Shown: positions 1-57,271 of the stretch, in pieces
How positions within the stretch are numbered: position 1 is the first letter of the stretch
Layout: each line of letters opens with the position of its first letter
Translations under genes and position numbers: made by a program
Notes under the pieces: model-generated
Seen by the model: the letters and a program-made list of their open reading frames with translations, nothing else
Databases searched by the model: none
What the model was told of the DNA's origin: nothing
Source of the DNA: Candidatus Micrarchaeota archaeon
Lineage (GTDB): Archaea > Micrarchaeota > Micrarchaeia > Anstonellales > Bilamarchaeaceae
DNA: 57,271 nucleotides
Assembly (NCBI GenBank): GCA_038046805.1
Contig: JBBSVO010000006.1
Span: 43,081 to 100,351 of the forward strand
Direction of reading: 5' to 3'

Positions 1-3000
1 TTGGTGAGAACTGGAATTCAACCGCGGTTGCGATTGATGCGGGTGGATCGAACAGCTCTGTTTTCTGGAGCAACAATACAGTGACAATAGCAGCAATCCC
101 CAATACAGCTCCATCCATAACTAATCTAAACATCACTCCCGTTTCCCCAACAACGGTCCAGAATCTTTCAATAAATTATTCTGCCTCTGATTCAAACAAC
201 GACGCATTTTCAGTAATCTATAACTGGTATGTCGGTGGCTTGTCTCTTACGGTGCTTAATGTTCCATTCAATAATCCAGCATACACTCCAACTGAGGATA
301 TTATCTATGATTATTCTGGCTTAAGCCAGACAATAAGGGCAGGTTATGCAGGATTAGGTGATCCCTCAGAACCAGTTCTGTTGAATGGCACGTCCTGCAA
401 AACAGGCTCATGCTATTCCTTCGACGGTTCGGATGATTTTATCACTGTCACAGACCATGCAACCCTTAACTTCTCGGCAACCCAAAGCTTCTCGCTTTCA
501 GCCTGGTTCAAGGCAGGGGAAGGAGGAAATTATATCCTGTCAAAAGGATCTGTTGGGTCTTCAGACACAGGATACAGGATATTCTTTTCCTCCAATACTT
601 TCTCATTCGGAACCGATGGCATTGGTGGTGTCGGGCCTTCAGCCACAGTAGCAAACAGTTCATCTGTTCCGATGTTGGACAACAACTGGCATCAGGTAAT
701 CGGAGTAAGAGACGCAACAAGCAGCATGATGTTCCTGTATGTTGACGGAGTCTTCAGGGATTCTGTTGCAGATACGGCCACAGGCGTAATTGGTGATAAC
801 ATTCCACTCTACATCGGTTCAGATTTAGATAAGGCAAGCAACTGGAACGGCTCTCTGGATGACATAAAAGTTTACAACCGTTCCTTATCTGCAGAAGAAG
901 TTGCAATTTTATACACTTCCGAAAATGCGGCAATGGGAAACAATGCCACCGCCCAAATGGAAACATTGGTTGGTGAGAACTGGAATTCAACCGCGGTTGC
1001 GATTGATGCGGGTGGATCGAACAGTTCCGTGTTTTGGTCAAATAACACGGTGACAATCCTGGCAAACGGTTCTGCCCCTTCTCTCAATTCCGTTAATATT
1101 ACCAGATATGCAATCAACACAACCAACCTCACGCTGACGTTCAATGCATCGACAGATGCGGATGGCGATATGGTCGTTGCGATCTATTCCTGGTATCTCA
1201 ACAGCACTCCAGTAATGCTTCTTAATATCCCTTTTAACAATTACGTGTATTCCTCGAATGAAACTACGATTTATGACTATTCTGGTCTTAGTCATACTGC
1301 AAATCCTGGGTATGCAGGAATCGGAGATCCATCTGAACCAGCATTTACTGCATCTTGTAAAGTTGGGGGGTGTTACACATTTGATGGCTCAGACGATTTC
1401 ATCACAATTTTAAATGCAGAAACTCTAAATTTTTCAGCAAGCCAGAACTTTTCTATATCCGCCTGGTTCAAGTCAGTTGATGGCGGAAATTATATCCTAT
1501 CCAAAGGAGAACTCGGTTCAGGAGATGTTGGTTATACTCTCAAGTTTTCATCAACCACGTTAACTTTTGGTATAGACGGGACTGGAGGTGGCAGCGGAGT
1601 ATCAACAACAGTAGCAAACAGTTCCACAGTTCCAATGCTTGACAACAACTGGCATCACGTAGTCGCGGTGCGGAATAATTACACCGACGCGCTTTATCTT
1701 TACGTTGATGGAGTGAACCGCTCTTATACGACCGACACAAGTACCGGTGTGATAGGCAAGCAAATCAATTTATACATCGGTGCGGATTCATCGCTTGCAA
1801 ACAACTGGAACGGTTCCATAGACCAGGTCAAAATATACAATCGCTCGCTGACGGCCCAACAGGTCGCCTCGCTTTACAACCGAAGTGCAACAGGAAATGA
1901 TTCCGACACAATCGTTTATTTTGAAACAGGTCCTGTCGGAAGCAGCAGCTGGAATGTCATAGGCTATCCTTTGGATTCTTCAGGTGCAAACGGAACCCAG
2001 CTGAGGAGCAATACCGTGAATGTTACTGTTCCTGATGTTTCCGCGCCAACAGTCGTGTTGAACAGCCCTGCAAACGTAACCTACACTAACAACACATCGA
2101 TAATTCTCAATTTCAACTGGACGTGCACTGATGACCTTTCAACAGAGCTTATATCCAATCTTACTATTGACGGAACGTTAAATCAATCAAACATTTACAC
2201 GGCAAACGGAACCGCAGTAAACTGGTCAGTAACCGGATTCAGCACCGCAAGACATAACTGGAGCGTTACTTGCTGGGATACCGCTGAGAATGTGACCACA
2301 TCATCTGTCAATCAGTTCGTTATAGATACAACCGTGCCGCAGGCTTCTATTCTATATCCAACAAACAGTCTCAACCTGAGTTACAATTCCTCAATTCCGC
2401 TCAACTTCACCACGAGTGATGCACTCGCGGGAGTGAATACTTCCAGATGCACATATTCCCTTGATGGCGGCGCGGCAACGAACATCTCTTCGTGCGGCAA
2501 CACCTCATTCAATGTCAATTCCGATGTGGAAGGATTCCATTACATCAACGTCACGGTTTCAGACTTTTCCAGTAACACGAATGCCTCTTCAACAATAAAC
2601 TTCACGATAGATAAAACCGTTCCTTCAATCGCGCTCAATTCCATTCCCAACCGAACAAACACAACCGCGAGTTTCCTGAATTTCAACTGGACCGCAACCG
2701 ATACGCGAAATAACACGATGACGTGCAATATAACGGTTGATGGCACCACCAATGCAAGTAGTATCTCCGCTTCTAATGGAACCTCAACAAATTACACGGT
2801 AACAAATTTTGGTTCAGGAAATCACTCGTGGAGCCTTTCATGCGCTGATAACTCCGGAAATTCAAATTCATCCGAGACGCGTAACATAACAACCGATTAC
2901 GTTCCACCGCGCGTATCCATTACAAGTCCTCCGGGCGGCTATACATTTACGGCTGGGGATTCTGTTGCATTCACAGCCAATGTTTCAGATGACACATCCA

Positions 3001-5162
3001 GTCTTCTCAATATAACTGTTTACGTTGCGGAACTTTCTCCCCAGAGCTATGCTATGGAATATGATGCAACAACAGGCCTTTACAGAAAATCTGTTTCGTT
3101 TGCCGCGAGCGGTTCATACACTGCATACGTAATTGCAAACGACACGCTTGGAAACAGCAACAATACCTCCATTTTGCTCACTTCGAATCCCCCGACTACC
3201 ACTTCAACTTCTACAACAGCAACATTTGATAGTCGTGTTGATGTAACTGTATTCGACAGTGGAGGCAGCAGCCTAACATCCGAATCCGAAAACGTTTATC
3301 ATGAAGTTGAACGCGAAAGGGAGCTTCCGCGCACCAACGAATCTGAAAAAAATTCAATGATAGAAGATTGTTTTGATGAGGATGGTCCTGATCGTGGAAT
3401 AAAAGGAAGAATCACCTGGATTTCATTAGCCGGAGGCTACAGGACTCCTTCACAAAGTTTTGATGAATGTGTTTCCGAAAAGCAAGTGTTGGAATGGACC
3501 TGCAAGGATAGGGATAGCCCTGTTTATGATGTCTATGACTGCCCAAAAGGTTACTCATGTTCAGATGGTGCATGCCTGTCAGACAATGAAACTGCAGAGT
3601 TTAGAGGGGTGCCTGTAGTCAGAAATAACATTTTTACTCTTTCCCTAAAAACAAAAGAGGGTGTTCCGCTTGAGGATGCAAGAGTCCGTCTTGTCCTTGC
3701 AAGGCCATTCGTTACGCTGGTTGGGGAAAAGAACCCGGATGATGAAGGGGACGTTAAATTCCGGTTGAGAAAGCGCGGCTTATACGAGGCAACAGTCCGC
3801 TCTGCGAAATATGGTTCAAAAACATTCCAGTTTCAGTATGTTCCGAGGGAAAGAACGCAGCGCCAGTCAGATTTCACATTCATGACATTCTGCCGTAATC
3901 CAACTGGTGAGCGCAAGGACAATGCAATCTGGGTTCCTCGCCGCTGCGACTGGATATGCGATGATAACTATATACTGGATGAAGAAGGAGATTGTGTTGA
4001 AATCGAAAGTGAAGACCTGATGGTAGATAATTTCTGCGAATTTGATACAGATTGTCCGGGTGGAGAACTTTGTTTAGAAGGCACATGTGAACAGGTGGAC
4101 TGTGTCAGTGAAGAAGAATGTGGGTATAACGAGTTCTGCAATGATGACTGGGAATGCGAGGAAAATTCATGCGATGAAATAAGCGATTGCGCAGGGGAGA
4201 TGTTTTGTTCTGAAACTCCGGATGAAGACACAATGGAAGAGGGCGCGTGCTTGTATAAAGAATGCGAGGTTGATAAGAACTGCCCGAAAGATAATCAGAT
4301 GTGTGTGGATTACCTCTGCGTTTCAGTTCAATGTGTAGATGATTCGGCCTGTCCAGACCACATGGCCTGTGATTACTCTGACAACACGTGCAAACCCGTA
4401 ACTGGTTATTGTGGTTATCCGGAAGCCCACCAATGGAATGCATACGAATGCTGCGTCAGCGCGGACTGCCCAGGATGGAAACGATGCGACACAGAAGAGA
4501 AATATTGTGTTGATCGTGAATGCAATTTTGATTCTGAATGTGCAGGTGATCAGTTCTGTTCAGACGGCGCATGTGTGCAGGTGGAGGAGAAGGAATGTGG
4601 CTACGTGGACAACCACCAGTGGAACAACTACCAGTGCTGCAGCGATGAGGACTGCGGCGAGCCTGAGCTAAGCTGTGTTGAAAATGCGTGCACCGAGGCA
4701 ACATACGAACTGGTAGTGCCTGACGTCGCGGAGGTTGGCACATCAGTGACCGTAACAGTTCTTGAAAATGGAGCGCCGCTTCAGTATGCTACAGTTCTTG
4801 TAAAATCACCCAAAGGGGAAGAATTCTCTTTAGAGACCGATGCAGAAGGGAATACTGCCATTCTCATGGGCTGGAAGGGAACCTACGGAGTTGTGGCAAA
4901 GAAAGGAGAGAAACTAATCGGCTCAAAGAACGTCTTCACTTCATATGAAGATTATCTGGGGAAACAGTTCTCAGACGCGACTTCAAATCCATTCGATTAT
5001 GTTTCCAGCGAAGAAGGGAAAAAGACAACCCGTCCGTTGATCCTCATAGTTGTTGCACTTATCCTGGTATTCCTTTATTTCAGGTTCAGGAAGGGAAAGA
5101 AGTCTGATATAAAAAGCAAAGAGTTAAATAATAAGGATGAGGGATATGTAGGTTTAGGGTGA
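1..5162 (+). CDS. Giant cell-surface protein, 5'-truncated by the window: LamG-like jellyroll repeats, Ig-like repeats, Cys-rich repeats, C-terminal membrane anchor
   Basis: The frame is open from nt 3 (GENWNSTAVAIDAGG), so the true start lies upstream. Two LamG-like modules (FSLSAWFK, WHQVIGVRD, WNGSLDDIKVYNRSLS), many N-x-S/T sequons, CxxDxDC repeats, and a C-terminal TM helix (LILIVVALILVFLYF) with a basic tail. Confidence 0.85.
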   Translation, partial: GENWNSTAVAIDAGGSNSSVFWSNNTVTIAAIPNTAPSITNLNITPVSPTTVQNLSINYSASDSNNDAFSVIYNWYVGGLSLTVLNVPFNNPAYTPTEDIIYDYSGLSQTIRAGYAGLGDPSEPVLLNGTSCKTGSCYSFDGSDDFITVTDHATLNFSATQSFSLSAWFKAGEGGNYILSKGSVGSSDTGYRIFFSSNTFSFGTDGIGGVGPSATVANSSSVPMLDNNWHQVIGVRDATSSMMFLYVDGVFRDSVADTATGVIGDNIPLYIGSDLDKASNWNGSLDDIKVYNRSLSAEEVAILYTSENAAMGNNATAQMETLVGENWNSTAVAIDAGGSNSSVFWSNNTVTILANGSAPSLNSVNITRYAINTTNLTLTFNASTDADGDMVVAIYSWYLNSTPVMLLNIPFNNYVYSSNETTIYDYSGLSHTANPGYAGIGDPSEPAFTASCKVGGCYTFDGSDDFITILNAETLNFSASQNFSISAWFKSVDGGNYILSKGELGSGDVGYTLKFSSTTLTFGIDGTGGGSGVSTTVANSSTVPMLDNNWHHVVAVRNNYTDALYLYVDGVNRSYTTDTSTGVIGKQINLYIGADSSLANNWNGSIDQVKIYNRSLTAQQVASLYNRSATGNDSDTIVYFETGPVGSSSWNVIGYPLDSSGANGTQLRSNTVNVTVPDVSAPTVVLNSPANVTYTNNTSIILNFNWTCTDDLSTELISNLTIDGTLNQSNIYTANGTAVNWSVTGFSTARHNWSVTCWDTAENVTTSSVNQFVIDTTVPQASILYPTNSLNLSYNSSIPLNFTTSDALAGVNTSRCTYSLDGGAATNISSCGNTSFNVNSDVEGFHYINVTVSDFSSNTNASSTINFTIDKTVPSIALNSIPNRTNTTASFLNFNWTATDTRNNTMTCNITVDGTTNASSISASNGTSTNYTVTNFGSGNHSWSLSCADNSGNSNSSETRNITTDYVPPRVSITSPPGGYTFTAGDSVAFTANVSDDTSSLLNITVYVAELSPQSYAMEYDATTGLYRKSVSFAASGSYTAYVIANDTLGNSNNTSILLTSNPPTTTSTSTTATFDSRVDVTVFDSGGSSLTSESENVYHEVERERELPRTNESEKNSMIEDCFDEDGPDRGIKGRITWISLAGGYRTPSQSFDECVSEKQVLEWTCKDRDSPVYDVYDCPKGYSCSDGACLSDNETAEFRGVPVVRNNIFTLSLKTKEGVPLEDARVRLVLARPFVTLVGEKNPDDEGDVKFRLRKRGLYEATVRSAKYGSKTFQFQYVPRERTQRQSDFTFMTFCRNPTGERKDNAIWVPRRCDWICDDNYILDEEGDCVEIESEDLMVDNFCEFDTDCPGGELCLEGTCEQVDCVSEEECGYNEFCNDDWECEENSCDEISDCAGEMFCSETPDEDTMEEGACLYKECEVDKNCPKDNQMCVDYLCVSVQCVDDSACPDHMACDYSDNTCKPVTGYCGYPEAHQWNAYECCVSADCPGWKRCDTEEKYCVDRECNFDSECAGDQFCSDGACVQVEEKECGYVDNHQWNNYQCCSDEDCGEPELSCVENACTEATYELVVPDVAEVGTSVTVTVLENGAPLQYATVLVKSPKGEEFSLETDAEGNTAILMGWKGTYGVVAKKGEKLIGSKNVFTSYEDYLGKQFSDATSNPFDYVSSEEGKKTTRPLILIVVALILVFLYFRFRKGKKSDIKSKELNNKDEGYVGLG

Positions 5163-5217
5163 TGTTTGTGGTTTGACGGGTTGCGCCTAGTCAAATATAA
5201 AAATCAGGGTGATTTTT

Positions 5218-5946
5218 ATGGTTGAAGCTTATGCAGAAAGGGAAAAAAAGCCAGTAAAGATGGACACGAAGACATCAGATTTCATTGAACAGGAATTCAC
5301 AATTTCCGGAAGGAAACGGATAGAAGATTATCTAAGTGGTGCGATTCCTCCAGCAAACACTACTTTTGGGCGGGTCGCAGAGATAATCCGAAATTCAAGA
5401 GGCAAATTGTCAAAAGACCAGATGGACGCAGTTCACGCCTCGCATTTAAAAGCAATAGAGCATCCAAAACCGATACTTGTACCAGGTGCGCTATCAACTG
5501 AAAACATAGCGAAACCAGGGATCCTCAAATTCATGAAGCCTTTGCCAAAGCCGAGCAAATCACTTGAATCTGATGAGGCCTGGCGTTCAACAAAAAAACC
5601 CGGAGTTTCGCAGGAAGTTGCGTTTCCAGAGAAGTCAACAGAACGAATGCTCAAGCCAACCTATGCTACCCGTGGGGAAGCCGAGAAAAAAGAGGGAAAA
5701 TACGAGCATCTTTTCGCGGTAACTATCTATGTTGATGAAAAGCAGAAAACCTATGGAGTAGCCTTTAATTCGGACGTCAAAAAACCGACGTGGAAAGACG
5801 TATCTACTGCCTTAGCAAGCGGGGATGCGGGCGTCTCCCTGGCAGAAAAAGGCGGAGTGATTCGTGCCATTCGTTCAGGAACTCCGGAATATGCCAATCT
5901 CACGGAACGGGCATCCGAGAATGATATGAAGCTGAAAATGCTTTAA
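5218..5946 (+). CDS. Hypothetical protein (Lys/Pro-rich)
   Basis: Long ORF with GGTGA SD-like motif before ATG 5218; no recognisable motif. Confidence 0.6.
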   Translation: MVEAYAEREKKPVKMDTKTSDFIEQEFTISGRKRIEDYLSGAIPPANTTFGRVAEIIRNSRGKLSKDQMDAVHASHLKAIEHPKPILVPGALSTENIAKPGILKFMKPLPKPSKSLESDEAWRSTKKPGVSQEVAFPEKSTERMLKPTYATRGEAEKKEGKYEHLFAVTIYVDEKQKTYGVAFNSDVKKPTWKDVSTALASGDAGVSLAEKGGVIRAIRSGTPEYANLTERASENDMKLKML

Positions 5947-5995
5947 CAGTTCAAAAACCTTCATTTTTAAATATTTGCTACCACAGATATATGTC

Positions 5996-6811
5996 ATGCG
6001 CACAGTTCTATTTGGTTCTTTATTGCTCGTAGCAGGGTGTGCTGGTTCATCTTCTAATAGCATCAGAACTGCTACAATTCTTCCACTTGTTTCAGAATAC
6101 AAGCCAAAAGTCGGAACTCCAAGACAGAATGATGCCTCCAAGCCAGAGGTTGCCAGTAGATGGGGCGATGTCAGTTGCAGCTCTCCCGATGGGAAAGAGG
6201 TTCTTCTTTCCTATCGTGGCGGAAGAAAGGAAATCAGAATGGGCATGCGGGACATCGTAGATGGCAACGAAGAGATATTGTATGTCGTATGTGACAGGCA
6301 GGCAACCTCGGTTGTAACGAGCAGTGGTATATATCTCTTCTGTGGGGCCGAAGACCTGTTTTATCAGAATGGCGAGCTAACTTCTTCAACCTCTATTGAT
6401 TTTGATGGTGCGACTTATATAAAAGGAACATTATCCGCGGATGGTAAAACTCTTGCAGGGATATTCGTGAAGGATGGTATGCTTGTTCTTATGAAGATAC
6501 TCCTTACCGAAGAGGAAGGGATTCATTTTTCAACAGTTCCGCTCTTACCAACAGTGACTCAAACTATCTTGGATTCCGCGAAATTCTTCACACATGATTT
6601 TTCTGATGCGTATCTGGTACTAACCGGAGGTTTGGCACATACGGTTCATTTTGACAAAAAGGATGGAAGTTCTACTCATTTTGGTTATCAGCTTCCGTTC
6701 AGAACAAGCGATTCAGGAGTAATATCTGTCAATTCCGTAAATGGAGGTTTCGCAGTCTGTCCACCACACGTATCAAGTAGTTTGGGTGGTTGTGTAAATC
6801 TTCAGTACTAA
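5996..6811 (+). CDS. Hypothetical lipoprotein
   Basis: TTTAAATA at 5966-5973, about 23 nt before ATG 5996; hydrophobic leader ending in lipobox-like VAGC. Confidence 0.65.
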   Translation: MRTVLFGSLLLVAGCAGSSSNSIRTATILPLVSEYKPKVGTPRQNDASKPEVASRWGDVSCSSPDGKEVLLSYRGGRKEIRMGMRDIVDGNEEILYVVCDRQATSVVTSSGIYLFCGAEDLFYQNGELTSSTSIDFDGATYIKGTLSADGKTLAGIFVKDGMLVLMKILLTEEEGIHFSTVPLLPTVTQTILDSAKFFTHDFSDAYLVLTGGLAHTVHFDKKDGSSTHFGYQLPFRTSDSGVISVNSVNGGFAVCPPHVSSSLGGCVNLQY

Positions 6812-6854
6812 CGAGCCTCTAATTTAAATAATCTTTTACGTCTTTATATCCTCA

Positions 6855-7082
6855 GCAGGGGTAGCGAAGCACACTGTCCTGAGTCTTGTGTCTAGAGTCT
6901 CGCGATGTGTTCGCAACGGTTAAACGTGCTGGATTCAGGGAGCCCTTTTGATTTGTCAGATTGGCTAAGGAAAGTCCAGTGGCTTAGTGCCTTCAAGAGT
7001 TCGAAGAACCGCTTTTCTTTCAAAAAGAAAAGCCGTTTCATCGGCAAAAGAAACGATGATGTCGAAAATCTCTTCCCCTGCA
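6855..7082 (+). tRNA. tRNA-Leu(CAG) with three introns: 15/16 (6870-6916), 37/38 (about 6940-6973), 59/60 (7006-7068)
   Basis: Spliced sequence GCAGGGGTAGCGAAG|CGGTTAAACGTGCTGGATTCAGG|GTCCAGTGGCTTAGTGCCTTCAAGAGTTCGAA|TCTCTTCCCCTGCA folds into a cloverleaf with long variable arm and A73. BHB motifs: GCGA-AGC-ACAC/GTGT-TCGC-AAC and TTCG-AAG/CGAA-AAT; the anticodon BHB is relaxed. TTTAAATA upstream at about 6823. Confidence 0.9.
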
Positions 7083-7304
7083 TATTGATCTGATCTGAGG
7101 ACACTAACTTTTCTCTGTCCTCGGATCTGATCTAAAGACTCTGGTTCTGCACTGAGATCAGGTCTCAGTTCTTACCTAGCATTACAGTGCCAAATTCTAC
7201 ACGAAATAGTCATCCGCTAAAGCTGGGTCTGTAGAGCAGAGGTTAAAAAGCTTGTTCTTGGTTAATTACTGAAGATAAATTCAATTAAAATAGGTTGGTT
7301 GCAT

Positions 7305-7880
7305 ATGAATCAGGTTAGAGTGCTCATTGAGGGGTATGCTAAGAAAATCACAAACGGGTGGCTTGCAAGTTCTACAGTAACTCTTGTTAAATCAAATGGA
7401 AAAAATATAATCATTGACCCGGGTTGTAATCGAGAAAAACTTTTAGGTGTATTGGCAAAAGAGGGTTTAACCACGGCTGCAATTCATTACGTTATCCTGA
7501 CACATAATCATACTGATCATACTTTACTTGCAGGAATATTTGAGAATGCCAAGACGTTGAACAGTTACGAAATTTATTATAATGATAATCAAGTGGCGCA
7601 CAATAACGCTGTACCGGGAGCTGATCTGCAACTCATTTCAACTCCAGGTCATACTGAAGATCATATATCTGTGTTTGTTAAAACCCGCGATGGTGTCTAT
7701 GTGATTGCCGGGGATCTTTTCTGGTGGATGAATGACGAAGAGCAAAAGGTAGATGTTGAGAAGGACGATCAAGCGCATCCATCGAACAAGAAACAACTTA
7801 TCGAATCAAGAAAGAAAATTCTTGACATTGCTGATTATATCATTCCAGGACATGGAAAAATTTTTAAAGTTAAAAAGTAA
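7305..7880 (+). CDS. Metallo-beta-lactamase-fold hydrolase
   Basis: IIIDPG, THNHTDH, TPGHT, IAGDLF and IIPGHG motifs. Confidence 0.9.
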   Translation: MNQVRVLIEGYAKKITNGWLASSTVTLVKSNGKNIIIDPGCNREKLLGVLAKEGLTTAAIHYVILTHNHTDHTLLAGIFENAKTLNSYEIYYNDNQVAHNNAVPGADLQLISTPGHTEDHISVFVKTRDGVYVIAGDLFWWMNDEEQKVDVEKDDQAHPSNKKQLIESRKKILDIADYIIPGHGKIFKVKK

Positions 7881-7904
7881 ATCAATTATGTGTGGGGGGT
7901 ACTG

Positions 7905-8237
7905 ATGGAAGAAATAACGTTTGACGAATGGAAGAAACTCGAGATACGCGTAGGTAAAATACTCAAAGTAGAGCGTGTCCCACGGACAGAAAAATTGTAC
8001 AAACTTCAAGTTGATCTGGGCGATAAATCCGTTCAGATTGTTTCGAGTTTAGTTCCGTATTATACAGAAGAAGAATTACAAAACCGCAAAATTGTGGTAC
8101 TTGTAAATTTAAAACCAACAAAATTTGCAGGGGAAAAATCTGAGGGAATGCTACTCTGTGCAGAAAATGAAGATGGAAGCAAATGTGTTCTTCTGACCAG
8201 TGAAAAAGATATCGAACTAGGTACTCGAATAACTTAA
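7905..8237 (+). CDS. Stand-alone tRNA-binding OB-fold protein (Trbp111/CsaA/MetRS C-terminal family)
   Basis: ITFDEWKKLEIRVGKI, KLYKLQVDLG and VNLKPTKFAGEKSEGMLL signature. Confidence 0.9.
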   Translation: MEEITFDEWKKLEIRVGKILKVERVPRTEKLYKLQVDLGDKSVQIVSSLVPYYTEEELQNRKIVVLVNLKPTKFAGEKSEGMLLCAENEDGSKCVLLTSEKDIELGTRIT

Positions 8238-8317
8238 TTCTTTTATGCGAAATTTTATCCTACAATGCCAATCCATCTCAGACCTCAGATCAGGTCAGTG
8301 AATTCTTCCCCTGCATC

Positions 8318-9097
8318 TCATTTTATATTCTCCCTCAATCCCTCAAAAAACCTTTTTGCTTCTTCGTAATCTCTTCCCTTTATGATGTGCTTCAGGAATT
8401 CAATTCGTCCGGAAACTTTTTCCAGCTGTTTTAGCGAATGCGGGCTAAACAATATCTCTGAAAGGAGCCAATCATCTTCTGAAAGAAGGCCTTTTGCAAT
8501 CGTGCGGTGCTTCTTGAAAGTTGTTCCTGGAACAGATTTCGGTTCCATACATGCGGCAAATATGAGCGAAGAGGCAAACGGCAATGTAAGTGAGTATGCC
8601 ATCATTTCATCATGCTCTTTGAACGTATAATGGAATAGATTTATGCCGAGCCGTTTTCCGAGCGTTTCGAAGATTGTGGCCCATTCTGCGTCAGATTCTT
8701 TTATTATTACCATATTCTCATCCGAAAGCGATTCGACATTCGCAAACGTTGGCCCGAACATCGGGTGAACTGAAACGAATTTCATCCCTGTCTTTTTGTA
8801 GAATTCCGGCATTCCTGCCTTTATCGAGGCAACATCCGCGAGAATGCAATCTTTTGGGATAAGGGGCACTACTGATTCAAATGCCGCGACTGTATTCCGC
8901 AGGCTAACAGCGTTAATCAACAATTGCGGCTCAAATGTTTTTATCTCCGAAAGTTTCGCGAGAAGGTGCGCGTTCTTTATTCCACGCGCCTTGTTTTCGT
9001 CTATGTCGTAAACTGCGACTTCATGCCCGCCCGTCTTTAGCAGCTCATTCGCAAGCCAACTTCCCATATGTCCAATACCAATAATTATAATCTTCAT
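8318..9097 (-). CDS. tyrA: Prephenate dehydrogenase
   Basis: Rossmann IIGIGHMG, DVASIK, HPMFGP and EHDEMMA; last gene of the aro operon. Confidence 0.9.
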   Translation of the reverse strand: MKIIIIGIGHMGSWLANELLKTGGHEVAVYDIDENKARGIKNAHLLAKLSEIKTFEPQLLINAVSLRNTVAAFESVVPLIPKDCILADVASIKAGMPEFYKKTGMKFVSVHPMFGPTFANVESLSDENMVIIKESDAEWATIFETLGKRLGINLFHYTFKEHDEMMAYSLTLPFASSLIFAACMEPKSVPGTTFKKHRTIAKGLLSEDDWLLSEILFSPHSLKQLEKVSGRIEFLKHIIKGRDYEEAKRFFEGLRENIK

Positions 9098-9111
9098 ATT
9101 TTCATCTCCTT

Positions 9112-10194
9112 TTATTCTGTTTTCTCCTCTGTGTAACATCCAAGCATCCTAAACATCTCTGTCCTTTCCTTTGCCAGTTTCAGTGCCTCAGCGACACCTG
9201 AATCTCTTTCCGAACCCTGCAAATCCAATAGGAAAGCGAATTTTCCGTGCTCGCCTCTTATCGGTCTTGACTCAATGCGCGTGAGGTTTATGCCTGCATC
9301 TGAAAACACCTTTAGCACAGCGAATAATGCGCCTGCCTTGTGCGGGGTGGTGAAAGCGATTGAACATTTGTTTCCCACGTCATTGTTTTTTTGCTTAGAA
9401 AGCACGACAAATCGTGTTGAGTTTGACGAATGATCCTCAACATTCTCCTTTAGCACTTCCAATCCATAAATCTCTGCACATAGCCTGCTTGCGATAACTG
9501 CTGCTGCCTTTGGCCTTTCGTTTGCAATCATTGCTGCAGCGCCAGCAGTATCGTAATATGGCCTTGCTTCCAGCTTGTTTCTTGCAAGAAAATTCCTACA
9601 TTGCCCTAATGCCTGTGGATGGGAATAAACGACTTTTATTTCGCGGTAATCTGTATCTGGAATGGCAAGCAGACAATGATGTATTGGAAGGTTTATCTCT
9701 CCGATTATCTGCAGGTCTGATTCGGCTGTTTCAATCAACAGGTCGTTTACTGCATTCACCGAACCTTCAAGCGAATTTTCAACAGGAACAATCCCCAAAT
9801 CCAGCTGTCCGTTCTCCACTGCTTCGAAAACATCTGCGAATTCCAGACAGGGTACCGGAACAGCGCTTTTGTCAAACGCAGCAACTGCCATTTCCCCAAA
9901 TGCACCATGCTCCCCCTGGAATCCAACCAACTTCAGGTTTTTTCCCTGTACGTGTTTTGCTTCGTCAATAAGTTCCCGGAACATTTTTTCCGAGAAATCC
10001 GGAGCAACGATGCCGTGGCTTTGTTTCCGCACGTTTGCGATTATTTCATTTTCACGTTCGGAATCATTCCCTACACTCCAACATTCGTTTCTCAGCTTCT
10101 TTGCCCTCAGTGCAAGCTCCATTCGCTTGCTTATGAGTTTTAGAAGTTCGGAATCAACCCTATCAATATTTTTTCTTGTTTCTTTCAAGTCCAT
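9112..10194 (-). CDS. pheA: Chorismate mutase/prephenate dehydratase (P-protein)
   Basis: N-terminal AroQ (RKNIDRVDSELLKLISKR), VPVENSLEG, SHPQALGQC, NSTRF, and ACT domain NLTRIESRP. Confidence 0.95.
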   Translation of the reverse strand: MDLKETRKNIDRVDSELLKLISKRMELALRAKKLRNECWSVGNDSERENEIIANVRKQSHGIVAPDFSEKMFRELIDEAKHVQGKNLKLVGFQGEHGAFGEMAVAAFDKSAVPVPCLEFADVFEAVENGQLDLGIVPVENSLEGSVNAVNDLLIETAESDLQIIGEINLPIHHCLLAIPDTDYREIKVVYSHPQALGQCRNFLARNKLEARPYYDTAGAAAMIANERPKAAAVIASRLCAEIYGLEVLKENVEDHSSNSTRFVVLSKQKNNDVGNKCSIAFTTPHKAGALFAVLKVFSDAGINLTRIESRPIRGEHGKFAFLLDLQGSERDSGVAEALKLAKERTEMFRMLGCYTEEKTE

Positions 10195-10204
10195 GCTATT
10201 CACC

Positions 10205-11203
10205 TCATTCTTTTGAAACGCACCTTATTTTCTGTTCAATCATCATCAAATCAGCAAGAACTATTGCTGTCACTGCCTCTACAACAACCGGTGCACGCAA
10301 TGCTATGCACGCATCATGCCGTCCTCCGGTTTCCAGTTCTGCAAGGTTTCCAGTTTCCAGATTTACAGTCTCCTGCCTTTTTCCTATACTCGAAGTCGGC
10401 TTTACCGCAACCCGGAACACTAATTCGTTCTCGTTCGTTACTCCGCCGTTTATTCCGCCGGAATTGTTTGTTTTTGTTTTTCCGCTTACTGTGTCAATTA
10501 GCAAATCATTGCATTCGCTTCCGCGCATTCTCGCAGATCCGAAACCTATACCGAATTCAATTCCTTTGACTGCAGGGATGGAAAATATCGCGTGACTTAT
10601 GAGCGATTCAACCGAATCAAAGAACGGTTCACCCAATCCAATCGGAACTCCGCTAGCGCGGCATTCTATAATTCCGCCAACAGAATCATCGTCGCGCATT
10701 GCAGCTTCGACGGCTTCGTTTATTTGTTTTGAGCCGCCCGCTTCGGTAAGGCGCGCGTTGATTTCGATAGGCTTAATTAGCTTTTTCGCAATCGCACCCG
10801 CGGCTACCAATCCAAGCGTAAGCCTTCCTGAGAAATGCCCTCCGCCCCTGTAATCATTGAATCCTTCAAACTTCGCATGTGCAACGAAATCTGCATGTCC
10901 TGGTCGCGGTGTGTTTTTTATCCGCTCATACGGGGTTGAATCCGTATCGAGGTTCTCAAACAAAATCAATATCGGTGCGCCGGTAGTTTTTCCGTTGAAT
11001 ATTCCGCTTTTGATATGAGGTATGTCATCCTCGGTTCTTGTTGTTGTTCCTTTTGTACCGCTCTTTCTTCTTGCAATATCTGGCAGCAAATCCTCTGCAG
11101 ATAATGAAATGCCTGCAGGACACCCATCCACCACTACGCCAACGCAATCCCCATGCGATTCCCCGAATATGCTTACGCGAAATAATCTTCCGAAAGTGTT
11201 CAT
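10205..11203 (-). CDS. aroC: Chorismate synthase
   Basis: MNTFG...FGESHG, PRPGHAD, GGGHFSGR, GRHDAC; ATGA overlap with the aroA stop. Confidence 0.97.
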   Translation of the reverse strand: MNTFGRLFRVSIFGESHGDCVGVVVDGCPAGISLSAEDLLPDIARRKSGTKGTTTRTEDDIPHIKSGIFNGKTTGAPILILFENLDTDSTPYERIKNTPRPGHADFVAHAKFEGFNDYRGGGHFSGRLTLGLVAAGAIAKKLIKPIEINARLTEAGGSKQINEAVEAAMRDDDSVGGIIECRASGVPIGLGEPFFDSVESLISHAIFSIPAVKGIEFGIGFGSARMRGSECNDLLIDTVSGKTKTNNSGGINGGVTNENELVFRVAVKPTSSIGKRQETVNLETGNLAELETGGRHDACIALRAPVVVEAVTAIVLADLMMIEQKIRCVSKE

Positions 11204-12408
11204 AACAAATTCACCCCTAACGAACGCAAGTCTGTGAAAAATTCCGAATATGATTTTGAAACGCATTCTGCATTTTGAATTGTAACTCCGCTTGTTGCAT
11301 TTAGCGCGGCTATTGCGCATGCCATTGCGATCCTATGGTCTCCGTGCGAGTTTACGGTTCCACCTTTCAGTTTTGTTCCAATTATTTCAAGCGCGTTTCC
11401 GTTAATCCGCAATTTTGCTCCGAGTTTTTCAAACTCCTCAACAAGCACCGTTGCCCGGTCGCTTTCCTTGTGCCTTAACCTATCAACCCCGATAATCCTG
11501 CTTGTTCCATTGCAATTGCATGCAAGTGCAACCAATGGCGGGAATAGGTCCGGGCAATTCGTTGCATCGAATTCAAATGATGAAAGTTTTGTTCCACACC
11601 TTTCCAGTGCAGTTAGTATCTCCTTGTCTGCTTGTGCGGGATTCTTATCGAGTCCATTAACTCGCACCTTTCCCTTTCCAGCAATCTCATTCGCTACAAG
11701 CATAAATGCGGCTCCAGACCAATCTCCCTCGATGTCGCAGTTCAGTGCAGAGTATTTCTGGTTTCCGTTGATGGCGAACGCTCCATTTGTTTCAGTTATT
11801 CTCGCACCGAACTTACGTGCAATTCCGAGCGTCATATCCACATAAGGTCTGCTTTTCAGGTTTTTTACGGTAACAACCGAATCTTTTTCACATAATGGCA
11901 ATGCAATCAGCAGCCCGGTTAGGAATTGCGAACTTTCCGAACCATCCACTACTACGGTTCCGCCTTTCATTGGACCGCGAACCACTACGGGTGGCTTTCC
12001 GTTATTCGTTTTGTATTCCGCACCTAGCATCCGCAGCGGCTCTTCTATCATCCCAACAGGTCGCGAGAGAAGCGAACCATTTCCGGTAAGTGTAATCTCC
12101 TTATCAAACAATGCCGCGATTGGAGAGAACATCCGCATGCACAGGCCGGATTCCCCACAGTCGAGCGAACCGGATACGGAATTTTTACCCCCAGTTATCC
12201 GCACGGAGTTACCATCACTATTAACCTCTGCCCCAAGTGCCTTTGCAATTTCAAGTGCTGCCTTTGAATCATCACAGAATGACGCGTTCGTTAGTGTAGT
12301 TGTACCTTTTGCTAGTGCTGCCAGTGCAACTGCCCGTTGCATCATGCTTTTTGATGGAGGTGCAGTTATTGTTCCGCTAACCTCGCCTGGCTCAATAGTT
12401 ACGTTCAT
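11200..12408 (-). CDS. aroA: EPSP synthase
   Basis: PPSKSMMQRA, CGESGL, SSQFLTGLL, LRHKESDR, DHRIAMA. Confidence 0.97.
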   Translation of the reverse strand: MNVTIEPGEVSGTITAPPSKSMMQRAVALAALAKGTTTLTNASFCDDSKAALEIAKALGAEVNSDGNSVRITGGKNSVSGSLDCGESGLCMRMFSPIAALFDKEITLTGNGSLLSRPVGMIEEPLRMLGAEYKTNNGKPPVVVRGPMKGGTVVVDGSESSQFLTGLLIALPLCEKDSVVTVKNLKSRPYVDMTLGIARKFGARITETNGAFAINGNQKYSALNCDIEGDWSGAAFMLVANEIAGKGKVRVNGLDKNPAQADKEILTALERCGTKLSSFEFDATNCPDLFPPLVALACNCNGTSRIIGVDRLRHKESDRATVLVEEFEKLGAKLRINGNALEIIGTKLKGGTVNSHGDHRIAMACAIAALNATSGVTIQNAECVSKSYSEFFTDLRSLGVNLL

Positions 12409-12414
12409 TTTATG

Positions 12415-13773
12415 TCAACCTCTCAAAACTTCACTTGCTATCTGTTCTGCAACTTCCCTTGCTGATTTTCCATCCGTGTTCACGACTATGTCTGCCGTCC
12501 TCGCGTAAAGCGGAATTCTTCTTTCAATTATTCTTTGCGCAACTCCTTCCCTGTCTGCAACATTCAGCAACGGGCGGCTTTCATCTTTCCCTATCCTCTC
12601 GAATATTGTTTTTGGTGAAGCAGTTAACCACACAACCGTGCAGTTCTTCAGTAGGATTTCTACATTTTCATGGTCAAGTATTGCCCCGCCTCCGCATGCG
12701 ATTACAGAGTTCGTTGTACCATTAATCGCAGTTACCTCCTTTTTCTCCATATCTCGGAATTTCATTTCGCCATGATTCTCGAAAATCTCTTTGATTTTTG
12801 TTCCAGTTTTCCGTTCGATGTTTTCATCGATATCACTGCAATTCATTCCGCTTATCTTAGCGATCTCCTTTGCAGTAGTAGTCTTCCCGCTTCCCATAAA
12901 ACCGATTAGGGCGATGTTTGGTTTTCCGGCTGTTTTCGCGGTTGTACAGTGCGAGTAAAGCGCGGTTCTCATCATTTCTATTGGCGCGTCCTTTCCTGTA
13001 AACAAACTAAATGCAGCAGCACCCTGATGGAGCAGCCATTCCCGTCCATCTATCACTTTGCATCCCGCAGTCTTTGCATCCCGCACAAGTGCGCTTTCTG
13101 AGGAATAATTCGCGTCAAGAACAATCGTGCCGCGTTTCAGCAATTCGTGCGGAATAATTCTTTCATTTTGACTTCCGCCAGAAGTTATTGCCGAAATAAT
13201 AATGTCCGCGTGCGGAACAACTCCATCTACGTTATTTAATTCCGAAATATCAATTGCTTCGCATCCGAATTTTTCTGCGAGTTGTTCTGCTTTCTCAAAA
13301 GTGCGGTTAGCAATCGTAACTTTCGCTCCTTTATTCATCAGAGCGACAACTGCTGCCTTTGCTGCTCCACCTGCGCCAATTATTAGTGCATTTTTTCCAG
13401 CAATTTCTATCCCGCTAGTGGCCAATGTTTCCATTACGCCAGTGACATCGGTGTTAAATCCGCTGACTGTTCCGTTTCGGTTCAATATAACTGTATTAAC
13501 CGCACCCGTCTTCTTCGCGTCCTCATCAAGCGTATCGCATAATTTCGCAATTTCCTCCTTGAACGGAGAGGTTACATTCAGACCGAAAATACCGAGTGCT
13601 TTCGCGCTACGCAGTACGTCATCCGCGTTTTCGACAGCCAATCTCGTATAAATTGCATCAATTCCGCTCGCCATAAACGCCGCGTTCTGCATCTGCGGGC
13701 TAAGACTATGTAGTATTGGCTTGCCTGTAACGGCGAATAAAATTATTTTTTTCCGTGCGTCTTCCTCATTCAT
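12415..13773 (-). CDS. aroE: Shikimate dehydrogenase-shikimate kinase fusion (AroE-AroK)
   Basis: HSLSP, NVTSPFK, GAVNT, NTD and GAGGAA, followed by a P-loop kinase IALIGFMGSGKTT, ACGGG, RPLL. Confidence 0.93.
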   Translation of the reverse strand: MNEEDARKKIILFAVTGKPILHSLSPQMQNAAFMASGIDAIYTRLAVENADDVLRSAKALGIFGLNVTSPFKEEIAKLCDTLDEDAKKTGAVNTVILNRNGTVSGFNTDVTGVMETLATSGIEIAGKNALIIGAGGAAKAAVVALMNKGAKVTIANRTFEKAEQLAEKFGCEAIDISELNNVDGVVPHADIIISAITSGGSQNERIIPHELLKRGTIVLDANYSSESALVRDAKTAGCKVIDGREWLLHQGAAAFSLFTGKDAPIEMMRTALYSHCTTAKTAGKPNIALIGFMGSGKTTTAKEIAKISGMNCSDIDENIERKTGTKIKEIFENHGEMKFRDMEKKEVTAINGTTNSVIACGGGAILDHENVEILLKNCTVVWLTASPKTIFERIGKDESRPLLNVADREGVAQRIIERRIPLYARTADIVVNTDGKSAREVAEQIASEVLRG

Positions 13774-14419
13774 TTTTCGTTTCACCCAATATTTTCAGTA
13801 TTTGTGCCATTTCATCTTTGTTTATCTGTCCATCTGCAGTTTCCTTTCCATTTCCAAGAGATGCAAATGTGAACGGGCTTCCAAGAAGTGGTGCGGCAAT
13901 ACGCACAATTCTTCCAGCTTTACCCATACCAACAACTACAATCTTTCTGTTATCATCCAGTAATCCAAACAATCTCGCGCAATCTTGTTCTGAATTCACC
14001 TTACACGCAATCTTTGCAATATCTGCGCCTGAATCAAAACACCAATCAATTACCTGTCCAAGTTCTGCTCCAGATGGCGTTCGGTTGTAGTTATGAGACG
14101 AAACAATCACTGCACATCCCTTCGTTTTCGCTGCAGAAATAATCTCTTTTTTGTATTCGTCGCGGTTCTCCACTTCAATATCAACGAATGATGCACCGGA
14201 TTCAATTGCGGAGAGCAGTAGTTTCTTCCGCGCGTTTTCGTCAAGAGTTCCACCCGGACGGCATGTTGCAATCAAGCGAACCTGTTTTGAAAATATTTTC
14301 CCTATGTTTTCAACTGTCGCATCCCGCAATTTATCGATCCTGATTTCTGCAAACTCCAAACCATTCAATGCAGTAATGCATTTTTCCGTGCTATCTTCGC
14401 CAATGCTAACACAAATCAT
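13766..14419 (-). CDS. aroD: Type I 3-dehydroquinate dehydratase
   Basis: EIRID, IATCR, VDIE, SSHN, ADIAKIA and TADGQ motifs. Confidence 0.93.
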   Translation of the reverse strand: MICVSIGEDSTEKCITALNGLEFAEIRIDKLRDATVENIGKIFSKQVRLIATCRPGGTLDENARKKLLLSAIESGASFVDIEVENRDEYKKEIISAAKTKGCAVIVSSHNYNRTPSGAELGQVIDWCFDSGADIAKIACKVNSEQDCARLFGLLDDNRKIVVVGMGKAGRIVRIAAPLLGSPFTFASLGNGKETADGQINKDEMAQILKILGETKNE

Positions 14420-15443
14420 GAAGAGCCACCTCCAAATCCGCATCCGTTATTTCAACTACTTTTGCCTTTCCTATGCCTTCCAGCAAGATTATCCGCAGTT
14501 TTGCATTCCTTTTTTTCTTATCCTTCATTATCGCATCAATTATTGAGGTTTTATCGCATTTTCCGCTAAGCGTGATTGGGAGTCCGATCTTCTCAAGAAG
14601 CGCGCGCAAGCGTCTGAAATCCTTTTCTGTAAGCAATCCTTTTGCAACCGACAACCTTGCTTCGGCAACCATTCCAATGCTTATTGCCTCTCCGTGCGGC
14701 AATCCGGTTATTTTCTCGATTGCGTGTCCTATCGTGTGTCCGAAATTGAGTTTCATTCTTTCTCCATGTTCGGTTTCATCACGTTCAACTACCTTGGCCT
14801 TTGCCACAAGCGCGTCATGCAATACCTTTTCTATTGCGGTTTTCTTCAGGGAAATTGCTGCCTTGTGGTTCTCTTCCAGGTAAGCAAAAAGAGCCGAGTC
14901 ACTGATTGCGCCGTGCTTAACTATCTCGGCAAATCCGCATCTAAGTTCGCGTTCGGGCAGAGTCACAAGAAGTTCGAAATCGCACAAAACAAAATCCGGC
15001 TGTCTGAACGTGCCTATTATATTCTTGTATCCTTTGAAATTAACCCCGTTCTTGCCGCCTATGCTCGCATCAACCTGCGCCAATAATGAAGTCGGAACAA
15101 ACCCGCATTTTGTCCCGCGCATGAACGTCGTTGCTGCGAATCCAGCAATGTCGCAGACTATACCGCCTCCAATACCAATAATGGTTGAGGAGCGGTCAAG
15201 TCCGAGTTCAAGCAATCTGGAGTAAAGCATCTGTACTGTCTCAAGCGTTTTGTTCCCTTCACCAGTTCCAATTTCGATTACTTCCATTCCTTTTGGGAAT
15301 TTTGTTCCGCACGCTTTTCGCACGTTCGCATCCGTGATTATTACGGAATTTCCGATATCACAGTAACCGGGCAAGTGTTCCATTGACTCGCCAAGTACAA
15401 TCTTTGAATCCCCGGTCTTTCCATGAAGCTCAATGATTCTCAT
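14406..15443 (-). CDS. aroB: 3-dehydroquinate synthase (bacterial type)
   Basis: [42 protein letters not shown]. Confidence 0.97.
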
Positions 15444-16279
15444 TTCAAATCACCCTTAATTTTGTCCACGTTTAGCTCATCCATAAATTTCCTTAGCGCC
15501 CTTACGTTTTTCATTAATTCCGCAAACTGTGGTGGGGTTAAAGCCTGCTCCTTGTCGCTAAGCGCTTCGGGCGGATTGCGATGCACTTCTACAATCATTC
15601 CATCCGCTCCGCAGGCTACTGACGCAAGAGACATTGGTTGGATTAGGCTAATTCTACCGGTTCCGTGCGTTGGATCCGTAATAACCGGAAGGTGCGTAAG
15701 CTCTTTTACTGCCGGAACCGAGCTAAGGTCAAGAGTATTGCGCGTGTAGGTTTCAAACGTCCTTATTCCCCGCTCGCACAGAATTACATCTGGATTTCCA
15801 TCATTCAAAATGTATTCTGCGCAGTTCAACCACTCTTCTATAGTTGAGTACATCCCTCTTTTCAGAAGAATCGGCTTGTTTGCCTTTCCGACTTCTTTTA
15901 GTAAGGAGAAGTTTTGCATGTTTCTTGCGCCTATTTGGAGAACGTCCGCGTATTCACATACCCAGGAAACGTCTCTTGTGTCAATTACTTCGGTAACTAT
16001 CGGCAATCCGGTTTCGTCCCGCGCCTTTTCAAGGAGCTTCAATCCCTTTAGCCCCAAGCCTTGAAACGCATAAGGAGACGTACGCGGCTTAAACGCTCCG
16101 CCTCGTAACATGTTCGCGCCGGCCGCCTTTACCGCACGCGCGGTTTCCAACAGTTGCTCTTCGCTTTCTACACTACACGGCCCTGCGATAACAGTAAACC
16201 CTTCCCCGACCTTAACATCGCCCACGCGTACAATTGTCCTTCCATTTCCGTTCAATGTGGCTAATTTCAGATTTTTCAT
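15440..16279 (-). CDS. aroF: DAHP synthase, type I-beta
   Basis: [37 protein letters not shown] before ATG 16279. Confidence 0.95.
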
Positions 16280-16282
16280 TGA

Positions 16283-16568
16283 GAAAACCTCCGTTTTCGA
16301 GACCGATTGAAGCTTATGCTTCAATGGTCCATTTTTCGCTTCTGGCGAAAAATTGGATATTTGAAATCGCTAATGCGATTTCAATTTATGTTTAACGCAA
16401 CCTCCTTTTGATTTTCGTTTGTTTTTCGTTTTCTTATTTTTCTTTCAGTTCAATTTTTTTTCATTCCTTTTCAAATTTTCATATTAATATCTCTAGTTCT
16501 AGTCATATAGCGCCAACACAAAAACGGATATTAAAATTCTTAAATTCGGTTCGTTCTGGTGTTGGCTA
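16283..16568 (-). promoter_or_regulatory. Structured 5' leader of the aro operon (candidate attenuator)
   Basis: Inverted repeats 16508-16526/16552-16568, 16361-16384, 16328-16357, 16301-16329, and an SD-containing hairpin at 16283-16298. Confidence 0.6.
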
Positions 16569-16652
16569 TCAATAGTCAAACCAGTATCCAAAATAGCTAA
16601 AGCTGAAGAAGTCGAACGCATTAGATTTTATGTTTGCCTTAGCTGAATTCAT
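16569..16652 (-). CDS. Aromatic-amino-acid-rich leader peptide, 27 aa: MNSAKANIKSNAFDFFSFSYFGYWFDY
   Basis: Hand translation gives 6 Phe, 3 Tyr and 1 Trp in the last 15 codons, ending TGA-TAG. Co-oriented with and upstream of aroF. TATA-like TTTAAAAA (16683-16676) about 24 nt before the ATG. Confidence 0.85.
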   Translation of the reverse strand: MNSAKANIKSNAFDFFSFSYFGYWFDY

Positions 16653-16733
16653 AGATATTACTTGTTTTGATACATTTTTTAAAGGTTTGGGAACACATTA
16701 AGTACCACTAAAAGGGAGGAGTGAGGTGTATCT

Positions 16734-17570
16734 ATGGGTGCTGTACAAAATCAAGTTCATGGAAAAGAATTGTTAAGAGTACAAGTTCAGGGTCCGCCAA
16801 GAAATTTGGTAGTTCTCAGAGGTAACGGTTCAACAAGACTTTTTGATGCTCATCCTTTAGTAGATGCATTTAACGCAGAACATGGAACCCGGCTTACAGT
16901 CGTATCTCATAAAGTAGCTGATGTTGCACAGACAGTTGGCGACACATGGAGAAGTTTGCTCGCTTATGCAGTTGATGCTTCCATTGCTTATGAAAAGCCA
17001 GGAACAAAATTAGGAAAAGAAATAATTTTTACTGCTGATGGTGAACCAAAAGTCGCTTTGGCAACAGGCAAATTCAAAGGAGAACAAGATGTTGCTTTGG
17101 TAGCTTTAGGCATTAGTTCAACTGATTTCAAGAGAGATGGAAATTCCATCACTTTAGATATTCCTGAAAATAGATTAGTTGTAGTTCCAAACTTCCCTGG
17201 TCCAGATGGTTGGTATATGCCACATGCTGAAACAGGCGTTCCCCGAGGTAGGCAAGTAGAGCAAAGTTCTGATGCCAGATACCTCTATAGATTAAACGAT
17301 TCTTCGTATGTGGGCCTTCTGGTCCGCGGCGGCGGCAGGCAGGGCGTCAGTGCGCTCTACAGGGCGTCCATTAGGCTCGAGGTGGTGGCAGAAGTCCCCG
17401 AAGGGGACGTCGCGAAAATTGAGGCACTTCTCCCCGTGCTTGCTACCGAATCTTCGGCTTCCGGTTTAAGAATTATCAGGAATCCAAACGAACTTATCGT
17501 GCACGGAACTCCAGCGCAACTTGATGCCGCAGTACGGCTGCTTGGCGCGTCTCAGGGAATCCGACAGTGA
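16734..17570 (+). CDS. Hypothetical protein resembling a DGR target, with an internal variable-repeat-like segment
   Basis: GAGGTG SD. GC-rich, NNC/NNT-codon segment at about 17301-17390 (SYVGLLVRGGGRQGVSALYRASIRLEV), followed by hairpin GTCCCC-GAA-GGGGAC (17394-17408). Confidence 0.6.
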   Translation: MGAVQNQVHGKELLRVQVQGPPRNLVVLRGNGSTRLFDAHPLVDAFNAEHGTRLTVVSHKVADVAQTVGDTWRSLLAYAVDASIAYEKPGTKLGKEIIFTADGEPKVALATGKFKGEQDVALVALGISSTDFKRDGNSITLDIPENRLVVVPNFPGPDGWYMPHAETGVPRGRQVEQSSDARYLYRLNDSSYVGLLVRGGGRQGVSALYRASIRLEVVAEVPEGDVAKIEALLPVLATESSASGLRIIRNPNELIVHGTPAQLDAAVRLLGASQGIRQ

Positions 17571-17674
17571 AACGGAATTTCGGAGAACAAATCCATAAAC
17601 CAGCCCAGGACATATTGGATAGGATACGGGGATTGGTTGGGAAGTATAAGAAAGGATAGAATGAGATATTCTGC

Positions 17675-17785
17675 CTACTTGATTCCACCCACAAACTTCC
17701 CGATCTCCTTCAGCGCATCCTGCTCATTTGCGTGCTTGGAGTAGAGTTCAATTATCCCGCTCCCCACAATCACCCATCCGTCCAT
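17675..17785 (-). pseudogene. trpA: Remnant copy of the trpA 3' end
   Basis: Translates as VIVGSGIIELYSKHANEQDALKEIGKFVGGIK*, versus intact Trp[34 protein letters not shown]; 20 of the first 28 residues are identical. Confidence 0.85.
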
Positions 17786-17808
17786 GTCCTACTGTCCTTT
17801 CAGTAACC

Positions 17809-17894
17809 TTTAAATATATCACTATTTATAGATAATATCACTAAAAAGTGATATACAAAAACCGCGTTTTTGTATAGTTGTGAACGAAGTTCAC
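17809..17894 (+). promoter_or_regulatory. Promoter/operator with inverted repeats upstream of the AbiE-like pair
   Basis: TTTAAATA; ATATCACT at 17816 and 17835 with inverted AGTGATAT at 17847; TATACAAAAA-N5-TTTTTGTATA (17852-17876); GTGAAC-GAA-GTTCAC. Confidence 0.5.
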
Positions 17895-17903
17895 GTGATA
17901 TAT

Positions 17904-18473
17904 ATGAAAGTAACGAGCAAAGTAACCTATGGAATTGTCAAGGCCATTCTCGAAATGAAGCAGTTTACTCAGTACTTCATAAGCAAGAAAAAGCAGGCTA
18001 CGTTCAGCCTGGTGAATCGTATTGTAAACTGGTTTGTTTCCCATGGTTATATCGCAAAACGTGCAAGGTTTTATGAAGTCGTAAGCCCGGTGGCCATCCT
18101 TAATCTTTTTCCGTTGTATAGAAAAATGAAGCCGTTTGCAGTATTTGATATAAACCTGCCAAACAAAGAAGCTCTTAAATTGCTTAAGGCTAAAGGGACA
18201 TTTTGTCTTACTACTGCTCTTTCGTATTATGATGAATACTACCGAGACACTGCGATATACATATATCTGGAAGATAAGAACCTGCTTGAAGAGCTAAAAT
18301 CAATGCCTAAAGGTTACACTCATATCGAATGTTACAAGGACGATCTCGGCAGCCATGATTTTGTAAGGAAAGATCATCGCCAAATAACTGACAAAATACG
18401 TACGATAATTGACTTATTTTGCGCTAATAAGACGTATGCTGCAGAAAGATTAATCAAAAAAGAGTGGGTTTGA
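17904..18473 (+). CDS. Putative AbiEi-like antitoxin/transcriptional regulator
   Basis: HTH-like N-terminus, CLTTALSYY, C-terminal TDKIRTIIDL. Coupled by TGATG to a nucleotidyltransferase gene. Confidence 0.5.
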   Translation: MKVTSKVTYGIVKAILEMKQFTQYFISKKKQATFSLVNRIVNWFVSHGYIAKRARFYEVVSPVAILNLFPLYRKMKPFAVFDINLPNKEALKLLKAKGTFCLTTALSYYDEYYRDTAIYIYLEDKNLLEELKSMPKGYTHIECYKDDLGSHDFVRKDHRQITDKIRTIIDLFCANKTYAAERLIKKEWV

Positions 18474-19213
18474 TGAAAGAACTTTACGGCAGAGATATAA
18501 CTGAGCCAAGCCTGAAAGAACTCGAGGAATTTGCGCTATGGTATAATGAAAAGCTCGGGAATTATCCCATACTTGTAGGTGGGTGGGCAGTTTATTGTTA
18601 TACCAAAGGTCTTGGGTCAAAAGATATTGATGTTGTTTTCCTAGGAGATAAAGCGAAGCATGTAACATTGTTTGATTACTTTCGATCGCATGGCTACAGC
18701 GAGCGTACGAGAACTTTCTTTGATAAGGAATTCGTAAAGATTGTCAAAAACAAAAACAATGAAGTTGAAATTATTATCGATGCAGTGTCCTCAAACAGAA
18801 TTATAATTTTTGAAGGCAGAAAAACAAGGCTTTCTTGGGATTTGGCAGTCAGGAACAGTGTAAAACACAAAATAGGGGATGCTACGGTCTATATTCCAAC
18901 CCTCGAATTGTTATTGACTTACAAGCTTGGGGCAATTCTTGGCAGGAATATAAATCTAAGGACAGGGTTGGATACAAATTATTACCGTTCAAAATTATGG
19001 AAGGATGTTTATGATGTGATTTCTTTATCTAAATTTGAGATGAATGCAGGTACCTTACATAATTTCTTAACCCGATCAAAATTATACGATTACAGGAGCG
19101 AAATTATGACTGCTATAGAAGATAATTATGACGATGAAATACGTTCTCTGTTAAACGACACCTCTTTGATCAAAATCAGAAAATTGCTTGGTGCTGATGG
19201 AGATAAATTATAA
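18473..19213 (+). CDS. Nucleotidyltransferase, AbiEii-like toxin
   Basis: ILVGGWAV, GSKDIDVV, LLTYKL and KDVYD motifs of the pol-beta NTase/AbiEii-like clan. Confidence 0.65.
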   Translation: MKELYGRDITEPSLKELEEFALWYNEKLGNYPILVGGWAVYCYTKGLGSKDIDVVFLGDKAKHVTLFDYFRSHGYSERTRTFFDKEFVKIVKNKNNEVEIIIDAVSSNRIIIFEGRKTRLSWDLAVRNSVKHKIGDATVYIPTLELLLTYKLGAILGRNINLRTGLDTNYYRSKLWKDVYDVISLSKFEMNAGTLHNFLTRSKLYDYRSEIMTAIEDNYDDEIRSLLNDTSLIKIRKLLGADGDKL

Positions 19214-19221
19214 TTCGTTTT

Positions 19222-20157
19222 TTATTTCTCCAAATCTCTCACAAACCCTTCAATCTCTTTCAGCGCATCCTGTTGCTTCTCGTGCTTGTTGTAAATTTCG
19301 ATTATCTTACTCCCGACGATAACTCCATCTGCCCCTGCCTTCACGTACTCTTGTGCCTGCTCTTTTGTTGAGATTCCGAACCCTACGCACAAACGGTTGT
19401 TATTCTTGTTGCCATTCACAAATTGTGGGTCGGATACCCCGCTGCTTGCAGCGTCCACAATTTGTGAAGTAGTGACCGAATGAGCGCATACCCCACTGCT
19501 CACAGTGGGGACTCTTCGGTCACTTTGATTTCCCGCGAGCAAGCGGATTCTCTTTACGAATTCAGTGGATTCCGGACTTACTCCGTCCTTTGTTCCAGTC
19601 GTACCTGCACTTGAAACCAAATAGGTAAATGGCGCGTTCGTATTGCGGCTATTTTCAAGTATTTGTTCCGCCCGTTCGTTTGTTGTATTCGGCGCAATTA
19701 AATTGATTATTGAAATTCCGCACGATTCTGCGAGCTTCTCGAATTCCACGTCCTCGCCGAATGGCAAATCAGGAATGATGAGTCCTTGTACTCCGGTTTC
19801 TTTCATCCTTTTGAGAAACATCTCGCATCCGTACGCATAAATTATGTTGAAATACGTCATAAACACGAACGGCACTACTACGACTTTGTCCGTTCCGTTT
19901 GTTATGTCCGTAATCGTTCCGTTTGTATTTGTTCCGTTCTCGCGTAATCTCGCAACCATTTCAAATATCTGTTCGATAGTTGTTCCGTTCGCAAGCGAGC
20001 GGTTAGCTGCGGCCTGAATGGTTTTTCCGTCCGCAATCGGGTCTGAGAATGGAATTCCCAATTCAATTATATCGGAATGGGGCGCAAGTGTGCGGACTAA
20101 CTTCTCAGTAAATTCAATGGAAGGATCTCCGCAGCAGACGTATGGGATAAATATCAT
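19222..20157 (-). CDS. trpA: Tryptophan synthase alpha chain with two in-frame insertions
   Basis: [37 protein letters not shown]. Confidence 0.95.
19415..19524. repeat. Double-hairpin palindromic element inserted in-frame in trpA
   Basis: Perfect 14-bp inverted repeat 19415-19428/19455-19468 and 10-bp inverted repeat 19471-19480/19515-19524. Each encloses ATACCCC plus a short inner hairpin. Confidence 0.8.
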
Positions 20158-21377
20158 AACCCTGCGCCTCCGGATTCTATTTTCGCCACATGCTCCACGT
20201 CTTTATCTCCCCGCCCTGAAAGATTTACGATGATTATTGAGCCGCTTTCACACTGCGGAACGAGCTTCTTCAAATATGCAATCGCATGCGCACTCTCAAG
20301 TGCTGGAATTATGCCCTCAGTCTTTGCAAGAAGATGGAATCCATCCAATGCCTCTGCATCTGTTATGGAAACGTATTCCGCTCGCTTCAACTCATGCAAT
20401 TGTGAATGTTCCGGACCAATCGCAGGATAATCCAAACCAGCAGAGATAGAGTGTGTTCCGCGTATTTGTCCGTCGCGGTTCTGTAATACGTATGTAAGAG
20501 TCCCGTGGAGTACGCCTTTTTTCCCATCACCACTTATCCTTGCAGCATGTTTTCCGCTTTCAATCCCTTTTCCTCCTGCTTCAACTCCGATCATGCGTAC
20601 GTTCGGCTCACCAACAAATCCGGAAAACAATCCTATCGCATTGCTCCCGCCACCAACGCATGCGACAAGCGTATCAGGAAGTCTTCCTTCTGCCTCAAGA
20701 ATCTGTTTTCTTGCCTCTGTTCCTATCACGCTTTGGAAATGTTTTACGATTGTTGGATAAGGGTGCGGTCCAAGAGCAGAACCGAGAAGGTAGTGAGTAT
20801 CCTTGAAATTCGTTGCGTAATCCCGCAATGCTTCGTTTATCGCGTCCTTTAATGTTTGTGTTCCGCTTTCAACTATTCGCACATTTGCTCCGAGCAGTTT
20901 CATACGATAGACGTTCAGTCTTTGCCTTTCTGCATCTTCCTTGCCCATATAAACATCGCATTCCAGTCCAAATAATGCGGCGGCAGTAGCTGTCGCAACT
21001 CCATGCTGACCCGCGCCTGTTTCAGCAATAACCCGTTTCTTTCCCATGGCCTTTGCAAGCAATGCCTGTCCTATTGTGTTGTTTATCTTATGTGCGCCAG
21101 TGTGCAGCAAATCCTCGCGTTTGAGGTAAATGCGGATGTCGTGGCCTTCACTTCCATTTCCCGTGAGTTTGCGGCTCAAATTCTTTGCATAATAAAGAGG
21201 AGTTGGCCTTCCAGCATATTCCGTCAGGTAGTAATTCAGTTTTTCGTTAAAGTGCGAATCATTTTTCAGTTTTTCAAATGACTGTTCGAGTTCTTGCAAT
21301 ACTGGAACTAACAGTTCGGAAACGTACGTTCCGCCGAATTCTCCGAATCTTCCAGTACGTGGGTTGGTGTCGCTCAT
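20154..21377 (-). CDS. trpB: Tryptophan synthase beta chain (TrpB1 type)
   Basis: [46 protein letters not shown]. Confidence 0.98.
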
Positions 21378-22171
21378 CTCAATCTAAGCTCCGTTACCTT
21401 ATCCCGTAAATTATCTGCTTTCCATATTGCGGTTCCAACTAAAATTCCATTCACTCCGCACGCCCGCACGAATTCCGCATCACTTTTTGTTTTTATTCCG
21501 CTTTCGCTGATTACTGGTTTGTTTATTGTTCCGCTTTGCGTGCGGGTTTCGTCCAATATCTGTTTCGTGCGGTTCAAATCAACTTTCAACGTCCGCAAAT
21601 CGCGGTTATTTATTCCGAGAATATCCGCATTTGTTTCGTTTGCGCGCTTCATTTCATCTGAGTCGTAGCATTCAAGTAGCACTTCAAGCCCGTGTTCGTG
21701 TGCCGCTTCGATTAGTTTGTTTATGTCTAATCCAAGCCTATCCGCGACCTTCATAACAAGAAGAATACAATCCGCTCCGTAATAAGCCGCGGCATTTATC
21801 TGTTCTGTGGAAATCACAAAATCCTTGAATAGTACTGGGAGTTCGGGAGCCGCGCCCTTCACCATTGGAATATTTCCCAGGTTTCCTTTGAATATTTGCG
21901 GTTCAACTACAACCGAAACCGCATCAGCCCCACATTCCATGAAATCCCGCGCGGTTTTCTCCACGTCAATATTGTCAAAAGAATATTCGCCTGCCGGAGA
22001 GGCGTGCTTTATTTCCGCGATAAGGCTAAACAATTGCGAGAGAAGTTTTTGTTTTACTGAAACGCGAGCGGAATTTTTGTTTGTTTTTGTTCCGCTAATC
22101 GCATAATAACCATTCGCAACGTTTTCTTTTGCCTTTTCAATGAATGTATCAAGAATGTCTGTTTCGGTCAT
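21374..22171 (-). CDS. trpC: Indole-3-glycerol phosphate synthase
   Basis: [25 protein letters not shown]; no TrpF domain. Confidence 0.95.
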
Positions 22172-23190
22172 GATACTCGCCTCAGTTCATCAAGCTTTGC
22201 TAACACTTTACCTGAATCAATCGCTTTCTCAGCGAACGTTATTCCCTGTTGAATGCTTGATGCAATTCCGCTAACATAAAGCGCAGCCCCGGCATTGAGA
22301 AGAACGATATCGCGAGCGGAACTTCTGTTCTTTCCATTCAGCACGTTCAAAATCATAGCCGCACTTTCTTTCCTATCCGCAACAACCAATTCTGAAATAT
22401 CTGCACGTTTGAATCCGAAATCTTCCGGGGAAACGGAATAATTTTTTATTGTTCCGCTTTTGTTAAGCTCGGATATTTCCGTTTCTGCGCTTATGCCAAT
22501 CTCATCCGTATCGCTGGAAACAATAAGCGCATGCTCAGTTCCAAGAATACGTAAAGCCTCAGCCATTTTCCCTGCAGTTTCCCTGTCAAAAACCCCGATA
22601 ACCTGCCTTTTTACATTCGCAGGGTTGGCAAGCGGGCCAAGAATATTGAAAACCGTGCGAAAGCCGAGCTCTTTGCGTATTGACGCAACGTTTTTCATCG
22701 CTGGATGGAATGCTGGGGCAAAAAGGAATGCGAATCCATGCGTTTCAATCATTCGTTCCGCATCGTGCGGCTCTACAGTAATCTTAATTCCGAGTTCCTC
22801 AAGCACGTCAGCGCTTCCTGTTTTGCTGGATGACGCACGATTCCCGTGCTTTGCAACCTTTGCTCCGCACGCAGATGCAACAATCGCTGCGCATGTGGAA
22901 ATATTGAATGTTCCGCGTCCATCCCCGCCAGTTCCGCAGGTATCAATGAGGTGGCCTGCCGTCGCTTTCGGACTAATTGAAATCATATTTTTCCGCATCG
23001 CAAGCGCGAACGCGGCGATTTCTTCCGAGGTTTCCCCCTTTATTTTAAGTGCAGTAAGAAATGATGCAACCTGGGCGTTCGGAACAGCACCAGTAATTAT
23101 CGCGTTCATTGCGGATTCGGCTTCAACTGCGTCTAGAGTCTTGAGTCTTGCGTCTAGAAGTTTTGCCAGTATTTGTGAAAATTCAGCCAT
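22168..23190 (-). CDS. trpD: Anthranilate phosphoribosyltransferase
   Basis: DTCGTGGDG, NIST, KHGNR, GSADVLE, FNILGPL. Confidence 0.97.
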   Translation of the reverse strand: MAEFSQILAKLLDARLKTLDAVEAESAMNAIITGAVPNAQVASFLTALKIKGETSEEIAAFALAMRKNMISISPKATAGHLIDTCGTGGDGRGTFNISTCAAIVASACGAKVAKHGNRASSSKTGSADVLEELGIKITVEPHDAERMIETHGFAFLFAPAFHPAMKNVASIRKELGFRTVFNILGPLANPANVKRQVIGVFDRETAGKMAEALRILGTEHALIVSSDTDEIGISAETEISELNKSGTIKNYSVSPEDFGFKRADISELVVADRKESAAMILNVLNGKNRSSARDIVLLNAGAALYVSGIASSIQQGITFAEKAIDSGKVLAKLDELRRVS

Positions 23191-23833
23191 CGATTCCGCC
23201 TCCTCTTGCCCGCGCTTCGGCAATATTGCAAAAATTCTCAAGGATCTTCTTTCCTTCATCGGTCATTATTGACTCCGGATGGAATTGCACTCCGAAAATA
23301 GGAATGGTTTTGTGTTTAATCGCCATTATCGCATTGTCATCAGTGCTTCGTGCGGTTATAGACAAGCAATTCGGAAACGAGTCGTTATCGCCAACAAGGG
23401 AATGATACCGCATAACCTTTAGCGGACTCACAATACCTTCAAATAATCCGTTTGCGTTATGCTTGATCTCGCTTGTTTTCCCATGCATAGGCTTTTCCGC
23501 GCGGATTATCTTTCCGCCAAACACGGAAATTATCCCCTGATGGCCTAGACAAACCCCGAGAATCGGAGTGCGGCTCTCCATATCCGCAAATTCGCCAATT
23601 ACTTTTCCACATACTCCAAAATCCCGCTCGTTTGTAGGATCCCCAGGACCTGGAGAAAGAATAATCGCATCATAGTTCGCAGCGCGGATTTGCTCAATCG
23701 TAATTGCGTTATTCCGCACGACATCCACAGAATGCCCAAGCTCGCCAAGATACTGGTAAATATTATACACGAACGAGTCAAAGTTATCGATTAGTAGAAG
23801 CTTCAACTTTCTCTCCGGATTCTCAGAGCTCAT
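23183..23833 (-). CDS. trpG: Anthranilate synthase component II
   Basis: IDNFDSF, SPGPG, GVCLGHQ, RYHSL, QFHPES. Confidence 0.97.
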   Translation of the reverse strand: MSSENPERKLKLLLIDNFDSFVYNIYQYLGELGHSVDVVRNNAITIEQIRAANYDAIILSPGPGDPTNERDFGVCGKVIGEFADMESRTPILGVCLGHQGIISVFGGKIIRAEKPMHGKTSEIKHNANGLFEGIVSPLKVMRYHSLVGDNDSFPNCLSITARSTDDNAIMAIKHKTIPIFGVQFHPESIMTDEGKKILENFCNIAEARARGGGIDG

Positions 23834-25272
23834 TATCTCCTCCCCCCGTTTAATGCTGCCTCGTATTTCTCAACCCCTATTGCCTGCAATAATGCGCGTG
23901 CCTTTCCTTCTGTCTCGTCAAATTCTTTCTCAGGAACGCTATCATAAACTATTCCTGCTCCTGTTTGAATGTACGCACTTCCCTTTCTCGCAAACAGCGT
24001 CCTTATCCCAATAGCAAAATCCGCATTTCCATTAGCAGAGAAATAACCAACTGCGCCAGCATAAGGCCCGCGTTTTGTTCCCTCGAGTTTGTCAATAATC
24101 TCAATTGCGCGCACTTTTGGTGCACCAGACACAGTTCCGGCAGGAAATATTGAGCTAAACGCGTCAAAAGAATCCTTTCCGTCCGCCAATCTGCCCGTAA
24201 CTACCGAAGCGATATGCTGAACATCAGAATACTTGTGCACTGACATGAATTCCGGGACTTTCACTGTTCCGGGCACGCTAATCTTTCCAATATCGTTCCG
24301 CGTCAAATCCACGAGCATAAGGTGTTCTGCCCGTTCCTTCTCATCGTTAAGCAGTTCGGTCTCGAGTCTAGTATCTTCTGTTTCGGTTTTGCCGCGTGGT
24401 CTTGTTCCTGCAAGCGTTGCATAGCTGGTTAATTCGCGCCCTTCCACGCGAATTAAGTTCTCCGGGCTTGAACCGATTACCTCGCGTTCACCGAACTTAA
24501 TGTAGAACATATACGGAGATGGGTTTGTTGCCTTCAGCTTCCGATAAAATGGCATCATGCTGCCAGCATATCGTATCTCATAGCGTTTGGATAGAACTGT
24601 TTGGAAAATGTCGCCAGCGCGGATATGTTCTTTAGCTTCCTCAACCATCTTGCAAAATCTCTCCTTAGAAACATTGCATTTCTTGTTGAACATTTCAAAT
24701 CGTTTTGTCTCAAAACTCGAATCGCGGATATATTGCTTTATTTCATTCAGCCTGCCACCATCGTTTCCATAATACAGATATCTTATACTTCCGTTCTTGT
24801 GGTCATAGACTATTGCATCATCAAAAATCCCGAATTCAAAATCAGGAAAACTAATTTCATCTTTCAACTGCGTTCGGAATTCTTCCACGTACCTGATATA
24901 GTCAAACGAGAAATAGCCGACTGCTCCGCCAAGGAATCCAGGCGTATTGAGCGTATTTGTTCCGATTTGTTTTTTTAGTTCAGAAAGCGGATTATTATTT
25001 TTGATTTCGTATTCCGAATTTCCAGTAGTTCCGTCCGTATTTCCTTCTATATTTATTATTCCGTTCTTTAGCCTAATGTGCTTTTTAGGAGAGAATCCAA
25101 GAAAAGAGAATCGCGCGAGCTTTTCCGCGCCTTCGCTGCTTTCAAGAAGAAATGCATTTTCACAATGTTCTGATAGCACTGAAAACATGTCTGTTGGGGA
25201 TATTTGTAGCTCTAGGGTAGTCGAATGCGGAGTCTGGCCAAAGTAAATCCCTTTCCTGTTCCATGTTTTCAC
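23833..25272 (-). CDS. trpE: Anthranilate synthase component I
   Basis: FLLES, NPSPYM, EHLMLVDL, PAGTVSGAPK; GTG start is uncertain. Confidence 0.95.
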   Translation of the reverse strand: MKTWNRKGIYFGQTPHSTTLELQISPTDMFSVLSEHCENAFLLESSEGAEKLARFSFLGFSPKKHIRLKNGIINIEGNTDGTTGNSEYEIKNNNPLSELKKQIGTNTLNTPGFLGGAVGYFSFDYIRYVEEFRTQLKDEISFPDFEFGIFDDAIVYDHKNGSIRYLYYGNDGGRLNEIKQYIRDSSFETKRFEMFNKKCNVSKERFCKMVEEAKEHIRAGDIFQTVLSKRYEIRYAGSMMPFYRKLKATNPSPYMFYIKFGEREVIGSSPENLIRVEGRELTSYATLAGTRPRGKTETEDTRLETELLNDEKERAEHLMLVDLTRNDIGKISVPGTVKVPEFMSVHKYSDVQHIASVVTGRLADGKDSFDAFSSIFPAGTVSGAPKVRAIEIIDKLEGTKRGPYAGAVGYFSANGNADFAIGIRTLFARKGSAYIQTGAGIVYDSVPEKEFDETEGKARALLQAIGVEKYEAALNGGRR

Positions 25273-25281
25273 CTGTTCGAG

Positions 25282-25325
25282 TGTAATTGTTTGTAACCCG
25301 TTCTGCGACTTTGTATGTATTTAAA
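25282..25325 (-). promoter_or_regulatory. trpE promoter (TATA) with a degenerate TRP-box pair
   Basis: TTTAAATA at 25325-25318 on the minus strand; TGTAAT-N4-TGTAAC at 25282-25297 on the plus strand. Confidence 0.45.
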
Positions 25326-25614
25326 CGTTTGTGGATAGAAGTATACATTATTCTCTTTATTTTATTTAATCTGCATGGTACTCTGATGATTTATATTTTG
25401 CAACATGCTCCACGTTCGTATCCCCGCATCCGGAAAGATTTACAATTATCTTGGTCATATAAACCGATTACGTGACAAATATCAACCTCGTTAAAGCATG
25501 CTAACTCCATTTTTTCACAGAAATAATGCGATTTAACGCCATTATCCTGAAGAAAACATTGAAAAAACTGGAGTTGACTGATTTCATAATTTTTTCCAGT
25601 CTCTGTTAGCGATA

Positions 25615-25644
25615 CTTTTAAACATCAATGTACTAAACTATACA
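25615..25644 (+). promoter_or_regulatory. trpY promoter with a TRP-box pair
   Basis: CTTTTAAA box, then TGTACT-AAAC-TATACA (25629-25644) immediately before the ATG. Matches the TGTACA-N4-TGTACA TrpY operator known from Methanothermobacter. Confidence 0.6.
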
Positions 25645-25645
25645 T

Positions 25646-26146
25646 ATGCTAAACCTCCTCGAAGAATTTTTTGCCCATGCGCGCGGAAGAAAGCAGGTTG
25701 CAACCGAGCTGTTGCGCCGTGGGTTCAAGGTAGACGGAAAAGGAAAGATTTATGCCGGTGCGATAGAGCTTCCGCCAGCCAAAATCGGGCGAGCGATTGG
25801 AGTGGATCGCCGCGTCGTGATCGAAACCGCGCGCGCAATTGCAGCAGATGATAAACTAATTCAAATTTTCTATAGGCTTGAGCCGCGTGCATTCCTTGGA
25901 AATGCGGCAAAAGAGCTCGGATTTGATGTCATAGAAATCCGGGCGGATCCGAAAAAGAAAGGGATTGTTGCGGCAGTAACAAAGGCACTGGCAGACAATA
26001 AGGTGAATATAAGACAGATAATAACCGATGACCCGGATTTGTTTCCTGACCCGGTGCTAACGATCATAATTGACGGCAAACTAGGCGCGGGAGTAATAAA
26101 GAAGCTAAAGGAAATGGATTTCGCGGAGAGCGTGATGATACGGTAG
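25646..26146 (+). CDS. trpY: TrpY-family regulator (HTH + ACT)
   Basis: GKIY...IGRAIGVDRRVV...GFDVIEI...IRQ...DPDL...LTII, as in TrpY/COG2150; divergent from trpE. Confidence 0.8.
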   Translation: MLNLLEEFFAHARGRKQVATELLRRGFKVDGKGKIYAGAIELPPAKIGRAIGVDRRVVIETARAIAADDKLIQIFYRLEPRAFLGNAAKELGFDVIEIRADPKKKGIVAAVTKALADNKVNIRQIITDDPDLFPDPVLTIIIDGKLGAGVIKKLKEMDFAESVMIR

Positions 26147-26229
26147 AATAGAATTGCCGGGAACGATTTAAATCCTCACACTTGGTGTGTTAGGTAATGT
26201 ATTTTTAAGCAGAGTATACTAGAATATTA

Positions 26230-27060
26230 ATGATACAAATGAATTTTGCTAAAGCTTTTCCACATGTGCGTGTCGGTTCTGAAGAATACCGTGCAATCAT
26301 AAGCAAATTAAAGGATTATGTACAGCTGGAATTGGGCGGACTTTCTAAACATGGGATTGGTTGGTTGTGCGGTAGGAACTTGGCCACAATGCCGTCAAAC
26401 AATAGAATAGATTTAACTAGAGAAGTGAGGTCGCGCATTGAACAAAACCCTGGTCGTTCAGTTAAAATATTTGAAGTGGGATGTGGAAAAGGGCACACAC
26501 TTAGAACTCTGAAAACTTTGTTTGGGGATAGCGTACATGTAGATGGAATAACTTTGACAAGAAAGGCAGCCGATTATGCGGCTGGAAAATTTGACGCTCC
26601 GGACGTATATGACGTGTTAAGTGAAGTGTTTGTGTTGGTTCCTACTAATGGTCCAAAGATCACAAGGATTGAACCTGTGGATGTAAGAGTTGGGCTTATA
26701 GAAGGTACGGAGTTTCATGACCAAGATATTATCTTTTCTTTTGAAGCACTGAGATATGTATTTGACCAGGCGAGAGCTTTGGAAAAAATTATAAATGGAT
26801 TGGCAAATGAAGGAGTAGCAATTCTCGAAGTCCCAGTAACTTTTCTAGAAGAGAGCCTCAATATACGCGAATATCTTGAAAGCTGTGGCATACACTTTGA
26901 AATGGGAAGAATTAGAGTTAGCGTACTTGGTTTACTTGGAAAAGTAGAACAACAATTTATAATAATCCGGAGAGAATCTGATACAATTGTAGATTTGTCT
27001 CAATTTTATAGAATAAGAACAGAAGAAGCATACCAACACCCAGTTGATACCGGAAGATAG
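26230..27060 (+). CDS. Class I SAM-dependent methyltransferase
   Basis: IFEVGCGKG motif I, DGITL, DIIFS, NGLANEG. Confidence 0.7.
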   Translation: MIQMNFAKAFPHVRVGSEEYRAIISKLKDYVQLELGGLSKHGIGWLCGRNLATMPSNNRIDLTREVRSRIEQNPGRSVKIFEVGCGKGHTLRTLKTLFGDSVHVDGITLTRKAADYAAGKFDAPDVYDVLSEVFVLVPTNGPKITRIEPVDVRVGLIEGTEFHDQDIIFSFEALRYVFDQARALEKIINGLANEGVAILEVPVTFLEESLNIREYLESCGIHFEMGRIRVSVLGLLGKVEQQFIIIRRESDTIVDLSQFYRIRTEEAYQHPVDTGR

Positions 27061-27078
27061 TGTCGTTCCATTCCTTGG

Positions 27079-28626
27079 TCACTTTGATTTCCCAATCGAA
27101 AATATCCCCAATTCCAACCCTTTCCCCTCATCCAATTCCTTATTTACATAATCCAGCAGTATCTTCCTTATCCGCAAATATTCTTCCCGCCCAACCTCGG
27201 TATTCCCAATCGCATAACGCAGGCTTTTGGCATTAAAACAGAACATACAATTATCCAGATTCTCGGAATTATGGCAGAAATAGGAATTGCGCACATGATT
27301 AGAGCTATCAACCTCAAAACATCCCATCACATCCGCAACATCATAGCAGTTTATACAGAATTGGGAATTTAAAATCTGGAAATGGCTACCAAATATATAT
27401 TCGGAGTACACTGCCGCAGAGGTGTACGCGGAATTCTTTCCATGGGGTGCATCCCATACGCGATAAGTATTGACTGCAGTAAATGAAGACGGTGTTTCAA
27501 TTACGTTATCATTAATCCCATCTATGAATTCAAACGTAAAATATGCAACTCTGGCAACGCGTTCCATCAGTTCGGTTATGGTTGGAGTTTCCCCATCCTT
27601 TATCTCGATGGACTTACTCGCGGATTTCAGCGCCTCATCCAATGTAACGATCCGCGCGGGAGAAATATCGCAAACAATCGGCAGATCATCAATCATGTAT
27701 GCTGGAGTTCCGAACGCACCCTGAATTCTCCGGACTTTTATCACATATTTCAAGAGCCAGTTTCCGTAATCTGCAATATTATGGCGCTCCTTTCCAAAAA
27801 CGAGATTTGATGTTTTTCCGAATGCCTGCTCAACCTTGTCAGGAACCTTTGCTATTTCTACCGTTCGTTCTTTTGCTTTGCCATTTTCACTATGAACCGA
27901 TATGTCTGCAATAGAAAAAATCCTCTTTTTTCTTTTTAGAACATCTGCTATTTCAGAAATCAATTTTTTCTTTAATTCCCCGTATCGTTCTTTTGGCAGC
28001 TGGAGATTTCCGATTACGTTCCGCTTTGAGCGAAGATTGAATGCGAATATGCTATCTGATACCCCGGAACAGTTGAAGCCATAGTAAACGTCGGAAAGAT
28101 TTGTTGAGTAATAGCTTTCAAAACAGCGTGTAAGACCAATTCCCTCAATGCTGCGCATAGCATATTTCGAATTTGGAAATCCGCTAAGCCCGAAAACAAA
28201 CTCGGAATCCCGTTGATAGGAAAGATGCGCACCATATCTCACGTTATAAGTTCTGTGCGAATCCGATACGTAAAAGCAGTTGGTGCAGTTATCAACCGCG
28301 GAAACAAACTCATTTTTTCCGAATAATTTATTTCCGCAATAGATTACCCGTTCGCTGACCGCACCCAGAAGCGAATCAATGTCTTTAATCTCATTCACAT
28401 CGAGCGGCTCAAATTTAACAGAATTTATCTCGTCCTGTGAAATGAATTTCGCATCTGGAGGATAAAACGGAAGTGAAACAATAACGTCCTTTCCCGAAAC
28501 TGCGGACTTTTTCGTTTGATAAGGAAGCCGAATCTCTTCAAGATACTCGCGAAACTCGTTCAGCTGTCCTATTTCCTGGCCGAAAAGGACTTTTGATACG
28601 GATTGGAATGCGGATTCGAGATCCAT
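27079..28626 (-). CDS. Cys/aromatic-rich repeat protein built from two tandem copies of one domain
   Basis: The two halves align (AFQSVSKVLFG / AFGKTSNLVFG; FAFNLRSKRNVIGN / FCFNAKSLRYAIGN); short CxxC and SxxxY periodic repeats. Confidence 0.75.
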   Translation of the reverse strand: MDLESAFQSVSKVLFGQEIGQLNEFREYLEEIRLPYQTKKSAVSGKDVIVSLPFYPPDAKFISQDEINSVKFEPLDVNEIKDIDSLLGAVSERVIYCGNKLFGKNEFVSAVDNCTNCFYVSDSHRTYNVRYGAHLSYQRDSEFVFGLSGFPNSKYAMRSIEGIGLTRCFESYYSTNLSDVYYGFNCSGVSDSIFAFNLRSKRNVIGNLQLPKERYGELKKKLISEIADVLKRKKRIFSIADISVHSENGKAKERTVEIAKVPDKVEQAFGKTSNLVFGKERHNIADYGNWLLKYVIKVRRIQGAFGTPAYMIDDLPIVCDISPARIVTLDEALKSASKSIEIKDGETPTITELMERVARVAYFTFEFIDGINDNVIETPSSFTAVNTYRVWDAPHGKNSAYTSAAVYSEYIFGSHFQILNSQFCINCYDVADVMGCFEVDSSNHVRNSYFCHNSENLDNCMFCFNAKSLRYAIGNTEVGREEYLRIRKILLDYVNKELDEGKGLELGIFSIGKSK

Positions 28627-28713
28627 AATAAGCTATACAATACCTAAATTTTAGTTCTTTGCGCCTCACGCCATTTTTAATTCCTTTCCGCTTATACGTT
28701 CTTTCCTATAGTT

Positions 28714-28866
28714 GGGCTCATAGCTCAGAAGCAGAGCGCCTGATTCGCAGAAGCTTTTTGACTTCTGAAGCATAAGGGCAAAAACCTTGGAAAAAGCCCT
28801 TAAGCAGCAATGTCAAAATATTTTCGAGAATTCAGGAGGCCGAGGGTGCGAGTCCCTCTGAGTCCA
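28714..28866 (+). tRNA. tRNA-Ala(CGC) with an 81-nt canonical 37/38 intron (28750-28830)
   Basis: Acceptor stem GGGCTCA/TGAGTCC with G3:U70 and A73; anticodon stem CCTGA/TCAGG; BHB TTCG/CGAG with CAG and AAT bulges. Confidence 0.9.
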
Positions 28867-28922
28867 CTATATTTAAAATCTCTCTCAATCCAATACCTGC
28901 ATAACTCCACAGCGATGATTCT

Positions 28923-30032
28923 ATGTTCTCTTTCAACATTTACAAGGGCAATTACAAGCTTTTGATAATCCTGCCGTTGCTGCTTATTCTCGCATCATTA
29001 TATTTCATCCCGCAAATCAAATTCGGGGTTGATTTCACAGGAGGAACTATGGTTTCTCTTGGTCTTACAAAAGCCGTAGATTCCGCCCAGCTTGAAAATG
29101 TGCTTGCCAAGGAAGGCCTGAATGCAAACGTACGGGTTTTTGATACAGCTGTTGGTCCAATGGCAGAAATCGAACTCCCACAAAGTGAAGCACTGATCAA
29201 AGCGGAAAACCTCAAATCTGAATTCTCCAGCAAGCTTTCCGAAGCATCCTATTTAGAGGTCGTGGCAAACCAGAATGTTTCGCACATGGCGAAATACATA
29301 GAAAAGCGCTCAGAGCTCAACAAGCTTGCGGATGAGATGTTCCTTCTCTCCAAATCAGGGGCAAAGAGCGCATCCGAGTTCGCAAATCTCAACTCCCTTC
29401 AAAAAGAATTTTTCACGTCATATTCCTCAGTTTATTCCGGTTATCAAAAGTCCGTATCCACGGCAATTGATAAGCACGTTTCCTATTCTTCGATTTCAAT
29501 CCAGACTGTAAGTCCGGTTCTCAGCACACATTTCCTAGAAAAGGCATTGTGGGTCGTCGGAGTTGCGGCACTTTTAAGTGTCATATTTGTTTTCATTTTG
29601 TTCCGCGTTGTAGTTCCAAGCATAGCGGTTTTGACAGGCGCGTTAAGCGATGTAGTAATCGCAATGGGTGCCATGGGTCTGTTTGGAATTCCACTTACTC
29701 TTCCGTCATTTGCAGCACTTTTGATGCTCATAGGTTTCTCATTGGATACAGATATCCTTCTAACTATGAGAATGCTCAGGAGAAAGGGAGATCCAAGGGA
29801 AAAGGCGTTTGACGCGATGAAAACAGGCATGACGATGAGTATCGCAGCAATAGTTGCATTTTCGGCATTGTTTATCCTAAGTTCATTGACAAATATTTCA
29901 ACATATTATGAGATTTCTGCAGTTGCTCTTGCAGGGCTTGTTGGAGACCTATTCGCAACATGGGGTATCAATGGTGTCATGCTCTTGTGGTATGTTGAAC
30001 GAAACGAAAACGTAGTCCAGGCAAATGAATAA
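28923..30032 (+). CDS. secF: Protein translocase subunit SecF
   Basis: GVDFTGGT, LMLIGFSLDTDILL, multiple TM helices. Confidence 0.9.
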   Translation: MFSFNIYKGNYKLLIILPLLLILASLYFIPQIKFGVDFTGGTMVSLGLTKAVDSAQLENVLAKEGLNANVRVFDTAVGPMAEIELPQSEALIKAENLKSEFSSKLSEASYLEVVANQNVSHMAKYIEKRSELNKLADEMFLLSKSGAKSASEFANLNSLQKEFFTSYSSVYSGYQKSVSTAIDKHVSYSSISIQTVSPVLSTHFLEKALWVVGVAALLSVIFVFILFRVVVPSIAVLTGALSDVVIAMGAMGLFGIPLTLPSFAALLMLIGFSLDTDILLTMRMLRRKGDPREKAFDAMKTGMTMSIAAIVAFSALFILSSLTNISTYYEISAVALAGLVGDLFATWGINGVMLLWYVERNENVVQANE

Positions 30033-30044
30033 CGAGGTATTCCC

Positions 30045-31787
30045 ATGACACTTTCAAGCATTTCAAAAAATCCGAAATTCCTTACCATGCTGGTATTGTT
30101 CATTCTTTTCGCTGCAGGACTTATTATCTATTCAAAATTCGCCGGTCTTTTATTGATATTCTCATTAATCATCTTCGGAGCGCTTTCCATCTGGTGGAAA
30201 GAAAAAGAAGTCAAGCTCGCTGGTCTTGCTGCGCTTGTCATCCTTTCGCTCCTTAACATTGGGCTCAACGGAATGAAATTTGGAATTGATTTCAGCGGAG
30301 GAACCAGAATCCCGGTTATCCTTGAACAGGCCGTGCCTGCGGAAACGATGAATGAGCTTGTGCAGACAATAAAAACCCGTGCGAGCGTTCTTGGCCTTAC
30401 AGAAGTCCGGGTTAGGGCGATTGGAGACACTGAAATAGACGTTGAAATTCCGAGCAGTGATGAAACCCAGATAAAATTCATAGAAGATGTTCTTTCCCAT
30501 CAGGGTGTTTATTTTGGAGTTGTAGATGGTAAAATTGCAATCACCGGAGAAGATATCTATTCAACTTCAATTCGCCCGTCTCAATTGCAGGAACTTCAGC
30601 AAAGCGGGGCCGATTGGGGTGTTGATTTTTCAATAACAAAAAACGGTGCTGAAACATTTGCACAGACTGTGAAGGGAAAACCAAATTATCCTTTATTCAT
30701 GTTCCTTGACAGGCCAAACGATGCAGTACTCTTTATTTCCGAGGCAGAATTACAGGCAGGTGCACCACCTTCTGCGGATATTTCCGAACTTGTTGCAGGT
30801 GCAAAAAGCGCGCTTTCGCTTGAAGATGAAAAAACAATTGAACTTTATCTCACCAATGAGTTTGAGGAGAATGAATCCTCATGGGAATCGATGAATATAA
30901 CCCCCAAGTCAAACAAGACAAAGGCAATCGTCTCAGGTTCAATGTCGGAAACAACGAAACAAAAGATAAAATCTCTTGGTTTTGTGCTCAAAGAGGTTTC
31001 GCCAGATGATTTTACACCAAACTTCGCGAAATCACCAGCACTGGGTTATATTCCATCCGAATGGAAAGCAGTTGGAATGCTTTCTGCTCCAGCACTTTCA
31101 CCCAAAATAACCGAAGGTCTCCCAAGCTATAGCTACTCGATCAGCGGTGCCGTCAGCGGCACGGGAAAAGACGCCACTGCAGAGGCATCAGAAAGCACAA
31201 AGAGAATCGTTTCAATTCTTAAAGGTGGTTCCCTCCCAGTCCAGATTTCACTCGGCAGCAGGACCTCTCTTCCGGCTAATCTCGGAAGCGAATTCCTTAA
31301 GCTGAGCCTTATTGGCATAATTTCCGCCTTAATCGCAATTTCGGTTCTGGTTGGCATCAGATATCGCCACCTCAAAACAATTTTTCCAATCGTCGCAATC
31401 AGCATTTCCGAACTTATTATACTTTTATCAATCCTTGGTTCTTTCACGGTTGATCTGGCAGCAATGGCTGGTATAATCGCAGCAATAGGTGTCGGTGTTG
31501 ATGCACAGATAGTTATTACTGATGAAATCCTGAAGCGGGACAACTATAAAATGCTTGAAAAGATGGAACACGCATTTGACATAATCAAAACAAACGTAAT
31601 CGTCGCGATAATTTCAATGGTTCCGCTTCTCTTTTCCGGGCTGGTAGAGGTAATAGGATTTGCAATTTCTACAATGCTTGGCTCTCTTCTTGGTTTCCTT
31701 CTCTCAAGGCCGGCATACGCCGTGATCGCGGAAAAGGTGCTTGAAGAGAAAGGGGGACCATCTACGGAAAGTGTGGAAAAACAATAA
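30045..31787 (+). CDS. secD: Protein translocase subunit SecD
   Basis: GIDFSGGT, LKGGSLPV, AGIIAAIGVGVDAQIVI. Confidence 0.9.
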   Translation: MTLSSISKNPKFLTMLVLFILFAAGLIIYSKFAGLLLIFSLIIFGALSIWWKEKEVKLAGLAALVILSLLNIGLNGMKFGIDFSGGTRIPVILEQAVPAETMNELVQTIKTRASVLGLTEVRVRAIGDTEIDVEIPSSDETQIKFIEDVLSHQGVYFGVVDGKIAITGEDIYSTSIRPSQLQELQQSGADWGVDFSITKNGAETFAQTVKGKPNYPLFMFLDRPNDAVLFISEAELQAGAPPSADISELVAGAKSALSLEDEKTIELYLTNEFEENESSWESMNITPKSNKTKAIVSGSMSETTKQKIKSLGFVLKEVSPDDFTPNFAKSPALGYIPSEWKAVGMLSAPALSPKITEGLPSYSYSISGAVSGTGKDATAEASESTKRIVSILKGGSLPVQISLGSRTSLPANLGSEFLKLSLIGIISALIAISVLVGIRYRHLKTIFPIVAISISELIILLSILGSFTVDLAAMAGIIAAIGVGVDAQIVITDEILKRDNYKMLEKMEHAFDIIKTNVIVAIISMVPLLFSGLVEVIGFAISTMLGSLLGFLLSRPAYAVIAEKVLEEKGGPSTESVEKQ

Positions 31788-31819
31788 GCAGGAACTCCCG
31801 GATTTTTGTTCGTCCTTCC

Positions 31820-32130
31820 TGACATCCACAAAATGAATGCTTTGTTTTGTCGGACCTTAGAACTCAAGACAATGTTTCTACTCAGACCGCATACTAGGAT
31901 AGAATTCCTTTGGCTGTTGCCAAAAGCTTCCAAAGAGCCTCGCTCTTCAGAATCGTCTGCCTGAGGCACACCATTCAAAGACACACAGTGCGTTTCCGAT
32001 TGAAACCTGCAGGTTTCAATTCTGTCGAATTTTTTCAAAATTCTCCATGTCGTAATCGATGAACTGATTACGATCATGCTCAAGAACGGATTGCCGTTCT
32101 TGACATCTTAGGGAAACGAGGTGCCTAAAT
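31820..32130. ncRNA. Hairpin-dense intergenic region (putative structured RNA or MITE-like element)
   Basis: About eight tandem inverted repeats, including a 22-bp palindrome (31999-32020) and a 10-bp stem (32080-32103), between convergent genes. Confidence 0.4.
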
Positions 32131-32138
32131 TGGTGCAG

Positions 32139-33707
32139 CTAACTAGGGACAGATGTCGAAATGAACTCTACAAAAACAGGATGCTCTGGCTGCAGGCTAA
32201 TCTCGCTGGCGTTAATCATATCATCAACACCAAACATGTCGCTCACCCTTACATTTCCAGAGATTTCGCTTGGCAGTGTTCCGAACCATAATGCATAAAT
32301 CGGTTTGCCGTCTACCGTGAATTTATATTGCCCTTCAGCGATTTTTTCCGCTTTGGAGAAACCGCTTATTTTTGAAGCTATCGTTCTTAGGGTAGTGACG
32401 AAAGATCGTGGCGTACCCTCAAGACTGAACGCCGCGGAACTGCCAATTACATCGTTGTCTCGGCCAATAAAATCAATGAAGATGCGATTTGCCCCATTTG
32501 CAAAACCAATAACTGAGTTCCTGAAGTACCACGCAGCCTGAAATTCTTGGCTTTGTGTAAGGAAACCCATTTTGTTTTGCGTTGGTTCGCCCTGCTGGTA
32601 AGGTTGCTGAAAGGATGCCTGTGATTCTACTGGCGCCTGAAAAGATGATCGTGGAGATGGGGTTCCGGAATAGGTGCCAAATTCTGTAATCCAGAAGGGT
32701 TTTCTACCCCCGTTTTTCTCCATCAAGTCATTGAAGAAATTTAGGTTATCCAAGAAAGATGCGGAATCCAGGTTTGCACCGCCTCCGGCACTCCGTTCGG
32801 CATTATAATGGAGATTGAAATAATCGAGGTATTGCAATCCGTCCAATTCGAAGAATTTTTTCCAAAAGTTTTTATTAGCCACTGCCTCTCTAATACCGAC
32901 AACTTCTAGCGCGCCGCCGTTCAACACCTTTGCTTGCGGATCTGCTTTCTTGATTGTTTCGAAAGAAATCTTCAATAACTTCACGTAATCTTTAGCATTG
33001 TTCTCGAATCCTCCACAGTTGCCTTCGACCTCGTTTCCGATTTCCCAGTAAGTTACTCTTCCTTTATAGCGCTCCACAAGCTTAGTCAGAAAGTTTTCGT
33101 ATTCGCTCCAGTCGTTTGGTGTGCCTGCTTTGTAATCGTAGTAAGCAAAGTCTAATGCCTTGCACTCGGACGTTGCCTGGATGTTTTTTTGGTCCCAAAC
33201 CGTGAATGGCTGTACTACTGCAGTGAGCTCGATTCCTGATTCTCCAGCTGCTTGAACGACCAAGTCTGTTAATTCCCAGTCATATTGCCCTTTCTCCGGT
33301 TCGATGACGTTCCAGGTAAAGTAAGCGGCGATTTCTTTATCCACTGAGAAATCCGCTTTTTTAATGAGGGCTGCGCGTTCCTGGGAAACCAGTCCAATTG
33401 AGTTTTTCAGTGCTTGATACGATACAGTATCTTTCCTGAATTCCGACCATCCATTCTGAATATTTTTAACTATCATCGCATTCATTGCAGCATCGTTGAT
33501 ATTGTACGCCAGTATGGAACCGAAGAGGCCGGACTTCTCCAAGGCAGACGTTTCATTTGAAGATGAAATGGGCAGTATACTTTTCTCATTACCGATATTA
33601 TTAGTAAATGTGGTATTCATTGCGAATGGTTTTTCACTAAGACCTATACAGCCACTTATGAGAAATAATATTCCAATCAAAATAGCAAAGATTAGATTTT
33701 TATTCAT
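32139..33707 (-). CDS. Secreted/lipoprotein glycoside hydrolase, clan GH-A (GH39/GH5-like)
   Basis: ISGC lipobox, WNVIEPEKGQYDW, acid/base WEIGNE and nucleophile WITEFG. Confidence 0.8.
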   Translation of the reverse strand: MNKNLIFAILIGILFLISGCIGLSEKPFAMNTTFTNNIGNEKSILPISSSNETSALEKSGLFGSILAYNINDAAMNAMIVKNIQNGWSEFRKDTVSYQALKNSIGLVSQERAALIKKADFSVDKEIAAYFTWNVIEPEKGQYDWELTDLVVQAAGESGIELTAVVQPFTVWDQKNIQATSECKALDFAYYDYKAGTPNDWSEYENFLTKLVERYKGRVTYWEIGNEVEGNCGGFENNAKDYVKLLKISFETIKKADPQAKVLNGGALEVVGIREAVANKNFWKKFFELDGLQYLDYFNLHYNAERSAGGGANLDSASFLDNLNFFNDLMEKNGGRKPFWITEFGTYSGTPSPRSSFQAPVESQASFQQPYQQGEPTQNKMGFLTQSQEFQAAWYFRNSVIGFANGANRIFIDFIGRDNDVIGSSAAFSLEGTPRSFVTTLRTIASKISGFSKAEKIAEGQYKFTVDGKPIYALWFGTLPSEISGNVRVSDMFGVDDMINASEISLQPEHPVFVEFISTSVPS

Positions 33708-33839
33708 GTACCTAGTTCCCAGAAAAGCTTTTTGAGGATATCATTCTGTTGGTCAGCCAAACGATCCTGAAATGCCGCAGCATTTTGGGAGACTTTGGCT
33801 ATCAGCCAAAGGAAATCTACTCAGACCATACGTCTTCCC

Positions 33840-34898
33840 TTATTTCATATACTGCACATTATATTCCGTTCCATCGCTCACAACACGCACGGTTCCATTC
33901 TTGTAGTTCTCCCAGTAATTCATCTTTCTTGTCTTCAGCTTGTCTCTGAGGGCCTTTCTCGTATCTATTTTATCCTTTGATACGTCAGTATATGCATATC
34001 CGGCCGGTCCGCCACTGCTTATCACGTCCTTCGGATTCACCTTGAGCAAAAACAGGTCTATTTGTGCACTTCCCTGCCCAAGTCCATGATAAGGAGCCTG
34101 CATTACAGGGCATTTTATATCCACGCCAGTCTGTTGGATTATGTTTGTCTGCGCGCCAACTACTATATCCGAAGTCAAAATAGCGCAGAATTTTCGGTCG
34201 CTGACTTTCAGGGCAATCGCATCATTCTTAACATCATTATATCTGTCTGCCAGGTCTTTTTGAGGATTAAGAATTTCTATTTTTATCCCATTTATTTCTA
34301 TCTTATCTCCATATGCTGCAGCCTTCACTGTTGTCTTCTTTTTCATATCTGCTATAAATGAACTATAGACTCCATCGTCAAAGGTATTTCCAGCCCACCA
34401 GAATTCCTCAACAGGATATTCATCTGCAGTTGCAATGAGTCCGTTGTAATGCTCCGGGTCGGCATGGGTTGAAATCATTAGTTCAATATCATCTACGCCT
34501 CTGGTTTTCAAAAAATCGATTGTTTTTTCCCCTGTTTTTGAAGGTCCGCCGTCTACAAGAATTTCAACATCTCCTTTTTTTATGAGAATTGCATCCCCGT
34601 GCTTATCTAACTCTCCAACATAAACAAAATAAATTGCAATCATATCATCAGGAGTTGATTCGTACTTTATCCCAGGAGTCTTTCCCTCATTCTCATCAGG
34701 AGTTTTGTTTGCTGCAACTGTGAAGTTCTGTCCGCCGGTTTCTATTACTTTGGGTGTTTTCACCGAGGTGCCATTTCCGTCACCGGTTTTTCCATCAGGG
34801 ACTGGTTTTTGTTCTCCACCAAGATTAATGCATCCAAATGCAACAAGTAACATTGCCACGATAGCGAATAAAAAAATATTTTTCATGAAATCACTCAT
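33840..34898 (-). CDS. ComEC/Rec2-like metallo-beta-lactamase-fold lipoprotein
   Basis: AFGC lipobox, HGDAILI, LVDGG, STHADPEH, partly degenerate PYHG. Confidence 0.75.
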   Translation of the reverse strand: MSDFMKNIFLFAIVAMLLVAFGCINLGGEQKPVPDGKTGDGNGTSVKTPKVIETGGQNFTVAANKTPDENEGKTPGIKYESTPDDMIAIYFVYVGELDKHGDAILIKKGDVEILVDGGPSKTGEKTIDFLKTRGVDDIELMISTHADPEHYNGLIATADEYPVEEFWWAGNTFDDGVYSSFIADMKKKTTVKAAAYGDKIEINGIKIEILNPQKDLADRYNDVKNDAIALKVSDRKFCAILTSDIVVGAQTNIIQQTGVDIKCPVMQAPYHGLGQGSAQIDLFLLKVNPKDVISSGGPAGYAYTDVSKDKIDTRKALRDKLKTRKMNYWENYKNGTVRVVSDGTEYNVQYMK

Positions 34899-34899
34899 C

Positions 34900-36423
34900 T
34901 CACTCCAACCGCACGCGTCCGGCCTCAATGTTTTTTCTGATTAATCCTTCCAATTCATTTATTTTAATTCTTTCCTGTTTTCCATCATTCCTGTATCTGA
35001 TGGTTACTGTTTCATCTTTGAGCGTGTCATAATCTATTGTGAGTGCATATGGGATTCCGATTTCATCCGCACGTGCATACCTCCTTCCAATGCTTCCGCT
35101 TTCCTGGTAGAATGCTCCCAGTGTGCTGCGTAGTTTTGCTGTAATTTCCTCTGCCTTTTCTGCAAGTCCATCTTTTTTCATAAGTGGAAATACTGCAACA
35201 TCATATGGTGCAATGGCTGGAGGAAAATCAAACCATTCCCAGTCCTTTGCCGCCCCGGGTTTCGGGTCTTCGGTCTTGCTTTTTGGTGCTTCTTTTTCCC
35301 TGAAGCAGTGTTCAAGAATGCAGAAAAACATCCTGTCAACGCCCATTGACGCCTCGAACACATGCGGAATTAACTTTTTCTTTTCCTCTTCGACAAATAC
35401 GGAAAGGTCCTGCCCGCTTGTTTTCGCATGCTGGGAAAGGTCAAAATCAGTTCGGTATGCGTTTCCAATAGTTTCAACAATTCCGTATGATGTTTCCACT
35501 TCTAAATCAATGTTCCCCTTTGAATAATGTGGAACCTCTGTCTTTCCAAGAACTCTGAAATACATTCTTTTTTGGTCAACTCCACACGCTATGTAAAAAT
35601 TCCATTCAAGCGCAAGAAAGTATGCCATTATTTCGTTTGCCGCGATTCCTTGTTCCGAGATGTTCCGCACGCTCATTTCGCTTGTCTTGCCGTCAACCTG
35701 CATCCTGAGTTCTTTCCCGGCAACTGTTTCAAATCCTTCAATACCCTGCTTTCCTGGATTAAAGAAATATTCAAGTTCCATTTGTGTGAACTCTCTCATT
35801 CGCACAAGTCCTTTTCTAGGAGAAATCTCGTTTCTGAAGCTTTTTCCAACCTGTCCTACCGCAAGCGGGAGTTTTGCGCCATGGTTTCGGAAAATCCTAG
35901 GAAATGCAGTAAATATTCCCTGTGCGGTTTCTGGTCTGCAATACGCAGAACTGTGATCTCCTCCAATTGCGGTTTTGAACATCAAGTTGAACATATATGC
36001 CTTGCCCAGAGCGCCGTCACCGCCAGTCTTGCACCCAGGGCATTTTACTCCGTGCTCTTTTATTGCTGAGGTTATACTTTCTACTTTTCCATCCCATTTC
36101 CATCCTTTTACTTCCTTTTCTACCAAAGTGTCTGCTCTTATTCTTGCTTTGCACATTTTGCAATCAACAACAGGGTCTGCGAAGCTTGCAACATGGCCAG
36201 ACGCCACCAGAACCTGTTCTGGTGTTACAATCGCACTTTCCATCTCATGAAATCCATTTTCGTAAATGAACCTTCTGCGCCATAAATTCTCTATTTTCCT
36301 TTTTATCAGAACTCCTACCGGGCCATAATCATAGAAACCGCCCGTAGTCCCGTATGGCTCGTTTGCAGGAAAGAAAAAAGAGCGCGATACTGCAAGTTCA
36401 AGGATTCGTTCATGTAGTTCCAT
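34900..36423 (-). CDS. glyS: Glycyl-tRNA synthetase (archaeal/eukaryotic alpha2 type)
   Basis: GFYDYGPVG, RPETAQG, FRNEISPR, REFTQME, SIGRRYARADEIG. Confidence 0.97.
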   Translation of the reverse strand: MELHERILELAVSRSFFFPANEPYGTTGGFYDYGPVGVLIKRKIENLWRRRFIYENGFHEMESAIVTPEQVLVASGHVASFADPVVDCKMCKARIRADTLVEKEVKGWKWDGKVESITSAIKEHGVKCPGCKTGGDGALGKAYMFNLMFKTAIGGDHSSAYCRPETAQGIFTAFPRIFRNHGAKLPLAVGQVGKSFRNEISPRKGLVRMREFTQMELEYFFNPGKQGIEGFETVAGKELRMQVDGKTSEMSVRNISEQGIAANEIMAYFLALEWNFYIACGVDQKRMYFRVLGKTEVPHYSKGNIDLEVETSYGIVETIGNAYRTDFDLSQHAKTSGQDLSVFVEEEKKKLIPHVFEASMGVDRMFFCILEHCFREKEAPKSKTEDPKPGAAKDWEWFDFPPAIAPYDVAVFPLMKKDGLAEKAEEITAKLRSTLGAFYQESGSIGRRYARADEIGIPYALTIDYDTLKDETVTIRYRNDGKQERIKINELEGLIRKNIEAGRVRLE

Positions 36424-36564
36424 AAATCTCACTTGTGTTTGTTGTTTGTATTGTCGCTATCCAATATCTTTAAAAACACTTATAAATAAGAATGTTCCAA
36501 CGACAACCCTTACTTGTAATAATGTAATCGTTATACAATAATTGAAATAATCTTAGGTGATACC

Positions 36565-37194
36565 TTGTATTATTTGAAAACCATAGAAGAAAAGATTCGA
36601 ATTCCTTCAAATCTTCTCGGAAGCGATCTTGAAGATGCAGTTCTTAAAATACTGCGGGACAAGTTCGAGCGAAGAGGTTTCAGGGACACAGGTCTCGTCC
36701 TTTCAATCAACGAGACTGAGGTTACTGGCGAGGGAGTTATATTGCCAGGTGACAATGGAGTGTATTACGTTGTCAAATTCGATGCGCTTTGTTTTGCTCC
36801 TTTTGTTAACGAGGTTCATAATGCAGTCGTAAAGGAAATAGTAGATTTTGGAGCATTCGCAAGTATAGGTCCTCTTCAGGGTTTGCTTCATGTTTCACAG
36901 ATTGGTTCAGAGAAATTCTTTTATGATAAAAAGAGTAAGGTGCTCTCAAGCACTGGCCAGAAAAGGAGCGTTAAAAAGGATGATGAACTTGTTCTCAAGG
37001 TTTCCACAGTGAGCCTAAAATCCAATCCGCAGGATACAAAAATTGGTCTTACAATGAGACCGCTTGGTCTTGGCAAAGTGGAATGGCTTGTAAAAGAAGA
37101 GAAAAAGAAGGATGCAAAACCATCTAAGAAAAAGGACAAGGAAGATAAAGAAGAAAAAACTGCGGATAGTGGAAAAGCAAAAGAAAAGAAATAG
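36565..37194 (+). CDS. rpoE: RNA polymerase subunit Rpo7 (RpoE')
   Basis: S1 domain FGAFASIGPLQGLLHVSQI and KIGLTMRPLGLGK. Confidence 0.95.
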   Translation: MYYLKTIEEKIRIPSNLLGSDLEDAVLKILRDKFERRGFRDTGLVLSINETEVTGEGVILPGDNGVYYVVKFDALCFAPFVNEVHNAVVKEIVDFGAFASIGPLQGLLHVSQIGSEKFFYDKKSKVLSSTGQKRSVKKDDELVLKVSTVSLKSNPQDTKIGLTMRPLGLGKVEWLVKEEKKKDAKPSKKKDKEDKEEKTADSGKAKEKK

Positions 37195-37204
37195 GTGACT
37201 ACTC

Positions 37205-37384
37205 ATGAAGGCATGCCGAAATTGTCGACTTATAGTTTATTCGGAAAAGATCTGTCCAAAATGTAATGGGGATCTTTCTGAGAAGTTTTCCGGCATGATT
37301 ATAGTTCTTGATCCAGAACGTTCAGAAATTTCAAAGGTTGCGGAGATAAACGTTGTCGGTAATTATGCAGTTCGGGTAAAATGA
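37205..37384 (+). CDS. spt4: Transcription elongation factor Spt4 (RpoE''), absent from the ORF track
   Basis: MKACRNCRLIVYSEKICPKCNGDLSEKFSGMIIVLDPERSEISKVAEINVVGNYAVRVK; Zn ribbon, canonical position after rpoE'. Confidence 0.95.
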   Translation: MKACRNCRLIVYSEKICPKCNGDLSEKFSGMIIVLDPERSEISKVAEINVVGNYAVRVK

Positions 37385-38055
37385 TCTGGTTAATCTTAAT
37401 CACGCTTATGCGTTTTACTTTTTCTCGCGGTTTTGTTTCGTTTCTTTTGGTTTTCGTTTCCATTTCGTTACTTCTTATTCTCCTGCGTTTTCAAGGAGTT
37501 CAAATTAATCTCTCCAAAGCGATTGCAGTTGAGCAGGCGTATTATCTTCAAATGAATGCAAAGGAAGCAGTTCTCGAGGCTGCGCGATCAGGAACACAAG
37601 AAGGGCTAAGGCAGTATCTTGTTGAAATTGCTGCGAGCGGTGCCACTTTCAATATAGATTCCGCTTATTCGCGTGCAAGGGTGGAAGCGCACAGAAGAAT
37701 GGCAGTACTTGATAACTTCGAGTCGACGGTCGAATCTGATTTTGAAATTATGTTATGGTGCGGGTATATAGATAAATCCGACTTGGGGTCGCTCAAAACC
37801 AGAATGCTGGTTGAGGAGAAAGTTCTCGCTTGCAATGGGTGCGAACCTATTTCTTCTTCCAAATGCGCTGATTTCGTTAATTTTGTTCCGCAAGCGGATT
37901 TTCTCGCGATAAGTTCTGTTTATTTTGAAGGGCGTTCTCCATTTTATCCACTCAAGCACGGAGTCGTCGGGGTTTCAGTTTATTCAAAAAAATTCAATGT
38001 TTCTGGGGTTTCTTTTATTTCTCCATCAAAACACGTTGAGGTGAAAGTTCTGTGA
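37381..38055 (+). CDS. Pilin-like protein (class III signal peptide-like)
   Basis: RGFVS followed by a hydrophobic helix; ATGA overlap with spt4. Confidence 0.55.
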   Translation: MIWLILITLMRFTFSRGFVSFLLVFVSISLLLILLRFQGVQINLSKAIAVEQAYYLQMNAKEAVLEAARSGTQEGLRQYLVEIAASGATFNIDSAYSRARVEAHRRMAVLDNFESTVESDFEIMLWCGYIDKSDLGSLKTRMLVEEKVLACNGCEPISSSKCADFVNFVPQADFLAISSVYFEGRSPFYPLKHGVVGVSVYSKKFNVSGVSFISPSKHVEVKVL

Positions 38056-38615
38056 TCGCATCTATAAAACAACATCATTTGCTCATTCGGTCACCACGAC
38101 CTAAAGGCAAAATGCCTTCGGCATTTTGGTCGCCTGCTGGCGACTCGTGGTATGCGGACCGAAGAGCAAAAGTTTTGAAAAAATGGCACTTACCCAAAGC
38201 TAAAGCAATGGGTTTGGTGCCATTTTGCCATTTTTCAAATCAATATCTGCGCGGCCAGCTTTCAATCGAATTACTTACTTCATTCCTCGTTCTTCTTGCA
38301 TTTATTTCAATCCTTATCTCCGGGCTTTTGCTTTATTCCAAACACTCGGAAGAGTTCGGTCATCGCGTATTTGCAACAGCGGAGATCGAATCAACCGCGC
38401 GCACGCTTGACGCGATTTCATCTTCTGGTGGAACAGTTGCAATCGGAGTGGTTCAAAACAAAAATTTCGGTTCAAATCGGGTTTCACTTGTTTCGGTTTC
38501 AGATGGAACTGTTGTCATGGACCTAGGAGAGAGCGGGAAAGTAGTTATTGCAAAGACCTTCTTTGGAAATAAGCCCGGAGTTGTAGGAGGAGCAGATTAT
38601 GGCGAACCGATTTAG
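38052..38615 (+). CDS. Pilin-like protein with a palindromic in-frame insertion in its leader
   Basis: RGQLSIELL class III signal motif; GTGA overlap with the upstream stop. Confidence 0.6.
   Translation: MIASIKQHHLLIRSPRPKGKMPSAFWSPAGDSWYADRRAKVLKKWHLPKAKAMGLVPFCHFSNQYLRGQLSIELLTSFLVLLAFISILISGLLLYSKHSEEFGHRVFATAEIESTARTLDAISSSGGTVAIGVVQNKNFGSNRVSLVSVSDGTVVMDLGESGKVVIAKTFFGNKPGVVGGADYGEPI
38078..38239. repeat. Multi-hairpin palindromic element related to the trpA insertion
   Basis: Outer stem 38078-38092/38157-38170, inner hairpins 38108-38128 and 38129-38144, second stem about 38173-38239. Shares GCTCATTCGGTCAC, GACCGAAGAG and GGTATGCG with the trpA element. Confidence 0.75.
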
Positions 38616-39066
38616 CACCGGCATAATTGCGCCGGCATCTGCATCCGGAGCGATTTTCCTTGATTTGATATTCGCAACTCTTCCAATTCTTCTAATCCTA
38701 GTCTATACGCTTACTCATGCTTCGTATCTTTCCAATAATAGCACACGTAATCTTGAGGAAGATGCGGTGTTCCATAAACTCGTTTCAGCTTCGGATATTA
38801 TTGTCAAGCAACTGGCTGCGCAGAAATCCGGAAGCGGATGGGGTGCGAAGATTGAGCCGAATCTGATCGATGAGAGTGCGCACGGTTCATTAAATACTAA
38901 ATCCGTTGCCAAAGCAATTGGTCTCAACAATCTATATGTTGGTTTTGAGCCGCAAAATGCACAAAGCGGAACAAAAAATTCAAATTACAATCAGATTTGC
39001 ATTTACCGCATCGTCGTGGAAAGTGGTTCCAGTGAAATAAGAAAACTATTCGTATGTGGCGAGTAA
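38599..39066 (+). CDS. Pilin-like membrane protein
   Basis: GAIFLDLIFA followed by a hydrophobic helix; overlaps neighbouring genes. Confidence 0.55.
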   Translation: MANRFSTGIIAPASASGAIFLDLIFATLPILLILVYTLTHASYLSNNSTRNLEEDAVFHKLVSASDIIVKQLAAQKSGSGWGAKIEPNLIDESAHGSLNTKSVAKAIGLNNLYVGFEPQNAQSGTKNSNYNQICIYRIVVESGSSEIRKLFVCGE

Positions 39067-39079
39067 TCTCGTGATCTAT

Positions 39080-39427
39080 ATGCAAACTATCGAAGCATTA
39101 ATTTCCCTGTTGGTCTTTCTTTCGATTCTCCCACTTATTTTATCGTCTATTGAGCCGCACGTTCCGGACGACGCGCTTTATCGCCTTCATCTTGCAAACG
39201 ATATCTGGCGCGTGTTTTATCTCAGAGGCGATTTCGAGGATTTCGACAAAGCTGCACTCAATCGTGATGCGGAACAAATCACAAAACTAACTGGTTTGTG
39301 CATTGGTTTTGAAGAAGAGGATGTAACCAGTTGCATAGGAGAGAGCGAATTCATAAGGATAAAGAAGATCGCAATCATTGATGGAAATCCGAAATGGATT
39401 ACAATGATGGTGTCTGTGAAAAAATAA
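39080..39427 (+). CDS. Pilin-like membrane protein
   Basis: MQTIEALISLLVF N-terminal helix. Confidence 0.55.
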   Translation: MQTIEALISLLVFLSILPLILSSIEPHVPDDALYRLHLANDIWRVFYLRGDFEDFDKAALNRDAEQITKLTGLCIGFEEEDVTSCIGESEFIRIKKIAIIDGNPKWITMMVSVKK

Positions 39428-39527
39428 TATCAGCCCCGGTTTTCGTCTTTCGCCGTATTTTAATCTCGCGGATTTATAAACCGCTCCATATATCATTATC
39501 TGCGACTAATTACGCGGATTGATTGAA

Positions 39528-40712
39528 ATGAGAAAAGTGGCAATTATCGGCGTTGGAATGACCCGTTTCGGGGAACACTGGGAGCGTGGATTCCGCAACC
39601 TTGTCATTGAAGCAGGAGTAAAGGCAGTGGAAGACGCCCATCTTCAGGGCAATGAACTCTCTGCCGGCTATGTCGGAACAATGGCTTCAGGAAGCCTTAT
39701 CGGGCAGGAGCATATAGGTGCTCTTCTTGCTGACTATATGGGGCTTAATCCAATCCCGATTACAAGGGTTGAAGGTGCCTGTGCATCGGGTTCTCTTGCA
39801 CTTAGACAAGGATTTATGGCAGTGGCCTCTGGCATGCATGACATTGTCGTTGTTGGCGGTGTGGAAAAAATGACTGACCTTGGCACAGAGGATGTCAGTG
39901 ATATTCTCGGAGGGGCAGGGGATCAGGAATGGGAACTATTTCTTGGTGCAACCTTTCCCGGGCTTTACGCGCTTATGGCAAGAAGGCACATGCACGAATA
40001 CGGAACTACGGAAGAAATGCTTGCCTCGGTTGCGGTAAAAAATCATAAAAACGGCGCGCGGAACAAATACGCACAATTCCAGAATGAGATTACGATGGAA
40101 ACCGCCATGGGTGCAAAAATGGTTGCGGATCCGCTGAAAATGTTTGATTGCTCTCCTATAACGGATGGGGCAGCTGCGATTATTCTCGCTCCGTTGGATA
40201 TGGCAAGCAGTTACTCCAAAAAACCAATCGAAATCGTTGCAAGTGCGCAGGCTTCGGATACAATTGCATTGCATTCCCGTGAATCTCTCACAAAATTAAG
40301 GGCTACGGAAATTGCGGCGAAAAAAGCATATGAACTCGCAAAAACCACTCCGAAAGATATTGATGTTGCTGAAGTCCATGACTGCTTCACAATTGCGGAA
40401 ATAATCGCGATTGAAGATTTAGGATTTTTCAAAAAAGGAGATGGCGGGAAGGCAAGTCTTGAAGGAAAGACCGGGCTTGAATACGCTGGCGGAAAGGGAA
40501 ATGGCGGGATTCCAATCAACACTTCGGGCGGGTTAAAGGCATGTGGACATCCGGTTGGTGCAACTGGAGTAAAACAGGCAGTTGAAATCGCATGGCAATT
40601 GCGCGGGGAAGCAGAGGGAAGGCAGGTAAAGGATGTGAATATCGGGCTTACGCACAACGTTGGCGGTTCTGGCGCGACTGCGGTGGTTCATATTTATAAG
40701 AGAGGATATTGA
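39528..40712 (+). CDS. Acetoacetyl-CoA thiolase (archaeal SCP2-type)
   Basis: [41 protein letters not shown]. Confidence 0.95.
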
Positions 40713-40741
40713 GGAAGTGAAAAAATAAAGGGGGATGGAAA

Positions 40742-41200
40742 ATGACTGGAGTATTAAAATTCAACAAATCGTTAGTAATATCGGGTGCGGTCTTTGCAAT
40801 CAGTGCGCCGTTGCTTGCCTTTTCTGGTGTAAAACTATCTACGCGCGCGCCAATTGTAGAGCAATTGAATCGTGAAGCTGCGACGGCCAGAGAAAAATTA
40901 GGGGCTGATACTGCAAACATTCGTTTAGATGGGCTGAAATGTGCGGCATCTACTAAAGATGTTAAAACCTGTTTTAATAATGAAACTGCTGCTTTGGCAA
41001 AAGTTACGGAGAATGTAAATCACCTAGACGCGGCCGCTAAAGGTGCCAAGACGTCTACTACTGCTTTCGGATTTCTTGCTGTTTTTTCCTTTATTGCTGC
41101 TGGGGTATCTGCATTACAGTTAGTACCTGGATTAAGAGGCTTATTCCGAAAAAAAGAACCGCAAGAACAGCAAGAATTGGCGCAGGGTGTTTCACAATGA
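40742..41200 (+). CDS. Orphan two-TM membrane protein (type A)
   Basis: N- and C-terminal hydrophobic helices and a Cys pair; ATGA-coupled to the next gene. Confidence 0.7.
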   Translation: MTGVLKFNKSLVISGAVFAISAPLLAFSGVKLSTRAPIVEQLNREAATAREKLGADTANIRLDGLKCAASTKDVKTCFNNETAALAKVTENVNHLDAAAKGAKTSTTAFGFLAVFSFIAAGVSALQLVPGLRGLFRKKEPQEQQELAQGVSQ

Positions 41201-41592
41201 CTTTCAAAACTTCGTTTCGTAATAAATTAGCCGTTGCGGGCGTGTTGGCGGCAGGAGCATTTTGCGTGCCGAGAAATGCCACCGCCTTTCCAGAGCCTCC
41301 CTACACCGAACGTGGATTAAAAGAAGGCATTATGACGACAGTTCCAGCCGATTCGGCTCGCGATGAAATGGGAAAAGAAGTCGAACGTATGGTCTTCGTT
41401 GGAACTATTGAGGTAAGACCCGACTTTCTTGTGTTTGGCGTTTTGTTCTCAGCAGGTGCTCTAATCGCTGCCATATCTCTCACCAAGCCGAAAAAACCAG
41501 ATTTTTCCAGTGCTGATGGTTTTATCTGTAGCGGCAGTTTTTGTGGAGAACCCCATCACAAGAAACTAGGGAAAGAAGGCGATGCTAAATGA
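41197..41592 (+). CDS. Orphan secreted/anchored protein (type B)
   Basis: Signal peptide ending ATA-FPEP, C-terminal TM; ATGA overlaps. Confidence 0.65.
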   Translation: MTFKTSFRNKLAVAGVLAAGAFCVPRNATAFPEPPYTERGLKEGIMTTVPADSARDEMGKEVERMVFVGTIEVRPDFLVFGVLFSAGALIAAISLTKPKKPDFSSADGFICSGSFCGEPHHKKLGKEGDAK

Positions 41593-42005
41593 AACAAACA
41601 ACAAGAAACTTAATTCGTGGCGTAGGCGTGGTGGCAGTCATGGCGCTTCCAGTAAGTTCTCTGGCAGTTGGCGCGGCAAAGGCATTCGGGCATCCTTTAC
41701 TTGAAGAAGGCCGCGACACCAAACCAAAAATAGTGGCCCAGCTCCAAACCTCACCCCGACTGGAAAATAAAACAGCACCAAAAAATGCTGGCGGTGGTCG
41801 GATTATTAGTTTAGATGGCGGGGTAATTCCCGAAACTCCTCTGGAAACACCTCGAGAAAAACAAACACCCCCAATAACTGATTGGCGTGCGGTTGCCGTT
41901 GGCGGTTTAATCGTTGTCGTAGCCAGCGCACTAATCGCTTTAGTACGGATTCGATTCAGTAATAGGGGGGATAAAGGCGAAGAATCCAAAGGTGGTTTAG
42001 AATGA
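41589..42005 (+). CDS. Orphan secreted/anchored protein (type B)
   Basis: Signal peptide ending AKA-FGHP, C-terminal TM; ATGA overlaps. Confidence 0.65.
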   Translation: MKQTTRNLIRGVGVVAVMALPVSSLAVGAAKAFGHPLLEEGRDTKPKIVAQLQTSPRLENKTAPKNAGGGRIISLDGGVIPETPLETPREKQTPPITDWRAVAVGGLIVVVASALIALVRIRFSNRGDKGEESKGGLE

Positions 42006-42490
42006 CTCTAAGACAAAGATTTTCAGATCGCAGAGGTACGATAATAGGTTCGTGCGTTGGCATTGTAGCAGCAGGTTTCATGCTTGCTTCGGTTCCTGCA
42101 TTAAAGGAAGAAATAAGAGGTTTGGAAGGTAAGTACCTCGTAGCATCAGGTAACGTTGTCTTAGCCAAAGGAGATGGCAATTATCGTTCCTGTGCATTAC
42201 TCGAATATCCTGTGTATAGAAAAGGCTGTGTAAGTGCTACCGACACATTTATTACGGTAAATAAGAGTCTCTCTGCTGCAAAAATAAATTTATCATCTGC
42301 GTTCGGATGGTCAAGTGCATTTGCTCTTCTTGGTTTGGCCATAGGCCAGCTTATTGATACAATCCGGTCAGCGAGAAAAGCCAAAGCAGCGCTTAAATTA
42401 TTAGACGTCGTTAACGAACAGGTTTGTGCGGCTCTTGAAAACATGCGCATTGTTCTCGAATCTCACGCTAAAAAAGGTGATCCCCAATGA
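42002..42490 (+). CDS. Orphan two-TM membrane protein (type A)
   Basis: Two hydrophobic helices, a Cys pair, and an AAK...AFG motif shared with 40742..41200. Confidence 0.7.
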   Translation: MTLRQRFSDRRGTIIGSCVGIVAAGFMLASVPALKEEIRGLEGKYLVASGNVVLAKGDGNYRSCALLEYPVYRKGCVSATDTFITVNKSLSAAKINLSSAFGWSSAFALLGLAIGQLIDTIRSARKAKAALKLLDVVNEQVCAALENMRIVLESHAKKGDPQ

Positions 42491-42885
42491 GAAGCTCAAT
42501 ACCATTAACATGGAGAAGAATTCCCGAGAGATATCGCATGATAGGCTCAAAATGCACAACGTGCTCCGGACATTTTTTCCCGACCAGAGAAGTATGCCCG
42601 AAATGCAGGAGAAAGGGAAAACTGGAAAAGGTGCAGTTCGCAGGAAAAGGAACGATTTACTCATTCACGGAAATTGATTCCGCTCCATCCGGCTTTGAAG
42701 AGCAAACGCCGTATGTTCTTGCAATCGTCCAGCTTGATGAAGGCGCAAGACTTACTGCCCAAGTTGTTGACGTCCGCGCAAGCGATATAAAAATCGGAGA
42801 TAAAGTAGAAGCGGTTTTCCGAATGATTCAAAAGGATGGGGATGAAGGCTTAATCCATTACGGGTTCAAGTTCAGGAAGGCGTGA
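42487..42885 (+). CDS. DUF35 Zn-ribbon/OB-fold thiolase partner
   Basis: WRRIPERYR, CTTC...CPKC, PYVLAIVQL, IHYGFKF. Confidence 0.92.
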   Translation: MRSSIPLTWRRIPERYRMIGSKCTTCSGHFFPTREVCPKCRRKGKLEKVQFAGKGTIYSFTEIDSAPSGFEEQTPYVLAIVQLDEGARLTAQVVDVRASDIKIGDKVEAVFRMIQKDGDEGLIHYGFKFRKA

Positions 42886-42890
42886 GGTGT

Positions 42891-43301
42891 TTATATCTTC
42901 AATAATTTTACGAGCTCCTCGGTGGTCACTATTCTTATTTCGTTTTGTCCTTCCCTTAATCTTCGGTCATTTGTCCATAGAACTGCGTTCAAGTTCTTTG
43001 CCAGTGCTAGAAACGGCCAGTCCATTTTGTCAGGAGTGAATTTCAAGACATATTCTTTGTGCATTGCATACTTCTCTTCGCGCACAATGGTAATTCGCGA
43101 GAGTACAAGCGAAAGAATCGTATAAAACTTGTTTTCAGTATCCCCGCTCTTTTTCATTAGTTCCTGCCGGTGTTTAATTATTTCTTCCCCGATAAACTCT
43201 GGCGCGTACGGTTCCAATTCTGGATTAAAGAGAATTTCCTGAGTTGTTGATCTTTTCAGTATTGCGGCAATTGCAATATTCGTATCCACGACGATTATCA
43301 T
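42891..43301 (-). CDS. PIN-domain (VapC-like) toxin
   Basis: IVVDTNI, DKMDWPFLALA, WTNDRRL. Confidence 0.85.
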   Translation of the reverse strand: MIIVVDTNIAIAAILKRSTTQEILFNPELEPYAPEFIGEEIIKHRQELMKKSGDTENKFYTILSLVLSRITIVREEKYAMHKEYVLKFTPDKMDWPFLALAKNLNAVLWTNDRRLREGQNEIRIVTTEELVKLLKI

Positions 43302-43534
43302 CGTTTCTCCTCGTGTCTTTTCCATACTGCTGCTTTAATCTTTTCAGAAAGTTTCTGAATGTCTTCATCTGTTGCCTTGCTTTCAGAAGTTAATGCCTTT
43401 AGCAATTCGAGTTTTTCTATCTGGCTTTCAAACGCCGCTCTGGCAACTTCTGACCAGTTTATAACAGCAAATTCCTCCATTCTCTTTTTCATCTCTATAG
43501 GTACGGAAACAGTTATGTTCACCATATTCATCAC
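43298..43534 (-). CDS. RHH-type antitoxin
   Basis: VNITVSVP...INWSEVAR; coupled upstream of the PIN gene. Confidence 0.8.
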   Translation of the reverse strand: MMNMVNITVSVPIEMKKRMEEFAVINWSEVARAAFESQIEKLELLKALTSESKATDEDIQKLSEKIKAAVWKRHEEKR

Positions 43535-43580
43535 ACAGATTATATGTGCAATGAAGATTTATAATGTTTTCTGTGTTGTC

Positions 43581-44435
43581 TTATTTACTATTTTTAGCCC
43601 TTTTCGCAGCCTCAACCGTATTCCTAATTAGCATCGCAACAGTAAGAGGCCCAACTCCACCAGGAACAGGAGAACAATTCGCTTTTTTTATCACATTCTC
43701 AAAATCAACATCTCCAGTAAGTTTTCCGTCCGAGGTTTTCGTTGTTCCGACGTCAATCACAAACGCGCCTTCTTTCACCATGTCCGCGGTTACGAGTTTC
43801 GGACTTCCGACTGCGGAAACAATTACGTCTGCATTGCGGGTAAATTCATTCATGTTCCGCGTTTTGCTGTGACATACACTCACCGTAGCATTTTTATGAA
43901 GCAGCATCAGTGCCATGGGCTTTCCGACAATATTGCTTCTTCCAATCACAACTGCATTCTTCCCTGCAAGTTCAACTTCATACTGTTCAAGCATTTTCAT
44001 AACACCAAAAGGAGTTGCTGGAGGAAACATGGTTTCGTCAAACTGGTTCAAGACAACCTTTCCCATATTATAGGGATGAAATCCGTCCACGTCCTTTTGC
44101 GGATCGATTGTTGAAATCGCCTTATCCGCGTTCATGTGTCGTGGAAGCGGTAACTGAACAATAAATCCGTGCGTTTTGCCGTCATGATTCAATTTTTTAA
44201 TCAGCTTGAGCAGTTCCGCTTCTTCTGCGTTATGAGGCAGTTTATGAACATGCGCCTCCACTCCAACTTTTGCAGCCGTCTCAACCTTTTTCCTGACATA
44301 GACCTGAGATGGTCCTTCCTCTCCTACAACGATTATGCCGAGAACTGGCTTCAGTTTATGCTCCTCAATCTTAGCCTGAGCTTCCGCGAGTATCCGTTCA
44401 GCAGGCTCCTTTCCACTAAGAATTCGATAGTGCAT
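43581..44435 (-). CDS. folD: Methylene-THF dehydrogenase/cyclohydrolase
   Basis: VQLPLP, KDVDG, PATP, GRSNIVGKP, PVPGGVGP. Confidence 0.97.
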   Translation of the reverse strand: MHYRILSGKEPAERILAEAQAKIEEHKLKPVLGIIVVGEEGPSQVYVRKKVETAAKVGVEAHVHKLPHNAEEAELLKLIKKLNHDGKTHGFIVQLPLPRHMNADKAISTIDPQKDVDGFHPYNMGKVVLNQFDETMFPPATPFGVMKMLEQYEVELAGKNAVVIGRSNIVGKPMALMLLHKNATVSVCHSKTRNMNEFTRNADVIVSAVGSPKLVTADMVKEGAFVIDVGTTKTSDGKLTGDVDFENVIKKANCSPVPGGVGPLTVAMLIRNTVEAAKRAKNSK

Positions 44436-44528
44436 AATAGTTCTTCGCAATAGTTATTTAAATTGTTTCTTACATCATAACCCACGTTAATTTACTACTT
44501 AGAAATGGTGATATAAATATCAAAATCA

Positions 44529-44996
44529 TTGTTTAAAACAGTCGGAGGCCAGGTTGCAAGAGCTCATATAGCTGAGGAAAGAGGTAGAAATAGGTTTCTG
44601 CAAGCCAGGCCAATTTCTCATCAAGAACAGGAAGCAGCAGAAGCAAGTATTAAGGCAACCGTTGGCAGATTCTCAGGTCTGTCCGTCAGAACCAGAGAGA
44701 ATCTTGAATTTCTTTTGAAATACCATCCGTTACAAAGTAAGCTTTTAGCTCTTTTTAGAAAGCTTAAGCCAGAAGAGTTTACCGGAATAAGCGGTGAACA
44801 TACCCTGCGGACTTTATGCTGCAGGGAAAACGAACTTGCCGCGCTTGCATTTACGGATTCTTTACTCCGTAATTTAAATTTTCATATGGGAGATTCGGTT
44901 TCACTGGATCGCTTTATGAAAACAGTTCGTTCTGTCAGAAGGGAAAACCATGCGATTGTTCCCCCACTGTTTTTGAAAGAAGCGACTACCAAGTAA
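44529..44996 (+). CDS. Hypothetical protein
   Basis: 155-codon ORF filling the intergenic gap; start codon uncertain. Confidence 0.5.
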   Translation: MFKTVGGQVARAHIAEERGRNRFLQARPISHQEQEAAEASIKATVGRFSGLSVRTRENLEFLLKYHPLQSKLLALFRKLKPEEFTGISGEHTLRTLCCRENELAALAFTDSLLRNLNFHMGDSVSLDRFMKTVRSVRRENHAIVPPLFLKEATTK

Positions 44997-45038
44997 CTGT
45001 ATTTTAACCCTTTTCCAGCTTATCTATCTCATCTTTTT

Positions 45039-45165
45039 GGGCCTGTAGTGGAAAGCGTTCAGACAAAACAACGCCGACAATGGTTAACACGCCTGCTTGA
45101 CAGCTTGCGGATTATTCCGTATGGCAAAATGCAGGAGATTCGCGGTCCGATTCCGCGCGGGCCCA
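45039..45165 (+). tRNA. tRNA-Val(GAC) with two 27-nt introns: 15/16 (45054-45080) and 37/38 (45103-45129)
   Basis: Spliced sequence GGGCCTGTAGTGGAA|TGGTTAACACGCCTGCTTGACA|TGCAGGAGATTCGCGGTCCGATTCCGCGCGGGCCCA; A15:U48 pair consistent; relaxed BHB GTGG-AAA-GCGTT/AACGC-CGAC-AAT. Confidence 0.88.
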
Positions 45166-45328
45166 TTCCCATATCCCTTTTCTTTTGTGAAAAGAAAAGG
45201 TCTGAGGGGTTTACAATTCGCAAAAATTGTAAAGCTGGGAAAATCCGAAGGATTTTCACGGATTCACCCCAAAAGAAAACGTTTTATTCACCCGTTTTCA
45301 TTTTGCCCAAACATAATCCTTAGCTATT

Positions 45329-45384
45329 GTTTCGGGTTTTCAGTCTCGGGTTTCGGGGCCAGTGTTTTGTGTCTCCTGTCCCGA
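45329..45384 (+). repeat. Degenerate heptamer tandem array
   Basis: gtttcgg gttttca gtctcgg gtttcgg ggccagt gttttgt gtctcct gtcccga (period 7). Confidence 0.7.
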
Positions 45385-45393
45385 ATCCAGCCG

Positions 45394-46050
45394 CTAACTC
45401 AGTTTTATTCTAACCTTTACTTTTCTTCCTTCCGGAAATATCCTGCGCAATTCTTTCCTGGAAATTATTTCCAGAACGCTTTCATCATGGTGTGTTCGTT
45501 CCGGTATCACAACAAAACATTCCTCTTTTCCTATTTTGCACGAATACGCATATATCTTTCCGAATTTCCGTCCTTCCCTTTCAAATCCTTCAATTACCCT
45601 GGAAGCATGCCCAATCATCTTGATCTTTTCAATTTCGGATTTTTTATCCAGTCTGATATTCAATGTTCCAGGAAACGGGACAAATCCAAGAGCCTTTTTT
45701 ATCCGGTCTGAATATTGTTTGACATAATACGCGCCCTCTCCCATTCCATTTGCCACTGTTCCAGTGACAGTTATCATCTCTCCATCCGGTTCATTCTGCG
45801 ATTTCTTTCCACAAAGTGCGGCCTTGAGCGTATCGTACAGGAGTTCCAGTTCTTCAATCCCTTTCTTTGTTATATCTATCCCGCTCGCGGTGCGATTTAT
45901 CCTTCCGCTTTTTTCCAGTTCTATCAAAATCCGCGATGAGTTCTGCTGTGACATATCTAAATCTCTGCCTATCTGTGTAGTTGATATCCTCACTGATCGT
46001 TTGTGCGCACCTTTTTTTGCCAGAAGAATCAAAATTTCAATAGTTGCCAT
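45394..46050 (-). CDS. ribK: CTP-dependent riboflavin kinase with N-terminal wHTH (RbkR-like)
   Basis: ISTTQIGRDLDMSQQNSSR, GMGEGAYY, PFPGTLN, PERTHH, LEIIS. Confidence 0.92.
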   Translation of the reverse strand: MATIEILILLAKKGAHKRSVRISTTQIGRDLDMSQQNSSRILIELEKSGRINRTASGIDITKKGIEELELLYDTLKAALCGKKSQNEPDGEMITVTGTVANGMGEGAYYVKQYSDRIKKALGFVPFPGTLNIRLDKKSEIEKIKMIGHASRVIEGFEREGRKFGKIYAYSCKIGKEECFVVIPERTHHDESVLEIISRKELRRIFPEGRKVKVRIKLS

Positions 46051-46128
46051 ATTTACCAGTTTTATGGTAGGTCGGAGGGTATTTAAATCTTCCAGACGTC
46101 GTATTTCCAACATAAAGATGTGATTTAT

Positions 46129-46821
46129 ATGGCAGACCCACTTTCGGCAAATCCGCAGACGCTTGTTGATGCAGCTGCGGCGGGATTGAATCAGTCTGTA
46201 ACCTCGCTCGTCGGCGCATTACCAAACCTTGTTTTTGCAGTCGTGCTGGTGGTTATTGGTTGGTTTGTTGGCAACTTTGTTGCTATGGTACTGAAGAAAG
46301 TTCTTCAGCTGATAAAGTTTGAACCGTTCCTTGAAGCCCACAGGGTCGAAGATGCCCTTGGTAATGTCAAGGTGAGCAACGTCTTTGTTCAGCTGTTCAA
46401 ATACTTTGTCATCATTCTATTCGTGCAACAGGCAGTTGCGATGCTTGCGCTGGGCTCATTGTCTGAGTTCCTTGGCAAGGTTATTGACTACGCACCGAAA
46501 TTGATCGGCGGCATTCTCGTGGTCGTGGTAGCTGCAATTGTCGGAGAGCTTGCAAAGGAGAAAGTTCTTGAAGTCCATGAAAAAGAGGACTACATGAAAC
46601 TCCTGGGAACCGGAATAAAATACATTGTCGTGTTCATGGGCATCGTAATGGGCCTTGACACGCTTGGTTTCCCGACAACAATCATCACAGCAACCTTTGT
46701 CTCAATGGTGCAGGCACTTGGCCTTGCGCTTGGACTTGCGGTTGGTCTTGCCTTCGGATTCGGAGGACAGGAAGCTGCAAAGGACTGGGTAAGGGAATGG
46801 AGAAAGAGGCTTAACGTATAA
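46129..46821 (+). CDS. CmpX/MscS-associated TM-helix repeat membrane protein
   Basis: LPNLVFAVVLVVIGW, YAPKLIGG, LAVGLAFGFGG. Confidence 0.75.
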   Translation: MADPLSANPQTLVDAAAAGLNQSVTSLVGALPNLVFAVVLVVIGWFVGNFVAMVLKKVLQLIKFEPFLEAHRVEDALGNVKVSNVFVQLFKYFVIILFVQQAVAMLALGSLSEFLGKVIDYAPKLIGGILVVVVAAIVGELAKEKVLEVHEKEDYMKLLGTGIKYIVVFMGIVMGLDTLGFPTTIITATFVSMVQALGLALGLAVGLAFGFGGQEAAKDWVREWRKRLNV

Positions 46822-46822
46822 G

Positions 46823-46890
46823 CTTCTTTTCTTTCTTTTTTTCTTTTCTATTTTATTTTTCATTTTTGGTTTTTCCGCTTTATTTTTATT
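46823..46890 (+). terminator. Oligo-T tract, probable archaeal terminator
   Basis: Long T-rich run immediately after the stop codon. Confidence 0.45.
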
Positions 46891-46912
46891 TTGTAGCTGC
46901 CTTTTATAACAT

Positions 46913-47512
46913 ATGAAATACGGTGGCTTGGTTCTAGAAATTCCGGATTCAGTTTACGAACCAGCAGAGGATTCATTTCTTCTTGCAAAACATGCATCTG
47001 GGCTGAAAGGGCGGATTCTTGAAATCGGATGCGGAAGCGGAATTGCGGCACTTCATAATGCGAAAGAGAATCCGAACAACGAAGTGATCGGAGTGGATAT
47101 TAATCCGGATGCCGTGAAATGCGCAAAGGAAAACGCAAAGCGGAACAATATCAAGAATGTAAAATTCTTCAAAAGCGATTTATTTTCAGCAATAGCCCCG
47201 AGCGAGAAATTCGACGCGATTTTGTTTAATCCTCCTTATCTCCCAACATCAAAGGACGAGCGCGTAAGCGGAAAATTGAACGCAGCGTTTGACGGTGGAA
47301 AATCCGGACGGCGCATTCTCGACCGTTTCCTGCGTGCGTTTTCTAAATACCTGAAGCTGGGCAGCATCGTCCTGTTAATCCACAGTTCGCTCAATGACCT
47401 TCCGAAAACCGAACGTATTCTGAAGGAAAACGGATTCCGCACCGAAACGCTGGAAACGGAAAACTTCTTTTTTGAGAGGATTTATTTAATGAAGATCTCC
47501 GCAGGACGATAA
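46913..47512 (+). CDS. HemK2/PrmC-family release-factor glutamine methyltransferase
   Basis: VYEPAEDSFLL, LEIGCGSG, FNPPY, DGGKSGR. Confidence 0.9.
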   Translation: MKYGGLVLEIPDSVYEPAEDSFLLAKHASGLKGRILEIGCGSGIAALHNAKENPNNEVIGVDINPDAVKCAKENAKRNNIKNVKFFKSDLFSAIAPSEKFDAILFNPPYLPTSKDERVSGKLNAAFDGGKSGRRILDRFLRAFSKYLKLGSIVLLIHSSLNDLPKTERILKENGFRTETLETENFFFERIYLMKISAGR

Positions 47513-47902
47513 CTCCCTTTTTATACTTTTCGCAGCACAACGATTCGAAAGCCGAACTGGCAAAATTCCAGCCGACAGATTCCCAGAACCAGAATTCAGA
47601 TCATTCGGACATCCGAATTCAAAACCGCCAGGTAAAAAACCTATTAGTGATGGTAGAAATTTCACATTCACTAAAAAGGAGAGGGGCGATCGCATTCCAA
47701 AACCTCCACCAACAAGGAGAGTAATTTGAGATGTTTTGATTTTTGGTATGGTGGGACCATTCGTTTAGCGTGTTCTCCAAATCTATTCACATCATCGCTT
47801 GGTTTTTAACCAATGCGTAGCTTATATTTAATTGCAATGATGACGTGAACAACCTCCTAGGCGCAAGCCGGTGACGATGCTAACAGCGTCTGAGCAAATT
47901 GC

Positions 47903-47975
47903 GTTCCCAGTTTTCCGTTTCGCGTTTCGTCCGGCTCAAATTCAACCGTTTCGCGTTTTCAGTTTCGATTTCAGA
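47903..47975 (+). repeat. Degenerate heptamer tandem arrays
   Basis: gttccca gttttcc gtttcgc gtttcgt, then gtttcgc gttttca gtttcga. Confidence 0.7.
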
Positions 47976-47981
47976 GTCCGG

Positions 47982-48248
47982 CTATTTATAAGTTGTTTCA
48001 GAACGAAGGTCTATCTTCAATATTACAATTGCCTGCTCTTCTTGGAATATTGAATAAATAAAACGATATTTCCCAATCCGAATTCTATAGTCCTGTTCAC
48101 TACCGCTTATTTTTTGAACATCAAACTCCCTAAATGGTCTTGGTTCATATTGTAAAATCTCAAAAGCAGTTTTCATTCTTGCAGCGTATTCTTCTGGCAG
48201 TCTTTCGAATTCCTTTTTTGCCTGAGGTTTAAGCAGGACCTTGTACAT
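47982..48248 (-). CDS. relE: RelE/ParE-family toxin
   Basis: MYKVLL...AKKEFERL...YRIRIGKYRFIY. Confidence 0.9.
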   Translation of the reverse strand: MYKVLLKPQAKKEFERLPEEYAARMKTAFEILQYEPRPFREFDVQKISGSEQDYRIRIGKYRFIYSIFQEEQAIVILKIDLRSETTYK

Positions 48249-48250
48249 TG

Positions 48251-48463
48251 CTATAACGCCTCTATAGAAATCAGTTTACCTTCCTTAAGCTCTCTTTTTG
48301 CTTCTTCCTTCAGTTTCCTGAGTTCTTTCATTTCATTGACCGTGAGCGTTACTTCTGGGATTAGAACCGTTTCCAGTTTTAACAATTCCTTTTTAATTGT
48401 TAAAATTTCGTTATACATTGCATCGAGAGTTACATTTGCGCATCCACTCATTTCTTTCACCAA
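48251..48463 (-). CDS. RelB-like antitoxin
   Basis: Small charged ORF directly upstream of relE, ending EGKLISIEAL. Confidence 0.7.
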   Translation of the reverse strand: MVKEMSGCANVTLDAMYNEILTIKKELLKLETVLIPEVTLTVNEMKELRKLKEEAKRELKEGKLISIEAL

Positions 48464-48542
48464 ATAGTTTATGTTCCGAACTGCTTTAAAGTTATTCGTT
48501 TGATTATCATCCCACTTTTTTTCGTGCGGTTCAATTCTAATA

Positions 48543-48619
48543 GTTTCGCGTTCCGCGTCTTGGGTTCAGAGTCCAAAGTCCTGTTTGTTGCATTCCGCGT
48601 TTCCAGTTCTCTGTTTTGC
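48543..48619 (+). repeat. Degenerate heptamer tandem arrays
   Basis: gtttcgc gttccgc gtcttgg gttcaga gtccaaa gtcctgt, then attccgc gtttcca gttctct gttttgc. Confidence 0.7.
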
Positions 48620-48690
48620 AGGTTTCGTAATTCCGCACGTTGGTTCCGTACGAAGCTAAGGATTTTAATCCATAACTTCCTATCTGTGTC

Positions 48691-49326
48691 ATGCGATCAT
48701 TTGCCTGTGATGCAGTCATTATCGAAGATAACAAAATCGTTCTCATTCAGCGTGCAGCCGATCCGTTCAGAGGAGAATGGGCAGTTCCAGGCGGAAGGAT
48801 TGAAGATAACGAAACTGCAGAGCAGTGTCTGAAGCGAGAGGTAAAAGAAGAAACAGGCTTAGATGTCGAACCTATTATGTTAGTCGGAATATATAGTGAT
48901 CCGAACCGTGATCCACGCGGGGTTATCGCAGCATGTTACTTATGCAAAAGAACTGGTGGCCAGCTAAAAGGCGGAGATGATGCAGCAGATGCAAAATGGA
49001 TTCCTCTCAATGAGGTTCCGCAGCTTGCCGCTGACCACATGAGGATAGTGAAGGATGCGCTTAGGTATTCAAACGTGAAAAAGGGATTCACCGCAGTTTG
49101 CGACGACCTTTTGGCAATGGGGCTCACAAAAGAGGATGCAGACGTTGTAGCGGATTGCATAAAAACAAAGAAAGTCTGCTCCTGGATAAACAATGAAATG
49201 GTAAGCGAAAAAACAATTGCAGCATTGCAGCAATATCTCACAATCAACGGCCATCCGATTACTGTTAACATCAATGCTATGCCGTCAAGGGCAAAGTATA
49301 TCTGGGAAGTCAAACTGAAGAAGTAA
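48691..49326 (+). CDS. Nudix hydrolase (ADP-ribose pyrophosphatase-like) with an extra C-terminal domain
   Basis: Nudix box GGRIEDNETAEQCLKREVKEETG; YSDPNRDPR; GDDA. Confidence 0.9.
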   Translation: MRSFACDAVIIEDNKIVLIQRAADPFRGEWAVPGGRIEDNETAEQCLKREVKEETGLDVEPIMLVGIYSDPNRDPRGVIAACYLCKRTGGQLKGGDDAADAKWIPLNEVPQLAADHMRIVKDALRYSNVKKGFTAVCDDLLAMGLTKEDADVVADCIKTKKVCSWINNEMVSEKTIAALQQYLTINGHPITVNINAMPSRAKYIWEVKLKK

Positions 49327-49434
49327 ATCCGGGTCATGAGCTCGTAGTGTTCCGCGCGAGCGTAAGCGAAGCGCCATGCCCAAACACGACGATAAGTTCT
49401 TATTTCTTCTCTGTTTTTTAATTTCGGTGGTTCT

Positions 49435-50058
49435 GTGGCTGGTCGGATTAAAAAGAAAAAATTCGCGGGCGGAAAATTCAAAAAGACTGTGCGAAAAAGC
49501 GCGTCACTAAAATCAGGAACGAATCCCAAATCCCGTAGTTCAAAATCCAAACCACATATCACGAAACCAAAATCATTGAGCAGTAAACCAGCCCTTGAAT
49601 ACGTTTCATGGACTCAGGTCCAATCTATGTGCGAACAGCTTGCAGAAAAAGTGCGAAGATTTGCTCCGCATGTTCTTATCGGAGTTTCTCGCGGAGGACT
49701 TGTTCCGGTTCGCCTTTTATCAGATTCTTTAAACAATCACACTGTTGCCACAATCAGGATCGAGTTCTACAAGTCGATGGAGCAGACTACTGATTTCCCG
49801 CGAGTCACCCAACCAATCTCCCTTGATATCCGCGGCTTGCGTGTCCTGATCGTTGATGATGTTGTTGATACTGGTAGAAGTCTTTTAGTTGCAAAGGAAC
49901 TTGCGCGAAGAGGAATGGCCTCTGACGTCAAGGTTGCAACCATTCATTACAAACCCCGCTCATTGATTAAGCCAGACTTTTATATCAAGGAAACAAACAA
50001 ATGGCTTGTTTATCCATGGGAAGTTCATGAAGTGAAGAATCAATTGAAGCATCTTTGA
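49435..50058 (+). CDS. Purine phosphoribosyltransferase (type I PRT) with a Lys-rich N-terminal extension
   Basis: GVSRGGL, VLIVDDVVDTGRS, WLVYPWE. Confidence 0.88.
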   Translation: MAGRIKKKKFAGGKFKKTVRKSASLKSGTNPKSRSSKSKPHITKPKSLSSKPALEYVSWTQVQSMCEQLAEKVRRFAPHVLIGVSRGGLVPVRLLSDSLNNHTVATIRIEFYKSMEQTTDFPRVTQPISLDIRGLRVLIVDDVVDTGRSLLVAKELARRGMASDVKVATIHYKPRSLIKPDFYIKETNKWLVYPWEVHEVKNQLKHL

Positions 50059-50079
50059 TCTACAATTTGAGGCGAACTA

Positions 50080-50619
50080 ATGGGTGCAAAAGGTTTTTGG
50101 CTATTTATTATTCTAACTGCTGCGGTTACGGTTCCAATTTTTATTGTTCCGCTTTTGGCGCAATTCGCTCCTGATGTTTTCTCATTCGCACATGCTGCAT
50201 ACTCTCCAACCTGCCATCAACTAACTTCTCGTTCGCTGTGTTATTTCCCGAAAAACGGATCAGTAGGTTCATTTGAAGATTGTTTTCCAAGTGCGGAATT
50301 CAATGAATCAAAAGCAGCGAGCGTGAATAAGTCTGGCATGAGTGGTTACAAGATGCCCGTCTGCTCCCGCGATGTTGGCATTTATTCGTTCATGCTTATA
50401 GGCGGAATTATTTTTTCATTTGTCCGCAAAAAGGACGAGACCATGCTTCCTCCAGCTATCTGGCTTATTCTTGCGATTGTTCCGCTTGGAATTGATGGCA
50501 CTAGTCAACTTCTCGGATTCTGGGAAAGCACTAACATAATGAGGCTTATCACAGGAGCACTCGCCGGTTTAGCGATTCCGTTTTATGCAATCCCGCTGCT
50601 AAATAGGTTTTTTAAGTAA
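50080..50619 (+). CDS. DUF2085 membrane protein
   Basis: CHQ...RS, PVCSRDVGIY, DGTSQ, RLITG. Confidence 0.85.
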   Translation: MGAKGFWLFIILTAAVTVPIFIVPLLAQFAPDVFSFAHAAYSPTCHQLTSRSLCYFPKNGSVGSFEDCFPSAEFNESKAASVNKSGMSGYKMPVCSRDVGIYSFMLIGGIIFSFVRKKDETMLPPAIWLILAIVPLGIDGTSQLLGFWESTNIMRLITGALAGLAIPFYAIPLLNRFFK

Positions 50620-50644
50620 ATATGCGGTTATCTGTTCGGTATTT

Positions 50645-51412
50645 ATGTCAAATCCGGACGAATCATCTGTTCCAATGCAAACAACCAGTGTAAAACGAAT
50701 TATAGACGAGAATTACCGCATAAAAACATTCGAACTCGGAGTGTCATTGCCGGAAGCAAAGCCTGGCCAGTTTGCAATGGTCTGGGTTCCGCACATTGGG
50801 GAAAGGCCCATGAGTATTGGATCTGGTGCACCGCTTTCTTTCACGGTAGCAAAGGTCGGTCCAGTGAGCGAGGCATTACATAAATTAAAAGAAGGCGATC
50901 TATTTTCATTCCGCGGTCCTTTTGGAAACGGATTTAACATCGGTTCTAAATCATACAAAAAAATTCTTCTCGTAGGCGGTGGTTACGGAGTTGTTCCGCT
51001 TTCGTTTCTAGCAGAAGCTGCAAAAAAGAAAAAATTTTCAGTAACTGCAATTATTGCCGCCCGCAATGCAAGCGAAATTGTGCTGGAAAAAAGGCTGAAA
51101 AAAGCATGTAAGGTTATTGTTGCAACAGACGACGGAAGCAAAGGTTTCAAAGGAAATGCAGTTCAGGCCGCAAAAGCAGAAAATCTTTCATCGTTTGATT
51201 GCGTTTTCTCATGTGGTCCAGAAAAAATGATGTATTTTCTTGCGTTGGCCTGCAAAGATGCAAAAGTTCCGTGCCAATTAAGTCTTGAACGTCAGATGAA
51301 ATGCGGGATGGGAATCTGCGGTTCGTGTGCAATGAATGGAAAACTGGTTTGCAAGGACGGCCCAATCTTTAGTGGAGAAGAAGCATTGGGAATGAAGGAT
51401 TTCGGGAAATAA
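50645..51412 (+). CDS. pyrK: Dihydroorotate dehydrogenase electron-transfer subunit
   Basis: PGQF, RGPFGNGF, GGGYG, CGPE, MKCGMGICGSC...CKDGP. Confidence 0.88.
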   Translation: MSNPDESSVPMQTTSVKRIIDENYRIKTFELGVSLPEAKPGQFAMVWVPHIGERPMSIGSGAPLSFTVAKVGPVSEALHKLKEGDLFSFRGPFGNGFNIGSKSYKKILLVGGGYGVVPLSFLAEAAKKKKFSVTAIIAARNASEIVLEKRLKKACKVIVATDDGSKGFKGNAVQAAKAENLSSFDCVFSCGPEKMMYFLALACKDAKVPCQLSLERQMKCGMGICGSCAMNGKLVCKDGPIFSGEEALGMKDFGK

Positions 51413-51488
51413 GTTTGTGGTCTCGTCACTACCATTTTTCTTGTAGCCACCATTTAAATAGTAAACAAGAGATGAAATTCTGGTTATC

Positions 51489-52145
51489 ATGGCACTAAAA
51501 GACTGCCTACAAGAAGTCATACGTGGCATCAGGAAAGGCAAATTAATCGCAATTTACGATGGAGATGAACGAGAGGGAGAGGCCGACCTTGTTTTTCACG
51601 CAAGTTTTGCAACTCCGAAGAAAATCGAAATCCTCAGAAGAGCCGCTGGCGGTCTTATTTGTCTTGCTGTGGATAGAGAAATCGCAGAGCGGTTCTCCCT
51701 TCCGTTCTTTTCTGACCTCGTTTCTGATTCTGGTAATGCTCTAAAAGTAATCCTTTGCAAGAAAACAGCATATGGAGACAAACCTGCATTTTCGATTCCG
51801 ATAAACCATAACGAAGTTTATACCGGTATAACTGACAACGACCGTTCGCTTACCATCAAAAAATTTTCTGAACTTGTAGAATCCGGGGAAGGAAAACAGG
51901 ATTTTTGCAATAATTTTTATACTCCAGGTCATGTTTTTCTGCTTATTGGGCGTGGCATAGAGCACAGGCGTGGTCATACTGAGCTCTCCCTTGAACTGGC
52001 AAGGCGTGCTGGCATGAGCGGAACTATGGTTTTATGCGAAATGCTCGGAAAAGGAAAAGCGCTTTCAAAACAAAAGGTTAAGGAATATTGCAAGAAAAAT
52101 AGAATAAATTTTATCGAAGGAAGGGAAATTTATGGAAGACAATAA
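51489..52145 (+). CDS. ribB: 3,4-dihydroxy-2-butanone 4-phosphate synthase (archaeal type)
   Basis: YDGDEREGEAD, TGITDNDR, PGHV, RRGHTE, CEML. Confidence 0.92.
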   Translation: MALKDCLQEVIRGIRKGKLIAIYDGDEREGEADLVFHASFATPKKIEILRRAAGGLICLAVDREIAERFSLPFFSDLVSDSGNALKVILCKKTAYGDKPAFSIPINHNEVYTGITDNDRSLTIKKFSELVESGEGKQDFCNNFYTPGHVFLLIGRGIEHRRGHTELSLELARRAGMSGTMVLCEMLGKGKALSKQKVKEYCKKNRINFIEGREIYGRQ

Positions 52146-53049
52146 ACCAATTCAAAACTCAAAAATCCGCATAGGGGTTGTAGACACCACATTCTCACGT
52201 GTGAATATGGGTGCAATTGCTTTGGACGAATTCAAAAAAAGTTTTCCGCACGTTGAAATCGTGCGCCATACCGTTCCCGGTATAAAGGACCTTGCCGTTG
52301 AATGCAAGAAGCTTCTTGATGATGGTTGCAATATTGTTGTTGCACTTGGGATGGTTGGTGGCGCTCAAATTGATATTCAATGTGCCCACGAAGCCTCTCT
52401 TGGAATTCAGCAGGCAAAACTACTGACAAATAAGCATATTGTCGAGGTTTTCATTCATGAAAACGAAGGCTGGAGCGAACGCGAGTTTTTGGAAATATGT
52501 GAAAACCGCATTCGGAAGCATGTTGAGAACGCAGTTCTGCTCGCGGAAAATCCAAACGCACTTGTTGAAAATGCAGGAAAAGGAATCAGGCAGGGAAAGG
52601 AAGATGAAGGAACAATAGACGGCGAAAATGCGGACAAACCAATTGTTCTGGGGGTTGTCGTTGCCTCGTTCAACGAGGATATTGCAATCGAAATGGCAAA
52701 AACTGCAAAGGAAACTGCCGAGGAAAGTGATGCAATCATTTTAGAAGTTCTCGAAGTTCCAGGAGCTTTTGATGTCCCGCTTGCGGTAAAGAAACTGCTT
52801 CTAAACAAGAAAATAGATGCAGTGGCAACACTTGGTGCCATCATAAAGGGAGAAACTGCACATGATGAACTTATTGCCAAAAGTACGGCCAATAAATTGT
52901 CAGAGCTTTCCCTTGAATTCAACAAGCCCGTTACTTTAGGAATAATCGGTCCAGATGCTGACGAGGATGCGGCTGATGAAAGAAAAGAGGAATATGCAAA
53001 GCGTGCAGTTAATGCCGCGATTTCTCTTGCGAGAAAACTAAGGAGATAA
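52132..53049 (+). CDS. ribC-ribH: Fused archaeal riboflavin synthase and lumazine synthase (RibC-RibH)
   Basis: N-half has GVVDTTFSRVNM, TVPGIKDL, AHEASLG, AGKGIRQG. C-half has VVASFN, VPGAFDVP, GAIIKGETAHD, KPVTLGIIGP. No stop between the halves. Confidence 0.9.
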   Translation: MEDNKPIQNSKIRIGVVDTTFSRVNMGAIALDEFKKSFPHVEIVRHTVPGIKDLAVECKKLLDDGCNIVVALGMVGGAQIDIQCAHEASLGIQQAKLLTNKHIVEVFIHENEGWSEREFLEICENRIRKHVENAVLLAENPNALVENAGKGIRQGKEDEGTIDGENADKPIVLGVVVASFNEDIAIEMAKTAKETAEESDAIILEVLEVPGAFDVPLAVKKLLLNKKIDAVATLGAIIKGETAHDELIAKSTANKLSELSLEFNKPVTLGIIGPDADEDAADERKEEYAKRAVNAAISLARKLRR

Positions 53050-53050
53050 A

Positions 53051-53632
53051 ATGGTGCTAAACCAGGTAGCAGATGCGTTTTTTCCTTCAAAATTCGGAAT
53101 GTTCAGGATTTATGCCTTTACCAACGGAGATGGAAAAGAGCATCTTGCACTTATTTGCGGGAAAAATGAAACCGGAACAGTGCCGCTCGTGAGGATTCAT
53201 TCCAAATGCCTGACTGGAGACACGCTCGCATCCTTTCGTTGCGACTGCAGGAGCCAGCTTGAGGCGGCACTTAAAATGATTTCAAAGGCCGGGAACGGAA
53301 TCCTGCTTTATTTAGATCAGGAAGGCCGCGGTATTGGTCTTTCCAACAAAATAAAAGCATACGCGCTTCAGGATAACGGAATGGACACCGTAGAGGCAAA
53401 TGTTCATCTTGGCTTTCCTGATGATTTGCGTGATTATTCCGCTGCTGCGGAAATCCTTCGCATTCTCGGAATTCGTGAAGTGCGGCTCATCACAAATAAT
53501 CTGAAAAAGACAGATTGTCTGGAAAAGTGCGGAATAAAAATAACCGAAAGAGTTCCGCTTGTTGTTAAAACAAATAAATTTAATAAAAAATACATCGAAA
53601 CCAAAAGGAATAAGATGAATCACATTCTATAA
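53051..53632 (+). CDS. ribA: GTP cyclohydrolase II (bacterial type)
   Basis: RIHSKCLTGD, RCDC, QEGRGIGL, YALQD. Confidence 0.95.
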   Translation: MVLNQVADAFFPSKFGMFRIYAFTNGDGKEHLALICGKNETGTVPLVRIHSKCLTGDTLASFRCDCRSQLEAALKMISKAGNGILLYLDQEGRGIGLSNKIKAYALQDNGMDTVEANVHLGFPDDLRDYSAAAEILRILGIREVRLITNNLKKTDCLEKCGIKITERVPLVVKTNKFNKKYIETKRNKMNHIL

Positions 53633-53871
53633 TGCGCCATGGAGGTAATCTGATGTTCGCGGAAATAGCGTATTCAATTGTTTTAGGAAAGACCGTCATC
53701 TTTTGGACAGGTACTTTGGCATTTCTAACACTTATCTCTGGTGCAGGCATCGCCTTTTTCAAAAAGCCAATATTTCACAAGAATTATCTAGATGATCATA
53801 AGATAATTGTCAAAATAGGGATTCTCTTTGCAATATTGCATGCCATCCTTGCCATTGGTGCGTATCTATGA
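53632..53871 (+). CDS. Small membrane protein
   Basis: Two hydrophobic helices with His residues; overlaps both neighbours. Confidence 0.6.
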   Translation: MRHGGNLMFAEIAYSIVLGKTVIFWTGTLAFLTLISGAGIAFFKKPIFHKNYLDDHKIIVKIGILFAILHAILAIGAYL

Positions 53872-54275
53872 CCCGCAAATTCCTTCCGCATATGTCTGAT
53901 GTTTTGATAGAAACATATGGAAAAACCTTTGAAAGCGCATACCAGGAGCTGTGTATTGGAATGTTTTCTCAAATGGGGCGTGACAGCGTTAAGAAGGAAT
54001 CCGAGTCTTTTTCAGTAAACCAGAAAGCTAATACCCTGGATGAGCTCGTTGTCAATTCTTTATCTGAAATCCTTGCCGAATGCGAGATAGAGCGGGTTAT
54101 CCCAAAAAAGGTAAATGTAAAAGAGTTCGACGAGGCGGAAAAATCCATTTCTTTGGACGTAATCGGTGGAACCGGAATTCCGAGAAATATAATAAAGGCG
54201 GTTACTTATCACGAATTGAAGGTTGAGAAGGATAAGAAAGGGAATTGGACGATAAGGGTGCTGTTTGATATATGA
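53868..54275 (+). CDS. Archease
   Basis: HMSDV, IKAVTYH, VLFDI. Confidence 0.92.
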   Translation: MTRKFLPHMSDVLIETYGKTFESAYQELCIGMFSQMGRDSVKKESESFSVNQKANTLDELVVNSLSEILAECEIERVIPKKVNVKEFDEAEKSISLDVIGGTGIPRNIIKAVTYHELKVEKDKKGNWTIRVLFDI

Positions 54276-54826
54276 CTAGTGCTATGCATAATGCTCTGAG
54301 AAATGCGAGCTTGACAACGCGGGAGCGGGTACTGCGCGATATTGGCAGAAAACTTGAACCAGATCCGATTGCACTCAAGCCCGGATTGGTCACGCAGATG
54401 ACGGCATTATCCGGCTTTCCTCCGCTCAAAATCATCCGTTCTCCTGAGCAGCCGAGATTGAGCGAAAGGATTAGCAAAATTGAAGTTCATGACCGAAAAC
54501 GCAAAATGGCGGCAATTGCAGCTGCAGCAAGCGTAATTATTCTTGCAGTATCCGGATGCAAACAGGCGAATCCTGTTCGTAGCGATGTCTGTTTTGTCCC
54601 AAGAGAACCAGCAATAGAAGATGCCCGTGGGATAACCGACGGCACGAACGAGAAGCCCGTTGATGTAACTGAGAGGGTTGTTTTCTCGTCTGTTCCTAAC
54701 AATAAGTATTTTACTATGCCGCACATTCCGGATACAAAAGGAGACGGACAAGAATATAATCTAAGAAAACGCCTTTCGGACGGGTCTTCGATAACCGTCA
54801 AGTCACCTAATCAATCTTCCCCTTAG
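54272..54826 (+). CDS. Hypothetical protein with an internal hydrophobic/lipobox-like segment
   Basis: ATGA overlap with archease; AAASVIILAVSGC. Confidence 0.5.
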   Translation: MTSAMHNALRNASLTTRERVLRDIGRKLEPDPIALKPGLVTQMTALSGFPPLKIIRSPEQPRLSERISKIEVHDRKRKMAAIAAAASVIILAVSGCKQANPVRSDVCFVPREPAIEDARGITDGTNEKPVDVTERVVFSSVPNNKYFTMPHIPDTKGDGQEYNLRKRLSDGSSITVKSPNQSSP

Positions 54827-55397
54827 CAAAATTATCCACAACCTTCTTCATGGCCGCATGTTCCCGCACGAGTATTTTTGCCGAGACTTCCTCTGCGCTC
54901 TTGCATTCGCTGATATCTACTTTTTCCTGATAGATGATTGCACCGCCATCAAGGTCTTCTGTTACAAAATGAATCGTTAAGCCGCTTTCTTTTAATCCTG
55001 CTTCAAACGCATCTTTCTGCGAGTTCGTGCTTCCCTTAAACTGCGGCAAAAGGGATGGGTGAATATTGATTATTTTATTTTTGAACCGTTCGAAGATACG
55101 CGCACCCCTTAATATGCGCATGTACCCCGCGAGAACAACGAGTTCGGCACTATACTGCTCGAGTATTTCCGCGATCCTTTTATCCGCGTCCTCACGTTTC
55201 TGGAATGATTTGAAATTGACGATCTCTACCGGAATTCCCGCTTTCTTCGCCCGCTCTATTGCCTGCGCATTTGGATTATCAGTGATTAGAACCGCGATAT
55301 TGCAGGCCACTTCCCCGTTTTCCGCACCATCTATCAATGCCTGAAAATTTGAGCCGCGGCCGCTTGCAAGAACCCCAATGCGGATTTTGTTGACCAT
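54807..55397 (-). CDS. purN: Phosphoribosylglycinamide formyltransferase
   Basis: LASGRGSNFQA, LAGYMRIL, NIHPSLLP, HFVTEDLDGG. Confidence 0.96.
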   Translation of the reverse strand: MVNKIRIGVLASGRGSNFQALIDGAENGEVACNIAVLITDNPNAQAIERAKKAGIPVEIVNFKSFQKREDADKRIAEILEQYSAELVVLAGYMRILRGARIFERFKNKIINIHPSLLPQFKGSTNSQKDAFEAGLKESGLTIHFVTEDLDGGAIIYQEKVDISECKSAEEVSAKILVREHAAMKKVVDNFAKGKID

Positions 55398-55421
55398 AGA
55401 ATCCTTTCCCCCCTAACAAAT

Positions 55422-56438
55422 TTAACGCTTGCCCTCTGCCTTTCCTCTTTTGCGTTCCTCTTCATCTTTTATGTCCCCGAATATCTCCTCAAGCAGATCC
55501 TCAAACGCAATTATGCCTGTCTGATTCCATTTTTCATCAACAACAACCGCCATGTGAATGTGCTCGTATTGCATTTTCTTGAACAAGGCGTTCAAAGGCT
55601 CGTTTTCTGAAACGAAGATAGGTCCAAGCGTGGAGAGGATTTCACGCAGCTGAAGCGCACCCTTGCCTTCTTTTATCAGCCGGTCAAGGTGTTTTGTATG
55701 GATTATACCCATTACGCGATCTACGTCTTTCGAATACACCGGATATCTTGAAAATCCTTTTTCAATTGCAAAGGATTTGGCCGCCTGGACAGACATACTC
55801 GAATCTAGCATTACTGCATCTTCGAGTGGCAGCATGGAATTTTTAACTAGGCTACCGCGAAAATCAAGCAGTTTGTTTATCAGCTGGTGCTCGGCTTCCT
55901 CTATCGCCTTTTCCTCAACCCCAATCTCGAGTATGGCTCGGAGCTCCGTCTGCGTGAGCATAGGTCTGGACATGGCTGTGTTTTTCAACAACAATTTAGG
56001 CACAAACTCGAACCCTATGATAATCGGTAAAAAGAGCGACTCTAACAGTTGTAGAACTGGAACACAACTCCTTGCGATGTCTTCTGCCTTTTGCACTGCA
56101 AACGTCTTTGGAATGATTTCACCGAAAGTGAGGATGATGAATGTCATAATGCCTGTCGCAATGCCAACCCCTGCCTCTCCGAAATAAGAAATTGCAAGGC
56201 CAGTACCTATCGCTGACGCGGAAATGTTTACTACATTATTTCCTATTAGAATAGTTGTTATGAGCCTGCGGGGATTCTGTTTTATTTTTTCTATTGCATT
56301 TGCACCGGGAATGCCCTGCTTGACCATTCTCCGGATTCGTACGCGCGTAAGGGTGAAAAGCGCGATTTCACTTGCAGAAAAGAATGCTGAAAATGCGACC
56401 AAAACTACTAAAACAAAAATCCAAAATACGGACATCAT
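55422..56438 (-). CDS. CNNM/DUF21 + CBS (CorC/TlyC-like) membrane protein
   Basis: FFSASEIAL, ILIGNN, FGEIIPK, FSRYPV, EDLLEEIFG. Confidence 0.92.
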   Translation of the reverse strand: MMSVFWIFVLVVLVAFSAFFSASEIALFTLTRVRIRRMVKQGIPGANAIEKIKQNPRRLITTILIGNNVVNISASAIGTGLAISYFGEAGVGIATGIMTFIILTFGEIIPKTFAVQKAEDIARSCVPVLQLLESLFLPIIIGFEFVPKLLLKNTAMSRPMLTQTELRAILEIGVEEKAIEEAEHQLINKLLDFRGSLVKNSMLPLEDAVMLDSSMSVQAAKSFAIEKGFSRYPVYSKDVDRVMGIIHTKHLDRLIKEGKGALQLREILSTLGPIFVSENEPLNALFKKMQYEHIHMAVVVDEKWNQTGIIAFEDLLEEIFGDIKDEEERKRGKAEGKR

Positions 56439-56989
56439 AAACCAAGCACCCTCTTTTCGCTCACAACACAATCGAGCCTTACATCATGTTCGTGCCTTGG
56501 GATTTTTTCAACAATCTGAAGATCAAAACAAACTCCCAGTTTGAATGTTTTCAGCCGCGCGAACAGCTTGTCATAGTATCCTTTCCCATATCCTAATCGG
56601 TGAAAGTCGATATCAAACGCAAGTCCCGGGACAATTACGATATCTGGTTCGCGGTTCGGATTTATTTTCGTTTTTGGTTCAAGAATCCCGAATTTCGCGG
56701 GCTTGAGATCATCAAAGGATGTGAATTTCACGAATTCGATGTGATTGTCGGAACTGATAACCGGAACAAGAACCTCCTTATCAGCGATTGCTTGCAAAAT
56801 GAGTGGTTTTACGTCCACTTCGCTTCCTTTCGGAATATAAAGCGCAACCGTTCGTGCGGATTTGAATTCATCCAATCCCAGGACGCTTTCGCAGATTTTC
56901 AGAGATGCTGCAGTGGCAATTCCTTTATCCCAATTATCTCTTTGTTGTCGCATTTTCGTACGCAGGACTTCCTTTGTTGAAGCAATCAT
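56435..56989 (-). CDS. 5-formyltetrahydrofolate cyclo-ligase
   Basis: FGILEP, IVPGLAFD, RLGYGKGYYD, HDV. Confidence 0.95.
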   Translation of the reverse strand: MIASTKEVLRTKMRQQRDNWDKGIATAASLKICESVLGLDEFKSARTVALYIPKGSEVDVKPLILQAIADKEVLVPVISSDNHIEFVKFTSFDDLKPAKFGILEPKTKINPNREPDIVIVPGLAFDIDFHRLGYGKGYYDKLFARLKTFKLGVCFDLQIVEKIPRHEHDVRLDCVVSEKRVLGL

Positions 56990-57041
56990 GATTCTATTAC
57001 AACATATCCGTATTTAAACATTTTTTATTGTATATTATCAC

Positions 57042-57271
57042 ATGAGTAGTCCAGTTTGTATTAAGGTATCAAATCAATGCAATTTTGTTGCCTTATCCAG
57101 CGGAAAGAGGGCTACACGGAGATTTCCACCTAGAAAATGTTTAGTGGAAACCCCTGGTTCAACAGCAGAGCAAGTAAAAAGAAAAACCCTTGGAAGTTGC
57201 AAAGAAGCAATAATCAGTTATGTTAGAGCTAATCCAAATTGCCATACTGCAGATCTTGTTAAGATTGCAAG
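57042..57271 (+). CDS. Hypothetical protein, 3'-truncated
   Basis: ATG about 24 nt after TTTAAA; frame open to the window end (MSSPVCIKVS...IISYVRANPNCHTADLVKIA). Confidence 0.5.
   Translation, partial: MSSPVCIKVSNQCNFVALSSGKRATRRFPPRKCLVETPGSTAEQVKRKTLGSCKEAIISYVRANPNCHTADLVKIA

Follow-up and report, generated by a model that had tools for sequence, protein, structure and literature searches.

Leader-peptide attenuation requires a ribosome acting on nascent RNA and is regarded as a bacterial mechanism. In E. coli trpL and pheL and in C. glutamicum aroR, a short ORF carrying a cluster of cognate codons lies ahead of a biosynthetic operon, and a helix at the stop codon can be blocked by the terminating ribosome. 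For archaea, Xie and Reeve reportedly proposed in 2005 a Met-Trp minigene in the trpY leader of M. thermautotrophicus.

C. glutamicum aroR also sits before the DAHP synthase gene aroF (PMC11802643, accessible sections). TrpY (M. thermautotrophicus) and Tar/TK0271 (T. kodakarensis) regulate archaeal aromatic operons too but, unlike a leader, are DNA-binding proteins acting at initiation, according to the accessible text of PMC6737238, in which neither 'attenuat' nor 'leader' occurs. Mycobacterial polycysteine leaderless sORFs also sense amino-acid supply near the transcript start without an intrinsic terminator; their output, in the available part of the source (10.1101/834739), is release of a sequestered RBS, and no such change is predicted for the leaders described here. 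Archaeal terminators are described as U-tracts for which a hairpin is dispensable (PMC8716108), and FttA as favouring RNA rich in U, reading a U at -23 and a U-rich stretch at -30 to -36 from the polymerase 3′ end (PMC11616081); the accessible portions of both papers place aCPSF1/FttA terminators at transcript 3′ ends and inside operons, and no 5′-leader case gated by a ribosome was found there. In its accessible part, the FttA structure paper presents exclusion of FttA by a trailing ribosome as a hypothesis yet to be tested, and archaeal small-proteome papers, in the sections available, mention uORFs in general terms only. An archaeal cognate-codon attenuator was not found in the full-text literature, mostly outside subscription journals and bioRxiv supplements, that was accessible in part: PMC13675443, PMC11616081, PMC7261190, PMC4833913, PMC8716108, PMC13681488, PMC9371683, PMC6737238, PMC11802643, PMC11456600 and PMC10117724.

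The stretch analysed here (the window) comprises 57,271 nt of a Candidatus Micrarchaeota genome (G000; 1.2 Mb, 86% complete, archaeal SSU rRNA), whose nearest aroF loci in GTDB are those of Ca. Micrarchaeota. A first-pass annotation had proposed an aromatic-rich leader peptide in it as a candidate for ribosome-dependent attenuation, a proposal supported by conserved leaders and product-matched placement, with regulation itself predicted from sequence. The leader shares with bacterial attenuators a cognate-codon ORF, conserved placement and a helix at the stop that a terminating ribosome could block. It differs from them in its archaeal host, its TATA-type promoter, the absence of a GC-rich hairpin followed by U residues (0/45), the use of three aromatic residues in most copies and an output that is presumably archaeal U-tract/FttA termination. 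It would resemble a bacterial attenuator in its working, outside the classical hairpin-terminator family of trpL and pheL.

Leader ORF and aromatic operon in the window

16569..16652, minus strand: leader ORF of 27 codons, translation MNSAKANIKSNAFDFFSFSYFGYWFDY followed by a stop
15440..16279, minus strand: aroF, DAHP synthase without N-terminal ACT domain, operon gene 1 (TIGR01361 and PRK08673 over cut-off)
8318..15443, minus strand: aroB, aroD, aroE-aroK, aroA, aroC, pheA (CM-PDT) and tyrA (NCBIfam)
16285..16386, no strand assigned: four clustered short palindromes; this repeat module, also present elsewhere in the genome, lengthens the spacer

Translation agrees with the reported 27-codon ORF ending in an aromatic cluster, as codons 1–12 of MNSAKANIKSNAFDFFSFSYFGYWFDY contain no aromatic residue and the last 15 contain 10 (6 Phe, 3 Tyr, 1 Trp). 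By best 15-codon aromatic count it ranked first among the 13,130 ATG ORFs of 8–45 codons in G000 and was the only one to reach 10. Dinucleotide shuffles of the window intergenic region (n = 2000) gave a maximum of 7 against the observed 10, and none reached 8. The spacer between the leader stop and the aroF ATG (16279), put at about 290 nt in the first-pass annotation, measured 289 nt. NCBIfam matches in the order aroF-aroB-aroD-aroE/K-aroA-aroC-pheA-tyrA bear out the eight-gene shikimate/Phe/Tyr operon that had been described, aroD and tyrA being recognised only below curated cut-offs. At the Rfam gathering threshold, T-box, riboswitch and leader families were unmatched in the window, and the sole match was a tRNA.

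The palindrome block lies outside the conserved leader and is missing at this position in most relatives, in which the median distance from stop to aroF is ~96 nt. Tandem short-palindrome modules also occur in G000 at C2:132228, C6:218132, C6:269328 and C11:19778, and the spacer of L003 is likewise lengthened by an insert of similar character.

Conservation of the leader at aroF loci

aroF was matched in 70 of 401 phylum genomes. Counting one locus per genome and taking at least 70% identity as close, an F/Y/W-rich uORF, which the first-pass annotation had proposed to look for in relatives, preceded aroF as a leader like that of the window at 32 of 37 close loci and 14 of 36 distant ones, the genomes and loci counted being kin and the counts non-independent. 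The five close loci without it were L126 and L127, in which a co-directional ORF lies directly 5′ of aroF; L031 and L033, from two Micrarchaeota of one genus, in which a promoter-like region immediately precedes aroF; and L010. In an unsupervised comparison, the best F/Y/W score was at least 6 in 30 of 37 aroF upstream regions versus 5 of 80 controls (trpE, hisG and ilvB-like).

Across 57 distinct leaders, Phe was present in all, Tyr in 56 and Trp in 44, which agrees with the earlier idea that one peptide covers all three aromatic residues and would, on sequence grounds, serve to regulate by them. When the core Ser-Phe-Ser/Gly-Tyr/Phe was located without reference to ORFs, it fell in the own frame of a short ORF at 44 of 44 distinct loci, versus 2 and 3 in the other frames. 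Core Ser was encoded by AGC in 43 of 49 matches and core Phe by TTT in 41 of 49, unlike aroF itself, which favours TTC over TTT (214:67). The distance from core to stop varied from 0 to 9 codons, and that from stop to aroF from 72 to 462 nt. Judged from these comparisons, the window leader ORF is a real, lineage-wide feature.

Scanning the phylum for the core motif gave 124 positive genomes of 401, with many chance matches in antisense frames. A metagenome pattern scan was mostly chance: 18 of 119 matches had a short in-frame ORF, and two (L344 and L426) looked real. Two Thermoplasmata MAGs (L071 and L090) carry the same aro operon with no recognisable leader within 700 nt. The leaders of L022, L037 and L095 have a duplication-like internal extension with extra helices inside the ORF.

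Leaders ahead of other genes and in bacterial relatives

Genomes without the bacterial-type aroF also turned up in the core-motif scan; in them this leader, again with a hairpin beside the stop, stands ahead of aspartate kinase, (asd,) ADH synthase and DHQ synthase II. This ADH-synthase route is the archaeal path to dehydroquinate, and its first enzymes are non-homologous to those of the aroF route. Among the 10 ADH-synthase genomes, the leader was found in six (G011, G012, G279, G397, G098 and G206) and not in three, and one contig was too short. Placed before non-homologous first enzymes too, the leader tracks the pathway product rather than the gene. Micrarchaeota loci of this type with a leader are L326-L329, L336 and L337, and aspartate kinase is the first gene in four. 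In a single case (G088, L331:1238-1303), a leader with Phe as its sole aromatic residue lies 120 nt ahead of a stand-alone prephenate dehydratase gene (pheA). At L330:632-709 (G015), a typical leader with FSFSY core and TATA-like box has no recognisable aromatic gene behind it and is possibly orphaned.

ilvB was over cut-off in 17 genomes, and Leu/Ile/Val-rich leaders were seen at 8 of the 16 loci inspected (L222, L225, L267-L271 and L273), a raw count in which L273 was assigned by eye. These leaders follow TATA-like boxes, most have a hairpin at or just past the stop codon, and in several the 3′ arm of that hairpin is not U-rich. By sequence they are a candidate second attenuator class in Micrarchaeota.

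At 30 trpE loci, many with a TrpY-like gene in divergent orientation, the upstream regions yielded no convincing Trp leader and one candidate (L183). No His leaders were found at 20 his regions from the 31 genomes with hisG, a few regions falling short of the operon start. An unannotated divergent ORF pair (~135 and 190–240 aa) recurs near his operons at L247-L250, L252 and L265. Short-ORF pairs precede hisD in several his loci, and we take these to resemble AbrB/MazE-type regulators.

The closest bacterial aroF homologues, in MAGs at L075-L121 (Desulfobacterota, Bacteroidota, Leptospirales and Syntrophorhabdaceae), are ACT-less, ~75% identical to the Micrarchaeota enzyme and also preceded by F/Y/W-rich leaders. 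Among 18 chosen by eye from the bacterial loci, 10 had TTGAC-type promoters and 14 had classical terminators, and they mostly lacked the AGC-TTT core; placement before ADH-synthase genes is by contrast a trait of the archaeal leader. A quick aroF tree of 120 rows, with five short or distant loci omitted, placed bacterial sequences among Micrarchaeota, on a weak backbone and with biased sampling.

Promoter region

16676..16683, minus strand: TATA-like box TTTAAAAA, 23 nt ahead of the leader ATG

The TATA-like box, previously put about 24 nt before the ATG, is near-palindromic. It also lies ~55 nt ahead of a divergent ORF at 16734 and, from its position, may serve the leader, this ORF or both. 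No sigma-70-like promoter was found between 16200 and 16800, and the archaeal promoter called by the first-pass annotation is matched by an archaeal-type promoter region in the sequence. By raw pattern count, 38 of 57 leaders had a strict TATA pattern no more than 75 nt from the start, mostly at -40 to -57, so most leaders probably have a short 5′ UTR; in most relatives a GUGGU/GUGAU element lies between the TATA-like box, 40–57 nt ahead, and the ATG. The leaderless transcript suggested earlier fits the window copy, which may be leaderless (TATA at -31), and a few others; it does not hold for most relatives, with the box 40–57 nt away.

Helices A and B

16593..16607, minus strand: conserved nucleotide core, F-S-F-S-Y codons, with the helix A 3′ arm (16603–16595) inside
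16636..16644, minus strand: helix A 5′ arm, codons 3–6, from folding and from covariation in relatives
16552..16566, minus strand: hairpin B 5′ arm, beginning 5 nt past base 1 of the stop codon, where a terminating ribosome would cover it
16512..16526, minus strand: hairpin B 3′ arm, rich in U with a U5 run, a candidate termination signal that B would mask
16487..16502, minus strand: downstream motif, YAGWG-type, candidate pause or termination position, above score 6 at 38 of 45 loci

In helix A, the first codons pair with the core, within the ORF. Hairpin B has a median of 17 bp. Counted from the stop, its 5′ arm has a median position of -9 to +13 and starts by +13 in 43 of 45 leaders, a proximity partly built in, as B was picked from a search interval opening 21 nt before the stop. 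In 43 of 45 aromatic leaders, B carries four or more consecutive U residues in its loop or 3′ arm. The two helices were evaluated on alignment A1 (MAFFT; 29 of the 45 leaders, of similar length), using a structure drawn by hand from these same, related sequences: 81.5% of cells were paired versus 37–49% for slid controls, 13 of 28 pairs were changed on both sides, and 0 of 500 shuffles matched the paired share or the covariation score. RNAalifold on alignment A1 returned neither helix A nor B and gave a 3-bp helix only. Whole-ORF folding was stronger than in synonymous shuffles in 15 of 57 leaders, the window leader not among them (z +0.59).

The ribosome was modelled with a footprint of 28 nt; 27 nt is reported for Haloferax (PMC7261190, accessible part). 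In these folding models, B was retained in 42 of 45 leaders when the ribosome occupied the first aromatic codon and lost in 42 of 45 when it stood at the stop, and 290 of 386 aromatic codons allowed B under a stalled ribosome; L011, L012 and L094 showed no switching. In the window copy, B was stable to W24/F25 and collapsed at Y27 and at the stop. The helix at the stop thus depends on ribosome position, as an antiterminator's would, in silico only and subject to the selection bias in how B was picked. Mean accessibility of the arm U-run rose from 0.12 to 0.53, with a rise above 0.3 in 27 of 45 leaders only, and in the window it was flat at 0.22 in all states. At equilibrium, B refolded without a ribosome in 38 of 45 leaders, and shut-off therefore requires kinetic coupling, which equilibrium folding does not see. 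The same method predicted a clear switch for just 3 of 14 bacterial terminators.

A second uORF at the downstream motif was considered and rejected: an in-frame start was present in 23 of 32 cases, only 7 of them ATG, and codon types were not conserved.

Output step and alternative explanations

A GC-rich hairpin followed by U5 was found in 0 of 45 archaeal leaders versus 14 of the 18 bacterial ones, and no intrinsic hairpin-U terminator was present on the minus strand of the window. G000 encodes aCPSF1/FttA (TIGR03675 over cut-off, C3:80014-81897). Like the leaders, aCPSF1/FttA terminators have a U-rich signal with no required hairpin, and the spacing in the leaders fits loosely with that described in the accessible portions of PMC8716108 and PMC11616081. 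In a register set post hoc, the position at -23 from the downstream motif falls in the 3′ arm of B in 32 of 38 leaders, a loose FttA fit; it is U in 23 of 38 and G in the window, and the U fraction at -36 to -30 is 0.49. One metatranscriptome (0.16 of words present; contig depth ~2; zero cover over the leader and 14110–16553) was too shallow to inform.

The lack of a hairpin-U terminator, the flat accessibility of the aroF start given below, the U-tract/FttA mode of archaeal termination and the FttA gene of G000 together point to a model with B as the antiterminator, the positional counterpart of the bacterial 2:3 helix, with the bacterial 3:4 GC hairpin missing. The leader would act in cis as an attenuator read by the ribosome: it would sense how far the tRNAs for Phe, Tyr and Trp are charged and gate read-through into the aromatic operon. 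Under starvation, the ribosome would stall on aromatic codons 5′ of B, B would fold and hide its U-rich 3′ arm, and RNA polymerase would continue. With an ample supply of aromatic amino acids, the ribosome would arrive at the stop and cover the 5′ arm of B; the opened B would leave the U-rich arm single-stranded on untranslated RNA, and the exposed arm would lead to termination by aCPSF1/FttA cleavage or at oligo-U.

That the leader is a functional aromatic sensor is highly probable on the sequence comparisons. Masking of a U-rich archaeal terminator (aCPSF1/FttA or oligo-U) by B is the output we favour on balance from the folding models. The sensor is well supported by sequence, and the output is inferred as the best among several options; the stop-codon hairpin supplies this candidate output mechanism, which the first-pass annotation did not give. 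We tentatively extend the model to a native attenuator family, aromatic and branched-chain, in which a stop-codon ribosome would open an antiterminator and hand a U-rich site to CPSF73-like aCPSF1/FttA.

The same sensor could instead have a translational output, ribosome position setting whether the first gene's start region pairs with B through its pyrimidine-rich loop or arm; this is unlikely, though it survives best of the alternatives. At L050 and L054 the pyrimidine tract folds back on the start region of aroF in structures lacking B, start accessibility goes up under a stalled ribosome in two ilv leaders ending 45–48 nt before ilvB, and the mycobacterial polycysteine leaders offer a precedent (10.1101/834739, available part). 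However, mean accessibility of the aroF start region did not shift (0.45 without ribosome, 0.47 stalled, 0.41 at the stop; 42 loci, a set that omits three long-spacer loci including the window), a change above 0.15 in the expected direction occurred in 6 of 42 loci only, and the models did not show an RBS sequestered unless the ribosome is stalled, as in a translational attenuator. The tolerance for spacers of 72–462 nt, 289 nt in the window, also argues against it.

With about as little probability, or slightly less, B could serve the same sensor as a pause or by generally protecting the RNA from cleavage or from the loading of factors, acting through polarity or mRNA stability, with the U-run incidental. 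The ilv stop-adjacent hairpins without U-rich arms, the window U-run whose exposure does not switch and the conserved downstream motif, otherwise unexplained, would all suit such a role; the U4+ run that B carries in its loop or 3′ arm in 43 of 45 aromatic leaders, and the -23 position within the 3′ arm in 32 of 38, speak against it.

Nascent-peptide arrest, in which an FSFSY/FSFGY peptide and free aromatic amino acid would stall a ribosome near the stop, in a TnaC-like manner, and hold B open, is very unlikely. It would account for the conservation of the motif at the peptide level, and prolonged stalling at the stop would resolve the problem of B refolding, but the distance from core to stop is not fixed (0–9 codons), synonymous positions are conserved too, as helix A explains, and ilv leaders carry different, cognate codons.

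Least probable of all is a non-regulatory origin as a by-product of U-rich intergenic DNA, a relic of a transferred operon or a trans-acting small peptide: U-rich DNA readily yields Phe codons, bacterial relatives of aroF also carry F/Y/W leaders and the leader is missing from L031 and L033, but the frame test (44/44), the Tyr and Trp codons, the covarying helices, the retention of the leader across 14 families of non-homologous first genes and the fit of codon identity to product (pheA, ilvB) all oppose it.

Implications

The leader family is codon-matched and conserved in archaea, and its RNA layout does without the bacterial terminator. If the model is true, leader-peptide attenuation would operate on archaeal, eukaryote-like transcription machinery, and the leader would be a natural reporter of archaeal transcription-translation coupling. 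Its compact cassette of ~170 nt would make it possible to test if translation controls termination by FttA or at oligo-U, and by what means, and it is a candidate case of amino-acid biosynthesis under regulation in a DPANN lineage with small genomes.

Other features of the window

A trpE-G-D-C-B-A operon occupies 19222–26146, divergent from a TrpY-like gene that scored below cut-off. trpF is absent between trpC and trpB, and TrpA, at 311 aa, is long and seems to contain insertions. A 32-codon Phe-containing ORF begins at ~25587 on the minus strand. The tRNA match at 28714–28866 spans 153 nt, which implies an intron.
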